This document shows positions 1 to 64,000 of a DNA stretch of 64,000 bases, piece after piece. A program made the position numbers and the translations under genes. How positions within the stretch are numbered: position 1 is the stretch's first letter; each line of letters starts with the position of its first letter. The stretch spans positions 1,248,001-1,312,000 of the forward strand of contig OZ219802.1 of the NCBI GenBank assembly GCA_964291655.2, given 5' to 3'. Below the pieces are notes generated by a model. That model was not told where the DNA came from, did no database searches, and worked only from the letters and a program-made list of their open reading frames with translations. The DNA is from Chloroflexota bacterium (GTDB lineage: Bacteria; Chloroflexota; UBA11872; VXOZ01).

Positions 1-293
1 GCCCAAAGGTGTCAATCAGTACAATGTGTAACCTATCAACCCGAACACCTGTTACCTATCAGCCCAGTCTGTACATCCCCAGGAGAGGGAGTGCCCCTGC
101 CTGAAGGTGGGGTTATGCAAAAGTCTCTATTGGAAGTGAACCGCTCGATCTGGCATGCTGAGGAGCACAGCGACGTAAGAGTTTAGAAGGCAGAAATCAG
201 GTTCCTCGCTACGCCCGGAATGGCATGGAGTGTCGGCCCGTCTGTTAACGCCCGTACGTTCGTGGATACGCTTTCACTGAGGCAAAGGCAACC

Positions 294-1268
294 ATGATCC
301 GCTGTTTCATCGACCATAGCAAGGGCACCGTCGAGGTAGAAGTCGCCAAACTCACGGCTGACGGAGAGGCCATTGCCGACTTAAACCGCGTCGTGCTGGA
401 TGGCGACGCAATCGACATCGGGACGTTGCAGGTACATTGCGATACCTTGCCGTTTCTGGGCGGCGCGAAGCTTGTCATCGTCCGTGGTTTGCTGAGCCGC
501 TGCCTCAAGGAGAAGCCGCTGCGGGAAGGACTGCTGGCGTATCTGCCCGGTTTGCCCGAGCACTGCACGCTGGTACTGTCGGATGACGCGCTGCCGCGCG
601 GCAGGGAGACTACCGCGCTCACGAAGGCATTGCGCGGGTTGCCTGGCACCACCGTGGATACCGCCGACCAGCGCAGAGGCAGACCGCAGGTCTCCTGGAT
701 CGAGGAGAACGCCCCTCGCTTTGGCTGCGGCATTACCCACCGCGCGGCGGAACACCTGGCAGCGGTATTGCCCGACCGCGACACCATTGAACAAGAGCTC
801 ACCAAGCTGGCAAATTACCGCAACCGCACGGGCACGATCAGCGAAGAGGACGTGCACCTGCTCGTGCCGCAGTCACGTGAGTCGAATATCTTCGCCTTTG
901 TCGACGCGGTCGCGGACGGCAGACGACGGCAGGCACTGGCGTTTCTGCACGACCTACCCAATCAGGAACCAGGCTACGTGCTCGTGATGATTGCCCGCCA
1001 GTTTCGCCTCGTCTTGAAAGCGAAACATGCCATACGCAGTGTGCAGTCTCCCCACGAGGTGGCCCGCGCCGTCGGCCTCACCCGCGCGCCCCCGCGAGCG
1101 GTAAACCGCGTTATCACTCAGGCGCGCCGCTTTAACGTGGACCAACTGGCAGCAATTCACGCCCACATTGCCCGTACCGACTTTGCCATCAAGCGGAGCA
1201 AGATGGACCCCGCCACCGCGCTGGACCTGCTCGTCATTGGGTTGTGTTCAATCGCCAGCCAGCGCTGA
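294..1268 (+). CDS. holA: DNA polymerase III delta subunit
   Basis: 324 aa with 'DTLPFLGGAKLVIV', 'ELTKLANY', 'SNIFAFVDAV', 'MIARQFR' and 'DFAIKRS' motifs; convergent with rpsT, a common arrangement. Confidence 0.92.
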   Translation: MIRCFIDHSKGTVEVEVAKLTADGEAIADLNRVVLDGDAIDIGTLQVHCDTLPFLGGAKLVIVRGLLSRCLKEKPLREGLLAYLPGLPEHCTLVLSDDALPRGRETTALTKALRGLPGTTVDTADQRRGRPQVSWIEENAPRFGCGITHRAAEHLAAVLPDRDTIEQELTKLANYRNRTGTISEEDVHLLVPQSRESNIFAFVDAVADGRRRQALAFLHDLPNQEPGYVLVMIARQFRLVLKAKHAIRSVQSPHEVARAVGLTRAPPRAVNRVITQARRFNVDQLAAIHAHIARTDFAIKRSKMDPATALDLLVIGLCSIASQR

Positions 1269-1541
1269 GGAACATGCCGGCAAGGGTGTTCGTGGTCGAT
1301 GCGTGCTCACCCCAATGCAGATCACGGCGAATGATGCAGAGTTCACCCTACTACGCGACGAGGAATCAGACTCTTCATGCCGGCGGGATGCCTGCCTCTA
1401 ACGTGCAACGGGGCAAGCGTCCGCGTGAGAAAAACCTCTGGTCTCCCACTCCCACCAGAGAGAATTCCAACGGGCCGGCCGACACAATGATCAGAGAGAC
1501 ACGGCCTGGTGCACACAAGTTTTCCAATGATGCCTCAATAG

Positions 1542-1590
1542 AATTACCCCCACTCACTCGCCGTGAGAGGGGGTAATTTACTTTTTCTTC
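1542..1590. terminator. Probable intrinsic terminator between convergent holA and rpsT
   Basis: AATTACCCCC-ACTCAC/GTGAG-AGGGGGTAATT stem followed by a T-rich tract. Confidence 0.55.
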
Positions 1591-1618
1591 AGTCTATCTC
1601 AACAGGGGTGCGCCGACA

Positions 1619-1894
1619 TTAGGCAGCTCCGCTGAACGCCTGGTTGAACCGGCGTGTGAGTTGAGACTTGTGTCTGGCAGCGTTGTTGGTGTGAATGACG
1701 CCTTTGCGGGCGGCGCGGTCATAGCGGGCACACGCGAGTGCTACAGCCTCTTGCGCCGTTTCTTGATCACCATCCGCGATTGCGTCTGTTGCTTTGCGGC
1801 TAAAGGTCTTCAAACTGCTGCGCACTGCACGGTTACGGACGCGCCCTCGTTCCTGACGGCGGACGCGCTTCACATCTGCACGTTTCTTGGGCAA
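1619..1894 (-). CDS. rpsT: 30S ribosomal protein S20
   Basis: 91-aa basic protein, 'RNRAVRSSLKT...DRAARKGVIHTNNAARHKSQL'; TTG start. Confidence 0.95.
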   Translation of the reverse strand: MPKKRADVKRVRRQERGRVRNRAVRSSLKTFSRKATDAIADGDQETAQEAVALACARYDRAARKGVIHTNNAARHKSQLTRRFNQAFSGAA

Positions 1895-1956
1895 TGTCTT
1901 GCGTCTCCTCGGCTCTCTTCACCAAATCGTGACGACATAGTACGTTTATTTCGCCC

Positions 1957-1965
1957 ATTATACCA
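1957..1965 (-). promoter_or_regulatory. Extended -10 promoter element for rpsT
   Basis: TGgTATAAT on the minus strand ~60 nt upstream of the start. Confidence 0.5.
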
Positions 1966-2123
1966 ACTTCTGTTGCGCGATGCCCATAACGGGTGAGAAG
2001 ATCAACAGGAATCTCCTTAAACTCGTGGGAGAGACTGAGCGAGATCGCCTGGCTGAGAGTGCACACGTCCTTGTGCGTTCCTGCATCACAATGGGACCCA
2101 AGTGAGAGCTGCTCGCCCCTTCC

Positions 2124-2223
2124 CCGTTCGTGCTGAGCCTGTCGAAGCATGGATGGGATAGACTTCAATCTCGCCAGTAGATTTCCCAGTCCGTTCACCC
2201 TTCGACAAGCTCAGGGCGAACGG
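2124..2223. repeat. REP-like palindromes, CCGTTCG..CTGAGC(C/T)TGTCGAAG family
   Basis: Two copies here; the same motif occurs at 7775, 31020, 31459, 38185-38561, 47160-47290 and 50760. Confidence 0.75.
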
Positions 2224-2332
2224 CATGGACGCTTTGCGCGATGTAAATGCACGCTTTGCGCGATGTAAGAGATTACGCTCAACCGTTAGCCTACAGCACC
2301 CGTGACTTGCAGAACCGTTACCTGCGACCGGC

Positions 2333-2653
2333 TCATTCGGCTTCCTGCGCAGACTCCTGTTTGTATAGTTGCGTAGCGGTGTCGCGGCAGGTCGCCGTAC
2401 GCAAGACAGCATCGCGCGAAACATTCGTCAGGCTTGCCCATCGACCCCAATTGGGTTGGCCCTTGCTCGCGTTCCCCTGCTCGCGCGCCAGCTTATGGAG
2501 CACGGCCGTGGCGCGATTGGCAATATTCGAGAGCATCATGGCCGCTGCTGCCGGCGGCAATTCTGCGGCAATACCCTTGAGCAGCGCATCTGCTTCTTTC
2601 GGCACGGCGCGCGGCTTAACGTCTATGTCCATCTCAATCAACTCCTTGCTCAT
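2333..2653 (-). CDS. Hypothetical protein
   Basis: 106-aa ORF with AGGA directly before the ATG and protein-like composition. Confidence 0.6.
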   Translation of the reverse strand: MSKELIEMDIDVKPRAVPKEADALLKGIAAELPPAAAAMMLSNIANRATAVLHKLAREQGNASKGQPNWGRWASLTNVSRDAVLRTATCRDTATQLYKQESAQEAE

Positions 2654-3107
2654 TCCTGGGTGAATTTCACATTTGCTTCACAATTCAAGGTTACTATGGT
2701 GCTGCCGCTGCTTGGATGGCGGATGGAGGCACGGTCGTTGTACGCCGCTCTCTATGGGTCTCGTTGATTGATGGAGCGGGACCTACCTCTACCGGCACTA
2801 GTTGCGGCTAACTTGACAAATACGAGCACAGCACCCAAAGCGGAGAGTGTCGCGCACATCAACCAGCGGGCAGCCGCCGCGTACTTCCACTGAATCATAC
2901 CAAATTCAACCGAAATCTCCGTTGGCATGCTGATGCACGGGCTGAAGGGCATACGTCTTACGCCGAAATGAGACTCTCTAGTCTGATGTGCCCTGCAGGA
3001 ATGATTGCGGTCACGTTCAGCTACTAGTGGAGCGTGCGGCCAGCCTCTCGCGATATGCTAGACTCAGCCTAAGCGTGTGACTTTGTATGGACGGTGGTTG
3101 ACCAACT

Positions 3108-4421
3108 GTGAATGACCCGTCAGTCGAGCGAGTGGGGCCGGTAGCCCTTTCAGAACGCATCCACGTCATAGACATCCTGCGGGGCTTCGCCCTCCTTGGC
3201 ATATTGCTTGTGAATATGCACCTCTTTAGTTACCCGGTGCAGGAGTTGCTTATTGGCTATGACGAGGTCGGACCGCTATTCGATCGTGTCGCCGCCTTGG
3301 GCATTCAGATCTTCGCTGAATCGAAATTCTACCCGATATTTTCATTCCTCTTCGGTCTGGGATTCGCCCTTCAGATGCAGCGTGCTGAAGAACGCGGCAC
3401 TACGTTTGTTCCGCTCTATCTGCGCCGCTTGTGCATACTCTTGCTGATAGGCCTGGCCCATGCGATATTCGTTTGGGTGGGGGACATTCTGGTGCTCTAT
3501 GCTGTGCTGGGAGCAATCCTTCTGCTCTTCTTCCGCAAACGCTCGCCACGGATCCTGCTCATGTGGGCGGGGGTCTTTCTGGCACTATCGGTACTGCTGC
3601 CTGCCGGTCTCAGCGGGCTGGCAATGCTCGCCAAACTCACGCCTGCCGGCGCAGCCGAGGTTAGCGCGAGCTTTGCCGCTTCGGACGCGGGGCTGCGCGC
3701 CGATGCAGCGCAGGCCGACGTCATCTACGCTACAGGATCCTTTGCCGAGATTACCGCACAACGCCTGAGCGATCTGCGCCTGATGTACAGTGTTGCCGTT
3801 TTCTTGGCTTTCAACGCTTTTGCCATGTTCCTGCTCGGACTCTACGCCGGACGCCGCGGCATATTCCGCGACATTTCGGGACACACGTCGCTATTGAAGA
3901 AGCTATTCTGGTGGGGTCTCGTACTAGGGGTGAGTAGTAATCTCGCCCACGCGATGGCGAGTCACGGTCCGGAGTTTGCACTGCCTAACTGGATGGATGT
4001 GCTTGCCGACTCTGCGCGCACGCTCGGCGCGCCGGTGCTCGCGCTCGGCTACATTGCCGGAATCACTCTCTTGCTGCACCAGGATGCCTGGCGAACGCGG
4101 CTGGGGCCGCTGGCTGCGGTTGGCCGCATGGCATTGACCAACTACCTGCTGCAATCGCTCACCGCGACCATGCTCTTCTATGGCTACGGCTTCGGTCTCT
4201 TCGGCCAAGTGGGGCCGGGCCTTGGCCTTCTCATCACTGTAGCCATCTTCGGTGCACAGATACCGCTCAGCGTATGGTGGCTGCGGCACTTCCAATACGG
4301 GCCGGTGGAGTGGCTGTGGCGCACGCTCACCTATCTTCGATGGCAGCCCTTCCTTGTGCCTCAATCGCCAGACAACAAAGTGCGTAAGCAGGATACTTTT
4401 ACTGCGGAGACAATTCACTAG
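3108..4421 (+). CDS. DUF418/YeiB-family membrane protein
   Basis: 'ERIHVIDILRGFALLGILLVN', 'KFYPIFSFLFGLG', 'GRMALTNYLLQS' and 'GPVEWLWRTLTY' signatures. Confidence 0.9.
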   Translation: MNDPSVERVGPVALSERIHVIDILRGFALLGILLVNMHLFSYPVQELLIGYDEVGPLFDRVAALGIQIFAESKFYPIFSFLFGLGFALQMQRAEERGTTFVPLYLRRLCILLLIGLAHAIFVWVGDILVLYAVLGAILLLFFRKRSPRILLMWAGVFLALSVLLPAGLSGLAMLAKLTPAGAAEVSASFAASDAGLRADAAQADVIYATGSFAEITAQRLSDLRLMYSVAVFLAFNAFAMFLLGLYAGRRGIFRDISGHTSLLKKLFWWGLVLGVSSNLAHAMASHGPEFALPNWMDVLADSARTLGAPVLALGYIAGITLLLHQDAWRTRLGPLAAVGRMALTNYLLQSLTATMLFYGYGFGLFGQVGPGLGLLITVAIFGAQIPLSVWWLRHFQYGPVEWLWRTLTYLRWQPFLVPQSPDNKVRKQDTFTAETIH

Positions 4422-4551
4422 GAGCCCTTCTAGCTTCTCAAGGGAGAATTTACAAAGTCTCCGCAAGGAATGGGCACACGTCCCGGTAGCAAGATGATTT
4501 ACGGCGGCCTGGAAATCACCAAGCCACCGCAAATTCAACAGTCCCGAGGTG

Positions 4552-7245
4552 CTAGCCGGCAAACTCTATTGCGATTGTCTCAATCGCGTAGCCGCCTAGC
4601 GGCACGATGACGGTTTTGCCGGAAACCGCAAGCTCCGTCTCCAGGTCTCCCATGAGGTCGGTCACCCACGCCGCTTTCACCGCGCGCGGGAGCTCCAGCG
4701 TTACGGTCGTGTCCTCGCCGTGGGCCTCGAAGAGGCGCAGCATCCAGTTGCCGGCACGGTCCGGGTGCTCCTGAATGGTGGTGATGACCACGTTTGGCGC
4801 GTCCGTCCGCACGAAGCTCTCGGAGTCGCTGAGGAACGTATTGCCTGCAAACGGCTGCATCGGCGTCGCGGTCGCGAGCTTGGCGGTCTGCAGGGGGTTC
4901 CAGTGCTGCCAGCCGACGCGCTCACCGTTGGCGCTCCGCCAGTCGCCGTCGTGCGGCACCAGCGTCGCGTGGTACGTGTGCACGCCGAGGTTCGGGTATT
5001 CGAAGAACGGTGTGCCGCAAGAGTAGGTCGTGCGCAGGGGCGACGGGTAGATGGCGGTGCCGTGAATGGCGTGCAGGCAGTTGCTCGTGCCCAGCGTGAC
5101 GCCATACTCCTCGTTGGATACGTCCAGCCACTTCTGCACCCAGCGGGCGCCGTCCCCGCGGTACGTGTTCGGCATCTCATCTCGACCGAACACCACGTTG
5201 CCAAAGGGTACTTCGTACGTGATTTCACCGTTTGGCACATTATAGGGCAGCGCAATGCGCACCTGGGTGTTCTTCGTGCCGTTCCAGTCGATGGAGGTCG
5301 TCAGGTCCACGCGCGGTTCCTCATCATGCAGGCGGATTTCCTGCACAATCGGCGCCCCGAGCACGTGGCTGCGAAGACAGACCGTCGTCCAGATTGGCCC
5401 GCGCTCGACCCATTGCACCTGGGTAGGACCGTCGCTGGCGCGCCATTCCCGGCCGGTAAAGTTCGTGCTTGCCAGCCACTCTTCGCCGCCGGCCTGTACC
5501 GCCAGAGCCTCATCGGACGTCTGGAACTTCATGGCCTGCTCGTCCAGCGAGTCTTCCAAGTCGAAGCGCAGGTCTTCCAGCACCACGACCTCGTTGAAGT
5601 AGTGGTCTGCCTCGGCAGCGAGCTCAACACTGGATCCATCCGCCTGCTTCCACTGCAAACTCTTCACCATGCCGCCGGTAACGTCCAGACGAAAGTGGTC
5701 GTTTTCCACCACGTGCTCGGCTTTCCCACGCCGGGTGGCTTGATCGCCGGTGCCAAACTGCGGCTCCAGGTAGAACGCCTTGAAGCCAAGCGGGGGCACA
5801 TCCTTCGCCAGGAACGCAAAGTCCACCCGCGAGCGGCGAACATTCGCGGCATCGGCGCGGTCCTGGCTGGCATTCTGGGTCTTGATGACCTGGCACGGCA
5901 TTTCGTTGCCCTGCCCGTCAGTGATACGGATACCTGTGACGTTGTCCCCTGGAAACTCCATGTAGTCTTCTACCACGTCCGAGCGGTCCCAGTTGAGCGC
6001 GTTGCTCACAAGCAACGTGCACGCCGCGCCGCTGGGCGGCGTGTAATTGACGTGCGTGGCAAACTGGTTGTTCGCCTCCCGCGCGATCTCCTGGCCGATC
6101 ATGCGGGCATGCACGGCAGTCCTATGGCGCACGTCGTTGTTGAGCTCTCCGTGTCTGCCTCCAAGGTTATGGTCGTGGCAGTTATACAGATCTTCCCAGG
6201 CGGGATCGAGTTCGGCCCGCGGATACGCGCCCAAGCCCAGCAAGCCGCGGATGGCGGAGAGCTTCTCAGCGGATGCCAGCGCGTTCTCCGCGTGGCGCGC
6301 TTCCAGATAGACCCGCGGCGCTACCGCGGGCAGCGCATAGAAGGCATACGGAGACTGGCCGCCGTAGACCGGCAGATCGTCCAGCTTGCCGGTGCGCTCG
6401 GCGGCTTCGAAGAAGTCTGTAATGGTGGCAAAGGTGAAGTTCAGCTTGCCCTCATCGGTCAACTGCTTGGCCCTGGCCAGCAGGTCTTCAGGAATTGGCG
6501 GCCGCAGGTCGGACTGTCCCATCATGAGCAGCACGGGCAGCGGCCAAATGCGCATCGCCTCCGAAATCGACTGCACTTCAAGGTCTTCGCCCTCATAGTG
6601 GCGCAACCAGGGCATGTCGGGATTGGTGAGCATGAAGGCCCAGCCATAGGTGTTCATGTGGTTGGCCGCCAGCACACGCGAGCCGTCCGGCGCCTGCCAC
6701 CAGTAAACGGGGGAGTACGGGCGGAATCTCGAACAAGAGAAGTATTTCACTCCGGCTTTGGCGAGCAATTGGGGTGTCTGCGGCGTGTGGCCCGGCAGGT
6801 CCGAGTGCTGGGCGGTGGGCAGATCAACGTCCAGCACGTCACGGGCGAAGCGCTTGGCGTGCACGATCTCCCGCACCATGATCTCCCCGTCGAGGATGTC
6901 CTCCATGTAGCCCACCATGGCGGCGGTCGTCTCGAGCTTACCCTCTTTGACGAGTTGCTTCACCTTGGGCAGGTACTCCGGAAAGCGCGCGAGGAAGTGA
7001 CGCAGAAACGCGGCGTATTCGACGGTGAAGCGGTAGTCCGGCACCGGCCCGGCGATGGCGTCAATGGACCCCTTGATCAGCTCGTCTGCGTAGGCGAGAC
7101 ACTCGGAGATGCCCGCGCACCAGCCAAAGTCAAGATGCGCGCCCGGCACGATGAAGACCTCCTCCGGCAAGGTAATCTCATCCAGGGGAACAACCGTTGC
7201 CTTGCGGACGCTGTTGACCTCCGCCGGCCAAGTCTTGCTTGCCAT
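4552..7245 (-). CDS. Glycoside hydrolase family 38 (alpha-mannosidase-like), copy 1
   Basis: 897 aa; 'AHLDFGW', 'DLPGHTPQTPQLL', 'HDHNLGG' and 'YEVPFG' motifs. Confidence 0.85.
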   Translation of the reverse strand: MASKTWPAEVNSVRKATVVPLDEITLPEEVFIVPGAHLDFGWCAGISECLAYADELIKGSIDAIAGPVPDYRFTVEYAAFLRHFLARFPEYLPKVKQLVKEGKLETTAAMVGYMEDILDGEIMVREIVHAKRFARDVLDVDLPTAQHSDLPGHTPQTPQLLAKAGVKYFSCSRFRPYSPVYWWQAPDGSRVLAANHMNTYGWAFMLTNPDMPWLRHYEGEDLEVQSISEAMRIWPLPVLLMMGQSDLRPPIPEDLLARAKQLTDEGKLNFTFATITDFFEAAERTGKLDDLPVYGGQSPYAFYALPAVAPRVYLEARHAENALASAEKLSAIRGLLGLGAYPRAELDPAWEDLYNCHDHNLGGRHGELNNDVRHRTAVHARMIGQEIAREANNQFATHVNYTPPSGAACTLLVSNALNWDRSDVVEDYMEFPGDNVTGIRITDGQGNEMPCQVIKTQNASQDRADAANVRRSRVDFAFLAKDVPPLGFKAFYLEPQFGTGDQATRRGKAEHVVENDHFRLDVTGGMVKSLQWKQADGSSVELAAEADHYFNEVVVLEDLRFDLEDSLDEQAMKFQTSDEALAVQAGGEEWLASTNFTGREWRASDGPTQVQWVERGPIWTTVCLRSHVLGAPIVQEIRLHDEEPRVDLTTSIDWNGTKNTQVRIALPYNVPNGEITYEVPFGNVVFGRDEMPNTYRGDGARWVQKWLDVSNEEYGVTLGTSNCLHAIHGTAIYPSPLRTTYSCGTPFFEYPNLGVHTYHATLVPHDGDWRSANGERVGWQHWNPLQTAKLATATPMQPFAGNTFLSDSESFVRTDAPNVVITTIQEHPDRAGNWMLRLFEAHGEDTTVTLELPRAVKAAWVTDLMGDLETELAVSGKTVIVPLGGYAIETIAIEFAG

Positions 7246-7317
7246 GAGACCTTCTTTCTCCTTCTGTGCTGGTTAAAGTTCGCATTCGCTAGCCACTTTA
7301 AATCCGACGATCCTTGC

Positions 7318-7462
7318 GTCATTCCGGCGAAAAGCCGGAATCCAGTCTTTGCCACGTGAATCTGGCAGTGGGGGATCAACCTAGGACTTACCATAGCACT
7401 CCATCCGCCCGTCATTCCGGCGAAAAGCCTGCCCCGTAATCGATACGGGAGCGGAATCCAGA
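7318..7462. repeat. CGTC-type REP palindromes (GTCATTCCGGCGAAAAGCCGGAATCCA)
   Basis: Two copies, the second carrying the CCTGCCCCGTA..GATACGGG insertion; many further copies across the window. Confidence 0.8.
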
Positions 7463-7959
7463 GGCGGTCTTGTGATCCAACCGCGCCGCCGGTTGACGGC
7501 TGCCTACAGAATACACCCCATTGGCGCGGCGGGGTGCAAATCCATAGCACATTGCTTGTCATGATCGTTGCTTGCCACGATCTTATTCCGTGGCAATGGC
7601 TCCGGCCCCTGCGTGCAGATCGGTCCGGCACTGGGACTTTTCTTCAGCCTAATCAACTTCACGGCTCAGATTTTGCCAAGCGTAGGGTGGACGAATACGC
7701 TCCTGTTCGGCACGGTGGGATGACTTTAGCGGACGTTGACGTGGGGACGGTTGGCCGGTGAGTGACGAGAAGAACCGTTCACCCTTCGACAAGCTCAGGG
7801 CGAACGGTTCTTCTCTCTTGCTATTAGTTCTTCTCTCTTGCTATTGATTAGCCTTGTTGCAGGTAGGTTTTGCTGAGTGCACTTGAGCAATCTGACTGGG
7901 CAGCTCAGCACTCCGATGTTCAGTTCACGTCTTCAGCTTTTGCTCGCTAGGCGCGTTCG

Positions 7960-10653
7960 TTAACCCCCAAAAGCAACTGCTATCGTCTCAATCGCATAGC
8001 CGCCCAAAGGCACGGTGACCGTGCTGCCGGAGACCGCGAGCTCCGTCTCAAGGTCTCCCATGAGGTCGGTCACCCACGCCGCTTTCACCGCGCGCGGGAG
8101 CTCCAGCGTTACGGTCGTGTCCTCGCCGTGGGCCTCGAAGAGGCGCAGCATCCAGTTGCCGGCGCGGTCCGGGTGCTCCTGAATGGTGGTGATGACCACG
8201 TTGGGCGCGTCCGTGCGCACGAAGCTCTCGGAGTCGCTGAGGAACGTATTGCCCGCAAACGGCTGCATCGGCGCCGCGGTCGCGAGCTTGGCGGTCTGCA
8301 AGGGGTTCCAGTGCTGCCAGCCGACGCGCTCACCGTTGGCGCTCCGCCAGCTACCGTCGTGCGGCACCAGCGTCGCGTGGTAAGTGTGCACGCCGAGGTT
8401 CGGGTACTCGAAGAACGGCGTCCCACAGGAGTACGCCGTGCGGATGAACATCGGGTAGACGGACGTGCCTTTTATGGTATGCACACAGTTGCTCGTGCCC
8501 AGGGTAACGCCGTAGTCGCTGTTGGAAACATCCAGCCACTTTTGCACCCAGCGTGAGCCGTCGCCCCGATACGTATTTGGCACCTCATCCTTGCCGAATA
8601 CCACGTTGGCATAGGGCACTTCATACGTGACTTCACCACCCGGCACATTGTAGGGCAGCGCCAGCCGCACCTGCGTATTCTTCGAACCGTTCCAGTCGAT
8701 GGTGGTGGTGAGGTCCACGCGCGGTTCGTGGTTGTGCAGGCGGATTTCCTGCACGATCGGCGCTTCCAGCACGTGGCTGCGGCTGCAGACCGTGGTCCAG
8801 ATGGTCCCGCGCTCGACCCACTGCACCTGGGTAGGACCGTCGCTCGCCCGCCATTCGCGGCCGGTGAAATTCGTATCGGCCAGCCAGTCTTCGCCTCTGG
8901 CCTGCACCTCCAGCGCCTCATCGGTCGTTGGCACTTTCATGGCCTGCTCGTCCTGGGAGTCTTCCAGATCGAAGCGCAGGTCTTCCAGCACCACGACCTC
9001 GTTGAAGTAGTGGTCGGCCTCGGCAGCGAGCTCAACACTGCAACCGTCCGCCCGCTTCCACTGCAAGCTCTTGACCATGCCGCCGGTAACGTCCAGCCGG
9101 AAGTGGTCGTTCTCGACCACGTGCTCCATGGTCATGCGGCGCGTACTCTGGTCGCTGGCGCCGACCCGTGGCTCCAAGTAGAAGGCCTTGACGCCCAGTG
9201 ACGGCACGTCCTTGGCCAAGAAAGCAAAGTCCACGCGGGAATAGCCAAAGCCGGCAAAGTCGACCCGGTCGTCGCCGGCGTTTTGCGCCTTGATGACCTG
9301 GCACGGCATTTCGTTGCCCTGCCCGTCGGTGACGCGGATGCCCGTGACGTTATCCCCGCCAAACTCCATGTAGTCCACCACCACTTCCGAGCGGTCCCAG
9401 TTGAGCGGGTTGCTGACCAGGATTGTGCGCGCCTCGTCGCTGGGCGGCGTGTAATTGACGTGGGTGGCAAACTGGTTATTGGCCTCCCGCGCGATCTCCA
9501 TGCCGATCATGCGGGCGTGCACGGCGGTCTTGTAGCGTACGTCGTCGTTGAGCTCGCCATGCCTGCCCCCAACGTTATGGTCGTGGCAGTTGTAGAGGTC
9601 TTCCCAGGCGGGATCAAGTTCGGCGCGCGGGTACGCGCCTAGTCCCAGCAGCCCGCGGATGGCGGAGAGTTTCTCTGCGCTCGCCAGCGCATTCTCCGCG
9701 TGGCGCGCTTCCAGATAGACCCGCGGCGCGAACGCCGGAATTGCGTAGAAGGCGTACGGGAAGTGACCGCCGTAGACGGGCAAGTCTTCCACCTTGCCGG
9801 TGCGCTCGGCGGCTTCAAAGAAGTCCGTAATGGTGGAGAAGGTGAAGTTGAGCTTGCCTTCGTCGGTAAGTTTCTTGGCCGCGGCCACCATGTCCTCCGG
9901 TATCGGCGGCCGTAGGTCGGACTGCCCCATCATGAGCAGCACGGGCAAGGGCCAGAGACGCATGGCCTCCGAAATCGAATACACTTCCGGCTCATCACCC
10001 TCATACTCGGGCAGCCAGCCGAATTCCGGATTGGTAAGCAAAAAAGCCCAACCGTAGTTGTTGAGGTGGTTGGCCGCCAGCACCCGCGAACCGTCCGGCG
10101 CCTCCCACCAGTGGACCGGCGAATACGGGCGGAATCTCGTGTAGGAAAAGTATTTCACGCCGGCTTTGGCAAGCAATTGGGGCATCTGCGGTGTGTGGCC
10201 CGGCAGGTCGGAGTGCTGGGCCGTGGGCAGGTCGCAGTCCAACACATCGCGGGCGAAGCGCTTGGCGTGCACGATCTCCCGCACCATGATCTCGCCGTCG
10301 AGAATATCCTCCATGTAGCCGACCATGGCGGCGGTGGTCTCAAGCTTGCGCTCCTTGACAAGCTGCTTCACCGTGGGCAGATACTCTGGAAAACGCGCCA
10401 GGAAATGGCGCAGGAACGCGGCGTATTCGACGGTGAAGCGGTAATCCGGCACCGGACCGGTGATAGCGTCAATAGAGCCTTTTATCAACTCGTCAGCGTA
10501 GGCGAGACACTCGGAGATGCCCGCGCACCAGCCAAAGTCAAGATGCGCGCCCGGGACAATGAAAATCTCCTCCGGCAACGTGATCTCATCGAAGGGAACT
10601 ACGGTCGCCTTGCGGACGCTGTTGACCTCGGCAGGCCATGTCTTGATTGCCAT
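7960..10653 (-). CDS. Glycoside hydrolase family 38, copy 2 (tandem paralog)
   Basis: 897 aa, collinear with and highly similar to 4552..7245. Confidence 0.85.
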   Translation of the reverse strand: MAIKTWPAEVNSVRKATVVPFDEITLPEEIFIVPGAHLDFGWCAGISECLAYADELIKGSIDAITGPVPDYRFTVEYAAFLRHFLARFPEYLPTVKQLVKERKLETTAAMVGYMEDILDGEIMVREIVHAKRFARDVLDCDLPTAQHSDLPGHTPQMPQLLAKAGVKYFSYTRFRPYSPVHWWEAPDGSRVLAANHLNNYGWAFLLTNPEFGWLPEYEGDEPEVYSISEAMRLWPLPVLLMMGQSDLRPPIPEDMVAAAKKLTDEGKLNFTFSTITDFFEAAERTGKVEDLPVYGGHFPYAFYAIPAFAPRVYLEARHAENALASAEKLSAIRGLLGLGAYPRAELDPAWEDLYNCHDHNVGGRHGELNDDVRYKTAVHARMIGMEIAREANNQFATHVNYTPPSDEARTILVSNPLNWDRSEVVVDYMEFGGDNVTGIRVTDGQGNEMPCQVIKAQNAGDDRVDFAGFGYSRVDFAFLAKDVPSLGVKAFYLEPRVGASDQSTRRMTMEHVVENDHFRLDVTGGMVKSLQWKRADGCSVELAAEADHYFNEVVVLEDLRFDLEDSQDEQAMKVPTTDEALEVQARGEDWLADTNFTGREWRASDGPTQVQWVERGTIWTTVCSRSHVLEAPIVQEIRLHNHEPRVDLTTTIDWNGSKNTQVRLALPYNVPGGEVTYEVPYANVVFGKDEVPNTYRGDGSRWVQKWLDVSNSDYGVTLGTSNCVHTIKGTSVYPMFIRTAYSCGTPFFEYPNLGVHTYHATLVPHDGSWRSANGERVGWQHWNPLQTAKLATAAPMQPFAGNTFLSDSESFVRTDAPNVVITTIQEHPDRAGNWMLRLFEAHGEDTTVTLELPRAVKAAWVTDLMGDLETELAVSGSTVTVPLGGYAIETIAVAFGG

Positions 10654-10770
10654 GGGATCGTCCTTCTCCTTCTGTTGCTATAGAGCGGAAACGCTACGTG
10701 CTTGTCAATCCGGGACTATCTCCCCAATGCCAGCAGTCTCTCCTTCATCCCAGCACTCCTTCAGTCATAC

Positions 10771-10975
10771 CGTCATTCTCTCCGTCATTCCGGCATTCTC
10801 TCCGTCATTCCGGCGAAAAGCCTGCCCCGTACTCGATACGGGGCCGGAATCCAGTCTTTGCCACGTGCTCCCTAATGGTGGAGCCGTTTAAAACCAACGC
10901 CAGCACCCTGTCTTCCCATCTCTTCGGCGCAAACCCTTCCTTCGTTCCGTCATTCCGGCGAAAGCCGGAATCCAG
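10771..10975. repeat. CGTC-type REP cluster
   Basis: Repeated CGTCATTC heads, with full palindromes at 10804 and 10949. Confidence 0.75.
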
Positions 10976-11020
10976 GGGGGGGGGAGGGAGGACGCCATTG
11001 CCAATGCGACACAAAGTCGC

Positions 11021-11569
11021 TTACAGCCTGCACTCCATCTCACGGGCGTTGTGGGAACTCCCCGGTATCAACCGTGTCATGGTAAAGCCCATCTTCGTGT
11101 AGACATGCTGCGCCCGCAGGTTGTCGCCATCCACAGTGAGTATGATACGCCTTTTGCCCAATTGACGTGCAACATCCTTCAGGTGCTGCATGATTGCTTG
11201 TCCAACCCCCATCTCCTGGTAGGCGTCGGCCACCGCAATGCCGAGAACCGGTCTGGTGGATTGCAGGTTCTCAAAGAATCCATACCCCGCCGGTTCGTCT
11301 TTTCCATCCTTCTTGGCAAGTACCAGGAATCTAATAAAATCCGGGTTTTCAGCCTGTGCCGCCAGGTCTTGCGCTACGGCATACGTCCATGGCGTATGGG
11401 GCCGAAACCAGGCGCGGGTCTGCTTGCCGAGCATCTGGAAAAACGTATAAAGCAAGTCGGCGTCCGTGGCGCGCAGACAATGAAAACGCACGACGCCAAG
11501 AGCGGGAAGGGTGGTGGAGGTTTCGAATGAAGGGTCGATCACAAGGTGACTCCAAGAGCGTCCATCCAC
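11021..11569 (-). CDS. GNAT-family N-acetyltransferase
   Basis: 'GIAVADAYQEMGVGQAIM' motif A and 'LTVDGDNLRAQHVYTKMGF'; start uncertain. Confidence 0.8.
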   Translation of the reverse strand: MDGRSWSHLVIDPSFETSTTLPALGVVRFHCLRATDADLLYTFFQMLGKQTRAWFRPHTPWTYAVAQDLAAQAENPDFIRFLVLAKKDGKDEPAGYGFFENLQSTRPVLGIAVADAYQEMGVGQAIMQHLKDVARQLGKRRIILTVDGDNLRAQHVYTKMGFTMTRLIPGSSHNAREMECRL

Positions 11570-11720
11570 GGCGATGCGGAGTGTCTTTGCGCTTCACTTA
11601 GACTTGGCGGCCCGGATATAGAAACTGGCTCGATTAGTTTTCAAGTGCTTTCACACCAAGTCCTCGCTATCGACACCCGCAAATTTGCCATTGGAGGTAC
11701 GAATAGAATGGCATCCCGCA

Positions 11721-12219
11721 GTCCGTCATTCCCGCGAAAGCGGGAATCCATCTTAATGGATTTCGTCGTACAAGTCCGTCCAATTTGGATTAGTCTTCTC
11801 AATCAACTCAATCTTCCACGCCCGGTTCCACTTCTTGAGCGCCTTTTCTCTGGCGATTGCGCTCTCCATAGTTTCATGTACCTCATACCACACTAATCTA
11901 TGAACTCCGTAATCTTTCGTGAACCCTTCTTCAAAGTCACTCTTATGCTGCCAGACCCGTTGGACAAGATTAAATGTCACGCCAATGTAGAGTGTGCCTT
12001 TGGGGTTGTTCGCGAGTAAGTAGACGGAAGGTGACTTCATCATGGAGGACTCTTAAAAAGTGCTTCCGCTAGATTCTACCGCAGACGTGTGAAACTCGGA
12101 TTGCCAATGCCTTGATTAACAGCGAATCGCCCAATCTTGTTCCGGTCTCGCGCCCCACCCAAAGACAAGATGGATTCCGCGCCCCCGCACGGGGGCGAAC
12201 TTTCGCGGGAATGACGGAC
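11721..12219. mobile_element. Candidate GIY-YIG cassette bounded by inverted REPs
   Basis: Perfect 20-bp inverted repeat GTCCGTCATTCCCGCGAAAG at 11721-11740 and 12200-12219. Confidence 0.5.
11753..12043 (-). CDS. Small GIY-YIG endonuclease (COG2827-like)
   Basis: 'VYLLA...LYIGVT...RVWQH...LVWYE...AIAREKALKKWNRAWKIELIE'. Confidence 0.92.
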   Translation of the reverse strand: MMKSPSVYLLANNPKGTLYIGVTFNLVQRVWQHKSDFEEGFTKDYGVHRLVWYEVHETMESAIAREKALKKWNRAWKIELIEKTNPNWTDLYDEIH

Positions 12220-12522
12220 GACGTGCCCCTCGTGTTTCCTACGCACATTCGCTCATTCGTACGCCTCTTTCAACATACAGATGACGGACAAGAGTGGCAC
12301 AAGGCAGAGACGCAGACAGAGCACACCACCACAATGTGTAGCGCGGGGGCTTGTCCCCCGCATCTTCTCCTACCTCGCCACGCAGTGCGCCCTAAAGAAT
12401 CACCATGCCGCTCACCCAGAATCATCTTCAGGGTGAACGGCATAGTATTCAGCTCTGCTCAATGTTGGCAGTAGTCTCGCCTACTTCTCGTGCGCGACTG
12501 CTGCACTGCGTACTCCTGCTGT

Positions 12523-13914
12523 CTAGAGCTGGTCGGCGTGCGCGTTGAGGACCTCTTGCACACGGTCAGCGTGCTCCCTGTTGGCCTCTTCGGGCGTGAT
12601 CTCCTTGGCATAGGCCCTGAACCAGATATCGATGTTGATGCCGATGATCTCATCGTTACCGGGGATAACCGGCACCCACTTCGCGAGCTCCAACTCTGCC
12701 AGGTAGGCCTCAGCCTCAGGCACCTGCTCCAGGTAGCCGCCGAATGAAGCTGACTGCAGCGCAGGGATGTAGTCACCGGCGCCAATTGACCAGCGCAGGT
12801 TCACGTCTTCACCCAGGAAGAACTCGATGAGGGAGAAGCCCCCTTCGGCATTGGCAGCGCCCTGTGGCTGTGCCAGCGCCCAGCCGCCCTGGTAGTTGGT
12901 TGCCACGCCATCCGGCGGCAGCGGCATGGGCGCCGATTTGAAGTTGATCGCCGATTCCCACGCCTTGCGATACGTGGCGGCATACCAGTGGCCGCCGATC
13001 ATCTGCGAGACACCGCCGGTGGTGAAGGCATCATTGCGGTCGGGCCGCTGCTGGCCCAAGAACTCGTCGATCCGCACGTTGCCGCCGCAAAGGTCGACCA
13101 TGTTGATCATGAACTTGAGCGCGGTCACGCCCATATCATTGTCAAAGTTGACCATCTTGTTGTCGGGTGTGAGGTATTCGCCGCCCTGCTGCCAGAAGTG
13201 GATGTACCACTGCAAGCCGACCGGTGGGTTGCCTGGAGGGCCGGTGGAATAGCCAAGTCGCTCGATCACGCCGTCCTGCCCCGCTTTGTGGAGCTTGAGC
13301 GTCGCCGATTCAAGCTCGTCCCAGGTGGTGGGTGGACTTTCCGGATCAAGGCCCACTTCGATAAAGTGGTCGGCGTTGAACATGTACGTGCGAGCATCGG
13401 TGTGCAGGCCTACGCCATAGATGTTGCCCTTCCACGTGCAGTCGTCCCGCAGCTTGGGCCATACGTCGTCCCAGCTAAACGCTGAGGTCGCCTTGATGTG
13501 GTCGTTCAGGTTCAAGAGGAATCCCGGCGCGGAGAGCTGGCCCGCCAAGTAGCGGTCCATGTAGAAGACATCCGGCGGGGCGCCGGCCGCCGCCGCGGTA
13601 ATGAGCTTCTCTTTGCTGCCGCTGCCGATGTGAGTCGGCGTGAGCGCCAGGTCGACGTCGGGATTCGCCTCCTGGAACTCGTTAAGGAGGTCGTTGCCAA
13701 TGTGGCCTTCCAGCAAGAAGTCCTGGTACGTCCAGAACTTCACTTCGGAGGGGCCCATCATCTCTTCGGCTTTGGCCTCGCCCATGTCATCATCGGCCGG
13801 AGCATCAGCCGCCGGGGCCATTGCGCCGCCTGTGGCGCAGGCGGCAAACAGGGCTGCGCCGCTAAACGCGCCCGCCGTGCCAATGAGCATTCTGCGTGTC
13901 AATCGGGTCTTCAT
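12523..13914 (-). CDS. ABC transporter extracellular solute-binding lipoprotein (sugar-binding family)
   Basis: Tat/lipobox signal 'LTRRMLI...FAAC', 'PPDVFYMD' and 'PPTTWDEL'; AGGAGG RBS before the ATG at 13914. Confidence 0.88.
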   Translation of the reverse strand: MKTRLTRRMLIGTAGAFSGAALFAACATGGAMAPAADAPADDDMGEAKAEEMMGPSEVKFWTYQDFLLEGHIGNDLLNEFQEANPDVDLALTPTHIGSGSKEKLITAAAAGAPPDVFYMDRYLAGQLSAPGFLLNLNDHIKATSAFSWDDVWPKLRDDCTWKGNIYGVGLHTDARTYMFNADHFIEVGLDPESPPTTWDELESATLKLHKAGQDGVIERLGYSTGPPGNPPVGLQWYIHFWQQGGEYLTPDNKMVNFDNDMGVTALKFMINMVDLCGGNVRIDEFLGQQRPDRNDAFTTGGVSQMIGGHWYAATYRKAWESAINFKSAPMPLPPDGVATNYQGGWALAQPQGAANAEGGFSLIEFFLGEDVNLRWSIGAGDYIPALQSASFGGYLEQVPEAEAYLAELELAKWVPVIPGNDEIIGINIDIWFRAYAKEITPEEANREHADRVQEVLNAHADQL

Positions 13915-14016
13915 CGGTCTCCTCCTGTGTATGAAACCGTAGTAGGAATACAATCACTGCACTGCCAATTCAGTGTATCAAACACCCTCACGTGTCATAC
14001 GTGCCTTGGCGCAGGT

Positions 14017-14045
14017 AGTATAGCACGTGCTAGGCCAATTGCCAA
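14017..14045 (-). promoter_or_regulatory. Sigma70-type promoter for the SBP gene, overlapping palindrome TAGCACGTGCTA
   Basis: TTGGCA-N17-TATACT on the minus strand. Confidence 0.5.
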
Positions 14046-14244
14046 GACGTCATGGTGTACATAAGTCACAAAAATTGAAAGTCGCCAATGTCACCCCGAG
14101 CGCCGATAGGGGTCTAGGGTGCATCCTAGCGAACACTGCCCGTCAGGAATGGAATGACAGACTGCCCTGTTTCGCTTGAAGTGAGGTTCGGCCGTGTGAT
14201 TGCTTAGCGGTGAAACGACGGAGCGGCAAAACCGCTTGTGGTTC

Positions 14245-14272
14245 GTAGGGGCACGATATATCGTGCCCCTAC
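14245..14272. repeat. GTAG-type REP palindrome
   Basis: GTAGGGGCACGATATATCGTGCCCCTAC perfect palindrome; related GTAGCGCGGGGGCT..CCCCCGC at 12337, 49034 and 49159. Confidence 0.7.
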
Positions 14273-14356
14273 GAGTTTGCACTTGAGCTTCAGAGTGAGA
14301 GTGCGAATCCACTAGCAAGCGCAGAAAGGGCTACGCGCGCCCTGTAAGCCTGCGCT

Positions 14357-15871
14357 CTACAGCGGATCGGCAAACTCGCGCGTATCCTTGTCTGGGCCGT
14401 CGTAGTCGTCCAGGTAGTTCATCTCGCCGGTGAGCGGCCAATGGTAAGGCTCCGGCGGCCGCACGTGGCGGGTCCAACGCACCATGAGTTCCAGGTCGGC
14501 CGCTTTCTGCTCCAGGCGGCGGGCGATGCGGTCGGGATTCCAGTCCTTGTACACCTCTGAGAGCAGTTGTTCTTGGATGTGACGGTACTGCGGGTCTTCG
14601 GCCAGGTCTGTTGTCTCGAGGGGGTCGTCCTGCAGATTGAAGAGCTGCGTGGGCTCGCCCAGGTAGAAGTTCAGCTTCCAGGGACCCCGCCGCACCATGC
14701 GCTGGAAGCGACCGTGGGGGGCGTATTCCGCCAGGGCAAGATCCTTCCAGTCGGCGCTCTCGCCGCGCAGGACGGGCAGCAGCGAGTCGCCCCGCCCTTG
14801 CGGCAGCGGCGCCGCGCCGAGGGCGTCCAGCATGGTGGCGACCACGTCCACCGTGCTCGTCGCCTGCGCAAAACGCGTGCCCTCAGGCAGCTTGCCGGGC
14901 CAGGAGAATATGGCCGGCACGCGCAGCGACCCCTCATAGAAGGTCTGCTTGAACCAGAGACCGTGCTCGCCTACCTGGTCGCCGTGGTCGGAGGTGTAAA
15001 CGACTAGCGTGTCGTCCGCCAGACCGTTGGCCTCCAGAGCGTCGAGAATCTGTCCGATCATCGCGTCCATGCGGTCCACCAGCGCCCAGTAGGCCGTGCG
15101 GGAGCGCATGATCTCGTCATCGGTAGCTTTGTCCAGCCCGCATTGCTCGCGCCACCAGCCGATGTAAGGATGCGGATCGCTGGGCGGATTGGGATGGGTC
15201 GGCGGCGGCACCTTGCCCCAGTAGCGGTCGTAGTCCTGCTTGCGCGCCACGTAGGGCTGGTGCGGCAGCAGGTAGCCTACGGTTAGGCAGAATGGCTCAT
15301 CGAGCACGCCGGCGCGCCTTTGCCAGCCAAGGCGGTTGAGCACGTCCACCGTCGCAGCGGTGGTATCCTCGTCGATCACCTCGTAGCCGCTCTGGCCGGC
15401 GCCGGAGCGTTCCAGCGCCACGTGGTAGGGGCCGGCGGTGCCGCCACCCAGCATACCCAAGTCAATCCCCGTACCACCAGGATAGTTGGGCGTGGCGTCA
15501 CCGCCGAGCCGTTCGGCAAAACCGTGGTGCTGGTCCGCGCCCACGAAGTGCATGCGCCCGATGAGCGTAGGTCGATACCCCACGGCCCCAAGCGCATGAG
15601 CGAACGTGGGAATGCCGTGATCGAGAATGTGCCGGTTGTCCCAGGTCTCGATGTCGGTGGGGTACTGCCCGGTCATGTACGACATGCGCGCGGGCACGCA
15701 AAGCGGGGCGGTGCAATAGAGACTGTCCAATACCACGCCGCGCTCGGCCAGGCGGTCCAGATGCGGCGTCTGCACCACCGGATCCCCATAGCAGCCCGTC
15801 ACCATGGGATTGTGTTGATCGGAGATGATGAAGAGCAAATTGGGACGTTGGGCGGACGCTTCCGGTGGCAT
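14357..15871 (-). CDS. Sulfatase (choline-sulfatase-like)
   Basis: 'PNLLFIISDQH', CxPxR motif 'CVPAR' and 'YTSDHGDQVGEHGLWFK'. Confidence 0.9.
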   Translation of the reverse strand: MPPEASAQRPNLLFIISDQHNPMVTGCYGDPVVQTPHLDRLAERGVVLDSLYCTAPLCVPARMSYMTGQYPTDIETWDNRHILDHGIPTFAHALGAVGYRPTLIGRMHFVGADQHHGFAERLGGDATPNYPGGTGIDLGMLGGGTAGPYHVALERSGAGQSGYEVIDEDTTAATVDVLNRLGWQRRAGVLDEPFCLTVGYLLPHQPYVARKQDYDRYWGKVPPPTHPNPPSDPHPYIGWWREQCGLDKATDDEIMRSRTAYWALVDRMDAMIGQILDALEANGLADDTLVVYTSDHGDQVGEHGLWFKQTFYEGSLRVPAIFSWPGKLPEGTRFAQATSTVDVVATMLDALGAAPLPQGRGDSLLPVLRGESADWKDLALAEYAPHGRFQRMVRRGPWKLNFYLGEPTQLFNLQDDPLETTDLAEDPQYRHIQEQLLSEVYKDWNPDRIARRLEQKAADLELMVRWTRHVRPPEPYHWPLTGEMNYLDDYDGPDKDTREFADPL

Positions 15872-16122
15872 ATGCACTCTCCTTTGAGACTCATTAAATT
15901 GGGCGCTAGGACAGCCAGCGCACGTGCAAGCAAATCACGAGGCGCGCTTAGAGCCGCTAACTTGAGACGATGGTAGCACAGCACGCGCGGCGGGCGGCGA
16001 GGGCTCTGTAACAGGCCCTGCACCCACCCGCCGCGCACTTGCAGCCTTATTCGCGCATGCGAATGATCAGGGTATCGCGCATGCGGTTTTGCGTGGAATA
16101 CTCTGCGCTTACTTCCCCATCG

Positions 16123-16263
16123 GAGACCTTTACGAAACCTCTTTCCACTTGAGGGGGCAGGTTGGAATGAGAGTGACATGAATTGACATTATGCCGTCTT
16201 TAGTTGTAAAAGCGCATCTGGATTCCGGCTTTCGCCGGAATGACGGAGTTATGCAAAGGTCTC
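16123..16263. mobile_element. MITE family B (~140 bp, GAGACCTTTGC..AAC ends)
   Basis: Terminal inverted repeats; body similar to 18109-18247 (inverted) and 31272-31410. Confidence 0.7.
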
Positions 16264-16303
16264 CAGCGGAACCGTTTGGTCCCGGCAAGGTTGTCTTAGG
16301 CCG

Positions 16304-17668
16304 CTAGCCGCCCAGATTGCTCAGGAACGTATCCATGATGGTCTGGAGTTCCACCTCGGTATCCCGCAGGGTTTCCTCGATGGTCTTCTCGCCGCCGAGT
16401 GCCGTGGGCACCACTCGCAGCGTCGCCCCAAGCATTTCCGGCGCGCCGGGTGCGGGGATCACGAACCGCCGGTTTTCCATCATTTCAGCGGTGATCAGCA
16501 GGAAGGGGTCGTTCTGATGAAACTCCTCTTGGCGGGAAACGTCCGGCCGGATGGGGAGCGTGTTGAAGTTGTGCGACCAGCGGATGTTCACGTCACCGCT
16601 GCCGAAATGTTCAAGGAACTTCCAGGCGTTCTCCGGCTGTTCGCTCTGGGTCGTCAGAATCCAGGTATGGCAGCCGCCGTACGTCATGTGGCGGCCGTCA
16701 GGCGGCGTGGGCCAATGGGCAACGTGATACTGCAAATCCGGCACATCCCGCTTCATGATGCTGTGCAGCGTGCTCGGCCAGTAGAGATTGGCGACGTGGC
16801 CGTCGTAGAAGAGGAGATGCGGGCGGCTATCCGCGCGGAAATCTTCCAGCGCCTGCCAGCCGCCCTGCATCTCGTAGATCTTCTTGAGCCAACGCAGGCC
16901 CTCGATGCCCTCCGGTGTATTGATGGTTACCTTGCTTCCGTCATCGCTGAGCGTCTCGCCGCCCAACTGCCACATTGGTACCATCCAGATGCTGTTGATC
17001 TGCCAGAGCGGCGCGAACGCTACCTGTTCGGTGGTATCGCCGCTGATGCGGGTAAGCTTGGGGATGGCTTCCTCCAGCTCTTCCCAACTTGCCGGCGGGT
17101 TTTCCACGTCCAGACCGTTTTCCAGATAGATGGTGTCGTTCATGTAGACCGGGCGGACGTCCGGGCCGAACGGCATGCCCTGGATTTGCCCCTGCCACGT
17201 GAGGTCGCGCTGCAGCGAAGGCCAAATGTCCTCCCGGCGCACGATGCTCGAGGCGGCCATGAAAGGACTGAGCGGTTGCCCGATCTCCAGGGCAGCAAGG
17301 GTCTGGGCCTGCCACGAGCCGGACTGGCCGATGTCCGGGCCGCTGCCGGCAGCCATTGCCGTCTGCAATTGGGTGACGCGATTGCCCTCGGGGATAGTGG
17401 AGTCTACAGTCAGTCCGGGGTTCTGTTCCTCGAACTCCGCCACAACTTCCGCCCCCAAACCCTCGCTGAGCGTCCAGAAGGGTACGGTGAAGATCGTGAT
17501 CGCGTACGGCTCAGGCGCGGGCGCTTCCGTGGGAGCCGGCTCCGCCGCGGGTTTCTCTTCCATGGTCTCCGCCGGCATCACGGCGGTCCCACAGGCTGCG
17601 AGGAGGCTGACCGCCCCGGTGAGCACAGCACTCTTCAGCACTGCTCTTCGACTGGCTTTGCCGTTCAT
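16304..17668 (-). CDS. ABC transporter extracellular solute-binding lipoprotein
   Basis: Tat/lipobox 'SRRAVLK...LAAC', 'GSGPDI' and 'PPASWEEL'; GAGGAG RBS. Confidence 0.88.
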   Translation of the reverse strand: MNGKASRRAVLKSAVLTGAVSLLAACGTAVMPAETMEEKPAAEPAPTEAPAPEPYAITIFTVPFWTLSEGLGAEVVAEFEEQNPGLTVDSTIPEGNRVTQLQTAMAAGSGPDIGQSGSWQAQTLAALEIGQPLSPFMAASSIVRREDIWPSLQRDLTWQGQIQGMPFGPDVRPVYMNDTIYLENGLDVENPPASWEELEEAIPKLTRISGDTTEQVAFAPLWQINSIWMVPMWQLGGETLSDDGSKVTINTPEGIEGLRWLKKIYEMQGGWQALEDFRADSRPHLLFYDGHVANLYWPSTLHSIMKRDVPDLQYHVAHWPTPPDGRHMTYGGCHTWILTTQSEQPENAWKFLEHFGSGDVNIRWSHNFNTLPIRPDVSRQEEFHQNDPFLLITAEMMENRRFVIPAPGAPEMLGATLRVVPTALGGEKTIEETLRDTEVELQTIMDTFLSNLGG

Positions 17669-18108
17669 CGTAATCTCCTCTTGTGCTTCTTCGCGGCGAC
17701 ATTCCTGACGCCGGATACTCACGCCGTCTTCCAATATATGAGGAATAGCACTTCCTGCGCGTTGATCCAATAAAATTCGTAAGGCCGATTACCTGTAGAC
17801 TTCCCTCCTCTCTTTGTGAAGCGCTCTTGTCAAGGCTACAACGCCGGAGCGCCGCGCGCAAGACGCTTACCCTTGATCCCAAGCACTTTTCGAATTTGTC
17901 ACTTTGTCGTAAGAGGGACGACGAGGGCCCCCTTTTTTACTTGATGGAGACTTTTCATCATTACCCTCATTTCGTCGAATGCCGGAATCCAAAGAGTGCG
18001 TAGGCAGTATGCAGTTACATCCGCTTCTCACCCCTATCCCGGCTTTCCCCCTTAACGATGCCTTTGCATGGCCCATGCCGCAGCGAGGAGGTCCCCTTTC
18101 CTTTGACG

Positions 18109-18247
18109 GAGACCTTTGCGTAACTCCGTCATTCCGGCTTTCGCCGGAATCCAGAGCGCCTTTACAACTAAAGATTGCATGATGTCGAGTCATTTCACTC
18201 CCATCCCAACCCTCCCCCTCAAAGGTGAACGGTTATGCAATAGTCTC
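18109..18247. mobile_element. MITE family B copy
   Basis: GAGACCTTTGCGTAAC...GTTATGCAATAGTCTC with an internal CGTC REP. Confidence 0.65.
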
Positions 18248-18414
18248 CTTGGCAGGAGAGCGATAGAGCCGGCCCCGTACTTGATGCGGCGGTGAGGGTG
18301 ATCCTCCTGCAAATGCTATATATGCATACCGGTCTATTCCTGTTACGTCTTGACCATGCACGTTACAAGGGACCATTGCGCCATGAAGACCCCTCACCCC
18401 GGCCCTCTCCCCAG

Positions 18415-18673
18415 AAGACCTTTGCATAACCCCACTTTCAAGCAGAGGCACTCCCTCTCCTGGGGGAGAGGGCCGGGGTGAGGGGGTCTTTTCGCTACGA
18501 TGGCCCTTTACGTTGGGCAGTGTCAAGACATAGCAGGGCTGAAACGGTGTGCATATGGAGAGATTTCAGGAGATTCTCCCTCACCCCCGTATCACGTACG
18601 GGGCAGGCTCTAGCCCTCTCCCGTCGAGGGAGAGGGAACTATTTCGCTACCGCTTGAGTTGCGCAAAGGTCTC
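18415..18673. mobile_element. MITE family B long variant inserted in a CCCTCTCCC/GGGAGAGGG REP
   Basis: AAGACCTTTGCATAAC...GTTGCGCAAAGGTCTC flanked by CCAG repeats; body similar to 52934-53232. Confidence 0.6.
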
Positions 18674-18996
18674 CCAGGGAGAGGGAGGATTTCTTGCGTC
18701 TCCGGCCGAAGTTTCGCAAGGGTTTTCTTAACAGGAAGAGGCTACATAGAACGGGAAGGGGCTACATAGAGGTTTCCGTAGGGAAAAGGGCGCCCTAGAC
18801 CGGTGGGTTTAGGCGCTCCATTGAGGCGCGGACAGGCCATGACACCTCGCTACCCGTAAACGCAGTTGCGTTTATCGCGAAGGCGAAAGCAAGGAGTGCG
18901 CTTCGCCTAGACTCTGCCGCCTCACACAACGAGTGACGCGAGTGCCCGGCTCGTCCCATCGGGCGGAGGATCGCGGGGACTCGCCTTGTTCCGCGC

Positions 18997-19554
18997 TTAG
19001 GGAAAGAGCCCACGTAGAATGACCCAGATACTGCTGTAAACTGCGCCCACCCAGAATATGCCGTTCAGAGTGGTGCCGATTACGACTAAGGAATACGCGC
19101 GCCTTCCCGTAATTCCCATGAGCCAGATGAGCGGCACGCCCGCCATGGTGGGGCCGGAGAACGTATAGACCAGAAGAACCATGAGATCGCGCCGTCTCTC
19201 AGACGCATAGACGAAGTTACGGATCCTCTGCAGACGTTCGGCTTTAGCGCGTATCCAGTCGGAGAAATCGAGCTCGAGCATGAGCAGGTAGAGGAGCGCG
19301 CCGTTGAGGACGATCATCACCAGAATGGTAGCGGAGGTGGCAACGAACGGATTGAATCGCAGTATCAAATAATTGGAGAAGAGCGTGACGATGATATCGA
19401 TGGACGGCCAGAGCACAAGCGTCACGAGCCGCCTCAGGTATTTCCTCACCGCGAGTCGATTGACTTTGCGCGGCGAGACGCGGTTGATAGCTGTCGCCAG
19501 GCGATCGGCGGATTCCTGGCGATTGGGTGGCGGCTCTACTGTTGTAGCTGCCAT
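18997..19554 (-). CDS. Hypothetical membrane protein
   Basis: 185 aa with about four hydrophobic segments. Confidence 0.65.
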   Translation of the reverse strand: MAATTVEPPPNRQESADRLATAINRVSPRKVNRLAVRKYLRRLVTLVLWPSIDIIVTLFSNYLILRFNPFVATSATILVMIVLNGALLYLLMLELDFSDWIRAKAERLQRIRNFVYASERRRDLMVLLVYTFSGPTMAGVPLIWLMGITGRRAYSLVVIGTTLNGIFWVGAVYSSIWVILRGLFP

Positions 19555-19726
19555 AACTTTCTTCCGTCCACTTGCTCAGTGACATATGCATGTGCAGGGT
19601 TGCAGCGGTGTCTTGAATCCAGTGTAATTCATATCTTTAATAAGTTCAAACAATCTAATGCAAGAATGTAATTCGTATCGCGTATACACGCACAATCACT
19701 ATATTCATTCTTAAGATCAATTTGCA

Positions 19727-21025
19727 TCAACGCCCAACCACGGTATCCATGCCCACCAACGGGACGTTGGTGATCAGCGAGGCCTCAAGACTCAGGGCGC
19801 GAAGGTCCTCAGCTTCCAGATCGTGCACGTTGGCTTTGCCGCACGCCCGCGCCAGCAGTTGAATCTCTTGCGTCAAGCTGGCGATAAAATTCGCGAGGTG
19901 CTGCGCCGCGTCCTCGAAACCCGGTAGGTCGGCGATTACTTCGGGTGCGGCGACGTCGTGTCCGTCACCGTCCACGGTGGAAGAGTCTCCGTCTGTTGCC
20001 GGACCGTCCTGCGCCCCTTGCGCCATGATGTGCTGAGCCCAGGGTTCCAAGGAAACAAGCGCGGCGGTGCCAATCGAAACGGCATCCACACCCAGCGCCA
20101 GCGCCTTGGCAACATCAGCCCCGCTGCGAATGCCCCCGCAGAGTATCAAGTTGACCTCATCTTCCAGTCCCAGTTCCTCCAGGGCGCGCCGCGCCTGACA
20201 GACCGCCGCGATCCCGGGCACCCCGGTGTGCTCATTCAGGATTGCCGGGCCGGTAGATGCGCCGGCTTCCATCCCCTCGACGGTCACTATGTCCGCGCCT
20301 GCTTTCGCTGCCAGCAGGACGTCATCGTAGACGTGCGCGGCACTGATCTTGACGATGACGGGTACCTGCCAATCAGTTGCTTCCCGCAACTCCTCCACCT
20401 TCTTCGGCAGGTCATCCGACCCTACCCAGTCGGGGTGCCGCGTCGGTGAGTGAGAAAGCCGTGAATAGGCGGTCTCTTTGACAGATGACAGGCTTCTATC
20501 GCGGCTATTCCGGTCGAGCATGCCGATACTCGGACTCACTCCCCGCACACTGACAAGCTCTATTACGTCGGCCTGCAAGAGATGCCGCGGCCTAAAGCCG
20601 ATGCGGTTTGGCAGCACTTCATAGGAGAGGAGCTTCGCAAACTGACGCTCCGCTGCCAACATGCCGCCATGTCCGGCGGTGTAGAGAATGCCGGCTCGCG
20701 CGGCCCCATACGCCAGCGCAGCCCGCACCGCGGGCGGCAGTAATTTTGCGCCCATACCGGCAATGGTCACCGGCGTACTGAGCACAAGCGGTTGCGCGGC
20801 AAAGCGCGTCCCGAGGGTAGTGGTGGTGGTGCATTGCTCGTAGAAGGCTTCCAGCGGCACGCGGCTTAGTGAGCACGGGATCAACGAAAGATCGTCAAAG
20901 GTTGGAAGGTTCCGGGAGCGGACGGAACGCCCTACACGGAATCGCCCGGTTTCAGCCTTCTCTTGTATTTCAGCGTCCAAGTTCGCGGAATGGGTTGCAC
21001 CGTCAGTGTTCTCCAGCGAATCCAT
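19727..21025 (-). CDS. FMN-binding glutamate synthase family protein (GlxD/MgsC-like), degenerate motifs
   Basis: 'PTFDDL', 'RHPDWVGSDDL' and 'GGIRSGADVAKALALG'; GGAGG RBS before the ATG at 21025. Confidence 0.8.
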   Translation of the reverse strand: MDSLENTDGATHSANLDAEIQEKAETGRFRVGRSVRSRNLPTFDDLSLIPCSLSRVPLEAFYEQCTTTTTLGTRFAAQPLVLSTPVTIAGMGAKLLPPAVRAALAYGAARAGILYTAGHGGMLAAERQFAKLLSYEVLPNRIGFRPRHLLQADVIELVSVRGVSPSIGMLDRNSRDRSLSSVKETAYSRLSHSPTRHPDWVGSDDLPKKVEELREATDWQVPVIVKISAAHVYDDVLLAAKAGADIVTVEGMEAGASTGPAILNEHTGVPGIAAVCQARRALEELGLEDEVNLILCGGIRSGADVAKALALGVDAVSIGTAALVSLEPWAQHIMAQGAQDGPATDGDSSTVDGDGHDVAAPEVIADLPGFEDAAQHLANFIASLTQEIQLLARACGKANVHDLEAEDLRALSLEASLITNVPLVGMDTVVGR

Positions 21026-21033
21026 AACTGGCT

Positions 21034-21714
21034 CTAACCTCCGGTACTTAGGACGCTCTCCGAACTTCCGGCGCCAGTGTCGCCGGCGCAAAACTTACGG
21101 AATTGACGCCCGTGCGACAGGCCGGCTGCGGCGACAGTCTCTGCGAGGTAGGTGCGCTCTTCCGGCGTCGGCTCTGTTTCCATTACACCTTCGCCAAGCT
21201 GCTTTACTGCTCCCGCCACAAAGATGCGGCCGCCATTCATGCCGTGACCCAGCCGTTCGCCGGCGTTGCCGCAAACGATGAGGTCACCGTGGTGCATCAT
21301 GAAGCCGCTCATGTAGCCCACGTTTCCCCCTACTATCACCATACCATCAACCATCCCGATTCCGGTGCGCGCGGCCGCATTTCCGTGCACGCACACCATG
21401 CCGCCGTGTATGGCGGCGCCTGTGGCATTGCCCGCGTGCCCGCTCACGACAACACTCCCGCTTTGCAGGCCCTCGCCCGTGCTCCACCCGGCGCTGCCAT
21501 GGACCTCGACTCTAGGCCCGTCCCCCATGGCGCCGCAATAGAAGCCCACACTGCCCGCAAAGATGAGGTGCACAGGTGAAAACAGTGCCACCCCGAGACT
21601 GTGCCGACCCCGCGGGTCGTACACGTGGATGTCGCGCTCGCCTTGCTCGATCGCGCGCCGGATGAGCTGGTTTACTTCTCGCGTGGAGCTATCAACTGCT
21701 TCAATAAAGAACAT
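21034..21714 (-). CDS. GXGXG-motif glutamate synthase C-terminal/FwdC-like subunit (GlxC/MgsB-like)
   Basis: Repeated GxxGxxxG beta-helix motifs; 'GRHSLGV' and 'GSVGFYCG'. Confidence 0.85.
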   Translation of the reverse strand: MFFIEAVDSSTREVNQLIRRAIEQGERDIHVYDPRGRHSLGVALFSPVHLIFAGSVGFYCGAMGDGPRVEVHGSAGWSTGEGLQSGSVVVSGHAGNATGAAIHGGMVCVHGNAAARTGIGMVDGMVIVGGNVGYMSGFMMHHGDLIVCGNAGERLGHGMNGGRIFVAGAVKQLGEGVMETEPTPEERTYLAETVAAAGLSHGRQFRKFCAGDTGAGSSESVLSTGG

Positions 21715-21723
21715 TGCTGCGTT

Positions 21724-22680
21724 CTAAGGTGAGGTTGTCTGTTCAGAATGATCTGCAGTGAGCGGGGATCGTGTAGTCCAAACGTGCACTTCTTTGGCGT
21801 CGGGCTCCCAGGTGACCAAGTCCTGTTCGAGTCCCTCGCAGACGGCGGCGGCTTCCGAGCTTACTACCACGAACTCATCGGTCTCGGCAATGACCAGCGG
21901 CCGCGCACCCATAAAATCTTTGGCTGCGCCTAGCTCCTTTTCAGTGGCTACGACATAGGCGTACGTGCCGTCGAGCGCGTCCAGAGAGGCGCGCATCGCG
22001 TCCTCGAGAGAAGCCCCTTGCTCCATTTCCATGGCGAGGAACGTGCCGATAAGTTCCGCGTCGTTCGTGGTAAAGAAGCGCTGACCATGTGACTCGTACT
22101 TGCGGCGCAGCTTATGGTAGTTCGTGATCTGCCCGGCGTGCGCCACCGCCACATCCGGACGCGGGCGCGCCCAAAATGGCTGCGAATGGCTCATGTCTAC
22201 CCTACTTTCAGTAGCGAGACGGGCCTGGCCGATCATGTGGGTACCTCGTATCGCGGAAAGAGCGTACTGTTCTTCAAGATGGTCGATGGAGCCTACGTCT
22301 TTGATGATGCTCAGACGCCGGCCGACGCTGAAACACTCAACGCCGCCGATCTCGCTGACGCTCTCCACGACGTCGACGACGCCGTATACGTCTTCGACGG
22401 TATTGAGCACGAGACTCAGGGTATGGCCCACCATGCGAGACTTGACCACATTGGCCTTGCGGCCCACGCGCCGCACGACGCGCCCGCTCAGCATGCGCAC
22501 GTCATCGCCCTCGATCTTCACGACCACCAGCACTTGGCCGCGCACCTCCGGCATAAAGAAGGCGGCCCCGGTAGAATCGGGCGCGTGCGGCGAAAGCGAA
22601 CGCAGCATCCTGAGCGCGATACGGCCGATCGGCGCATAGCCTTCGCCAGCGCGATCGAGGTAGCCTACGACCCCATACAC
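21724..22680 (-). CDS. Class II glutamine amidotransferase-like subunit (GlxB/MgsA-like) lacking the catalytic Cys
   Basis: 'RLATES', 'HSQPF', 'TTNDAE', 'LDGTY' and 'RPLVIAE'; N-terminus reads MYGVVG. Confidence 0.8.
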   Translation of the reverse strand: MYGVVGYLDRAGEGYAPIGRIALRMLRSLSPHAPDSTGAAFFMPEVRGQVLVVVKIEGDDVRMLSGRVVRRVGRKANVVKSRMVGHTLSLVLNTVEDVYGVVDVVESVSEIGGVECFSVGRRLSIIKDVGSIDHLEEQYALSAIRGTHMIGQARLATESRVDMSHSQPFWARPRPDVAVAHAGQITNYHKLRRKYESHGQRFFTTNDAELIGTFLAMEMEQGASLEDAMRASLDALDGTYAYVVATEKELGAAKDFMGARPLVIAETDEFVVVSSEAAAVCEGLEQDLVTWEPDAKEVHVWTTRSPLTADHSEQTTSP

Positions 22681-23053
22681 AGTTTATACCTCCCCCTCTA
22701 TCATACGCCTAACGTCCGGATCGTACGCCCTGAACGCTCCATCCCCAACTTTGTCGAGGCACTAATCGCTCAAGTTGACAACGTACCACAATTGCGCGCC
22801 CGCACTGGCCGGAAACGTGGGTTTGAAGCCTGCGCACTCTCAGCCTGGAAGCGTATGCGAACTTGCGCCGTTTCCACCTGCGATCCCACCATACTAGCCC
22901 CATGCCAGCCTGCAATCTAGCCTCCATCCGGGCGAGATGTCCTTCCGATGTGCGGGCTTGATCGGTGCGCGTGGCGCACGCAGCACACACCGCCTCACGG
23001 TCCGTTCTAGTTTCCCATGCAGTGCCTGGCTGGGCAAACGCAACCTTGCCTGC

Positions 23054-23083
23054 TTGACCCTCTATTTGGGAGGCACCTATAAT
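23054..23083 (+). promoter_or_regulatory. Sigma70 promoter upstream of tRNA-Thr
   Basis: TTGACC-N18-TATAAT. Confidence 0.6.
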
Positions 23084-23166
23084 TCAAGTGTACCCCTTGG
23101 ATGGGTTGTCAACCCGAGTACGCGGAGTTCAATGCCGAAACGCGGTTTTCCAGCCAAGAATTACCC

Positions 23167-23238
23167 GCCGACGTAGCTCAATGGCAGAGCAGCGGTTTTG
23201 TAAACCGCAGGCTATGGGTTCGAATCCCTTCGTCGGCT
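23167..23238 (+). tRNA. tRNA-Thr(TGT)
   Basis: Acceptor stem GCCGACG/CGTCGGC, anticodon arm GCGGT-TTTGTAA-ACCGC and GGTTCGAATCC T-arm; no encoded CCA. Confidence 0.95.
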
Positions 23239-23532
23239 CTGATTAAAGCAGATAGCGTCGCTCCCGGCGGCAAGAACTCACGAGGCCGACTCTCCTGTTC
23301 TAGCTGCGCCGTATTGGGAGAAGAAACTCTGCTCAACCAAGACGGAAAACCAGTTAGACTTCCTCTTCCCAGGAAGAGGGAACCTCTTCACCGTTTGGGC
23401 CCAATTCCTCGTGTCCGTCCGAACTTCGCAAGAGTCTCTTTGGGAGAAACAGCAGCGCAGGGAGCCGCAGCAGCACTTTGCTCGTGCATTCCACACCGCA
23501 GCTATTGCTACCAAGCCAAAGGGAAGTGAGAC

Positions 23533-25776
23533 GTGGCGCGTTCTTCCCCCATGTACGTATCGATCGAGGTCCAGCCTGAGCCCGGGACTGAGCCGGACCG
23601 CTGCGACGTTGCGTTCCATGGCAGAGACGGCGCGGTGGACCGGGGCCTCGCGCTCACCTTGCCGGCGGGCAGAATCGGCGCCTGGGAATTTATGGTTACC
23701 GTCCGTGACACCGTAAGTGTCGGCGGCGGCTTCCTCTTCCAACGCCATGGCTTTCTGCTCGGGCACCGTGTGCAGGACTACAATCCGCGCGGTCGCGACT
23801 ATGTGACGCTGGAATCGAGTGCGGCGGCGCAGTTACGTCTGGTGGTGAATTCGCTTAACCAGTCCCACCGGCCCAGCTTTGCGCAAGTAATCGTGACGGA
23901 CGGCGCGCTCGCGCCCGGCGATTGCTTCACGCTGCGGGTGGGCGACCGGCGTCAAGGCGGCGCGGGCAGCGAGGTGTATGACTCTACGACACTTGGCAAA
24001 CTTGTGATTGCCGTCGACCGTAACGGTGGCGGGACGTACCGGACGCTGGCGTGCAGCCCGGCGACAATTCGAATTATTGCCGAACCCCACGCGGACATGC
24101 TGCGCGTGCTCGGCCCCTCGGTTGTTGCGCCGGACGAACCGTTCGCCGTGCATCTCATTGCCTTCGACCGGCATCGTAATGTTTGTGACCAGTATCGGGG
24201 GACGGTAGCACTCTCGAGTTCTGACGGGAAAAGCGGCATGCTCCCGCCAACTGTCACATTCACCGCGCGGGAACAGGGAATCCAGATTGTCGACAACGTG
24301 AGTCTCTCGTCTCCTGGGCTATACCGTTTCGCTGCCGAAGACGAAACTAACGGCTTGCAGGCACTGAGCAATCCCACGCTCTGCGAGCCGGAACCGCAGA
24401 GACGCCTCTACTGGGGCGAGTTGCACTGCCATAGCTGGGGCGATACCACCCTCTCCCTGATGAGTGAGCCGAATTTCAAGGTACACCCCGCCCGCCGGCA
24501 CGAGCAGGCGCGGCAGGTGGGACGCCTGGACTTCTGCGCGCCGGGGCCGATGTCCGCGCCCAATGACGAAGACCGTCCGGAAGTGTGGCAGGCGCACCAA
24601 GAGGCCTACCGTGCCAATGACAAGCCGGGCGCGTACGTGCCACTCCTTGCCTACGAGGCTCATCCGGGCAAAGGTGGCGACCGGAACGTGGTGTTCCTTG
24701 GCGAAGAGTCAACCCACTTACCCATGAAAGCATCCATGGACGCTGTCATGGCCGCCTATGGTTCACGCGATGATGTATTACTTGAGGCCCACATTGGCGG
24801 CGGTCCGCCTAACTGGACGGCATACCCCACTGAGGAAGCGCCGCTGCTGGAGGTCACGAGCGGTCACGGGGCGTTCGAGTGGGTGCTGCAACGGGCGCTG
24901 CGGCATGGCTACCATCCCGCCGTAATTGGCTCCAGCGACGTGCATTTGCCCACCCTCGGCGCGCCCATGGCAGCCCACTGCTTCCGGGGTCGCTTTAACC
25001 ACGAGTTGAACATTCGCGACACGGCCTTTGGCAGCGGTCAAGTGGCCGGGGTCTACGCGGCAGCCTGCGAGCGGGTGGCAATCTGGCAGGCGATCCAGGA
25101 CCGGCGTACGTTTGCTACCACCGGCGCGCGCATCATACTGGACGTTCGTGTGAACGGCGAGCCGGCTGGCAGCATCGTTGCTTCGTCTGAGGCGGCGAGC
25201 GTGAGAATTGCTGTCCATGCCTGCGCGCCTATCGAGCGCGTGGACTTGATCAGAGGCGACCGCTGCCTGGCGTCATGGTTCCCCGGCACGTTGGACGCCA
25301 CCCTTGATTACACGGATGAACAGCCATTGCGGGAGGGGGCGTATTACGTGCGCCTGCGCCAGACCGACGGCGAATACGCGTGGAGCACGCCGGTGTGGGT
25401 CGCATGCGCTCATGGCAGCGCAACACCCGACCCCAGCCTGCCGCATTGGAACGCCCACGAGCCGGTAGACCTGGCAAGCCTGCGCCCAAGTGGAGCCGAG
25501 CAGTACACAGCCGCTCTCCTGAAATACCTAGAGATAGAGGAAGACCCGGCGCTGTTCCGAGACCTCACTCCGATCAAGCTCCTGGAGGAAGCGCCCGGCC
25601 GCGCGGCCTTGTTCTACGCCTACTATGCCGCCGACGGCTGGCCGGTGAGCATCCGCTGGTACTATGAATTCGACCTGCCGCGCATCCACGTGGACTGGGG
25701 CTGGCGCGATTTCGGCGCGCGTCCCACACCCACCAACATCACCGAACCGGCGGAAGAGAAACCGCCCCTGGCTTAG
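23533..25776 (+). CDS. DUF3604-like / PHP-fold metallohydrolase
   Basis: 'LYWGELHCHS', 'GSSDVH', 'RRTFATTGARI' and 'YYVRLRQTDGEYAWSTPVWV'. Confidence 0.75.
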   Translation: MARSSPMYVSIEVQPEPGTEPDRCDVAFHGRDGAVDRGLALTLPAGRIGAWEFMVTVRDTVSVGGGFLFQRHGFLLGHRVQDYNPRGRDYVTLESSAAAQLRLVVNSLNQSHRPSFAQVIVTDGALAPGDCFTLRVGDRRQGGAGSEVYDSTTLGKLVIAVDRNGGGTYRTLACSPATIRIIAEPHADMLRVLGPSVVAPDEPFAVHLIAFDRHRNVCDQYRGTVALSSSDGKSGMLPPTVTFTAREQGIQIVDNVSLSSPGLYRFAAEDETNGLQALSNPTLCEPEPQRRLYWGELHCHSWGDTTLSLMSEPNFKVHPARRHEQARQVGRLDFCAPGPMSAPNDEDRPEVWQAHQEAYRANDKPGAYVPLLAYEAHPGKGGDRNVVFLGEESTHLPMKASMDAVMAAYGSRDDVLLEAHIGGGPPNWTAYPTEEAPLLEVTSGHGAFEWVLQRALRHGYHPAVIGSSDVHLPTLGAPMAAHCFRGRFNHELNIRDTAFGSGQVAGVYAAACERVAIWQAIQDRRTFATTGARIILDVRVNGEPAGSIVASSEAASVRIAVHACAPIERVDLIRGDRCLASWFPGTLDATLDYTDEQPLREGAYYVRLRQTDGEYAWSTPVWVACAHGSATPDPSLPHWNAHEPVDLASLRPSGAEQYTAALLKYLEIEEDPALFRDLTPIKLLEEAPGRAALFYAYYAADGWPVSIRWYYEFDLPRIHVDWGWRDFGARPTPTNITEPAEEKPPLA

Positions 25777-25838
25777 AATCTGATAACTGACGGCAACCGC
25801 GCCGAACTACTCCCAGCGTGCAGCGTTCCGTCATTCCC

Positions 25839-26094
25839 TGTAAGTGTCAGGTAATTCGTTGACAGACTTGAGAACAAAAGCAACCTTTCGCAGTGTTAGA
25901 CATGACTAGCACACATGTCATTCCGAACGAAGCGCAGCGAAGAGAGGAATCTAGTGTGCTGAAGCCGTTAAAGTGCGTTGAGCAGGGACCCTAGATTCCG
26001 CGAACATCGTTCGACGCTCCGCTCGGAATGACATGCACCGTCAACTCCTCAGAATGGAAAGCGGACTCTGTCAACGATTTACTCAACTCTTACA
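25839..26094. mobile_element. MITE family A (TGTAAGTGTCAGGTAATTCGTTGACAG ends) inserted in a CGTC REP
   Basis: 27-bp imperfect TIRs; splits GTCATTCC|GGCGCAAGCCGGAATCCAG with ATTCC repeated; near-identical inverted copy at 45129-45382. Confidence 0.7.
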
Positions 26095-26309
26095 ATTCCG
26101 GCGCAAGCCGGAATCCAGGGAGGGGAGATACCCATTGCACACTCACTTGGATTTCGGCCGCAGTCCAAGACTCTTGCGCGGCGCTGGAACCCAATGTTGA
26201 AGACAGCCATCCGCGCGGCCATTGCCATTCTCGCTTGCGCGGGAATTAGCGCGTGATGGCAAGAAAACAATGTGAAGAGTAGCCTTTCCCAAAATGGAGG
26301 TACAGTGCT

Positions 26310-27344
26310 ATGCGCCCACTCGCTTTTGAATACGACCTCTCGCAACACATCGACGAAGCGGAACCCGCCATGCTCTTTACCGGCTCCTCGGTCTAAGAGT
26401 TGCGCGACTGGCAAGCGCGCTTCCGCGCCAAGGTGCTGAGCTTGCTAGGCATCCTGCCGGAACGCGCCGCCCTTGTGGTTGAGTATGAAGAAGAAACGGA
26501 CTGCGGGAGCTACACCCGCCACAAGATTCGCTACCAAACCGAGGCAGCGGTCTGGGTACCGGCGTATCTCCTGGTACCGAAGGGTGTATCCGCAACGCAG
26601 CAATCGGCGGCGATTCTCTGTCTGCACGGGCACGGGCAATACGGCAAAGACAGTGTGGTCGGCATTGATGACACGCCGGAGCGCGCAGCGAATGTGAAGC
26701 GCCTGCAATACGACTTCGGCCGCCGCTTTGCCGAACAGGGGTACGTGGTGCTCGCGCCGGACCTGCGCGGCTTCGGTGAGCGTCAGCCCCACTACCCTGA
26801 CCCCAAGCCCGACTACTGCTGCCGCAACTACATGGCCGCTACGCTGTTGGGCCGCACCGTGGTCGGCTATCAGCTCTGCGACCTGCACGCGGCCTTGGAC
26901 GTGCTGGAATCGCTGCCATTTGTGGATTCTGAAAAGCTGGCCGCGGCGGGACTCTCCTACGGCGGGCGCATGACGATGATGATCAGCGCCATGGACGACC
27001 GTATCAAGGTCTGCGTGCCTTCCGGGTGCCTGAACATGTACCAGGAACGCTACCAGAACCTGCACCAGTGCGGATCGCAGCTCATTCCCAGCTTGTTACT
27101 GTATGGCGACACCCCTGAGATCTTCTCGCTCATTGCGCCGCGCCCGATGGTCATCGAATGGGGCCTGCAGGATAAGCTCATTCCCCATGAGTGGGCCGAG
27201 CGCGGCCTCGCCCGCATTCGCAAAGCCTACGCCGCCTCCGGCCAACCGGACAACCTCACCGTGCACCAATTCGACAAAGGCCACGTTTTCGAAGGCACTG
27301 TGGGCGAGGAGATGCTGCACCAGTGGCGGCAGGGCGTAGAATGA
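26310..27344 (+). pseudogene. Alpha/beta hydrolase (dienelactone hydrolase/acetyl xylan esterase-like) with an in-frame TAA at codon 29
   Basis: GGAGG RBS and ATG at 26310 are in frame with ORF 26400..27344; TAA at 26394-26396; 'LCLHGHG' and 'GLSYGG' nucleophile motif. Confidence 0.65.
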
Positions 27345-27406
27345 AAGGAGGGAGCATTCGTTAGAACTCGCGCAAATCCTGACCGCAGACGAGGGGCGAA
27401 CATGGC

Positions 27407-28834
27407 GTGAAGAGACCTATCGCAACACTCGTGCTGGGCCTCGGCCTGGCGCTTCTATCCGCCACTTCCATCGGCGCCAGCGTTGGTTGTCAGTTCGTAC
27501 TGGGCTTCAAGACGCTGCGGGACATCGTCGGTCACGAAACCGTGGGCGGATGCCTGGAGAACGAACACCACAACGCCAGTGGCGATGGCGTGCAGCACAC
27601 CACCGGTGGGCTCTTGGTCTGGCGCAAGCAGGACAACTGGACTGCCTTCACAGACGGCTATCGCACGTGGATCAACGGCCCCAACGGCCTGCAGCAACGG
27701 CTGAATACCGAGCGCTTCCCGTGGGAGCATGACTACGCACCCGGTGGCGGCGTCGCAACGCCGACCCCAACACCGATTCCACCTACTCCAACGCCTACTC
27801 CTACTCCTACTCCTACTCCTACCCCAAGGATAGATCCCCGCCTGGGCCGGGCATTGCAGGCGCTTCAGACAACATTTCTCGGCCGGACATACCACGCCTG
27901 GTTCACCGAGGCAGCACCCAGCATGACGTTTGGCACCGTGCCGGAAGGCTGGACGTCCCGCTACCATGACCCGCCGCGCAACGAGATCGTCATTGACACG
28001 GCTCTGCGCAGCGAGAGTGCCGACGTGCTCGCGGCCCTCATCGCCTGGGAAACGGTGCTGGCGGTCAATAGCAAGCGCCGCGGTCCACAAAGCGAGCGCT
28101 GGCGCTCCGGGGCAGACTGTCTGAACGAGGTGGTTGACGCCGAAGTAGCTCTCGCCCGCTGGTGGATTTCGCGCTTTGGCCATGAGGGCTTGAGCAATCC
28201 CAGGACAGCAACGGAGCGAATGCTCAATCTACTTGCACAGCGCTACCGCCAGGAATACCTGGAATTTTCGGTGCTATCGTCTTCGGCGTACCGTGAGTGG
28301 TGCGCGCAATACGGCACGCTGCCGCCTATTCCCACACCAGAGCAGTTCGTCGACCCCTTGCTTGAAACAGCGCTCCAGCTCATGCGGACCACAGCCTTCG
28401 GTGAGGACCTCTATGCGGCCTACCTGCAATCCAATGTCCATTACCTAGGCTTTGCCGACTTAAGCCGCGTTGATGTGCCGAACGTCTTGGGCATCTATGA
28501 CGCGAAACGCGGCCGCGTTTTCCTCGACGATACTCTCCGCGAAGCCAGTCAGTATGTGCGCGTGGCCGTGCTGGTGCATGAATTGTTCCACGCCCGGCCT
28601 GGTAACGACTATACAGACTATTCCACGGAGAAGTGCTTCGAGGAGGAAATACTCGCGTTCAGCGCGCAAGCGAAATGGTGGTACGAAAAATTCGGCGTAC
28701 GGGGCAAGCGCAATCCAACAAAGGCTGAGCGGCGCGAAAACTATATCTTAAGGGAGTGGCTGGCGGGACGTACCGATGACTTGGTGCGCCAGAGCGAAGG
28801 CTACCAGGAAGTATGTGCACGGCATGGTGACTAG
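27407..28834 (+). CDS. Secreted protein with PT-repeat linker and duplicated zincin-like domain
   Basis: Signal peptide, 'CQFVLGF...WRKQDNWTAFTDGYRTWINGP' domain, (PT)n linker and 'VHELFH' HExxH motif. Confidence 0.7.
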   Translation: MKRPIATLVLGLGLALLSATSIGASVGCQFVLGFKTLRDIVGHETVGGCLENEHHNASGDGVQHTTGGLLVWRKQDNWTAFTDGYRTWINGPNGLQQRLNTERFPWEHDYAPGGGVATPTPTPIPPTPTPTPTPTPTPTPRIDPRLGRALQALQTTFLGRTYHAWFTEAAPSMTFGTVPEGWTSRYHDPPRNEIVIDTALRSESADVLAALIAWETVLAVNSKRRGPQSERWRSGADCLNEVVDAEVALARWWISRFGHEGLSNPRTATERMLNLLAQRYRQEYLEFSVLSSSAYREWCAQYGTLPPIPTPEQFVDPLLETALQLMRTTAFGEDLYAAYLQSNVHYLGFADLSRVDVPNVLGIYDAKRGRVFLDDTLREASQYVRVAVLVHELFHARPGNDYTDYSTEKCFEEEILAFSAQAKWWYEKFGVRGKRNPTKAERRENYILREWLAGRTDDLVRQSEGYQEVCARHGD

Positions 28835-29306
28835 GCACGCGGGACTGCAACCCGTCAAGCGGCGTTCGACCGCACGATTTGCAGGAAAGGCCGTGATTGA
28901 GTCGGGGTGCAGGGGTGCCTTTCGACCAAACGATCGGTCTGCCACGAGCAGATCTTGGCCTTGCGCTCATCAAGAGACGTAAAGCCTTCAGGTAGATAAA
29001 GGGCTCGCTCGAGCCGCCGGCGTGCTCTGTTGCATTGGTAGGCAGCGCATGTAGTCGCCCCGCTGTTGCCCATGCAGGTTGGTCCGGTTGACCGCCTTTC
29101 TCTCAATCCCCCACCGGTAGATTGCGTACACGTCCGTCGGCGTGGGCAGGCGTAATGTCACGCCAAAGGGAAAAGGATACGAATCAGCAGCGTGGTGTTT
29201 GCAGCGTTATGCTCGGTTTGAGTTAGGCAGAGACAAAGGAGAGTTATGCCAAGCGCCTGGCTCTCGGCATAACCGCTGTCACCTTCACCGAGAGTGCGGC
29301 GAGGGC

Positions 29307-29335
29307 TTGAAGCAAGCTTTGCGCTGCGCTACCAT
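29307..29335 (+). promoter_or_regulatory. Sigma70-type promoter driving the structured leader
   Basis: TTGAAG-N17-TACCAT, placing the TSS at ~29341-29342. Confidence 0.55.
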
Positions 29336-29340
29336 CGAAA

Positions 29341-29520
29341 GTGGCGAGTCCCGCGCCGAACTCTCTGACCGGGTACCTGCGCTGTCCGGCTGATGCGAGA
29401 GCAAAGGGGATTGGTGTCCTCGGGAATGCATGCCGCCGGAGCTACGATCTCGGCTGTTGTTGTGACGTTTCTCACAGGGAGAAGCCAGTGCGCGCAGGGT
29501 CTTGGCTGCTCTCCTCGCGA
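29341..29520 (+). ncRNA. Candidate structured RNA (multi-stem, kissing-loop) in the 5' leader of the BtrH-like gene
   Basis: Closing stem GCGAG/CTCGC, several internal hairpins and 7-bp loop-loop complementarity CCTGCGC/GCGCAGG. Confidence 0.55.
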
Positions 29521-29534
29521 GAAAAGGTTTCAAC

Positions 29535-30848
29535 ATGACGCAACAGAAGCACTTCAAGCAACTCGTCCGCGCCCGCATGGCGAAGACCGGCGAGAGTTAC
29601 ACCACCGCTCGCCGTCACGTACTCGCAGCCCGCACAGAAAGAGAGCAATCCTTGGCTGAGTTTCCCCACTTTCCCGGTGCCCATCCTGAGACAACCGCCC
29701 TGCGGGCGGCCCTGGCTCACGCGGGCGTTACTAATCCGGAAACCGGCGAATTCTTCACGGAATCCATGGTCTTCGGCATTGCCGGCGGCATTGGCGCCGG
29801 CGTGTTTCACTTCTACTACGCTGCCGAGGATTTTGCCAGCTTTTATGTTGCCGGTCGGCACCGCTGGCATGAGAGCGATACGTATGTGAACGACGCCTGT
29901 CTGCGCTTTGGCGTGACGCCAAGTGTCCTCGAGACTGGCGCCAAGAAACGAGCCGCCGCGCAGCTGGCTGAAGCCGTAGCAGCTACAGGCTGTGCCATTG
30001 CGTGGGTGGACATGGGACTGCTGCCGTATCGGGGCGCGCCGCCCGGCCTGGAAGGCGGGGGCTACCACGTGGTAACAGTGTATGAGATCAACGAGGACGA
30101 GGCGCTGATTGGGGACCTTACCGATGAACCCATCGCGATAGCGCTTGCTGACCTCGCTGCGGCCCGCGCCCGCATTAAGAAGCAGAAGAACCGTGTGCTC
30201 ACCGTTGCCGGCCCGCAGCAGGACCTTGTGCTGCGGGAAGCGGTGCTGGCGGGCGTCAAGGCCTGTCACGACGGACTGCAGAACCAGCGCATGAAGAACT
30301 TCACTTTGGAAGCCTTCAAGACCTGGGCGGACCGCATGCACGGCAGCAGCGGCAAGGAGAGTTGGGAGCAGGTCTTTCCCCCCGGTCATCGCCTCCTGCA
30401 AGGACTGCGCTCGGTCTATGACTTCGTCGAGCACTACCATACGGGCGGCGGTCTGATGCGCCCGCTCTATGCCGCATTCTTCCAAGAGGCGGCTGAGACG
30501 CTGGAGGAAAATGCATTCCTGCCGCTCGCAGAAGTGTACGCCGACCTGGGCAGGCTGTGGGGCGAACTGGCCAATGCGGCCCTGCCGGATGACGTGGCGC
30601 CTTTCCGTGAAGCGAAGACACTGCTCGCCCGCCGGGAAGAGATCTTCCTCAGCCAAGGCCTCGCCGCAACCGAGGAGATCAAGGGCATCTGGGCCCAGCT
30701 CACCGCGCTGGAACGCGACATGGGCAAGGAATTCCCCCTCACGGATGCGGAGAGCAACCAGCTCAGAGCTGAGCTAAAGGAACGCATCCTGGTAATCTAT
30801 GAAAAAGAGCGCGCCGCCCACGAAGCGCTGGGCGCCCTGGCGAACTAG
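29535..30848 (+). CDS. BtrH N-terminal-like / DUF4872-like protein with a basic N-terminal 'RARMAKTGESY' module
   Basis: 'FGIAGGIG', 'AWVDMGLLPY', 'GYHVVTVY' and 'GGGLMRPLYAAFFQEAA'; AAGG RBS before the ATG at 29535. Confidence 0.7.
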   Translation: MTQQKHFKQLVRARMAKTGESYTTARRHVLAARTEREQSLAEFPHFPGAHPETTALRAALAHAGVTNPETGEFFTESMVFGIAGGIGAGVFHFYYAAEDFASFYVAGRHRWHESDTYVNDACLRFGVTPSVLETGAKKRAAAQLAEAVAATGCAIAWVDMGLLPYRGAPPGLEGGGYHVVTVYEINEDEALIGDLTDEPIAIALADLAAARARIKKQKNRVLTVAGPQQDLVLREAVLAGVKACHDGLQNQRMKNFTLEAFKTWADRMHGSSGKESWEQVFPPGHRLLQGLRSVYDFVEHYHTGGGLMRPLYAAFFQEAAETLEENAFLPLAEVYADLGRLWGELANAALPDDVAPFREAKTLLARREEIFLSQGLAATEEIKGIWAQLTALERDMGKEFPLTDAESNQLRAELKERILVIYEKERAAHEALGALAN

Positions 30849-31043
30849 ACACAGGCTGCCCGTGGTGCCTTTGTGCGCGTAGCCTGGCGCGGCGCTGTTG
30901 TCCTGCCTAAGTTCAGAGAATCCATGCCGGGCGCGGCGCTGTTGTACCGCCTGAGGGAACACTGCGTATTAGCAGTCCGTAGACTCTCTCCCCCTTGCAC
31001 CTGTTTAGGCACTCTCGATCGTTCGCGGTGAGCCTGTCATTCC

Positions 31044-31454
31044 TGCAGATGTCAGGTAATTCGTTGACAGACTTGGTAAAAGAAACATGGGAGCAGAACT
31101 CTGTGCTCGCCTACATTCATGTCATTCCGAACGGAGCGTAGCGGAGTGTCGCTCTTAGCGCGGAATCTAGAGTGCTGAGGCCGTGGAAGTGTGTTGAGCA
31201 GGGACCCTAGATTCCGCGAACAGTGTTCGACGCTACGCTCGGAATGACAAGGCCTTGTAGCACTTTCTACGGAGACCTTTGCATAACCCATCACCTATGA
31301 GGGGGAAGGATGGGATGGGGGTGAAACGAGTTGACATTATGTTATCTCTAGGTGTAAATGCGCCCTGGATTCCGGCTTTCGCCGGAATGACGGAGTTACG
31401 CAAAGGTCTCCTACGGGAGAGCGAATTCTGTCAACGAATTAGTCACCACTTACA
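31044..31454. mobile_element. MITE family A copy with a nested MITE family B (31272-31410)
   Basis: TIRs flanked by ATTCC on both sides; the nested element is flanked by CTACG on both sides. Confidence 0.7.
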
Positions 31455-31575
31455 ATTCCGTTCGCGGTGAGCCTGTCGAACCGTGAACGATCGTTGCAGT
31501 CGGTGCTCATTGCCAATCACAGCGCCCGCACCCAGTTCAAAACTCCAGACACTGCCCCCCTTAGACCCTTAAACG

Positions 31576-32163
31576 CTATTCCCCCAGTCCCCGGCGCACT
31601 TCAGCAATGAGCGCAGGATCGGCCTTGAGGCGGATAGCGTTCTGCAGGTCTGACTGTGCCCGTGCCGCGCGGCCGGCGTAGCTATTGGCCAGCGCGCGAA
31701 AAGCGTAGGCGCGCGCGTGGCGGTCGTCGAGTTGAATGGCGAGGGTGAACTCGGTAATCGCGCCGTCGAAGTCGCCGAGGTCGTAATACGTGAGGCCGCG
31801 CTTGAAGTGCCGCGCTGCGGTGTTGGTTGCCGTCGTGGCGCCACTAGCCGAAGATCTGGGCACCACGTCGGCTCTTTCTAACGTGTAGTACGCGAGTGGG
31901 TGACTGGTGTAGGCGTTGGGTGCGAGAATGGGCGGGATTTCACCGCTGGCATAGCCCTTCTGACGCTCGTAGTAGTTCTTGTAAATGAACGCATTGTGGC
32001 GGTCGTAGTGCCCGGCCAATTCCGCCCACGGCGTTGTGGCTACCCAGGAATAGTCGAGGACGGGCTGCTGCGCCTCCGGGGCAGGAACGCCCCGTATGTC
32101 ACAACCCGCAAGCACGAGCGCCCACACCATGAAGTACAAGAGAACCGGCTTTTGTGCTCTCAT
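31576..32163 (-). CDS. TPR-repeat lipoprotein
   Basis: Lipobox 'LAGC'; 'HFKRGLTYYDLGDFDGAITEFTLAIQLD' TPRs. Confidence 0.75.
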   Translation of the reverse strand: MRAQKPVLLYFMVWALVLAGCDIRGVPAPEAQQPVLDYSWVATTPWAELAGHYDRHNAFIYKNYYERQKGYASGEIPPILAPNAYTSHPLAYYTLERADVVPRSSASGATTATNTAARHFKRGLTYYDLGDFDGAITEFTLAIQLDDRHARAYAFRALANSYAGRAARAQSDLQNAIRLKADPALIAEVRRGLGE

Positions 32164-32448
32164 GCCCTTTTCTCCCCATGCGCGCCACGCCTTACCCTAT
32201 TTCACCACGTCAATGTGAGCATTGTCACCCCGCAGCCGTCGACTCATCGCGTCTCTGACAGCAGGCAGACGCGGCGCAGGGGCTCTTCCTCTGCCCTCGG
32301 CGCAGGTTACAAACCTGCGCTACCGGAGGGAGCGTTGTGCTCCGGTCAAAGTTCGTTTGCATGTTAGTGTGTTTCACGCGGCACGAGAGCAGCGCGAGCC
32401 GGGCATATATAATGACGGCAAGGCCCTATACCTAGGAGGTTACCTGCA

Positions 32449-33666
32449 ATGTCCAAACCACAAGTCGCCATTCAGCGTTGTGCTATCGGCGCAGACCAAG
32501 CGGAAGTAGACGCGGCAGTAGCGGAAGCGGTACATGCCATTGGCGGCATACCGCCGGCGGTCCGCACTGCCCGGAGTATCGTGGTCAAGCCAAACTACGT
32601 TGGCGTCATGTTCCGAGCAAACAACGAGGACGTGCGCATGCACAAGGGGCGTCACGCACACAATACGGAACCTGCCGTCTGCGCCGCCGCCGTCAAGCTG
32701 ATTCGCGAGGCAAACCCCAGCGCGACCATCTACTACGGAGACGGGTTGGACATCCAACACGCCCACCGTACGAAAGAAGATATTTTCGATTTCATGGGAG
32801 CCACGTCGCTGGCAAAGGAATTCGACTTGACGCTCCTGGACTGTAACGAAGGTGAGTTCGTGCAGGTGCCCGTACCCGACGGCGTGATGCTGCGCTACCT
32901 CTGGGTGCGCCGTGAAATCGCCGAGGCCGATACGTACGTGTCACTCGCCAAGCTCAAGTGCCATCAGACTGCGGGCTTCACTATTTCCACTAAGAACATG
33001 TTCGGCTTGCTGCCGCGCGCGCACTACGGCGCAGGCAATCGCGGCTTCATGCATCAGAATGCCCATCGTTTGATGCGGGTGTTTGTAACGGTCAATCAGG
33101 CCTTTCCGCAATCGTTCCAGGTGATTGACGGCATCGTAGGGACGAATCACGGCATGAGCGGCGAGCCCAAGGAAGCCGGTCTGGTGATGGCAGGCACGAA
33201 CTCCATCGCCACGGACGCTGTGGGCATGAAGGTAATGGGGTTCGACCCACAGGCCGACTTCGGCACGCCGCCGTTCTTCATCGCGGAAAACCATCTCCTC
33301 TTGGCTGAGAGGGCAGGCCTCGGCACAACAAATCTCGATGAGATTGAGGTCGTGGGCGAGTCGCCGGAGTCGTTCGGTCTGCAATTCGAGACGAGGCCGG
33401 AAGCCGACTTCTCACATGCCAAGGCCGCGGCTATTCTTGACGCCACCCGGGCCCAAGCGCGCGTCTACCTGGAGAAACGCGATGAGTTGCTGCGCACCCA
33501 CCGGGGCAAGTTTGTGTTCTTAGTGGATGGCGAAGTGGTGCAGAGCGTTGCTACCATCGCCGAGGCCGCCAAGCTCGACTACTTCAACAATGCGCACGGC
33601 TTTGGCTTTGCCACACAGGTGCTGCCGCCCACCGAAGCGGCTGAGATCGTTGAAGCGTATCTCTAA
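32449..33666 (+). CDS. DUF362 domain protein with a small C-terminal extra domain
   Basis: 'VVKPN', 'KLKCHQTAGFTISTKNMFG', 'VIDGIVG' and 'ATDAV'. Confidence 0.8.
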   Translation: MSKPQVAIQRCAIGADQAEVDAAVAEAVHAIGGIPPAVRTARSIVVKPNYVGVMFRANNEDVRMHKGRHAHNTEPAVCAAAVKLIREANPSATIYYGDGLDIQHAHRTKEDIFDFMGATSLAKEFDLTLLDCNEGEFVQVPVPDGVMLRYLWVRREIAEADTYVSLAKLKCHQTAGFTISTKNMFGLLPRAHYGAGNRGFMHQNAHRLMRVFVTVNQAFPQSFQVIDGIVGTNHGMSGEPKEAGLVMAGTNSIATDAVGMKVMGFDPQADFGTPPFFIAENHLLLAERAGLGTTNLDEIEVVGESPESFGLQFETRPEADFSHAKAAAILDATRAQARVYLEKRDELLRTHRGKFVFLVDGEVVQSVATIAEAAKLDYFNNAHGFGFATQVLPPTEAAEIVEAYL

Positions 33667-33904
33667 TGGCAACAACGGGAACATAGAGCGCATACAAAGG
33701 TCAAGGCTCTGCCACCCGCTGCTGTTCTCGAGCGTCAAAGGGAACTGCCACCGATTCGCTTGAGTCGGCGCACGTTGTAAGAGTCCAGCGCTGCCTCCCC
33801 TCGCGCCACTATTGCGGAAGTAAACTGGGTGGCCCACGCAGCGGATAAGACACGGCTGCGCAGTGTATCGCCGCGTTCCGCTGTGTAATTGGCATCCGGC
33901 CGGC

Positions 33905-35062
33905 TTATTCGTACACCGTCTCACCGGTCTTGTTGGCGTTAATGAAGTCCCAATCGAGTTCGACACCCAGGCCGGGGCCGTCCGGTACCGCCACACAGCC
34001 TTCGGAATCCACGGAATAGAGTTCATCGCGCCACTTGGGATCGGCGTAGATGGGCGCTTTGGTGTGTTTCACGTTGGGGTGCACCAGACCAAGCTCGTAG
34101 TAGTTCGTGTTGCGAATGGCCGCCATGCAGTGGCGGTGCGCCAGGCCGCCGCCATGCAATTCCACGTCCAAGCCGTAGGCTTCCGCCAGCACCGCCAGTT
34201 TCATCACGCCCGTAATGCCGCCGTCACGTCCGCTGCCGGCGCGCAGGTAGTCAACGGCCCCGGCGTGGATGGCGTCCGCTTTAGTTTCCAGACCGCGGAT
34301 GTGCTCACCCATCAGCAATGGCGTCTTGATGAACTGCCGCAGCTTGGCGTGGACAAACTGCGAAACGCCGCCGCCCCGAAAGGCATCTTCGTACCAGAAG
34401 TACTGCGCTTCGTCGCAGGCGCGGCCGACTTTCAGCACGTCGTCGAAGGTGCCGAACGCCCCGGCGGGATCGAGCATGATGTCCATGTCGTCGCCCACGG
34501 CATCGCGAATGGCGAGCACCGCCGCCACTTCACGGGTGATGGGCGCGCCGATCCAGCCGTGTATTTTAAAGGCCGGATAGCCGTACTCTTCCTTACAATG
34601 CAAAGCGAACTCGCCATAGTCTTCCGGCGTGCTCAGGCCGCCGTTCTCGTCGCCGTGGTAGGTGCTGGCGTAGCAGGGCAGGCGCGTGCGCCAGCCGCCG
34701 AGGAGAGCCGCTATGGGAACCCCCGCCAGCTTGCCGGCGATGTCCCACAGGGCCACGTCATGGTCGCCTGGGGGTGTGGAGGTGCTGCCGCGAAAGAGAC
34801 GCTTGAGGTCCTGCCAGATGATCTCGCGTTCGAGCGGATTGCGACCCAGCAGATAGTTGGCGGTGCGGGAGTCAATGCCGCCGGGGATCTCGGCGCGCAC
34901 GCCTGCATCGGTTTCGATGATCAGGATGCTGCCGCCGCCGCCCAACCGAGCGCCCTCCTTGTAGACCATGTCAAAACCGTACATATCCTCCAGCGTGAGA
35001 TTCTCGATCTCGTGCGCATATTTCGTCACGACAATGCGCGTAATCTTCGGCGCTGCGCCCAT
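33905..35062 (-). CDS. Mandelate racemase/muconate lactonizing enzyme family enolase
   Basis: 'DVALWDIAGK', 'FKIH', 'MLD', 'WYED', 'GEH' and 'PDGPGLGVE'. Confidence 0.88.
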   Translation of the reverse strand: MGAAPKITRIVVTKYAHEIENLTLEDMYGFDMVYKEGARLGGGGSILIIETDAGVRAEIPGGIDSRTANYLLGRNPLEREIIWQDLKRLFRGSTSTPPGDHDVALWDIAGKLAGVPIAALLGGWRTRLPCYASTYHGDENGGLSTPEDYGEFALHCKEEYGYPAFKIHGWIGAPITREVAAVLAIRDAVGDDMDIMLDPAGAFGTFDDVLKVGRACDEAQYFWYEDAFRGGGVSQFVHAKLRQFIKTPLLMGEHIRGLETKADAIHAGAVDYLRAGSGRDGGITGVMKLAVLAEAYGLDVELHGGGLAHRHCMAAIRNTNYYELGLVHPNVKHTKAPIYADPKWRDELYSVDSEGCVAVPDGPGLGVELDWDFINANKTGETVYE

Positions 35063-35331
35063 GCGTCTCTTCTCCTTGCTAAAGGCAGATGTTCAGAAGT
35101 TTGGTAGTAGGGTACCAGCTTTACCCTTTGATCTTAAGCAAATGCCGCGAGCACGTGGGATGGCGTACCCCTTCCTCGATCCGTCTGGCCGGAGGCTTGA
35201 GCCGTTCAATGGGCGCAAGGTAAAGCGGGTAGGCGGCATTTCCTGTGCTACAATGGGGTGTATCAAGCGGTAGATTCACACATTTTGACACAACTTTATA
35301 CGTAAAATCGTATGCGGAGGCGTTCGAAAAT

Positions 35332-37971
35332 ATGAGCCAACCGGAAGAGCCGGCATCTGCGACGAAGTCGGAGACTGCGACGAAGTCGACGGCCGCCGAG
35401 CAAGAGTCGACAAGTGTTGTAGAGAGCCCTGCGGAAGCGCCAGCGGAAGCCGCCTCGCCGGAGGCTGCGGTAGACGTGGCGGAAGCGGCTGTTGCCCCAG
35501 TGGAAGCAGAGAAGTCTTCAGAGGACTACCAGCCGCAGGAATTCGAGCAGGCGTGGCAGGCGCGCTGGCGCGATACGAAACTCTACAAGACTGAAGACAC
35601 CGAGGACAGCCGCAAGACGTACTACTGCCTCGATTTCTTCCCCTATCCTTCTGGTGACGGTCTCTCCGTCGGTCACTGCCATAACTATATTCCCACGGAT
35701 GTAATCTCCCGTCAGATGCGCATGCGCGGCTATAACGTGCTGCACCCCATGGGCTGGGATGCCTTCGGCTTGCCCGCTGAGAACCGGGCCCGTGACACGG
35801 GTATCGCGCCACGGCTGACCGTGGACCAGAACACTGCAAATTACAAACGCCAACTCGACCTTATCGGTTGCTCGTACGACTGGGATCGCGAGATCGACTC
35901 CAGCGCGCCGGAATACTACAGATTTACCCAGTGGCTCTTTCTGCTCATCCACCGCCGCGGCTTGGCGTATAAGGCCAAGGGCCAACAGTGGTGGTGCCCG
36001 TCATGCCAGACTATTCTGGCCAACGAGCAGGTGCACGACGGCCGCTGCTGGCGCTGCGAATCTTTGGTGGAGAAGAAGAGCCTGGAGCAATGGTATTTCA
36101 AAATCACGGACTACGCGGACCGCCTGCTCAACGATTTGGAGAAAATTGACTGGCCGGAATCTACCAAAGAAATGCAGCGTAACTGGATTGGCCGCAGCGA
36201 GGGCACGGAAGCCGTCTTTCTGACTGAATTCGGCGACGAACTGCGTGTCTTTACCACTCGTGCGGATACGCTGTTTGGCGCTACCTTCATGGTGCTGGCG
36301 CCGGAACACGAGCTGGTGGACAAGCTCACCAAGCCGGAGCAGAAAGAGGCCGTAGACCGCTACGTGGCTGCCGCCGCGCGCACGGCGGAGACCGAACGCC
36401 AGTCTGCCGAGCGCGAAAAGACCGGCGTTTTCACCGGCTCCTACGCCGTCAATCCCGTGAATAACGAACATATCCCCATCTGGATCGCCGACTACGTACT
36501 GGTGACGTACGGTACCGGCGCCATTATGGCCGTGCCCGCTCACGACCAGCGCGACTTTGAGTTCGCGCAAAAGTTTGGCTTGGACGTGCGCGTGGTCGTG
36601 CAGCCGCCGGATGACGTCGACTGGGATGTATCCGACGCCTACGAGGGCGAGGGCACCTTGGTCAACTCCGAGGCGTTCGCTGGTGACACGTCCGCTGCAG
36701 GCGGGAAGAAGATAACGGATTGGCTGAACGAGCGCGACCTGGGCGGACCCAAGGTGCAGTTCCGCATGCGCGATTGGCTGATTTCGCGCCAGCGCTACTG
36801 GGGCGCCCCCATTCCCATGATCAAATGCCCGAAGTGCGGGTGGGTGGAGATGCCCACGCCGAAGCTGCCGGTGCTGCTGCCCGAAATCGATGACTTCCAA
36901 CCGACCGGTGACGGCCGTTCGCCCCTGGCCAAGGTGGGCTCTTTCATGGCCACCACGTGTCCGGATTGCGGCGGCCCCGCCGAACGCGAGACGGATACGA
37001 TGGATACCTTCGCGTGCTCATCGTGGTACTTCCTGCGCTTTGCAGATCCGCAAAACGACGAGTTGCCGTTCGGCCTCGATAAGGCGCGCCATTGGCTGCC
37101 GGTAGACCTCTACGTCGGCGGCGCCGAACACGCCACAATGCACCTGATCTACGCGCGTTTCTGGACCAAGGTCATCAAGGACGCCATGCTCATCGACTTC
37201 AACGAGCCGTTTACCAAACTGCGGCATCAAGGCGTCGTCCTGGCCCCGGACGGGAGCAGAATGTCCAAGAGTCGCGGCAACGTCATCGGCCCGGATGAAA
37301 TGGTAGAAAAGTTTGGCGTTGATGCGTTGCGCGTGTACGAACTCTTCATGGGTCCATTCGACCAGAACACGAGCTGGAACAGCGAGGGCATTCCCGGCGC
37401 GCGCCGCTGGTTGGTGCGCGTATGGAACATGCTGCTGGGCCGGGTCGAACAGGGCAGCGAGCCGCTGCCGGTCGAGAAAGCCGAGCCGGAGTTGAGCCGT
37501 TGGATCAACCGCGTCATCAAGCGCGCCGGTGAGGACATCGACGCGATGAAGTTCAACACCATGGTTGCCTACTTCATGGAGTTCACGAACTGGCTCTATA
37601 AAGTCTACACGCCGGAACTGGCGGCAACGGAGACCTGGAAGCGGTCCATGGCGCAATTCCTCCTGGTGCTGGCGCCGGTCGCGCCTCACCTGGCGGAAGA
37701 GGTCTGGGAGCGCTGGGGACATGAGTATTCCGTGCACCAGCAGGACTGGCCGGAATTCGACGAGGAGTTAATCCAGGAAGAGACATTCACGCTCGTCGTG
37801 CAAGTAAACGGCAAGGTGCGCGATACCATCGAGGCCCCCGTCTCGCTGGATGAAGAGAGCGCCCGTGAACTGGCGCTGGCAAGCGAGCGCGTGCAGCAGT
37901 TCTTGGACGGCAAAGACGTACGACTGGTGAAGTACGTGCCCGGGCGGCTGGTAAACGTGGTGGTGGGCTAG
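35332..37971 (+). CDS. leuS: Leucine--tRNA ligase
   Basis: 'FPYPSGDGLSVGH', 'GWDAFGLPAEN', 'DWLISRQRYWG', 'RMSKS' and 'VQVNGKVR'; GGAGG RBS before the ATG at 35332. Confidence 0.97.
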   Translation: MSQPEEPASATKSETATKSTAAEQESTSVVESPAEAPAEAASPEAAVDVAEAAVAPVEAEKSSEDYQPQEFEQAWQARWRDTKLYKTEDTEDSRKTYYCLDFFPYPSGDGLSVGHCHNYIPTDVISRQMRMRGYNVLHPMGWDAFGLPAENRARDTGIAPRLTVDQNTANYKRQLDLIGCSYDWDREIDSSAPEYYRFTQWLFLLIHRRGLAYKAKGQQWWCPSCQTILANEQVHDGRCWRCESLVEKKSLEQWYFKITDYADRLLNDLEKIDWPESTKEMQRNWIGRSEGTEAVFLTEFGDELRVFTTRADTLFGATFMVLAPEHELVDKLTKPEQKEAVDRYVAAAARTAETERQSAEREKTGVFTGSYAVNPVNNEHIPIWIADYVLVTYGTGAIMAVPAHDQRDFEFAQKFGLDVRVVVQPPDDVDWDVSDAYEGEGTLVNSEAFAGDTSAAGGKKITDWLNERDLGGPKVQFRMRDWLISRQRYWGAPIPMIKCPKCGWVEMPTPKLPVLLPEIDDFQPTGDGRSPLAKVGSFMATTCPDCGGPAERETDTMDTFACSSWYFLRFADPQNDELPFGLDKARHWLPVDLYVGGAEHATMHLIYARFWTKVIKDAMLIDFNEPFTKLRHQGVVLAPDGSRMSKSRGNVIGPDEMVEKFGVDALRVYELFMGPFDQNTSWNSEGIPGARRWLVRVWNMLLGRVEQGSEPLPVEKAEPELSRWINRVIKRAGEDIDAMKFNTMVAYFMEFTNWLYKVYTPELAATETWKRSMAQFLLVLAPVAPHLAEEVWERWGHEYSVHQQDWPEFDEELIQEETFTLVVQVNGKVRDTIEAPVSLDEESARELALASERVQQFLDGKDVRLVKYVPGRLVNVVVG

Positions 37972-38184
37972 AGGAGGGCTGGGCCGCTAAGCGCGTTGGT
38001 GCCTTGGGTGTTTGTTCCGGTAGCGCGTGCTCGCAGCCAATTTGTAGCCTTGCGTACTTTTCCTGGGTTGTGTGTCTTAGTATTCTGAATGTAGGTGCCA
38101 AGCGCCCTATTTTCATTGCTGGGTGCACGTACGGCCCTGGAGCTGACGAAAGTGGTTGTCGCCAAATGTCGTGCGTACGCCACA

Positions 38185-38561
38185 CCGTTCGCCCTGAGCT
38201 AGTCGAAGGGCAAGTGACTGCGCTTGGCGTAGTCTTGGGACGAGTGCTAACAATTGTGACGCAGAGGCCATTCCGTTCGCCCTGAGCTTGTCGAAGGGCA
38301 AGTGACTGCGCTTGGCGTACTCATGGGACGAGTGCTAACAATGGTGACGTAGAGGCCACACCGTTCGCCCTGAGCTTGTCGAAGGGCAAGTGACTGCGCT
38401 TGGCGTAGTCTTGGGACGAGTCTAACAGTGGTGACGCAGAGGCCATTCCGTTCGCCCTGAGCTTGTCAAAGGGCAAGTGCCAGCGCTTGGCCTAGTCATG
38501 GGACGAGTGCTAACGATGGTGACGCAGGGGCCGTTCCGTTCGCCCTGAGCTTGTCGAAGGG
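38185..38561. repeat. Tandem array of 87-88-bp units headed by the CCGTTCGCCCTGAGCTTGTCGAAGGG REP
   Basis: Heads at 38185, 38273, 38361, 38448 and 38536, with near-identical intervening sequence. Confidence 0.9.
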
Positions 38562-38634
38562 CCGCGGGGCATGAGAGTGGGGCCGGAGCATCTGCGAGAC
38601 GAGGGGTCACGCAAAGTTCAGGAGGAACAAAACG

Positions 38635-39207
38635 ATGAGAAGACGGAACGTGTTGTCCGGGCTGGCTTGCGGCGCCGCGGCCGTCGGACTGAGCGCGTGC
38701 GGCCAGACGTTAATCGGCCAGCGGAGCACCGGCGTCGCATCTGTTGACGTCAATGATCTTCCCGTGCTGGGCAAAGCCCCGGAGCTCATTGACACGACAT
38801 GGATCAACTCGGAACCGCTCACGCTTGCGGGTTTTCAGGGCAAGTCGGCCGTGGGCTTAGCCTTCTGGACCTATGGCTGAATCAACTGCCTGAACGATAT
38901 CCCCGGTCTGGTGGATATACATAATTCCTACGCCGACGATCGCTTCACTCTGATCAGCATTCACACGCCTGAGTTCAGCCACGAGAAAGTCGTGGACAAC
39001 GTGCGCAAGGCCGTAGACCGGCTCGGTCTGCCGTATCCCGTTGCCATCGATAACGACTTCAAGATCTGGCGGGCGTTCGGCAACCGCGCCTGGCCGACCC
39101 TCTACCTCATCGACCGACAAGGCGACGTGCGCATGTCCAAGGTCGGCGAAGGCCGCTTCGGCTTGGTGCGCGGAGCGATCGAATACCTCAAGGAAAACGA
39201 AGCCTAA
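38635..39207 (+). CDS. Tat-lipoprotein TlpA/DipZ-like redoxin, selenoprotein (UxxC)
   Basis: ORFs 38635..38880 and 38911..39207 are in frame; TGA falls at the CxxC position 'FWTYG-U-INC'; 'HTPEF' and 'AWPTLYLID' follow. Confidence 0.85.
38897..38918 (+). promoter_or_regulatory. Bacterial SECIS hairpin
   Basis: ATATCC-CC-GGTCT-GG-T-GGATAT stem-loop starting 16 nt after the UGA; GGUCU apex resembles the E. coli fdhF SECIS. Confidence 0.7.
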
Positions 39208-39832
39208 GCCTCTCGTCATCTGATGAAGCGATGACGAAGCCAGCTCGCCACTCCTGACGACCGACAGGCTCGTTGCTCTGTGCCACTGTTGCTCAGGAGC
39301 ATCTTCACGCGTTGCCGATGGCTGCAACGACGATTATTCGTCGTACTAGTCGCGCCGCGGCTCAACGCTAGACAAGGGATAGTTGCCAATGAGGATGACA
39401 ATCCGACATGGCAACTTTTCGATGAGCAACTTCGGCTTCCCCTCCTGATTCCCCGAGCAGTGGTACGCGGCTGTTTTAGGCTGTACCGCTTCTGCAGTGT
39501 CAACACTGATCAGGTGGTGGCGAAACCATTGGTCCGCCGGTAGCGCACATTATATGAGTCTTGGCAAAGGTCGGCTCTCGCCAGCCATTCCAACTCTTGG
39601 GCACCTACCCATACCTCCCCGGTGAACGTACTCCTACTCCGCATGAAGTGCCGTGCTGCCTCGTCGCGCCATCAGTCAGAATGTGAAGGCTCTCGGCGAA
39701 AGGGGCGATAGGTAGCCGCTGTTCGCTCCGGCGCAGAGCGGCTTGTCAGTCTCTTGCCGGCGGGAACCGCGCGCCGGGCACTTAATTTGGCGAAAATTGC
39801 TCAAACTAAAGTACTTGACCTGCAAGATACAC

Positions 39833-39860
39833 TTGCAAAACCCGTAGAAAGTGGTAGAGT
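39833..39860 (+). promoter_or_regulatory. Candidate promoter for the RRM gene / long leader
   Basis: TTGCAA-N16-TAGAGT with an extended TG. Confidence 0.35.
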
Positions 39861-40230
39861 AGATGGAGTACGTGTGTAGGCCTGGTATGGCGTCGGTGCT
39901 ATAAAGAGCGCGAAGGGGTTGAGTCTGCGGTCTCGCCTCTGCGCCTCGCCGAAGTGCGAATTATCGTGGCAGGATTAGTGTCCGTTTACCTTTCCAGGCG
40001 CGTGTTGGAGGAAAGGAGTGTTGATACCGCAGAAAGGAATTCTGGCGCATCGCTGAGAGTGTAGAATTGCCGCCTGAAGAAGTATGGCGGACGTTCTCTC
40101 CAAGGTGAAGCGCACCGGCAACGCCGTGCAGGGTGGGGGTGCAATAACTGCACCTCGATGTTTTTTGTAATATGAGATTGAGTCTGCTGACCGGCGGCGT
40201 CAGGCGGCAGTCTGAGAAAAGGAACCGACT

Positions 40231-40515
40231 GTGAATATCTATGTAGGGAATCTTCCCTATACGACGACTGATGAAGAACTGCGGGAGCTGTTTGCCGAGT
40301 TTGGCGACGTAGCCTCGGCTTCCGTCATAATGGACCGTGACACCGGTCGCTCTCGAGGTTTTGGCTTTGTCGAGATGTCATCCCAGGCAGAAGCCGAAGC
40401 CGCGATTAGCGCCCTCAACCAGAAGGACATGGGCGGTCGTGCGCTAAACGTCAACCAGGCACGCCCACGCGGCGAGCGCCGACCCCGCGAATTCAACCGA
40501 CCGCGTTCCTGGTAA
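40231..40515 (+). CDS. RRM (RNP-1) RNA-binding protein
   Basis: RNP2 'IYVGNL' and RNP1 'RGFGFVEM'. Confidence 0.95.
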   Translation: MNIYVGNLPYTTTDEELRELFAEFGDVASASVIMDRDTGRSRGFGFVEMSSQAEAEAAISALNQKDMGGRALNVNQARPRGERRPREFNRPRSW

Positions 40516-40686
40516 TACGCGACACATCTGCGAGTTAGCGATCCCTTAGAAGCTCGTTAACTAGCATCTCAATGTACCCTGTCAAAGGGAATCGAAAGGC
40601 TGTAGGTCTTACGACCTGCAGCCTTGATGTATTAATTCCGATATCATCCGTTAGCGCTGAGGACTACGTCCGCTCCCTCGCAGGAA

Positions 40687-41979
40687 TCAGCCTTTCGGGT
40701 GCGCCGGCACCGCCCGGCTGCAGCGGCCTAGCTGTTCAATTGCGCTGTGCCGAATTATCGGCTCGGATTCCGCTGTTAGGGATGAGAGCGCCGGCTCCAT
40801 GCCGCCCTGGGCAAACGCGCCGGGCACCGGCACGTACCCAACCTCCCGGGAGGCACGGCTGAGTATGATCGTATGCGTGAATGGAGAAGCCTCCTGTATC
40901 GCGCCGACCGTCTCATGAAACATCTCGCCGGGCAGCGCAACCAGCGCAAGGGCATCGCCGAGCGTGACCACGCGTATTGGATAGACAATCGATGGATTCC
41001 GGTGGAATTGTTCAAAGAGGTACCGGCGGTAGCGAGCACGCGAGTTGCGTAATTCGGACCGCATTTCCTCCGGCTCTTCCGCCACCAGCCGCGCAGGCAC
41101 AGGCACTTCTCGGCTGTGGATTCTCAGCACCGGCGACTCTGTGGGCGTAATCTGCTCGAAGACGTAGAGTGCCTGGGCGCCGAGCGCGTGGCCGATGCGG
41201 CGGGCAGAATGGGCCCCATCCGCCTCAATCGGTATTTGTTCGCCGATACTGCCTTGCGTAAAGACGACGGGAATGCCCGCCACCTTGCGAAAGACCGCCG
41301 CCACGTGCTGGGGATAGTCTGCCGTAATGTGCCCATACCGGTCGTCAGAACAAAGCGCGTGGCAGCCGAAGTTCACGAGCGCCCCAAGCTGATTCCCAGT
41401 CACGGTATCAAAGCGCACAACCCGCACCGTATCGTCGATGCCTTGTTCGAGCCAGTCCGAGTCAGTTGGGATTGACGACTTCAACCCCACCATTTCCACG
41501 GAGCCGTCAGGCTTGATCCAACGGCGATTGCGGGTGAGTTCCGGCGCATGCCCGACCCCTGCGCTGACATGTACGGGAGTGAGGCTTTGCAATGCTTCAC
41601 GGATGCCAGCCGCAATGCGCTTAGCACACTCCGCTTCAAAGTCGTTGATGATGAGGTCCTGCGCAAAGACGATGATGTACGCGCCGTAATGCGAGATTGG
41701 CGACATGCCCACGTGCGACGGCGAGAACAACAGCGACCCGCTGCCTATTCCCGTACCCGCCAGGTGGGAGCACACGAGATCCTCGAAACCGCCGCCCAGC
41801 TCAAATACGTCAATCCCGCCCAGCACCGCCGTCCGGGTACCTTGCCGCAGCACGCAGAGGCGCGCCATGAGCGGATCGTGCACGGTAAAACTGCGCCGCC
41901 TCCGCCTACCGTTTTGCGTCGTCTCGACGGCGGGGGTTATGTCTACTTCGGCGAATGCGGCCAGCAGTGGCTCTGACAA
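40687..41979 (-). CDS. Neutral/alkaline ceramidase-like hydrolase
   Basis: 'VHDPLMAR', 'LVNFGCHA', 'ITADYP' and 'LPGEMF'. Confidence 0.65.
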   Translation of the reverse strand: MSEPLLAAFAEVDITPAVETTQNGRRRRRSFTVHDPLMARLCVLRQGTRTAVLGGIDVFELGGGFEDLVCSHLAGTGIGSGSLLFSPSHVGMSPISHYGAYIIVFAQDLIINDFEAECAKRIAAGIREALQSLTPVHVSAGVGHAPELTRNRRWIKPDGSVEMVGLKSSIPTDSDWLEQGIDDTVRVVRFDTVTGNQLGALVNFGCHALCSDDRYGHITADYPQHVAAVFRKVAGIPVVFTQGSIGEQIPIEADGAHSARRIGHALGAQALYVFEQITPTESPVLRIHSREVPVPARLVAEEPEEMRSELRNSRARYRRYLFEQFHRNPSIVYPIRVVTLGDALALVALPGEMFHETVGAIQEASPFTHTIILSRASREVGYVPVPGAFAQGGMEPALSSLTAESEPIIRHSAIEQLGRCSRAVPAHPKG

Positions 41980-42340
41980 ACTCGTGCTCCTCGAGCTCGG
42001 CGGGCAATTGTCAGGCGGGAAGGATGTGCGAAACAGGGCACACTCTCAACGATGGAGAGTCCCTGCAACTGCGTGAGCCACCATTGAGGCATCTCCCTGT
42101 GCAACGCGCTGACAGCTTCTCATGCGGGGCCTGGATCAAGCCTACCACGCGACTATTGTTCCTTCAATTGCACCCTGTAGGGCGCCGGGAACCTTGATTT
42201 GCCCCTAGTCAGAAAAGAAATTTCTTCACCGCGTCCGAACTGGAATCTGCCCGACAAGACCCGGACCGCAAGGTGGCGTTCTGACCCTGACACGAGTACG
42301 CTAAGGAAGTTACTGACACAACAGGATTGGGGGTGTTGCA

Positions 42341-43276
42341 TTGCCACAAGACTTTCTTGACCGCTTGCGGCGGGGACCGGTGCTTGGCGATGGCGGGTAC
42401 TTCTTGGAGCTTGAACGCCGCTGCCTTGGCAGTTACGGGGGAGGCGTGCCGCTGGCCGTGCTCGACCACCCCGACGGCGTCTTGGAACTTCATCGCGAGT
42501 TCGCCCGAGCGGGCGCGGAAGTCCTGCAGGCCATGGCGTGGGGCGTGGGCAGGATAGACCGCGAAGAGGAGTTGCACCGCACGGCCGTGGCGCTGGCGCG
42601 TGAAGCCGCCGGACCGGACCGCTACGTGGCCGGCACCCTGAGTCCCTATTTCGGCAAGCGCCGCCCGCAACTCTCTGCCGCCGACCGTCAGGAGGTTGCC
42701 GCTTTCTTCGATCGGCGCATCGGGCAACAGGTGTCGGCCGGTGTCGATCTCTTCATCGTTGAGACCTTCCACACGGTAGCTGAGGCAAGCGTTGCCATCC
42801 CTTTCATCAAGCAGGCCGGCATCCCCGCCGTCGTCACGCTCACGTACCAAGAGAACGACGTAACCCGCGACGGCCTCTCACCGGCGGAGGGAGCGCGCCA
42901 ACTCGTCGCTAACGGCGCCGACGTGGTGGGCATCAACTGTCACCGGCCGCCCCAGACCCTGCTCCCTCTGGCGCGCGAAGTGCGCCAGGCGGTGGATGTG
43001 CCCGTCTGCATACAGCCCACAGCCTACGAGCTGGAACCCGGCTCGGTGTATAACCGCGAGATCGTCGTGCCCGGCCTCTGGACAACCGTGGAACCACGCA
43101 TTCTTTCGCGGTTCGTCGCGGCAGAATACGCTAAGGAAGCGGCGGGGATCGGCATCGAATTCATCGGCGGCTGCTGCGGCATGCTCCCCTACCACATCCG
43201 TGCCATGGCCGACGCGCTGGGCAAACCCAGCACGCTCCCCGATAGACCGCGCGAGTATAGCGTCGACACCGCGTGA
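42341..43276 (+). CDS. Homocysteine S-methyltransferase family protein
   Basis: 'LGDGGY', 'HREFARAGA', 'VGINC' and the 'IGGCCG' Zn ligands. Confidence 0.88.
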   Translation: MPQDFLDRLRRGPVLGDGGYFLELERRCLGSYGGGVPLAVLDHPDGVLELHREFARAGAEVLQAMAWGVGRIDREEELHRTAVALAREAAGPDRYVAGTLSPYFGKRRPQLSAADRQEVAAFFDRRIGQQVSAGVDLFIVETFHTVAEASVAIPFIKQAGIPAVVTLTYQENDVTRDGLSPAEGARQLVANGADVVGINCHRPPQTLLPLAREVRQAVDVPVCIQPTAYELEPGSVYNREIVVPGLWTTVEPRILSRFVAAEYAKEAAGIGIEFIGGCCGMLPYHIRAMADALGKPSTLPDRPREYSVDTA

Positions 43277-43343
43277 TGAGCGAGCAAGAACGGGCCACCT
43301 GCGGGACGTACGCACGCGTCAGAAGCTGGAGGCACAAATCGAA

Positions 43344-43703
43344 GTGAGGCTGAGCGAATTCGACATCCTCCGGCTGCTGCGGGCGACGAAGCACGCCTTG
43401 AGAGGGTTCGGTGACGCCATTCGCGGCCAGGTTTCCATTCGACAGGAAGTAATCATAATCCTGGTCGGGACTCCGCTCGCTCTCTGGCTGGGAGATAGCG
43501 GTGTCGAGCGCGCGCTCATGATAGGCACGCTGCTCCTCATTCTCCTAACTGAACTACTGAACGCGGCGATCGAGACGACGATCGATCGCATCGGCCCCGA
43601 ACACCACGAACTCTCCCGCAAAGCCAAGGACATGGCCGCTGCCGCAGTGCTGGTTTCGCTCATCATGGCGGCCATAGTCTGGTTGCTCATTCTGCTCGAT
43701 TGA
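43344..43703 (+). CDS. dgkA: Diacylglycerol kinase (prokaryotic DgkA)
   Basis: 'ELLNAAIETTIDRIGPEHHELSRKAKDMAAAAV'; GGAGG RBS before the GTG at 43344 gives 119 aa. Confidence 0.88.
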   Translation: MRLSEFDILRLLRATKHALRGFGDAIRGQVSIRQEVIIILVGTPLALWLGDSGVERALMIGTLLLILLTELLNAAIETTIDRIGPEHHELSRKAKDMAAAAVLVSLIMAAIVWLLILLD

Positions 43704-43746
43704 GCGCAGCAATGGCTTGCGTTGCATTCTGGTAGCCGGAAAGAGT

Positions 43747-44796
43747 CTAGTAGTCGAGTACGACCGCCAGTGCCTCGTCGGGATGGTCGATGAGGAGGTC
43801 GACAGCCTTTGGCGCTTCTGCGAAGGAAAAGCGGTGCGTGAGCAGCGGGCCGACGTCTATCTGGCCGGAAGCCTGCATCCCCAGCAACGCATAGAGGTTA
43901 CGCTCCTGGTCCCATTGCACGAAACGGTTCGGATAGTCCATTCGCGCATTTAAATAATCCTGGTCGCGGCTGCCGGGCCCGCGGCCGAACACCCAGCGGA
44001 TGTCGATCTCCTTGGTGTGGGGGTTGGCATCGGGGTGCCCGACGGTGAAGTCCGGCACGAGACCGCCAATCATCATCACCCGACCGCTGGGCCGCACCAA
44101 ATGCACGCCCAAGCGTCCCGGCTCCGGCCCGCCGCCGGCTGCCACAAACGACGCGTCCGCGCCCAAACCGCACGTGTAGTCCGCCACCGCCGCGGCCACT
44201 GTATCGGCGTCGCCTTGCAATGCCAGGTCTACGCCCAGCTCCCGCGCCTTCTCCAAGCGGAAGGGAATAAGGTCGATGCCAATGGCCTGGCCACCCATCA
44301 TCCGCACCATCTGCACGATCATCTGACCCACCAGTCCCAGACCGATCACCGCCGCCGTTTCGCCCGGCAGGAATTGCGCGCGGCGCAGCGCGTGCAGTGC
44401 CGTGAGACCGATGTTCGCCGTCGCGGCTTCCGCCGTGTCCAAGTTGTCCGGAATCTTGGCGAAGTTGTGCCTAATCACAAACGCCCGCTCGGCATGCGGC
44501 GCAAAACCGCCGCCCACGGCCACCACGCGGTCGCCCGGCGCAACATGCGACTCTAAATCAGGTGAAACTGCCACGACCTTGCCCGCCGACTGGTAGCTCA
44601 TGGGACGTTCGTGCACCTCGCCGGGTTCGCTGCCTGCTTGCGTGGCCTGGCGCGCTTTGCCCACACCGCCCACCTCTGAGCCGGTGCCGAGCACCGATAC
44701 GGTCGTCTCCATGAGCACGCCGGTCTCTCCAAGCTCCGGCTCCGGCACTTCTTTCAGGTAAGTCTCACCTCGATTGTTTGCGTACAACGCGCGCAT
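43747..44796 (-). CDS. MDR-superfamily (zinc-binding ADH-like) oxidoreductase
   Basis: 'GTGSE', 'SYQSAGKV' and the 'VIGLGLVGQ' Rossmann motif. Confidence 0.8.
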   Translation of the reverse strand: MRALYANNRGETYLKEVPEPELGETGVLMETTVSVLGTGSEVGGVGKARQATQAGSEPGEVHERPMSYQSAGKVVAVSPDLESHVAPGDRVVAVGGGFAPHAERAFVIRHNFAKIPDNLDTAEAATANIGLTALHALRRAQFLPGETAAVIGLGLVGQMIVQMVRMMGGQAIGIDLIPFRLEKARELGVDLALQGDADTVAAAVADYTCGLGADASFVAAGGGPEPGRLGVHLVRPSGRVMMIGGLVPDFTVGHPDANPHTKEIDIRWVFGRGPGSRDQDYLNARMDYPNRFVQWDQERNLYALLGMQASGQIDVGPLLTHRFSFAEAPKAVDLLIDHPDEALAVVLDY

Positions 44797-44866
44797 GTGG
44801 CCTCCCTTTGGGTTCGCAGTTCGTATCTACAGTAGTCTTGAATTTGGATAGATTCGCACCCACGTC

Positions 44867-45390
44867 GGAATTGCAAGTGTCAGGTAATTCGTTGACAGAA
44901 TCTCCTATTCACTAGACAGTATCAATCTTACCTATCATTCCTGAATGTGTTGAGTATTTCGTTGACAGAGTCCTTCCCCCACTTGACAGTATTGACAATT
45001 CATGTCATTCCGAGCGGAGCGTCGAACCCTGTTCGCGGAATCTGGAGTCCTTACGGTATGTCGCCTAATAGCCTTAGCATCTTAGATTCCGCGCTCTTAG
45101 CGACACTTCGCTGCGCTCCGTTCGGAATTGTAAGTGTTGAGTAATTCGTTGACAGTATTCTCTCCCAAATTGGCAGTGTTGACAGATCATGTCATTCCGA
45201 GCGGAGCGAGGAATCTAGGGCCCATGCAACGTGTCGCCCAATAGGCTCAACATCCTAGATTCCGCGCTCTTAGCGACTCTTCGCTGCGCTTCGTTCGGAA
45301 TGACATGTGTACTAGTCATGTCTAACTCTGCGAAAGGTTGCTTTTGTTCTCAAGTCTGTCAACGAATTACCTGACATTTACAGGAATGAC
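44867..45390. repeat. Cluster of MITE-A ends and GTCATTCCGAGCGGAGCG REP doublets; complete MITE-A at 45129-45382
   Basis: Four TAATTCGTTGACAG-type ends; GGAAT repeated at 45124-45128 and 45383-45387. Confidence 0.75.
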
Positions 45391-45504
45391 ATGGGATCAA
45401 GACTCCCGGGCGAGGCAAAAAAGGAACCTGCCTACATAATCTTGGCAATGACTACGTGCAACCCCTGTCGTTGCATGCCGTCTCCTGTCCACCTGCTGCG
45501 CTTG

Positions 45505-47076
45505 CTACGAAGTCGCCGGCCACCGCCATGCGGATTGACGTCGCACAACGGCATCCCATGCTGCCGTGAATTCGGCCCGCCGCTCAGGGGACACGTAGGA
45601 ATAGCTCGGCGTGGGCATGCCGGGGATCTGGACCAGCGGCGGTTCTTCCGCTTCCCATTCGTCCAGCCGAGTCGCCAGCGCCTGCAGCACTGACTTGTGC
45701 GCCGGATCGTCAGCCAAATTGTGCATCTCCAACGGGTCATTTGCCATGTCAAAGAGTTCCCACCGCGTGAGGAAGTCTGCTCCGTAATCGATCAGCTTGT
45801 ATTCAGGCGTGCGCAGCATGCGCTGGGTGCCCAGCATGTACGCTTCCTGCCGCGTGTACGGCACACCGAGCATCCAGGAGAAGGCTTCATCCGGCCAATT
45901 GGCGCTATTTCCGGCGCACAGCGGCGCGAGACTCTTGCCCTGAACGCCCTGCGGGACCGGCAGCCCGCAGAGATCGAGCACCGTCGGCACAATGTCCACG
46001 TGACCCGTTACCTCATCCACCACACGGCCCGGAGTCAGCGACGGGAACACCGACTCAGGCGCCTGCACAATCAACGGTACGTGGCTGGCGCCTTCGTACA
46101 TCACCTGCTTATACATGCGGCCGTGGTCGCCCATCATGTCGCCGTGATCGGAGAGGAAGAGGATGATCGTATTGTCCTTCAGGCCGCGCCTCTCGAGTTC
46201 TGCTAAGACGATGCCGATGTCGTGGTCGACGTGTGTGGTGGCCGCGTAGTAGATTGCCGTTATCTCGCGCAGCATCGCCGGGTCGTCGATCAGGTGAGCG
46301 ACTTCTTGCGTGCCGCGGGCATTCCGGCGCAGTCCGCTGATCTCGGGTGGGATGTCAGGCAACGCAATGGAATCCCGATCGTACATCGAGTAATACGGTT
46401 CCGGCTCGACAAAGGGTGAGTGGGGATCGTGATAACTGGAGAAGAGGAACCACGGCTTGCCGGACTGCTCCAGCAGGTCGAGAGCCTCGAGAGTCTGTCT
46501 GGTAATCCAGCTCGTATCATTGTCTTCTGGTGGATCGGCGAATAATCCCACGCCGCGCCCATGCGGATCGCCCGGCCACCGGCAGGTGCCTTCTGCAATC
46601 CTGTCGCGCTTCCACGCGCCGTGCTTGTCTTTCATATACGCCTCGTAGCCCCGTTCCGGCGTAGGCCCTTCGGCGCGAAACGTGCGGAAGTCATCAAAGC
46701 CAAACGAATCTTCCTTGGGATCGAAGTGCAGCTTGCCCGCAATCGCCGTCGCATAGCCGTAGTGCTGCATGATGGACGGCAAGAAAACCTCACCGTCCCG
46801 CGTAGGCAGACCGTTCCAATTGCCCTCGTGGACGGGGACATGGCGGCCGTTGAAAACAGAATATCGCGCCGGTGTGCAGATCGGCGCCGCGCTGTAAAAG
46901 TTCGCGAAGCGCACGCCCCGTTCAGCCAAGGCATCGAGCACCGGCGTCCGGCAAACGGGATGCCCCGCGCAACTGAGCAGGTCCCACCGCATCTGGTCTG
47001 TCATGAGTATGAGCACGTTCGGCAGCTGCTCGCCTCCGCCATGCTCGCCTTGCCCGTTGCCGGTTTGCTCATTCAC
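45505..47076 (-). CDS. Sulfatase
   Basis: 'PNVLILMTDQ', 'CTPAR', 'GKLHF' and 'SDHGDMMGDH'. Confidence 0.9.
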   Translation of the reverse strand: MNEQTGNGQGEHGGGEQLPNVLILMTDQMRWDLLSCAGHPVCRTPVLDALAERGVRFANFYSAAPICTPARYSVFNGRHVPVHEGNWNGLPTRDGEVFLPSIMQHYGYATAIAGKLHFDPKEDSFGFDDFRTFRAEGPTPERGYEAYMKDKHGAWKRDRIAEGTCRWPGDPHGRGVGLFADPPEDNDTSWITRQTLEALDLLEQSGKPWFLFSSYHDPHSPFVEPEPYYSMYDRDSIALPDIPPEISGLRRNARGTQEVAHLIDDPAMLREITAIYYAATTHVDHDIGIVLAELERRGLKDNTIILFLSDHGDMMGDHGRMYKQVMYEGASHVPLIVQAPESVFPSLTPGRVVDEVTGHVDIVPTVLDLCGLPVPQGVQGKSLAPLCAGNSANWPDEAFSWMLGVPYTRQEAYMLGTQRMLRTPEYKLIDYGADFLTRWELFDMANDPLEMHNLADDPAHKSVLQALATRLDEWEAEEPPLVQIPGMPTPSYSYVSPERRAEFTAAWDAVVRRQSAWRWPATS

Positions 47077-47393
47077 ATTGAGACTCCTTAGAGCTTGTAT
47101 GTGATCTTCTCAGGAGGGTGCTTGCATAGTCCAAGCAGAGTCGTTGGCGCCGATCCTGCCTGCCCTGAGCCTGCTGCCGTTCGTGCTGAGCCTGTCGAAG
47201 TATGTACGGCAGCGCGCTCGTACACTGCCGTTCCCGCAATGCCGCAACATACACTCTTCGACAAAGCCTGTGCTGAGCCTGTCGAAGTACTCAGAGCCTG
47301 CCCCGTACTGGTTTCGGGGTCGAACGTCGTTCGAACAGACTCCACCATCGTAGATAGGCTCTTTGCGGATTGCGTGCCTACCTAATTGCTGCA

Positions 47394-48953
47394 CTACTGC
47401 GTATTGGACGAAGCCTGCGGCCAGCGCCGCGCCGCCGACCGGCGCATGTTGGCCTCCCAAGCCGCGTACATTGCCGCGCGGCGTTCTGCAGGGAGGTATG
47501 AATAGCTCGGTGTGGGCATGCCGGGCACGCTTATCGGTGGCGGTACATCGGCCTGCCACGCATCCAGCCGCGCCGCCAGCGCACTCAGAACGGAACCGTA
47601 CGCAGGGTCGTCGGCGAGGTTGTGCGTCTCTGCAGGGTCGTCGGCCATGTTGAAAAGCTCCCACTGTTTGCGGAAGTCCGCGCCGTAGTCAATTAACTTG
47701 TACTCTGGCGTGCGTAACATTCGTTTCTTGCCGACCATGTACGCTTCCTGGCGCACGAACGGCGCGGCCCGTACCGCTGCGAACGCCTCATTGGGCCAAC
47801 CGGCCGTCTCGCCCGCGCACAGCGGCACGAGGCTCTTGCCCTGCACGCCCTGTGGGACGGGGAGGCCGCAGAGTTCGAGTACGGTCGGCAGAATGTCCAC
47901 CTGGCCGGTGATCTCGTCAACCACGCGACCCGGCGTCACTGCCGGATGGATGGACTCCGGAATCTGCAGAACGAGCGGCACGTGCGCCGCGCCTTCATAC
48001 ATCACCTGTTTATTCATGCGGCCGCGGTCGCCCATCATGTCGCCATGGTCGGAGAGAAAGAGCACGATGGTGTTGTCCGCCAGGCCACGTTCTTCAAGAG
48101 CGGCCAAGAGTACGCCGATATCGTGGTCCACGTGCGTCGTGGATGCATAGTAGATGGCCGTGATCGATTGCACAACCTCGGGATCGTCGATCACGTGGGC
48201 GCGTTCCTGGGTGCCGCGGGCGTCCCGCCGCAGCCTGCCTATTTCGGGCGGAATTTCACGCAGCGGGATGGATTCCCGAGCGTACATAGAAAAGTACGGT
48301 TCCGGCTCGACGAAGGGCGAGTGCGGATCATGGTAGCTGGCAAAGAGAAACCACGGCTTGCCACTCTGTTCAAGCCCATCAAGGGCCTCCAGGGACTGAG
48401 CCGTAATCCAGTTTGTATCGTAATCTTCCGGCGGATCGGCAAAACGCCCCACGCCCTTGCCCCCGGTGCCTTCCTCGATCCTATCGCGGGTGTACTCACC
48501 GTACTTTCGCGTCATATGGGCGTTGTAGCCGCGTTCCGGTGTCGGGCCCTCGGCGCGGAACGAACGAAAGTCGTCAAAGCCGAATGAGTCTTCCCTGGGC
48601 GCGAAGTGCAGCTTGCCGGCGATGGCTGTGGCGTAGCCGTAGTGCTTCAGGATAGACGGAAGGAAAACTTCGCCATCCTGCGTGGGCCAGCCGTTGCTCC
48701 AGCCCTTATGGACGTGCACGTGCCGTCCACTGAAGATCGAGTAGCGGGCGGGGGTACACGTCGGGGCAGCGGTGTAAAAGTTCGCGAAACGCACGCCCCG
48801 TGCCGCCATGGCGTCGAGCACCGGCGTTCGGCATATTGGATGACCTGCGCAACTGAGCACGTCCCAGCGCATTTGGTCCGCCATGATGAACAGCACGTTT
48901 GGTTGCTTGTGGTCGGAGTTGCCGCTTTTGCCCTCGGCGCTAAGTTTGTTCAC
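47394..48953 (-). CDS. Sulfatase (tandem paralog)
   Basis: 'PNVLFIMADQ' and 'CTPAR'; collinear with 45505..47076. Confidence 0.9.
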   Translation of the reverse strand: MNKLSAEGKSGNSDHKQPNVLFIMADQMRWDVLSCAGHPICRTPVLDAMAARGVRFANFYTAAPTCTPARYSIFSGRHVHVHKGWSNGWPTQDGEVFLPSILKHYGYATAIAGKLHFAPREDSFGFDDFRSFRAEGPTPERGYNAHMTRKYGEYTRDRIEEGTGGKGVGRFADPPEDYDTNWITAQSLEALDGLEQSGKPWFLFASYHDPHSPFVEPEPYFSMYARESIPLREIPPEIGRLRRDARGTQERAHVIDDPEVVQSITAIYYASTTHVDHDIGVLLAALEERGLADNTIVLFLSDHGDMMGDRGRMNKQVMYEGAAHVPLVLQIPESIHPAVTPGRVVDEITGQVDILPTVLELCGLPVPQGVQGKSLVPLCAGETAGWPNEAFAAVRAAPFVRQEAYMVGKKRMLRTPEYKLIDYGADFRKQWELFNMADDPAETHNLADDPAYGSVLSALAARLDAWQADVPPPISVPGMPTPSYSYLPAERRAAMYAAWEANMRRSAARRWPQASSNTQ

Positions 48954-49197
48954 AGATGACCTCGCTCGCTTTAGCGTCGAACGCGTGCGCTCTTGTGAAG
49001 TCGTGCCGGTTCACTGGTTTACAATTGCTCCCTGTAGCGCGGGGGCTCGTCCCCCGCTCGGTATGGGGTCGCTCTAATGCGGATAAGATGGATTCCGTGC
49101 CCCCGCACGGGGGCGAGCATTCGCGGGAATGACGAATTCTGTCTTTCCCCTCTTCTTTGTAGCGCGGGGGCTTGTCCCCCGCCATGTCCGTGCCTTT

Positions 49198-50520
49198 TCA
49201 CGTAATAAGATTCTCTTGCCCTAGCCCAAAGAACTCATTGGCATTGTCGTGCAGCAACCGCGCGCCGACAATTCTGGCTTGATCAATAGAATAGAGCCCC
49301 TCTTCCACCTTCTCGCTCAGCACGCGCGCGACATTCTCCCGCGCCATCACACTGTGGCCGTACGCCAACTCGACAGGTCCATAGTCGCCGCCAAAGCCGA
49401 ATATCTTGTTGTGGGGTATCGTTTCCAGCCATTCGTGCAAGGTGGCCCGCGCCACGTACGGGCTGATGATGTGCACCCAACAGAGATCGACGTAGACGTT
49501 TTGGAAATTCTTGCCGAGCGTAGCCAGCTCGCTTTGGTACGGGTAGCCCGCGTGGAAGATGTCAAAGCGCGCCTGTGGATACTGGATGAAGAGGTTCACC
49601 AGATGCGTCGGGTTACTGTTCGTGATGATGTTGCCATTACCGGCGTGGAGGCCGGTATGGATTTGCATCGGAATGCCATGGTCGATGCAAAGCCGCACCA
49701 CCTGGTGCAGCATATAGTCCTGCAGCGGCTTGCACTCCGTGAACGTCAAGCCGTCTTGGGTCATGCCATCGCCCTGTGGCCTGGTGCCGGCTGCTACCTG
49801 CGCGAAGATCTCCTCAGCGGCAGAACGAGGCACGTTGTCATACTGCAGGATGCGCCGGTAGGCCAGCCCGCTCTTGACCGTCACCATGCCCTCTGCTTTG
49901 GCTTTAACGAAGGCAACGCCCAGGGCAGACACGAGATCGTCCAGATCGTAAATGCTGCGTTCGGTCTGGCGTTCCAGTTCCGCAATGCCGCTGCGGCTGC
50001 TCACGCTTATGAACGAATCAAAGCGCATGGCCGGGGCAAACAGCGTCTTGTCCACCTGCGTCGATTGCACGTCGGGGATTGCCAGCACGATGTTCCCGCG
50101 CTCTTGCAGGATATGCCGGTACCATGCTTCATGCCGCTGCGAGGCGGTCAATTGTTCGTTGACGCTGCGGTAGCCCGCCAGCGACGGCTCAGCCGACATG
50201 AGGTCGTCCACCCCAAAGAGGTCGCGGCAGGCAATGTGCAACGCTTTGGCGTAGCCGGTGGTCTTGGCAAACTGCCAGTAACGCAGGAATACGTCCCAGC
50301 GGTCAGCGGGGTCGCGGCTTTGGTCGTACATCCGCGCCTGCTCGGCCGGGGTCAAACCGGCGGAAACCAGGTCGCTGCCCACGTAGTGGTGCATTTCGGT
50401 AGAGAGGAGATCGAGCGAACGCTGCCGCCGGTCTGCCTCGGAGAACGTATGCTCGTGGGTATCGATGACCGGCTGAGCCGCGATGAACTGTTCGATTTCC
50501 GGTACTGAAGCAATCGCCAT
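49198..50520 (-). CDS. Amidohydrolase-family protein
   Basis: 'IDTHEH', 'QIHTG', 'DIFHAGYP' and 'KIFGFGGD'. Confidence 0.82.
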   Translation of the reverse strand: MAIASVPEIEQFIAAQPVIDTHEHTFSEADRRQRSLDLLSTEMHHYVGSDLVSAGLTPAEQARMYDQSRDPADRWDVFLRYWQFAKTTGYAKALHIACRDLFGVDDLMSAEPSLAGYRSVNEQLTASQRHEAWYRHILQERGNIVLAIPDVQSTQVDKTLFAPAMRFDSFISVSSRSGIAELERQTERSIYDLDDLVSALGVAFVKAKAEGMVTVKSGLAYRRILQYDNVPRSAAEEIFAQVAAGTRPQGDGMTQDGLTFTECKPLQDYMLHQVVRLCIDHGIPMQIHTGLHAGNGNIITNSNPTHLVNLFIQYPQARFDIFHAGYPYQSELATLGKNFQNVYVDLCWVHIISPYVARATLHEWLETIPHNKIFGFGGDYGPVELAYGHSVMARENVARVLSEKVEEGLYSIDQARIVGARLLHDNANEFFGLGQENLIT

Positions 50521-51043
50521 GGACTGGTCTCCTTGCGACTAAGTTCTGCCTTTGTACTCTACTTCTTCACCGTTATGCGTTCAAGCGGAAGTAACAGAAT
50601 GTTGTTGACTCCTGACCTGCCAGCAAGACACGTGGGTGTTTGCATCACCAGTTGTTATACTTTCACGATCATCCGTCATTACCAAGAAAATAGGCGATCA
50701 TACCGTTCGCCCCCGTATCGTGCGATACGCTGTATCGAGTACGGGGCAGGCTCTGAGTACTTCGACAGGCTCAGCACAGGCTTATCGAAGTATGAACGGA
50801 GAGATCGGAGTCACTTTTCATACCCTTGTGTGGCCTTAGCAAGGCCATGGTGATTCCCGCTTTCGCGGGAACCCATCTTTGTCTGCCGTCGAGCTTACCG
50901 GCTGGAATTCGAAATAGCCGTGTCGATTGTGCCGGACTTAATGTACGGAGATCCGTCTTGGTGTAATCTCTTTATGGATAACGCTGCAGGTCTTTGCGCA
51001 GCATTGCTTAGAGCCTACCGGGCAAAAACTGGAGCAATCGATC

Positions 51044-52807
51044 GTGCTGATATGGTCGGAACCGCCTGATTGGGACACCTGTGCCAGGGACGCTGGCATC
51101 GTCATTGACGAGGCGGGCGGGATGCGCCTCGCTACGAGCCATCTCATCACCCACGAGACCGGGGAGTTCTCTACCCAGCACGGCGAGGAACTCTTTCGCA
51201 ATGTCCAAGCCCAAGTCTCTTTCGCACTGGGCGAGACAATTCCCCATGGGGCCGATTGCTATTTCTTCGCCCGTGAAGAGCAGCACAATCGCTGGCCGCT
51301 CAAGGTGACGGTCAACGGTCACGGACAGACTCTTGGTCCCGGCACACCGCTGGCCGGTGAATTTGCCTGGTATCACCTGCGGCTACCGCGGCAACACCTG
51401 CGGCCCGGGCAGAATACCGTCCGCTTTGCCTGCGAAAGCCCCGCTGCCAACGCTTGGATACTCTCCGTTGACACCAGTGTTCCCTGTGCGCACAGCCGCA
51501 AGAGCACGGACGGCGGGCTGACCTGGAACGCCGCGGGGCTCGGCTTGGAAGGCGCATTGTCCGGCGAGTACGTGGTGCGACTGCGGGTGTGGGAGCATCC
51601 GGCGCAGGGGGCGATCACGAGTTCCATACTTGACGTGGAAACGGTGTTTCCGTCCGCACCGCTCGTCCTTCACTGGCACGCCGACACTCCGGCTGGAACG
51701 AGAGTGGCCTTGCGCTACCGCAGCGGAACGCTGCAAGACGTAGAGAATTCAGCTTGGCGCGACGTGGTGAATACCGCTGTGAGTGAAAATGAGCAGATGG
51801 ATTCCCCTCCCGAATCAGATGCGGGGCAGGCATCGCACAAGAGTGAAGAATTCGGGCAAGCCGAGTTTCCGAATCCCGTCGGCCCATGCGTGCAATGGCA
51901 AGCAGAGTTGCATTCCAGCGACGGGAGCGAGTCGCCAGTCCTGCGGGGCATGGCGCTTCTTCCCAAAGACGCCAGTTCTGACGAGACCAAACCCGTGGGC
52001 GAGCTGTCTTGTGCTGAGAGCAAAACCATATCTTCTTACACTTTCACCCACCAAGATCCGGCGGAGCCGAAGTTAGGTGTCCTCCGCAATCAGGAGAGAC
52101 TTGACGAGATCATCGCCGGAGCGGGGACGCAGTGGGAGCAGATGCTGGCGCTGCGGGCTTGGGTAGCGGTGCAGTGGGTGCACCGGGCGCCGCATGAGTT
52201 CCGGCGCTGCTGTCCCTGGGATGCCCTGTCGATATTGGATTGGATGCGCGCCGACCGTGGCCACGGCCAGCCCCAACCCGACGCCTACTGCACACACTAC
52301 GCGGTGGTTTTGGCACAGTGCGCTCTGGCACTGGGCTGGCGGGCGCGGCTCTGGGTGATGTCCGCTGAGCCGACACTCCACGACAACGGGCATTTTGTGG
52401 CGGAGATCTGGAGCACAGAGCATGCTAAGTGGGTGATGCACGACGCCGATACCGATTCGCACGTCGAGCGCGGCGGCGTCCCGCTTAGCGTGCTAGAAAT
52501 ACATGATGCCTGGCGGGTGGGCGCTCTCGATAAGTTGGACGTCGTTGCCGGTGTGAACGCCGGCAAGGTCAAAATCGGCCCCGACTGGATCGAGGAAATG
52601 CTGCCCCGCGGCCTTTACCGCTTCTGCGGTCTCGTGCTGCGCAACAATCACCTCTCAACCCTCATCCCGGGGCCGGTGGAGCACGGCTGGACCACGTACA
52701 AGTGGGATGGCTTCCTCTGGTGGCGGGACGGACCGGAACCGGAACTGCTGTTCTTCTCGCTGTCCTCCAACCGGCGGGCAGACTTCTCTGGGGAGCCGGA
52801 AGGGTAG
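51044..52807 (+). CDS. Protein with a C-terminal transglutaminase-like domain
   Basis: Cys-His-Asp triad 'YCTHYA', 'GHFVAEIWS' and 'WVMHDAD'; start uncertain. Confidence 0.65.
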   Translation: MLIWSEPPDWDTCARDAGIVIDEAGGMRLATSHLITHETGEFSTQHGEELFRNVQAQVSFALGETIPHGADCYFFAREEQHNRWPLKVTVNGHGQTLGPGTPLAGEFAWYHLRLPRQHLRPGQNTVRFACESPAANAWILSVDTSVPCAHSRKSTDGGLTWNAAGLGLEGALSGEYVVRLRVWEHPAQGAITSSILDVETVFPSAPLVLHWHADTPAGTRVALRYRSGTLQDVENSAWRDVVNTAVSENEQMDSPPESDAGQASHKSEEFGQAEFPNPVGPCVQWQAELHSSDGSESPVLRGMALLPKDASSDETKPVGELSCAESKTISSYTFTHQDPAEPKLGVLRNQERLDEIIAGAGTQWEQMLALRAWVAVQWVHRAPHEFRRCCPWDALSILDWMRADRGHGQPQPDAYCTHYAVVLAQCALALGWRARLWVMSAEPTLHDNGHFVAEIWSTEHAKWVMHDADTDSHVERGGVPLSVLEIHDAWRVGALDKLDVVAGVNAGKVKIGPDWIEEMLPRGLYRFCGLVLRNNHLSTLIPGPVEHGWTTYKWDGFLWWRDGPEPELLFFSLSSNRRADFSGEPEG

Positions 52808-52933
52808 CGTTAATTCCGCGCTACGCCTGCCCCGCAGAAGTTTCGGCGGTGGCGTCCAGACATCAGGCCAATTGGGCACGCGCGCGTGAACATGCCGGCG
52901 GGAGACGCAGGCTGCAAACCTGCGCTACCGGAG

Positions 52934-53232
52934 GAGAACTTTGCATAACCCCACTTTCAAGCAGGGGCACTCCCTCTCCTGGGGGAGAGGGGTCTTTTTG
53001 CTACGATGGCCCTTTACGCTGGGCAGTGTCAAGCCGTATCAGGGCAGAATTGGTGTGCATATGTAGAGATTTCAGGAGATCCACCCTCACCCCCGTATCG
53101 AGTACGGGGCAGGCTCTAGCCCTCTCCCGTCGAGGGAGAGGGGACATCCGCGCTGTGGCGAGGGTTTATGCAAAGGTCTCCGTCGAGGGAGAGGGAACTA
53201 TATTGCTACCGCTTGAGTTGCGCAAGGGTCTC
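52934..53232. mobile_element. MITE family B long variant
   Basis: GAGAACTTTGCATAAC...GTTGCGCAAGGGTCTC flanked by a CGGAG direct repeat. Confidence 0.65.
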
Positions 53233-53326
53233 CGGAGGGAGAGCCTTTACCCGTCAGATTCCTCAACAACGTTGGCAGGTGGCATTAACTCGCAGAACGA
53301 CATGAGAAGGTCTCTGCTGCCTTGGT

Positions 53327-54529
53327 TTACGCCTCGTGCCACAAGGGGGCAATCTTGGCCTGGTACTCTTCTTCAATGAGTGCCGCGTAATCCGGCCAGA
53401 CATCCATGAGCGCGTCGAGCCGAGCGTCGTTCATGTCGTCGTGGGGCGTAATCGCGTCAAAGAGGTTTGCGACGATTTGCGCCGCAGCAGCGTCCAGCAC
53501 GCTACCGAGCTTTGCAACAATAGGACCATCACCCGCGCCGTCGTCATCCAGCAAAGCTTTGAAGAACTGCGTGCTCAGCGCCTCGATCTCCTCACCCAAG
53601 TGCATGCGCAGCCATTCACCGTCAAAGAGGTCGGGAGAGGCGTGGCGGAAGAAGACGGCAATGCCGAAGCGCCCGCGGATTCCGGCGAGCGCCTGCAGCG
53701 CATACCGCAACCGCTGCTCACGAGCCGCCTGAGCGGGATCTTGTAGGGGCAACTGCTTACAATACTTGGCAACCATGTCGCGCAACTCGTAGACCACTTC
53801 CAAGAGCTCGTCTGCCATGGCGGCACACTCGTCGCCGGTCATCTCTACACGGTACTCGGCGTCGACTATTGCATTCAGCCTATCAAGCAGCGGTCGGGAA
53901 CCAATTACCTCAGGGAGAACCGGCAATGCCGCCGGTTTGGTTGGGACCCACGCATCACGCAGCAGGCTGCACGCCAGCTTGGCAGCCGGCAAGAACCAGT
54001 GCGACAGCGCGCCGTAAACCGGGTAGTAGGGCAGGTATTCCGGCAGCAAGTTGATGGGCGGATCGAACTGCTCTTCACGCGGGACCAGATAGATCTTGTA
54101 CTTGCCACACGCTTCATGTTGCTGCGCCTGTGTAAGTTGCGGCTCTTGCGCTGCCAGCACGTCATCTAGCTCATTCGCCGCACCACCGATCCGCTGCCAG
54201 TCGCGCACCTCACCCATCAAGGGCAGGAGTTGCTGTGCCTCAGCCGGCGAGCAAATGAATCCCGGGGGATGCTCAAGAATGCGGGCGTAGTGGGGTGCTT
54301 CTTCCAGTAGCTCCACGTACGATTCGCCACCGGCACGACTGAGCGCCAGCCAGGACTCGGCATCGGGCGCAGCCGCAACGGTTCGGAGATCATGATCGCT
54401 GAAACCTGGGGTGAGCGTGCCTAGGTGATGCTTGCAGTAGACAGCGGCGTCGAGACCCGGCACGTGCTCTGCAATGTAGCGGCCAAGTTCCGTGCCGATG
54501 TATCGGTAATCGTCGAGCGTTAGCTTCAT
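53327..54529 (-). CDS. Hypothetical protein, possible Pol-beta-type nucleotidyltransferase fold
   Basis: N-terminal 'PGFSDHDLR' resembles GxSDxD. Confidence 0.5.
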   Translation of the reverse strand: MKLTLDDYRYIGTELGRYIAEHVPGLDAAVYCKHHLGTLTPGFSDHDLRTVAAAPDAESWLALSRAGGESYVELLEEAPHYARILEHPPGFICSPAEAQQLLPLMGEVRDWQRIGGAANELDDVLAAQEPQLTQAQQHEACGKYKIYLVPREEQFDPPINLLPEYLPYYPVYGALSHWFLPAAKLACSLLRDAWVPTKPAALPVLPEVIGSRPLLDRLNAIVDAEYRVEMTGDECAAMADELLEVVYELRDMVAKYCKQLPLQDPAQAAREQRLRYALQALAGIRGRFGIAVFFRHASPDLFDGEWLRMHLGEEIEALSTQFFKALLDDDGAGDGPIVAKLGSVLDAAAAQIVANLFDAITPHDDMNDARLDALMDVWPDYAALIEEEYQAKIAPLWHEA

Positions 54530-54783
54530 GCGGTAGAGACCTCATCGCATCACGAGTACATCGCGTGGTTGGCATTATTGGATCGTCATTCCCGCGCACG
54601 CGGGAATCCATCTTTGTCTAGTTTCCAGTGCCGAATCCCTACTCGATACCGTTCTCGCTCTTGTTCGCGGCGCCCCGGAACTCCGGATTCCGCCTGAATG
54701 ACAGCCTTGCGCCAATCCCATCACTGGAAATGGGCCGACATGAGCCACGAATCAGCAGCAGCCGAATGCTGCATACCCTAGAC

Positions 54784-55824
54784 TCAAGACGCTGCCGCCG
54801 CGGGGGTCTTTGAAAACGTGAACGCCTCAAACTCGTTCTCGCAAGGATAGCCGAAGCTCACCAACAAGCTGCGTTCCCGCGCGATCATGATATAGCCCAT
54901 GATGCTCTGGGCCAGCGCGTCGTGCCGGCAGATACTGGCGGGCTCGGTGTGGGTGCGGGCAATCCGCATGAGCTGCTCCAGCGAGTGGGGCAGCTCTGCC
55001 GTCAGCCGCGCGAGCACGGTGAAGCGATCGCGGCTGTTCTGGGCGGCCGCACCGCCGTCGTTCTTGAGCACGGGCTGCATTTCGTCGGTCAAGAAGTGGT
55101 TCGTATTCCAGATGGTGTGGCCTTCCATGCGCCGCACTGCGACACGCGTGGACGACCGTTCCACTACGATGGCCGCGCCAGTCGGATCGGTCAGCATGAG
55201 GTTTATTCCGTGGTTCATGATGGGCGTGCGCGCCACCAAGTCCGCGGCCGATTCTACGTTATTGGCATACTGCAAGAGGTAGCGCAGGAACGTATTCGCG
55301 GGAATGCCGTGCTCCCAGTCGCTGTCGTTATTAGGAATGCTGCTGCCGCCGTAGGTGAGGCCCGCCTCGTTCACGCCCGCGTTCAGCCACGTGGTGCCGG
55401 CGTAGTTCACGCCAACAGAAGCAAGCCCCTTGTCCGGGTGAGTCTCCTGTAAAACGTGGAACTGCTTCATGTCGGCGTCCACGTCGTTGGACTTGAAATG
55501 GATGGTGCCCTGGGGTGTATCGGCCAACGCCACGTTCGTGCACTCCACGCGGGAGCGCCCGATCTCCTGGCAGGCGTTATAGGCGAGGAGATCGTCGTAG
55601 TTCACGTTGGCGGCGTCCGCTATGGCGTGAAGTTCCTCTAAGGACTCAGGGAAGACTCTGTCCAGGTTGCGCTCAACCTGCCGCAGCACCCGCCTGCCGT
55701 GGGCATTGTTCCAACCGCGATCCAGCGCGAACCGTTTCACCGCCACGGGAATGATATCCACAAACGCCGCGCCATGCTGAAGTCCCATTTCGTGGGGGGT
55801 GCCTGACTGAACCACTTGCCGCAT
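54784..55824 (-). CDS. C45-family Ntn hydrolase/acyltransferase
   Basis: 'GTPHEMGLQHG', 'ECTNV' autoprocessing Cys, 'GVNEAGL' and 'TNHF'. Confidence 0.82.
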   Translation of the reverse strand: MRQVVQSGTPHEMGLQHGAAFVDIIPVAVKRFALDRGWNNAHGRRVLRQVERNLDRVFPESLEELHAIADAANVNYDDLLAYNACQEIGRSRVECTNVALADTPQGTIHFKSNDVDADMKQFHVLQETHPDKGLASVGVNYAGTTWLNAGVNEAGLTYGGSSIPNNDSDWEHGIPANTFLRYLLQYANNVESAADLVARTPIMNHGINLMLTDPTGAAIVVERSSTRVAVRRMEGHTIWNTNHFLTDEMQPVLKNDGGAAAQNSRDRFTVLARLTAELPHSLEQLMRIARTHTEPASICRHDALAQSIMGYIMIARERSLLVSFGYPCENEFEAFTFSKTPAAAAS

Positions 55825-55901
55825 GGGAATATCCTCCTGTCTGCAATAGTCCTGTGTCGCCTACAACACGTAGCTTTCGCCAATCGCCGGAGCCGATCCG
55901 G

Positions 55902-56786
55902 CTAATTGCGTATCCCTTCCACCGCCGCGTACACGCTGCCGATAGTACCGCCGATAACCTCGTAACCCTCTTCCGCGGCAATCGTGTTGATTTCATCCAC
56001 GATGGCATCGAGCGCCAACCGTTTTTCGCCGGTGGTGTCGCCGTAGAAGTGCGTATTGTGGGTGAAGGGCATGATGATCTTGGGCAATCTGTCGTCATAC
56101 TCTGCCATGTCGGCCCAGGCTTGGCGAATGGTCTGCCGGTGGGACTCGCCGTCGGCGCCCTCAATGCGGAGTTCCATGGGCAGATGCGGCGCGCGCCGCC
56201 GTACCTGGTCGCAGGTCAGCGGTATTTCATAAAAGTCGAGGTCGCCGGGAAAGAGGCGGTTTGCCTTGTGCGCGTAATGCGCATAGGGCACGGCGCCCTG
56301 CCACACGGCCTTGGCTTGGTCGTACTGGCGGCCTGGCGATGACACGCTACCGTGGGTGAATCCCGTGGCGACAAGCGCGGGGTACGTATTGTCGTTGGCG
56401 GAAAAGTTGCCGCCCCGGAACGTTGTCGGCCGCTTGCCGATGGCGTCCGCCCACTGGTCGGCTACCGTATCGAACATAGTCACTTGTTCCTCAAACGTGT
56501 GACCGCCGAGATAGTCCGTGTACCCGAGGCCGGTATCCTGCGGATGGATGTGGAGGCCGAGTTCGAAGCCGCGCTTTTCCAGGTCCCAGTAAAGCGCGGG
56601 CTGCGCTGCCGCCGTTTGCGCCACGATGAAAAACGTCGCGCTCAGGCCGTATTCTTCCAAGGTGTCAGCTAGCCCCGCGACTGACCGCTCGCTGACGCCC
56701 CACTCCTCCGGCCCGCCGTGGAGGGAGTCGTCCATGAGCTGCTCGCAGTCCTGCGTGAAGGTAACATAGAGCGGTTTACCGGCCAT
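55902..56786 (-). CDS. Polysaccharide deacetylase-family protein
   Basis: 'TFTQDCE', 'ATFFI', 'ELGLHIH' and 'FRGGNFS'. Confidence 0.75.
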   Translation of the reverse strand: MAGKPLYVTFTQDCEQLMDDSLHGGPEEWGVSERSVAGLADTLEEYGLSATFFIVAQTAAAQPALYWDLEKRGFELGLHIHPQDTGLGYTDYLGGHTFEEQVTMFDTVADQWADAIGKRPTTFRGGNFSANDNTYPALVATGFTHGSVSSPGRQYDQAKAVWQGAVPYAHYAHKANRLFPGDLDFYEIPLTCDQVRRRAPHLPMELRIEGADGESHRQTIRQAWADMAEYDDRLPKIIMPFTHNTHFYGDTTGEKRLALDAIVDEINTIAAEEGYEVIGGTIGSVYAAVEGIRN

Positions 56787-57077
56787 GAATCTCGATCCTT
56801 TGCATCTCTAGCTCATTCTTCTCTCGCACAGACTAGAATTCGGAATCTAGCGCTAGAAGTCTTGCCAGCACGTCATTTGCATTGTCTTCCATTTGGCTAA
56901 ATCCAGTCGGACGAGCAAGCGTTCGGTGACGTCCATTTGCGGCAAGAGCCGGAATCCATCTTCTCTGCATTCCAAGATTCCGGTTTGCGCCGAACTCCTT
57001 CTTCGCAGCACACCTGGACTCCGGCTTTCGCCGGAGTGACAGATTCACCTTCAGTCTCTTCCCCAACTTCCTGCAGT

Positions 57078-57446
57078 GGCGGGACACAGGGCCCCGCGCT
57101 ACATTCCCCGGGCCGCGCCTCCGGTTCCCTCTCCTGGGGGAGAGGGTTAGAGCCTGCCCCGTACTTGATACGGGGGTGAGAGGAACGCCCATATCCTAGT
57201 TTGCTGACTTGCCAGCGCTACCCCACACCCCTGCCTTGCTTCCCATTTCGCCCTCTAAGCCGGCGGGGCACAAGGCCCCGCGCTACATTCCCCAGGCTGC
57301 GCCTCCGGTTCCCTCTCCTGGGGGAGAGGGTTAGGGTGAGGGGAACTCCAATGTTCTGGAACGCTGAGACCCGAGTCCTCAGATCTTGCTTCCCAGCTTC
57401 CTCTTTGCGCCCTATAAGGCGGCGGGGCACAAGGCCCCGCGCTACT
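57078..57446. repeat. Duplicated REP composite (GTAG-type plus CCCTCTCC/GGGAGAGGG)
   Basis: 57078-57187 and 57262-57346 are near-identical except for a 24-bp insertion at 57151-57174. Confidence 0.75.
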
Positions 57447-57511
57447 AAGTCCGGCCCGTCGCTGGGGCCTCATCCGAACGGCCCCGGCATGCCGAAGTCG
57501 CTGACCGATAG

Positions 57512-58624
57512 CTAACAGCACTTCTCCTCCTGCGCCATGCGGTCCACGTCCACCATCACGTCGGTGAGCAAGTCCACGTCCACCTCGTACCACAGGCCGA
57601 AGGTGCTCTTGCCGCCCGGCCCCAGGATTTCTTCCGCAATCTCGCGCACCAGGCTGCGGTTCGCATTCTGCACGCCGAAATCGGCAAACGTCGAGGGCAG
57701 GTTGACCGACTGGTTGAAGCGGATCAGCTTACGCACCTCGGCTTCGCCCTGCTGCATCAGCGCCACCGCGACCAGAACGCCAAATGCCACCTCTTCGCCG
57801 TGCACCCTCTCAATGGTGGCGTGTTTCGATTTGCCGGGATGCACACCGTGCTCTCCGCCAACCCCGCCGCACGCCGGTCCAGCCACACCGCCGCCGTAGA
57901 CAATCGCTTCTACGACCTTATCAACTGCTTCTGTGGCCACGCCGCGCTCGCACGCGTGGTACGCCGATGCGCCGTGCTCGAGAATCGTGTCGTAGGTCCA
58001 TTCGGCAATGGCGACGGCCGCGCCGGTGGGAAAGACATTATCGAAGCCGAGAATGCGTTCAGTACCGCTGCGCAGGCGCAGCTCGCGCCCGATGCGGCCG
58101 CCCGTCCACGTGGGCAACGCATCGGCCATACCGGCTGCCAGCCAGCGGCCGCCGCCTTGGGCGATGATGCGGGTGTCGGCAATCACGGTATGCGGCCCGA
58201 CGTACCACACGTTGCGGTCGGCGTCGCCTTCGATACTAGCGCTAAACGTGGCTGTCGCGTTGGTGGAAGCGACGGTCGGCACACTGATAAGCCACGCGCC
58301 CATCTCGTGGGCGATGGCCTTAGCTGCGTCCACTACACGCCCGCCGCCGGCAGCAATAACGACGTCTGCCCCGAGCTCCTTGCCCTTTGACACGAGGGCA
58401 TCCACTTCCGGGCGCTTCTTGTCGACGTGGCTGCCGTGCTCGATGTGGTACGAGATACCATGTTCGTCGAGCGCGCCGGTAACGGTATCTTTGATTGCCG
58501 CCATGGCCCGGCCGCCGCCAACGATCAGCGCTTTGCTTCCCAGCGCCGCCGCATGCGCGCCAACATCGCTAACAATTCCCGGCCCTACCACAAATCGCAG
58601 CGGGTGAACGATCGCTTTCTTCAT
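57512..58624 (-). CDS. Glycerol dehydrogenase-like (Fe/Zn-ADH family) enzyme
   Basis: 'GGGRVVDAAKA', 'VPTVAST', 'AGMADA' and 'HGEEVAFG'; likely start MKKAIV. Confidence 0.8.
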   Translation of the reverse strand: MKKAIVHPLRFVVGPGIVSDVGAHAAALGSKALIVGGGRAMAAIKDTVTGALDEHGISYHIEHGSHVDKKRPEVDALVSKGKELGADVVIAAGGGRVVDAAKAIAHEMGAWLISVPTVASTNATATFSASIEGDADRNVWYVGPHTVIADTRIIAQGGGRWLAAGMADALPTWTGGRIGRELRLRSGTERILGFDNVFPTGAAVAIAEWTYDTILEHGASAYHACERGVATEAVDKVVEAIVYGGGVAGPACGGVGGEHGVHPGKSKHATIERVHGEEVAFGVLVAVALMQQGEAEVRKLIRFNQSVNLPSTFADFGVQNANRSLVREIAEEILGPGGKSTFGLWYEVDVDLLTDVMVDVDRMAQEEKCC

Positions 58625-58753
58625 GCCAGCTAATTCCCCTAGTCGATTAAGATTCAACCTATTCTCATCTCTGCTTCCACATCTGCAACAGGATCTTGGT
58701 AACAATACTCCGTAGCGAGACTGCGCTAGATCTCCTGATTCAACCTGGAAGCC

Positions 58754-59158
58754 TCAATTCTCTTCGCCTTCCTCCTCGTCCCAATGATATGACGCATCGT
58801 CCTCAAGTTCGTCCACGGCTGCCCAGTCTTCCCATTGTTCACCGGAACCATGCACTTCTTGCAGTTCCGCTCCTATCTCGGCCTCATCCTCTTCCCAACC
58901 CCATTCATGTGGAGATGCGTCTTGCCAGGCAGCAAACGCTACTGCGCCTGCAATCTCATCTTCATATTCGTCCCAATCATTCTCTCCACCGTCCTCATCG
59001 GCAACCTCGTTTGCCCCGGCGTCTTCAAGAGCTCCTTGCTCTGCATTGGGAGTGCTCTTGTCCTGTATCTCGCCATTAAGTGAACCAGGACAGTATTCTT
59101 GTGCATCTCCTTTAGCAAGAGGTACAAACGAGATTTTACCGAGAATCCTTCGCAGCAT
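58754..59158 (-). CDS. Hypothetical highly acidic protein
   Basis: 134 aa, D/E/W-rich; no recognisable motif. Confidence 0.35.
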   Translation of the reverse strand: MLRRILGKISFVPLAKGDAQEYCPGSLNGEIQDKSTPNAEQGALEDAGANEVADEDGGENDWDEYEDEIAGAVAFAAWQDASPHEWGWEEDEAEIGAELQEVHGSGEQWEDWAAVDELEDDASYHWDEEEGEEN

Positions 59159-59361
59159 GTAGCTTTAACCAGGCGTGCCAGGCGAGCCTGCCGCAATGCC
59201 GACTTTGCCAGCCATCAAGTTCAATCTTGAATGCACCCTACACCGGAGGGACATAGCCACAGAGGCACTCAACGCCAGCAGCCCCACCCAGCACACAATA
59301 GCTGAGATAGTCTGCCTTTAGACCATCTTCAGCCTTGATTGGCAAACAGCGACTCTAGGTC

Positions 59362-60579
59362 CTATCCCACCGCCACCGGCAAGCGCATATCCGCCGCCAC
59401 CGTATTCATGCTCTCCTTGATGGCCGCAGCCACGTAGCGCAGGTCCTCGTCGGTCATGAGCGGATGGATGGCGGGGCAGAAGAGCCGCCGGCCGGCATCG
59501 GTGGAGACCGGCACGTCTTCCGGACTGTGCCCCATCCTCACCATATATCCGACGTAGTCTGGCAGTGAAGCGTTCATGATCCAGGTACCCACGCCGTGCT
59601 CGCCGATGAGGCGGTCTGCAAACTTGTCCCGCGGATCGCCGGCCCAGTCCTCTTCCAGCATGAGCGTGTAGCCGTACCAGACGTGGTGGTAGCCCTCGGG
59701 TTCGATGGGCAGGATCAGGCCGGGAATATCCTCTATCAGTTCGACAAAGTCAGCCACGCGCTGCCTTCGCGCATCATTCATTTCGTCGAGGCGTGTGACT
59801 TGAATGGAACCGGCCACCGCTTGCAGCTTCGTCATGCGGAAGTTGGTGCCCCAGCCATCCAGCGCGCTGCCAAACGAGCGCATGCTATTCACGAACGCGG
59901 CGTAATCGTCATCGTCCGTGGTGACCATGCCGCCTTCGCCCAGGGTAGTCATGTTCTTGCTGGTCTGGAAGCTGAAGATGTTCATGGCGCCTTTCTTGCC
60001 GACCTTGGTACCCTTATACCCGGCGCCGACGGCGCGGGCAGCGTCGCAAAGCACAGGCGGCGGGCCGTGAACGGGATGCGGGTGCCGCTGTGCGACGTCT
60101 TCCAGGGCGTCCACGTCGGCGGATAGACCGTTGTTGTGCACGGCCAGGATCGCGCGGGTATTCGGCGTCATGCAGCGCTCGACGTCGTTCGAATCGATGT
60201 TGAACGTGGCCGGGTCGATCTCCGCCAGCACTACCTTGGCGCCGACGCCCATCACGCAAAGGGACGTGGCCTTGAACGTGATGCCCGGCACGATGACCTC
60301 GTCTTCGGGGCCGAGTTGGAGGGCATGGATTGCCGCGTCCAAGCCGGTGCCGCAGGAGTTCACGGCAAGGGCATGCTTGACGTCGCAATACTCAGCGAAT
60401 GCTTCCTCAAACTGCGCGACCTCCGGGCCGTGAAAGCCGATGCGCCAGTCCATGCTCTCCTGCAGGCTGGCGTTGATGGCGTCTACCTCTGCTTGGGTGT
60501 ACCACCCGCCGAGAGTCGGAAACGGAAACTGCCGCTTACCGTGCTCCAGCAAGTCTCGTTCGTCTTTTGTCAATTCCAT
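59362..60579 (-). CDS. DegT/DnrJ/EryC1/StrS-family PLP aminotransferase
   Basis: 'FEEAFAEY', 'AVNSCGTGL', 'CDAA' and 'FSFQTSKNMTTLGEGGMV'. Confidence 0.9.
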   Translation of the reverse strand: MELTKDERDLLEHGKRQFPFPTLGGWYTQAEVDAINASLQESMDWRIGFHGPEVAQFEEAFAEYCDVKHALAVNSCGTGLDAAIHALQLGPEDEVIVPGITFKATSLCVMGVGAKVVLAEIDPATFNIDSNDVERCMTPNTRAILAVHNNGLSADVDALEDVAQRHPHPVHGPPPVLCDAARAVGAGYKGTKVGKKGAMNIFSFQTSKNMTTLGEGGMVTTDDDDYAAFVNSMRSFGSALDGWGTNFRMTKLQAVAGSIQVTRLDEMNDARRQRVADFVELIEDIPGLILPIEPEGYHHVWYGYTLMLEEDWAGDPRDKFADRLIGEHGVGTWIMNASLPDYVGYMVRMGHSPEDVPVSTDAGRRLFCPAIHPLMTDEDLRYVAAAIKESMNTVAADMRLPVAVG

Positions 60580-60696
60580 CGCAAACTCCTCATTGATGCT
60601 TACTACTCGGTGGTAGGTAACTCACTACCACACATTAGTTTGGACCTTCAATCTACTCAAGCGCGTGAGATAGAGCGGCGCATTGAAGAGTCGCCC

Positions 60697-62454
60697 TCAC
60701 CCTAACCCTCTCCCCCAGGAGAGGGAACCGGATCTGCTCAACGCGCTAGGCACTGAACTCCTCTCCAACACTCCAATGAGAGGGGACCGAATCTGCTCCT
60801 CGTACGCTTGGCTCCGCAATCTGCCCCCTCTCCCAGGAGAGGGAACCGGGCCTGCTCCGCATGCTCTTGGCTCCGTTTTCTGCACCCTCTCCCTGGGAGG
60901 CTGTCTCAATATTTTGGTGCGGGGCACGGTGAATGGGGTGAGAAGGACAGACAGATGGCGGGTGGTATGAACAAGACGGTGCCAGTGAGAGACTCGTCCC
61001 CGGGGCGACGCTGGACTACACCCAGACCGCCACAGGGCGTGGAGGCTCTTGAGATTGAACGCGGTGGCCAGCAGGTGCCATTCGGACGTCACGTGGCTGC
61101 GGCCTCTGAGCAGGAAGCGCCTGGCACTGTGCCACTCCTTGAGCAGGCCAAAGACCGGCTCGACGATGGTACTCCGGCGGCGGTACACCTGCTTGGCAGG
61201 CGCGGTGGCCATCAACTGCCTGTGCCGTTGCAGTATTGGCTCGTAGGCGCTGATCTTTATGGAGCGGCCCCTCTGGGAGGAGGTGCAGACGCCGAAGGCC
61301 GGACAGGTTCTGCAGTCCCGGCCGTTGGCTTGGTACCGCTTGACCCGGTAGCCGTTGCTGTGGGTCAAGCGGTGCGTGTAGGTGAGCACCTTTTGCTGGG
61401 GACACAGGTAGGTGTCGGTCTCTGGACGGTAGGTGAAGTGGTCTTTATGGTAGGGGTTGCGGCGTCTGCGCTCGTGGGTCGTGGGCATCAATACCGTGTG
61501 GCCGCCGGCGTGGCACGTGGCGAGGTTGGCCCCCGAATGGTAGCCGGCGTCCGCAACGGTCACCACGTCCCGCGCGGCGTCGATGTTCTCCTGCGCCGCC
61601 TCGATCAGCGGCGCCAGGTGGGGATGGTCGTCGGCACTGGCGCTCACGTCCACGGCTGTGATCAACCTCCCCCCTGCGCCCTCGTCCGGGGACGCAAGAG
61701 GGGAGACCAGCGCCTGGGCGTTGTAGCCGGTGATGAAGCCACCCATGCCAGTCTTGAGCAGGGCCGCGTCCGCATCAGTCAGGTTCGTGTAGCGCGGCCC
61801 GTCCTCAGCCGCGACGCGGGCGAGCGCGTCGTCCACCCGCCGCCGCAGGGCCTGGGCATCGGCAAGTTCCTGCGGCAAAGTCGCTGGCGGCGCGTCGCCC
61901 CCCGTGGCGTTCTGCGCCTCCAGGTCCGCGATCGCTTGCTCGGTGCGGGACAACAGCCGCTGCAGCCCCTGCGCGTCGTGGGTATGCCGCGTCCCGGCGT
62001 TGGCCGCGATCCTGGTGCCGTCCACCGCCTGGATTGCCAACTCCACCAGGCCGGCTCGCACCGCCGTGCGCACCGTGCGCTTGAGCAGCATCCGCATCCG
62101 GTCGCGGTGCGCCTTGTAGAAGCGCCACAGCGTGTTGTGGTCCGGCTGCTGCATCCCCACCAGCCACAGGTACGGTACCTGATCCCGGCAGGCTGCCTCC
62201 AGCTTGCGGCTCGAGCGCACGCCGGTCATGAAGCCGTAGACCCATACGCCCAGCAGCGCGCGCGGATGGTAGGCCCCGGCGCCACGCGGATCGCCTTGCA
62301 GGTCAATCTCCATCGCCTCCCAGGCCGCAGCATCGAGGCTGTCCACGAACGCTGCCGCAAACCTGACAGGATGGTCGTCCGGGATCAGTTCGTCCAGCGT
62401 CGGCGGCAACAGCCAGGCCTGTTCACGACTAAACGGTCTCAACGGCATCGTCAC
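60697..62454 (-). CDS. IS1182-family DDE transposase (ORF reads through the IS end)
   Basis: 'LLPPTLDELIPDDHPVR', 'SSRKLE', 'VDGTRIAANA', 'GYNAQ', 'ADAGY' and 'RRSTIVEPVFG'. Confidence 0.92.
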   Translation of the reverse strand: MTMPLRPFSREQAWLLPPTLDELIPDDHPVRFAAAFVDSLDAAAWEAMEIDLQGDPRGAGAYHPRALLGVWVYGFMTGVRSSRKLEAACRDQVPYLWLVGMQQPDHNTLWRFYKAHRDRMRMLLKRTVRTAVRAGLVELAIQAVDGTRIAANAGTRHTHDAQGLQRLLSRTEQAIADLEAQNATGGDAPPATLPQELADAQALRRRVDDALARVAAEDGPRYTNLTDADAALLKTGMGGFITGYNAQALVSPLASPDEGAGGRLITAVDVSASADDHPHLAPLIEAAQENIDAARDVVTVADAGYHSGANLATCHAGGHTVLMPTTHERRRRNPYHKDHFTYRPETDTYLCPQQKVLTYTHRLTHSNGYRVKRYQANGRDCRTCPAFGVCTSSQRGRSIKISAYEPILQRHRQLMATAPAKQVYRRRSTIVEPVFGLLKEWHSARRFLLRGRSHVTSEWHLLATAFNLKSLHALWRSGCSPASPRGRVSHWHRLVHTTRHLSVLLTPFTVPRTKILRQPPRERVQKTEPRACGAGPVPSPGRGGRLRSQAYEEQIRSPLIGVLERSSVPSALSRSGSLSWGRGLG

Positions 62455-62540
62455 TACCTCTCTACAAACTATCCCACCACCTCACCTTGCTTCTCTTCAC
62501 ACCAGTATATATCCAGTAGATCTATTTTTGAGACACCCTC
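60897..62540 (-). mobile_element. IS1182-family insertion sequence
   Basis: TIRs GAGGCTGTCTCAATA / ATTTTTGAGACACCCTC, CTGG target duplication, inserted in a CCCTCTCCC/GGGAGAGGG hairpin. Confidence 0.85.
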
Positions 62541-62707
62541 CTGGGGAGAGGGCCGGGGTGAGGGGGAAGCGTCGCCTATCCAACCCAATGCAACTATCTG
62601 GCGGGGCTACGCAAAGGCCTCCTCTAAGGAAAAGGGGATTTCACGCCACCAACAGCGGCTCTTAGGATTTCTCAGCGCCAGACTCTTATTCTGCATTGAC
62701 GAGTCTA

Positions 62708-64000
62708 TCATGTTTGCAGTACCACGTGCCGCGCCTCCGCCCCGTTGCTGCTGATTGGCACCGGCACCAAGGCATAGGTCCACCCGTAAGCCTCTTGCAG
62801 CGACACGTCCACCGCCTCACCATCCACACTGGCACGAGGAGTCTCGCCGTTTTCTAGCGGGACCATCAACGTAAATGTGCCGCTGGGCGAACTGCCGGAG
62901 ACCCGGCACGAGAAGCTCCCATTGTCCCAGGCGCTATGAGAGACCTGTGCCCGGTTGCGGGCGCGCACAAAGTCGGCCCATTCGAAAGCGCTCCAGATGG
63001 GCAGACCCAGTTCGTTTGCGTAATCCCAGCTCTGGTTCTGGTAGGCGCTGCTATAGGTGTAAAACGATACGGGATGCGAGAGCACCGTGAGCGGACTGAA
63101 ATAGCGCTCCTTTTTCTCCAGCATCACCTGGCGCGTGCGCTTGGCTTCGCCCACCGGGTCCGACGAGAGCTTGACTTTGACCGATGCGTCGTCATACGCC
63201 TGGGTCAGTTGCTGGTAGACCTCGATGATCTCGCCGTTGGTATCCACGAACTTGCCGGGATGCCCGGAGCCGTTGGTGTACTGCAGCCACTGGTCGTGGA
63301 TGCTGAGCACATTGGTATCCAATACCACGCCCACGTCCTCGTAGATGCGCGGCAGGTCGACATAGCCCTTCCAGCCAAGGCAGTGATTGCGGTTGGCAAT
63401 GACAGTCTCGCCGCCATAGTGCTCCCGGAAATAGTCGGTATCCCGTCGCACGATTTCTTCCATGACGGCATCCTGCTCTTCATTAACGTATTGCGGATCA
63501 AAGGCGTTGTGGTGGATGCCAAAGGAATGGCCGCGAGCGCGCCAGCCTTCCACTCGTTCCGGCGTCGCGATGGTGTACTTGGATGGGCCGAGCATCAGGT
63601 AAATGGTAACGTGTCCGTTGTGTGCTTCCGCCGCATTCATCAGCGCTTCGAAGGCTTCGAGCGGCGAGTAGTCGTCATCAGAGTCCAATACCACCATGCT
63701 CTTGGTCTCCGGCGTGTCGTAGTACCACAGCCGGGGCTGCGGGTGCTTAGCGATGGCATTGATGGCGTTGCCGAGCAGCATGGCATGGATGTCGGCCTGC
63801 GGCAGGTGCATGCGCCGCGTGTCCAGGTGATTGCTAAAGAATTCGTTGGGACGGTAGGGGTTGCCGAATCCCACGGTGCGCCAGCCATAGTGCACCGGAT
63901 TACCCTGGCGAATCAACGCCACCGCTTGGGCAAGGTCGTAACCGAATGCCACCACCTGTCCTTTACCAAGCGGGAAGTGCATGACTGCGGGGTATGACGT
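62708..64000 (-). CDS. Hypothetical protein with a deacetylase-like domain (5'-truncated by the window edge)
   Basis: Long ORF; 'LDSDDD', 'HSFGIHH' and 'NRNHCLGW'. Confidence 0.6.
   Translation of the reverse strand, partial: TSYPAVMHFPLGKGQVVAFGYDLAQAVALIRQGNPVHYGWRTVGFGNPYRPNEFFSNHLDTRRMHLPQADIHAMLLGNAINAIAKHPQPRLWYYDTPETKSMVVLDSDDDYSPLEAFEALMNAAEAHNGHVTIYLMLGPSKYTIATPERVEGWRARGHSFGIHHNAFDPQYVNEEQDAVMEEIVRRDTDYFREHYGGETVIANRNHCLGWKGYVDLPRIYEDVGVVLDTNVLSIHDQWLQYTNGSGHPGKFVDTNGEIIEVYQQLTQAYDDASVKVKLSSDPVGEAKRTRQVMLEKKERYFSPLTVLSHPVSFYTYSSAYQNQSWDYANELGLPIWSAFEWADFVRARNRAQVSHSAWDNGSFSCRVSGSSPSGTFTLMVPLENGETPRASVDGEAVDVSLQEAYGWTYALVPVPISSNGAEARHVVLQT

Follow-up and report, generated by a model that had tools for sequence, protein, structure and literature searches.

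A conserved non-coding 5' leader RNA with kissing loops, located at 29343-29537 of the analysed stretch of DNA, is tied to a separable peptide tag at the N-terminus of the protein encoded just downstream. The analysed stretch, referred to below as the window, is 64,000 nt of a Chloroflexota bacterium (assembly GCA_964291655.2, contig OZ219802.1, 1,248,001-1,312,000, forward strand), and all features described lie on its + strand. The leader is composed of a three-way-junction domain (P1-P4), a 3' hairpin and a 7-nt loop-loop pairing. This leader RNA is found at 87 of the 89 tagged loci and, in a blind search of 151 actinomycete genomes, each of the 17 RNA matches precedes a tag (15/15 when two unpublished genomes are set aside). 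As judged by comparison of these loci, the RNA leader and the first ~33 codons are one inherited unit. A new structured RNA with kissing loops, tied to a separable tag on variable domains, had been proposed by an earlier reading of this sequence alone, and the counts bear it out; every sequence string which that reading quoted was found where it had been placed.

Upstream of the leader, a -35-like hexamer TTGAAG (29308..29313) is followed after 17 nt by a -10-like hexamer TACCAT (29331..29336), with a predicted transcript start at ~29343. In a consensus promoter scan the TTGAAG hexamer fell under threshold (0 sites). The promoter previously read in TTGAAG-N17-TACCAT receives comparative support: among 21 Chloroflexota sequences the few columns conserved ahead of the leader include TTG, conservation begins immediately 3' of the promoter-like hexamers, and TANNNT is present 13-14 nt upstream of the RNA model start at 75 of 87 loci from four phyla. 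The RNA domain would then begin at the predicted transcript start, as had also been claimed.

The 5' domain (29343..29426) forms a three-way junction with the conserved junction strands CGCC..AC and GCAAAGG, and the R2 RNA model matches it with 84.7 bits (E = 6e-21), the sole match in the 3.47-Mb genome. P1 (TCCC 29349-52 / GGGA 29422-25) closes the junction and displays double-sided changes in 4/4 pairs with 94.9% of cells paired, while P2 (CTCTC 29361-65 / GAGAG 29397-401) has double changes in 5/5 pairs and 98.1% paired, its covariation being seen in a MAFFT-only alignment as well. The P3 hairpin (29369-75 / 29383-89), which displays the 7-nt loop, covaries at model pairs 31-37 / 45-51, as illustrated by one pair with counts of CG:38 UA:32 GC:7. 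The stems TCCCG/CGGGA, CTCTC/GAGAG and CCGGG/TCCGG of the sequence-only reading correspond to P1, P2 and P3 respectively, and all three have comparative support. In the P4 hairpin (GGGGAT 29406-11 / GTGTCC 29416-21, loop TGGT) double changes affect 4/6 pairs and 98.2% of cells are paired. P4 did not figure among the stems listed earlier. A candidate 5' helix (GGCG 29343-46 / CGCC 29354-57) varies in register among lineages, and the pairing of the two ends suggested before (GCGAG/CTCGC) has to be abandoned, its 3' partner varying without compensation. The linker that follows (29427..29457) is variable in length and sequence, with an extra hairpin of ~45 nt in three leaders and almost nothing left of it in genus g5. 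The proposed GCCG/CGGC stem is part of a local hairpin in the present leader but does not hold among relatives, where the linker forms differing hairpins or is absent.

Over all helices, 94.6% of cells are paired compared with 40-54% in slid controls, in an alignment (A6) that was itself fitted to the model, and double changes are observed in 22 of 24 pairs, with 357 double-change cells against 35-52 in the slid controls; these sequences, like those behind all the locus counts given here, are phylogenetically related, so that the counts overstate independence. Because folding of the single sequence 29341-29540 does not surpass that of its shuffled versions (z = +1.23; 183 of 200 shuffles equal or exceed it in stability), the case for the leader structure rests on covariation and not on energy, and single-sequence fold energy is uninformative for a multi-domain RNA. 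Leader lengths range from 171 to 241 nt with differences that are not multiples of three, which rules out a hidden leader ORF (29341..29538, 65 aa). The leader is conserved, with a constant spacing to the start codon, across four phyla, namely Chloroflexota, Actinomycetota, Gemmatimonadota and Acidobacteriota.

The loop of P3, CCTGCGC (29376..29382), is complementary to GCGCAGG (29492..29498), and this loop-loop pairing, first noted in the one sequence, was recovered in 87/87 leaders with at most one G-U, the partner being located 30-52 nt upstream of the start codon. Twelve loop variants occur among the 87 leaders, every one with a matching downstream partner, and the corresponding controls gave a complement in 274 of 4350 shuffled regions and in 140 of 785 swapped loops. 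The partner is inside a single hairpin in 83/87 MFE folds. In the tagged homologues (87 leaders) the upstream structure is conserved and covarying, the loop-loop helix included.

The upper part of the 3' hairpin (29458..29535) is P5 (29478..29514, GGAGA-AGCCAG / CTTGGCT-TCTCC), in which the previously listed GAGA-AGCCA/TGGCT-TCTC stem is recognised; compensatory variants, found in two leaders (GCAGG/CTTGC) and in genus g5, lend it comparative support. Its basal helix (29458-73 / 29519-35) encloses the RBS together with the first base (A) of the start codon. Within it TTTCTC (29468-73) pairs with GAGAAA (29519-24), showing a UA to CG covariation in 7 of 21 Chloroflexota, and RNAalifold pairs 169-190 with 237-253, with covariation, in Chloroflexota. 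The putative RBS region, a purine-rich GAGAAAAGG (29519..29527) assigned from its position, ends 7 nt before the ATG. Two statements of the sequence-only reading are corrected here: the TGTGA/TCACA stem is neither conserved nor compensated, that stretch pairing with the RBS region instead, and the RNA domain does not end before the RBS, since both RBS and start codon sit within the basal helix. Pairing covers 70% or more of the RBS window in 51/87 leader MFE folds compared with 74/435 shuffles, and a kissing-competent hairpin and a paired RBS are displayed together in 39/87 folds. A scan showed no terminator or processing signal.

Against the 4227 models of Rfam 15, with the family gathering score as criterion, the whole window yielded one tRNA only, and nothing was found in 29300-29540 even at E <= 10. 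For ten diverse leaders, too, the leader position was free of matches at E <= 1, glutamine riboswitch models included; the earlier reading had not matched the leader to a riboswitch familiar to it, and the leader indeed matches no Rfam family. In the main text of two Breaker-laboratory surveys none of the terms sought occurs, and the supplements of these and of PMC5737381 may list unnamed candidates. Literature searches with the tag strings returned no paper, and those with the Pfam family names of the domains joined to it returned no RNA paper.

The tag coding sequence (29535..29633) encodes residues 1-33 (MTQQKHFKQLVRARMAKTGESYTTARRHVLAAR). These first ~33 residues of the gene product (MTQQKHFKQLVRARMAKTGESYTTARRHVLA) are predicted to form a basic helical hairpin on a flexible linker, the AF2 model displaying a helix at 3-18, a turn and a second helix at 22-32, with pLDDT of 88-91 for residues 11-30. 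Residues K8, R12, R14, T18, G19, E20, Y22 and R26 are invariant. Synonymous codons vary in the tag and Ser is encoded by both AGY and TCN, which rules out that its conservation merely follows from RNA structure; this codon usage indicates that the tag is under selection as a protein. When compared with Pfam, a 45-aa tag segment gave 0 families at E <= 1, and the tag profile gave a single, chance-level match in PDB (E = 1.6). Relatedness to ribosomal protein bL34 was rejected (hhalign probability 0.9%, just four residues aligned), and a ribbon-helix-helix domain found no support, the AF2 model having no strand and Pfam no match. Short matches that could have been stand-alone tag proteins resemble the two main architectures in truncated or frameshifted form.

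The tag is followed, in the 437-aa protein (29535..30848), by a short linker and a BtrH_N plus DUF4872 body. Both Pfam families exceed their curated cut-offs: PF14399 (BtrH_N) with 3.1e-14 and 53.8 bits for a cut-off of 29.7, and PF16169 (DUF4872) with 4.7e-20 and 72.5 bits for a cut-off of 28. The full protein is modelled by AF2 with a mean pLDDT of 92.6, and Foldseek matches to AziU3/U2, CtaG and CcbD (E from 2e-8 to 6e-5) point to a BtrH-like fold, from which the basic helical tag opening the ORF is distinct, as had been read from the sequence. Papain-type residues were sought by alignment columns alone, and no Cys or His is present among the invariant or near-invariant columns of 48 tagged homologues. 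That this peptide recurs on otherwise unrelated proteins had been stated earlier and is now borne out: the tag heads BtrH-like, DUF4287-SRPBCC, DUF1835, WD40, LRR, FHA and nitrilase-like proteins. These downstream proteins share the tag alone, with no common pathway or transport function, and the RNA-tag unit is common to at least 7 unrelated architectures in four phyla.

At least 585 tag loci were confirmed among one-genome-per-species contigs. In five whole genomes a single RNA match was found in each, at the tagged gene, and of 61 class relatives 23 have both RNA and tag, adjoining, and 38 have neither. No genome checked has the RNA anywhere but ahead of a tagged gene, with 1 to 3 copies per genome. 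Untagged orthologues lack this RNA, and in three genomes RNA and tag were lost jointly with the BtrH-like gene kept. One apparent untagged orthologue was explained by a contig break, its tag and RNA being at the end of another contig. A tag-less R2 match of 33.9 bits in one genome, without P4 and the GCAAAGG strand, was treated as spurious, and so were matches of 23-26 bits in one of the three genomes with joint loss. Two Micrococcaceae loci (L049 and L099) retain the invariant residues of the tag and have a different, shorter leader without the three-way-junction RNA; judging by these sequences, they argue against a strict RNA-tag dependence, and the tag may have another target. A recently mobile cassette is unlikely, given that tags and RNAs group by C-terminal family and that the three copies of one genome are divergent. 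Orthogonal kissing codes were not seen among these three paralogues, whose loops are CCCACGC, CTCACGC and CCCACGC.

The explanation that we tentatively prefer, with somewhat less than even confidence, is translational autoregulation, the tag recognising its own leader. The leader folds so that the 7-nt loop of P3 kisses the apical loop of the 3' hairpin, whose basal helix sequesters the RBS and start codon, as covariation shows. The basic tag of the newly made protein would then bind the folded leader, most likely by recognising the shape of the kissing complex and/or the invariant junction, and the change of loop sequences while the tag stays constant fits such recognition of shape. Binding would stabilise the RBS-closed form, by which the protein would limit its own translation. 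The variable C-terminal domains (SRPBCC, WD40, LRR, FHA and the BtrH-like body, apparently without conserved Cys/His) are probably ligand- or partner-binding folds and could modulate tag availability, hence making a protein-sensed translational switch. The sign of regulation is tentative; the RBS is less than 70% paired in 36/87 MFE folds. Counting against autoregulation by the tag, its sequence matches no known RNA-binding family, and invariant junction nucleotides with a two-part architecture bridged by a pseudoknot are also typical of small-molecule aptamers. A bolder form, a portable RNA-peptide cassette in which the ~33-residue hairpin recognises the kissing complex of its own leader and the pair, promoter-proximal RNA with first codons, has been attached in evolution to unrelated sensor domains, is possible but doubtful. 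If true, these would be one-component translational regulators in which the protein domain senses and the structured RNA switches, in effect a riboswitch with the N-terminus of its own product as ligand.

The main rival, which we regard as possible and on balance rather unlikely, is that the leader is a riboswitch or a riboregulator sensing a trans-acting factor, and that the tag is a shared head with another target such as DNA, the ribosome or a protein. The junction would be the aptamer, coupled by the kissing pseudoknot to the RBS hairpin, and RNA and tag would be coupled because all tag-bearing proteins need the same control, as for the Downstream-peptide/glutamine-II motif and the peptide that follows it. 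Aptamer-like features are indeed present, namely the invariant strands of the junction, the variable linker that separates two sub-domains, and the pseudoknot; a candidate expression platform overlaps the RBS, and L049 and L099 keep the tag without this RNA. However, the regulated proteins have no common metabolic theme, a metabolite sensor would not usually be restricted to tagged genes at 1 to 3 copies per genome, there is no candidate ligand and Rfam, glutamine riboswitch models included, gives no match. A ribonucleoprotein in which the tag holds the leader as a stable RNA, perhaps after its processing from the mRNA, and the RNA scaffolds, dimerises or localises the C-terminal domain is improbable in our estimation. 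It shares with the preferred autoregulation the one-to-one coupling and the co-loss, and a compact tertiary fold with sequence conservation far above the needs of RBS masking speaks in its favour, but an overlap of the 3' hairpin with RBS and start codon is found throughout, pointing to translational control, and no terminator or processing signal was seen. That there is no RNA function at all, but chance complementarity, a DNA-level element or a hidden coding region, draws on the poor single-sequence fold (z = +1.23) and is refuted, with next to no probability left to it, by the covariation in all four helices and the kissing pair, as well as by leader lengths (171-241 nt) differing by non-multiples of three and by the four-phylum conservation at a fixed start-codon distance.

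These results add a widespread structured RNA class missing from Rfam and a peptide domain missing from Pfam, RNA and peptide being passed on and lost together, as a single unit, on unrelated proteins, and this co-occurrence points to a control unit, made of RNA and peptide, that is self-contained. Should the tag bind the RNA, the two would be a compact natural RNA-peptide pair of ~190 nt and 33 aa with a visibly tunable kissing-loop code, of use in studying how RNA is recognised by shape and, in engineering, as a portable feedback part. If it does not, the leader would define a new class of orphan riboswitch, one whose biology is hinted at with unusual clarity.

When set beside riboswitches, a covarying aptamer-like domain is present and an association with genes of one pathway is absent. 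As in ZTP (pfl) riboswitches, a variable-length linker separates two sub-domains joined by a covarying long-range pairing, with a candidate platform at the RBS, but there is no Rfam match, and what unites the downstream genes is a peptide at the N-terminus rather than a pathway. The cyanobacterial Downstream-peptide/glutamine-II motif precedes a conserved peptide, and the present RNA is likewise consistently ahead of an ORF with one; it differs in lacking an Rfam match, in its phyla and in that the peptide is the N-terminal domain of large, varied proteins. With autogenous operators, such as ribosomal-protein leaders and phage lambda N/nutL, it has in common a structured element in its own 5' leader overlapping or controlling the RBS, and with lambda N a basic N-terminal peptide, which is RNA-binding in N; each of those operators serves one protein family, whereas the unit described here spans at least 7 unrelated architectures in four phyla. 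BglG/SacY antiterminators also have an N-terminal head, RNA-binding in their case, plus sensor domains, and their target is in the leader of their own operon, but both fold and RNA are different; they act by antitermination, and here the RBS is masked with no terminator evident. The ColE1 Rop/Rom protein is free-standing, acts in trans on an antisense RNA pair and controls plasmid copy number. The resemblance to Rop and RNA I-RNA II lies in a small helical hairpin and a 7-base-pair loop-loop complex of two hairpins; the hairpin predicted here is N-terminal on diverse proteins, has no sequence relation to Rop (0 Pfam families at E <= 1), and the kissing complex lies within a single molecule, the leader of the protein's own mRNA. 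Recognition by shape would explain a constant peptide alongside covarying loops.

The tagged gene spans 29535 (its ATG) to 30848 on the + strand and encodes 437 amino acids, beginning with a basic N-terminal helical hairpin of ~ 33 residues (the tag) and preceded by a 5' untranslated leader RNA (29343-29534). A sequence-only reading had proposed a kissing-loop RNA and peptide module at 29307-29640, and the sequence strings that it quoted are indeed present where it placed them. Rfam shows no family in the region upstream of the gene at E ≤ 10, the sole match in the window being a tRNA gene (23167-23238, 72.3 bits). Folded as a single sequence the leader gives -71.2 kcal/mol versus a shuffle mean of -76.4 (z = +1.23); folding energy alone thus gives no support and the case for a structure rests on comparison. 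Orthologues were taken from 30 of 61 related genomes, and the same N-terminal peptide starts the protein in 21 of these 30. Upstream regions are nearly unalignable as far as -35/-10-like hexamers; strong conservation sets in at ~ 29343 and continues up to the start codon, and it holds even for two genera with only ~ 58% identity between their proteins. The leaders are 171 to 241 nt long, with length differences that are not multiples of three, so the leader is non-coding. Further upstream, a ~ 470 nt unconserved spacer (28835-29307) with a terminator-like hairpin at 29080-29094 follows a gene (27407-28834) whose product has a signal peptide and a linker rich in Pro and Thr; its similarity to the metallopeptidase-like DUF6782 is weak and falls below the cut-off (E = 7.9e-5).

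Structure prediction by RNAalifold on a MAFFT alignment of the Chloroflexota leaders yields two parts. The 5' part is a three-way junction with P1 (29349-52/29422-25), P2 (29361-65/29397-401), the P3 hairpin (29369-75/29383-89), which has a loop of exactly 7 nt, CCTGCGC, and the P4 hairpin (29406-11/29416-21). In the 3' domain, a basal helix (29458-73/29519-35) masks the A of the ATG together with the purine-rich RBS and encloses the P5 hairpin (29478-88/29502-14), whose apical loop contains GCGCAGG. Within this close set, compensatory changes are found in 8 of the 45 predicted pairs. Three leaders of one genus (L012, L014 and L015) have a ~ 45-nt extra hairpin in the linker between both domains (columns ~ 108-157 of the leader alignment A1, window ~ 29440-29455), behaviour typical of a variable stem that is tolerated. 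A possible extra 5' helix lies in 29343-29357, pairing GGCG (29343-46) with CGCC (29354-57). Such a helix would place the 5' strand of P1 inside it and form an H-type pseudoknot, and other lineages show GCG..CGC with some compensating positions in an ambiguous register.

The RNA and the tag show near-perfect co-occurrence and co-loss. A covariance model from 21 Chloroflexota leaders (R1) also recognises, in the other phyla, the 5' domain ahead of the tag. A second model, R2, covers just the 5' domain (63 sequences, hand-written structure); it hits 87 of the 89 tagged loci with E ≤ 7e-11, always on the coding strand and starting 148-238 nt before the start codon, versus none of nine untagged orthologous or paralogous loci at E ≤ 1. 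Searching five whole genomes for the RNA gave one match each, at the tagged gene. Among 151 genomes sampled from the class of Lentzea, 14 have RNA matches, 17 in total, and the RNA is followed by the tag in 17/17 (15/15 without two in genomes flagged unpublished). For the window's own class (61 genomes), the hits of R2 and those of the tag profile fall in the same 23 genomes, adjacent and on one strand, and the remaining 38 have neither. All of these genome scans scored the best 30-150 candidates per genome, and weak extra copies could be missed. An extra tag-less R2 match of 33.9 bits, which has neither P4 nor the conserved junction, was counted as spurious. Furthermore, three genomes (G010, G011 and G050) keep the BtrH-like gene with neither RNA nor tag anywhere, G010 and G011 being of the same genus and 96% and 99% complete. 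The two loci missed by R2 (L049 and L099, Micrococcaceae) bear the tag on a BtrH-like protein, with substitutions at three otherwise conserved positions and the invariant residues kept. In the stretch 1240-1500 of each locus there is no three-way-junction domain; a different, shorter leader of ~ 75 nt, conserved between both, follows a TAGAAT hexamer.

The leader is a new covarying, tertiary-structured RNA that includes the RBS. When the 87 matches were aligned to R2 (84 distinct rows), standard pairs occupied 94.6% of cells versus 40-54% when the 3' partner was shifted by 1-3 columns, double-change cells numbered 357 versus 35-52, both sides changed in 22 of 24 pairs and 0 of 500 column shuffles attained the observed values. 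These numbers are generous, since related sequences were used in an alignment fitted to the model. The same helices are found in the MAFFT-only alignment described above. For the kissing interaction, the 7-nt P3 loop of each leader was compared with the most complementary segment found after the 5' domain and ahead of the start codon. In all 87 leaders this segment pairs in full, with no more than one G-U, and lies 30-52 nt (median 40) before the start codon; among the controls, 274 of 4350 shuffled regions had such a complement, as did 140 of 785 cases with loops of another variant swapped in. Twelve loop variants have matching partners, including CCTGCGC/GCGCAGG, CCTACGC/GCGTAGG, CTCACGC/GCGTGAG, CCCACGC/GCGTGGG, CCAGCAC/GTGCTGG and CCCCAGC/GCTGGGG, and the kissing-loop proposal is hence well supported.

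At 75 of 87 loci a TANNNT hexamer begins 13 or 14 nt upstream of the R2 model start, so the conserved RNA begins at the predicted transcript start. In minimum free energy folds of the 3' domain, a single hairpin contains the kissing partner in 83/87 leaders, with at least 5 of its 7 nt unpaired in 63/87; positions -16 to -4 are paired to 70% or more in 51/87 leaders versus 74/435 shuffles, and 39/87 show both the kissing-competent hairpin and the paired RBS region. On these modelled counts the kissing-competent conformer tends to be the RBS-closed one, which is suggestive but does not prove in which direction control runs.

The tag is a new N-terminal helical-hairpin domain under protein-level selection. 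The first ~ 45 residues of the protein have no Pfam match even at E ≤ 1, and a profile search of PDB sequences returned nothing meaningful. Across families, M1 (T2) K8 R12 R14 T18 G19 E20 Y22 R26 are invariant, synonymous positions of the tag codons vary freely and both AGY and TCN codons are used for Ser21, which points to selection on the peptide itself. An AlphaFold2 model with 48 homologues (mean pLDDT 92.6) predicts helices at 3-18 and 22-32 separated by a turn at TGE, then a lower-confidence linker; in other families the linkers are Pro/Ala-rich and up to tens of residues long. A suspected likeness to ribosomal protein bL34 was rejected on testing, and a ribbon-helix-helix is unsupported by Pfam or the model. 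The K/R-T-G-E-S turn in tag residues 15-24 resembles the R-T-G-R-x turn opening DUF4287, the domain that comes directly after the tag in SRPBCC-type proteins (compared in P0049, P0079 and P0033), and an old duplication is possible.

With residues 1-45 as query, a word-indexed search retrieved 170 proteins with E ≤ 0.1 and lengths of 240-765 aa, and 155 shorter ones, the ~ 30-residue tag being common to BtrH_N/DUF4872, DUF4287 plus AHSA1/SRPBCC, DUF1835, LRR and FHA proteins. When one genome per species was scanned with a 13-row tag alignment, at least 585 tag stretches were confirmed; the 80 loci kept belong to Chloroflexota, Actinomycetota (including Lentzea, Micromonospora, Dactylosporangium and Streptomyces), Gemmatimonadota and Acidobacteriota. 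Among 67 translated tagged genes, 41 show BtrH_N with DUF4872, 18 are AHSA1 proteins, 16 carry DUF4287 and 3 are WD40, and a nitrilase-like body was named by eye. One actinomycete (G144) has three RNA-plus-tag genes (L130, L141 and L143), two BtrH-type and one DUF4287-SRPBCC. The kissing-loop sequence is identical in two of the three, so that the copies are not mutually insulated by distinct loop codes.

In the window's protein, residues 50-349 match BtrH_N (PF14399, 3.1e-14) and DUF4872 (PF16169, 4.7e-20), and structure comparison shows similarity to the BtrH-like amide-forming enzymes AziU3/U2, CtaG and CcbD as well as to C39 peptidase domains. Since no Cys or His is invariant among 48 tagged BtrH-like homologues, and since near the domain start the protein has PETTAL where untagged orthologues of another genus (L027-L030) have PDCTAL or PECCAL, the tagged bodies may be non-catalytic binding domains. 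A second BtrH-like paralogue, 33% identical and with neither tag nor RNA, lies outside the window (G000:C2:2084104-2085294), and also occurs in the other genomes of the genus.

As the most likely reading, held tentatively, we propose that the tag binds its own leader and that binding would stabilise the RBS-closed fold, giving negative feedback on translation which the variable C-terminal binding domains would modulate. A less probable, rather doubtful reading is that the leader acts as sensor of a small molecule or of some other factor and that the tag, as the working head common to the regulated proteins, has a different target. In its favour are the Micrococcaceae loci, which keep the tag without this leader RNA, and the aptamer-like invariant junction, and the Downstream-peptide motif is a precedent for a sensing leader ahead of a shared peptide. 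A ribonucleoprotein with the RNA as a stable partner seems improbable, and chance or a DNA-level element is scarcely credible.

Rfam has no family for the leader and Pfam none for the tag; no paper was found for the tag strings, or on the RNA under the names of the fused domains, and the terms sought are absent from the main text of two recent surveys. As far as checked, an RNA inherited with an N-terminal peptide across unrelated proteins in four phyla is undescribed. The principles involved, RBS masking, pseudoknot-bridged leaders and autogenous control, are already known. For the proposed binding of the tag to its leader, the constant tag and the drifting kissing sequences fit recognition by shape. 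Rop of ColE1 reads a 7-bp kissing complex in this way.
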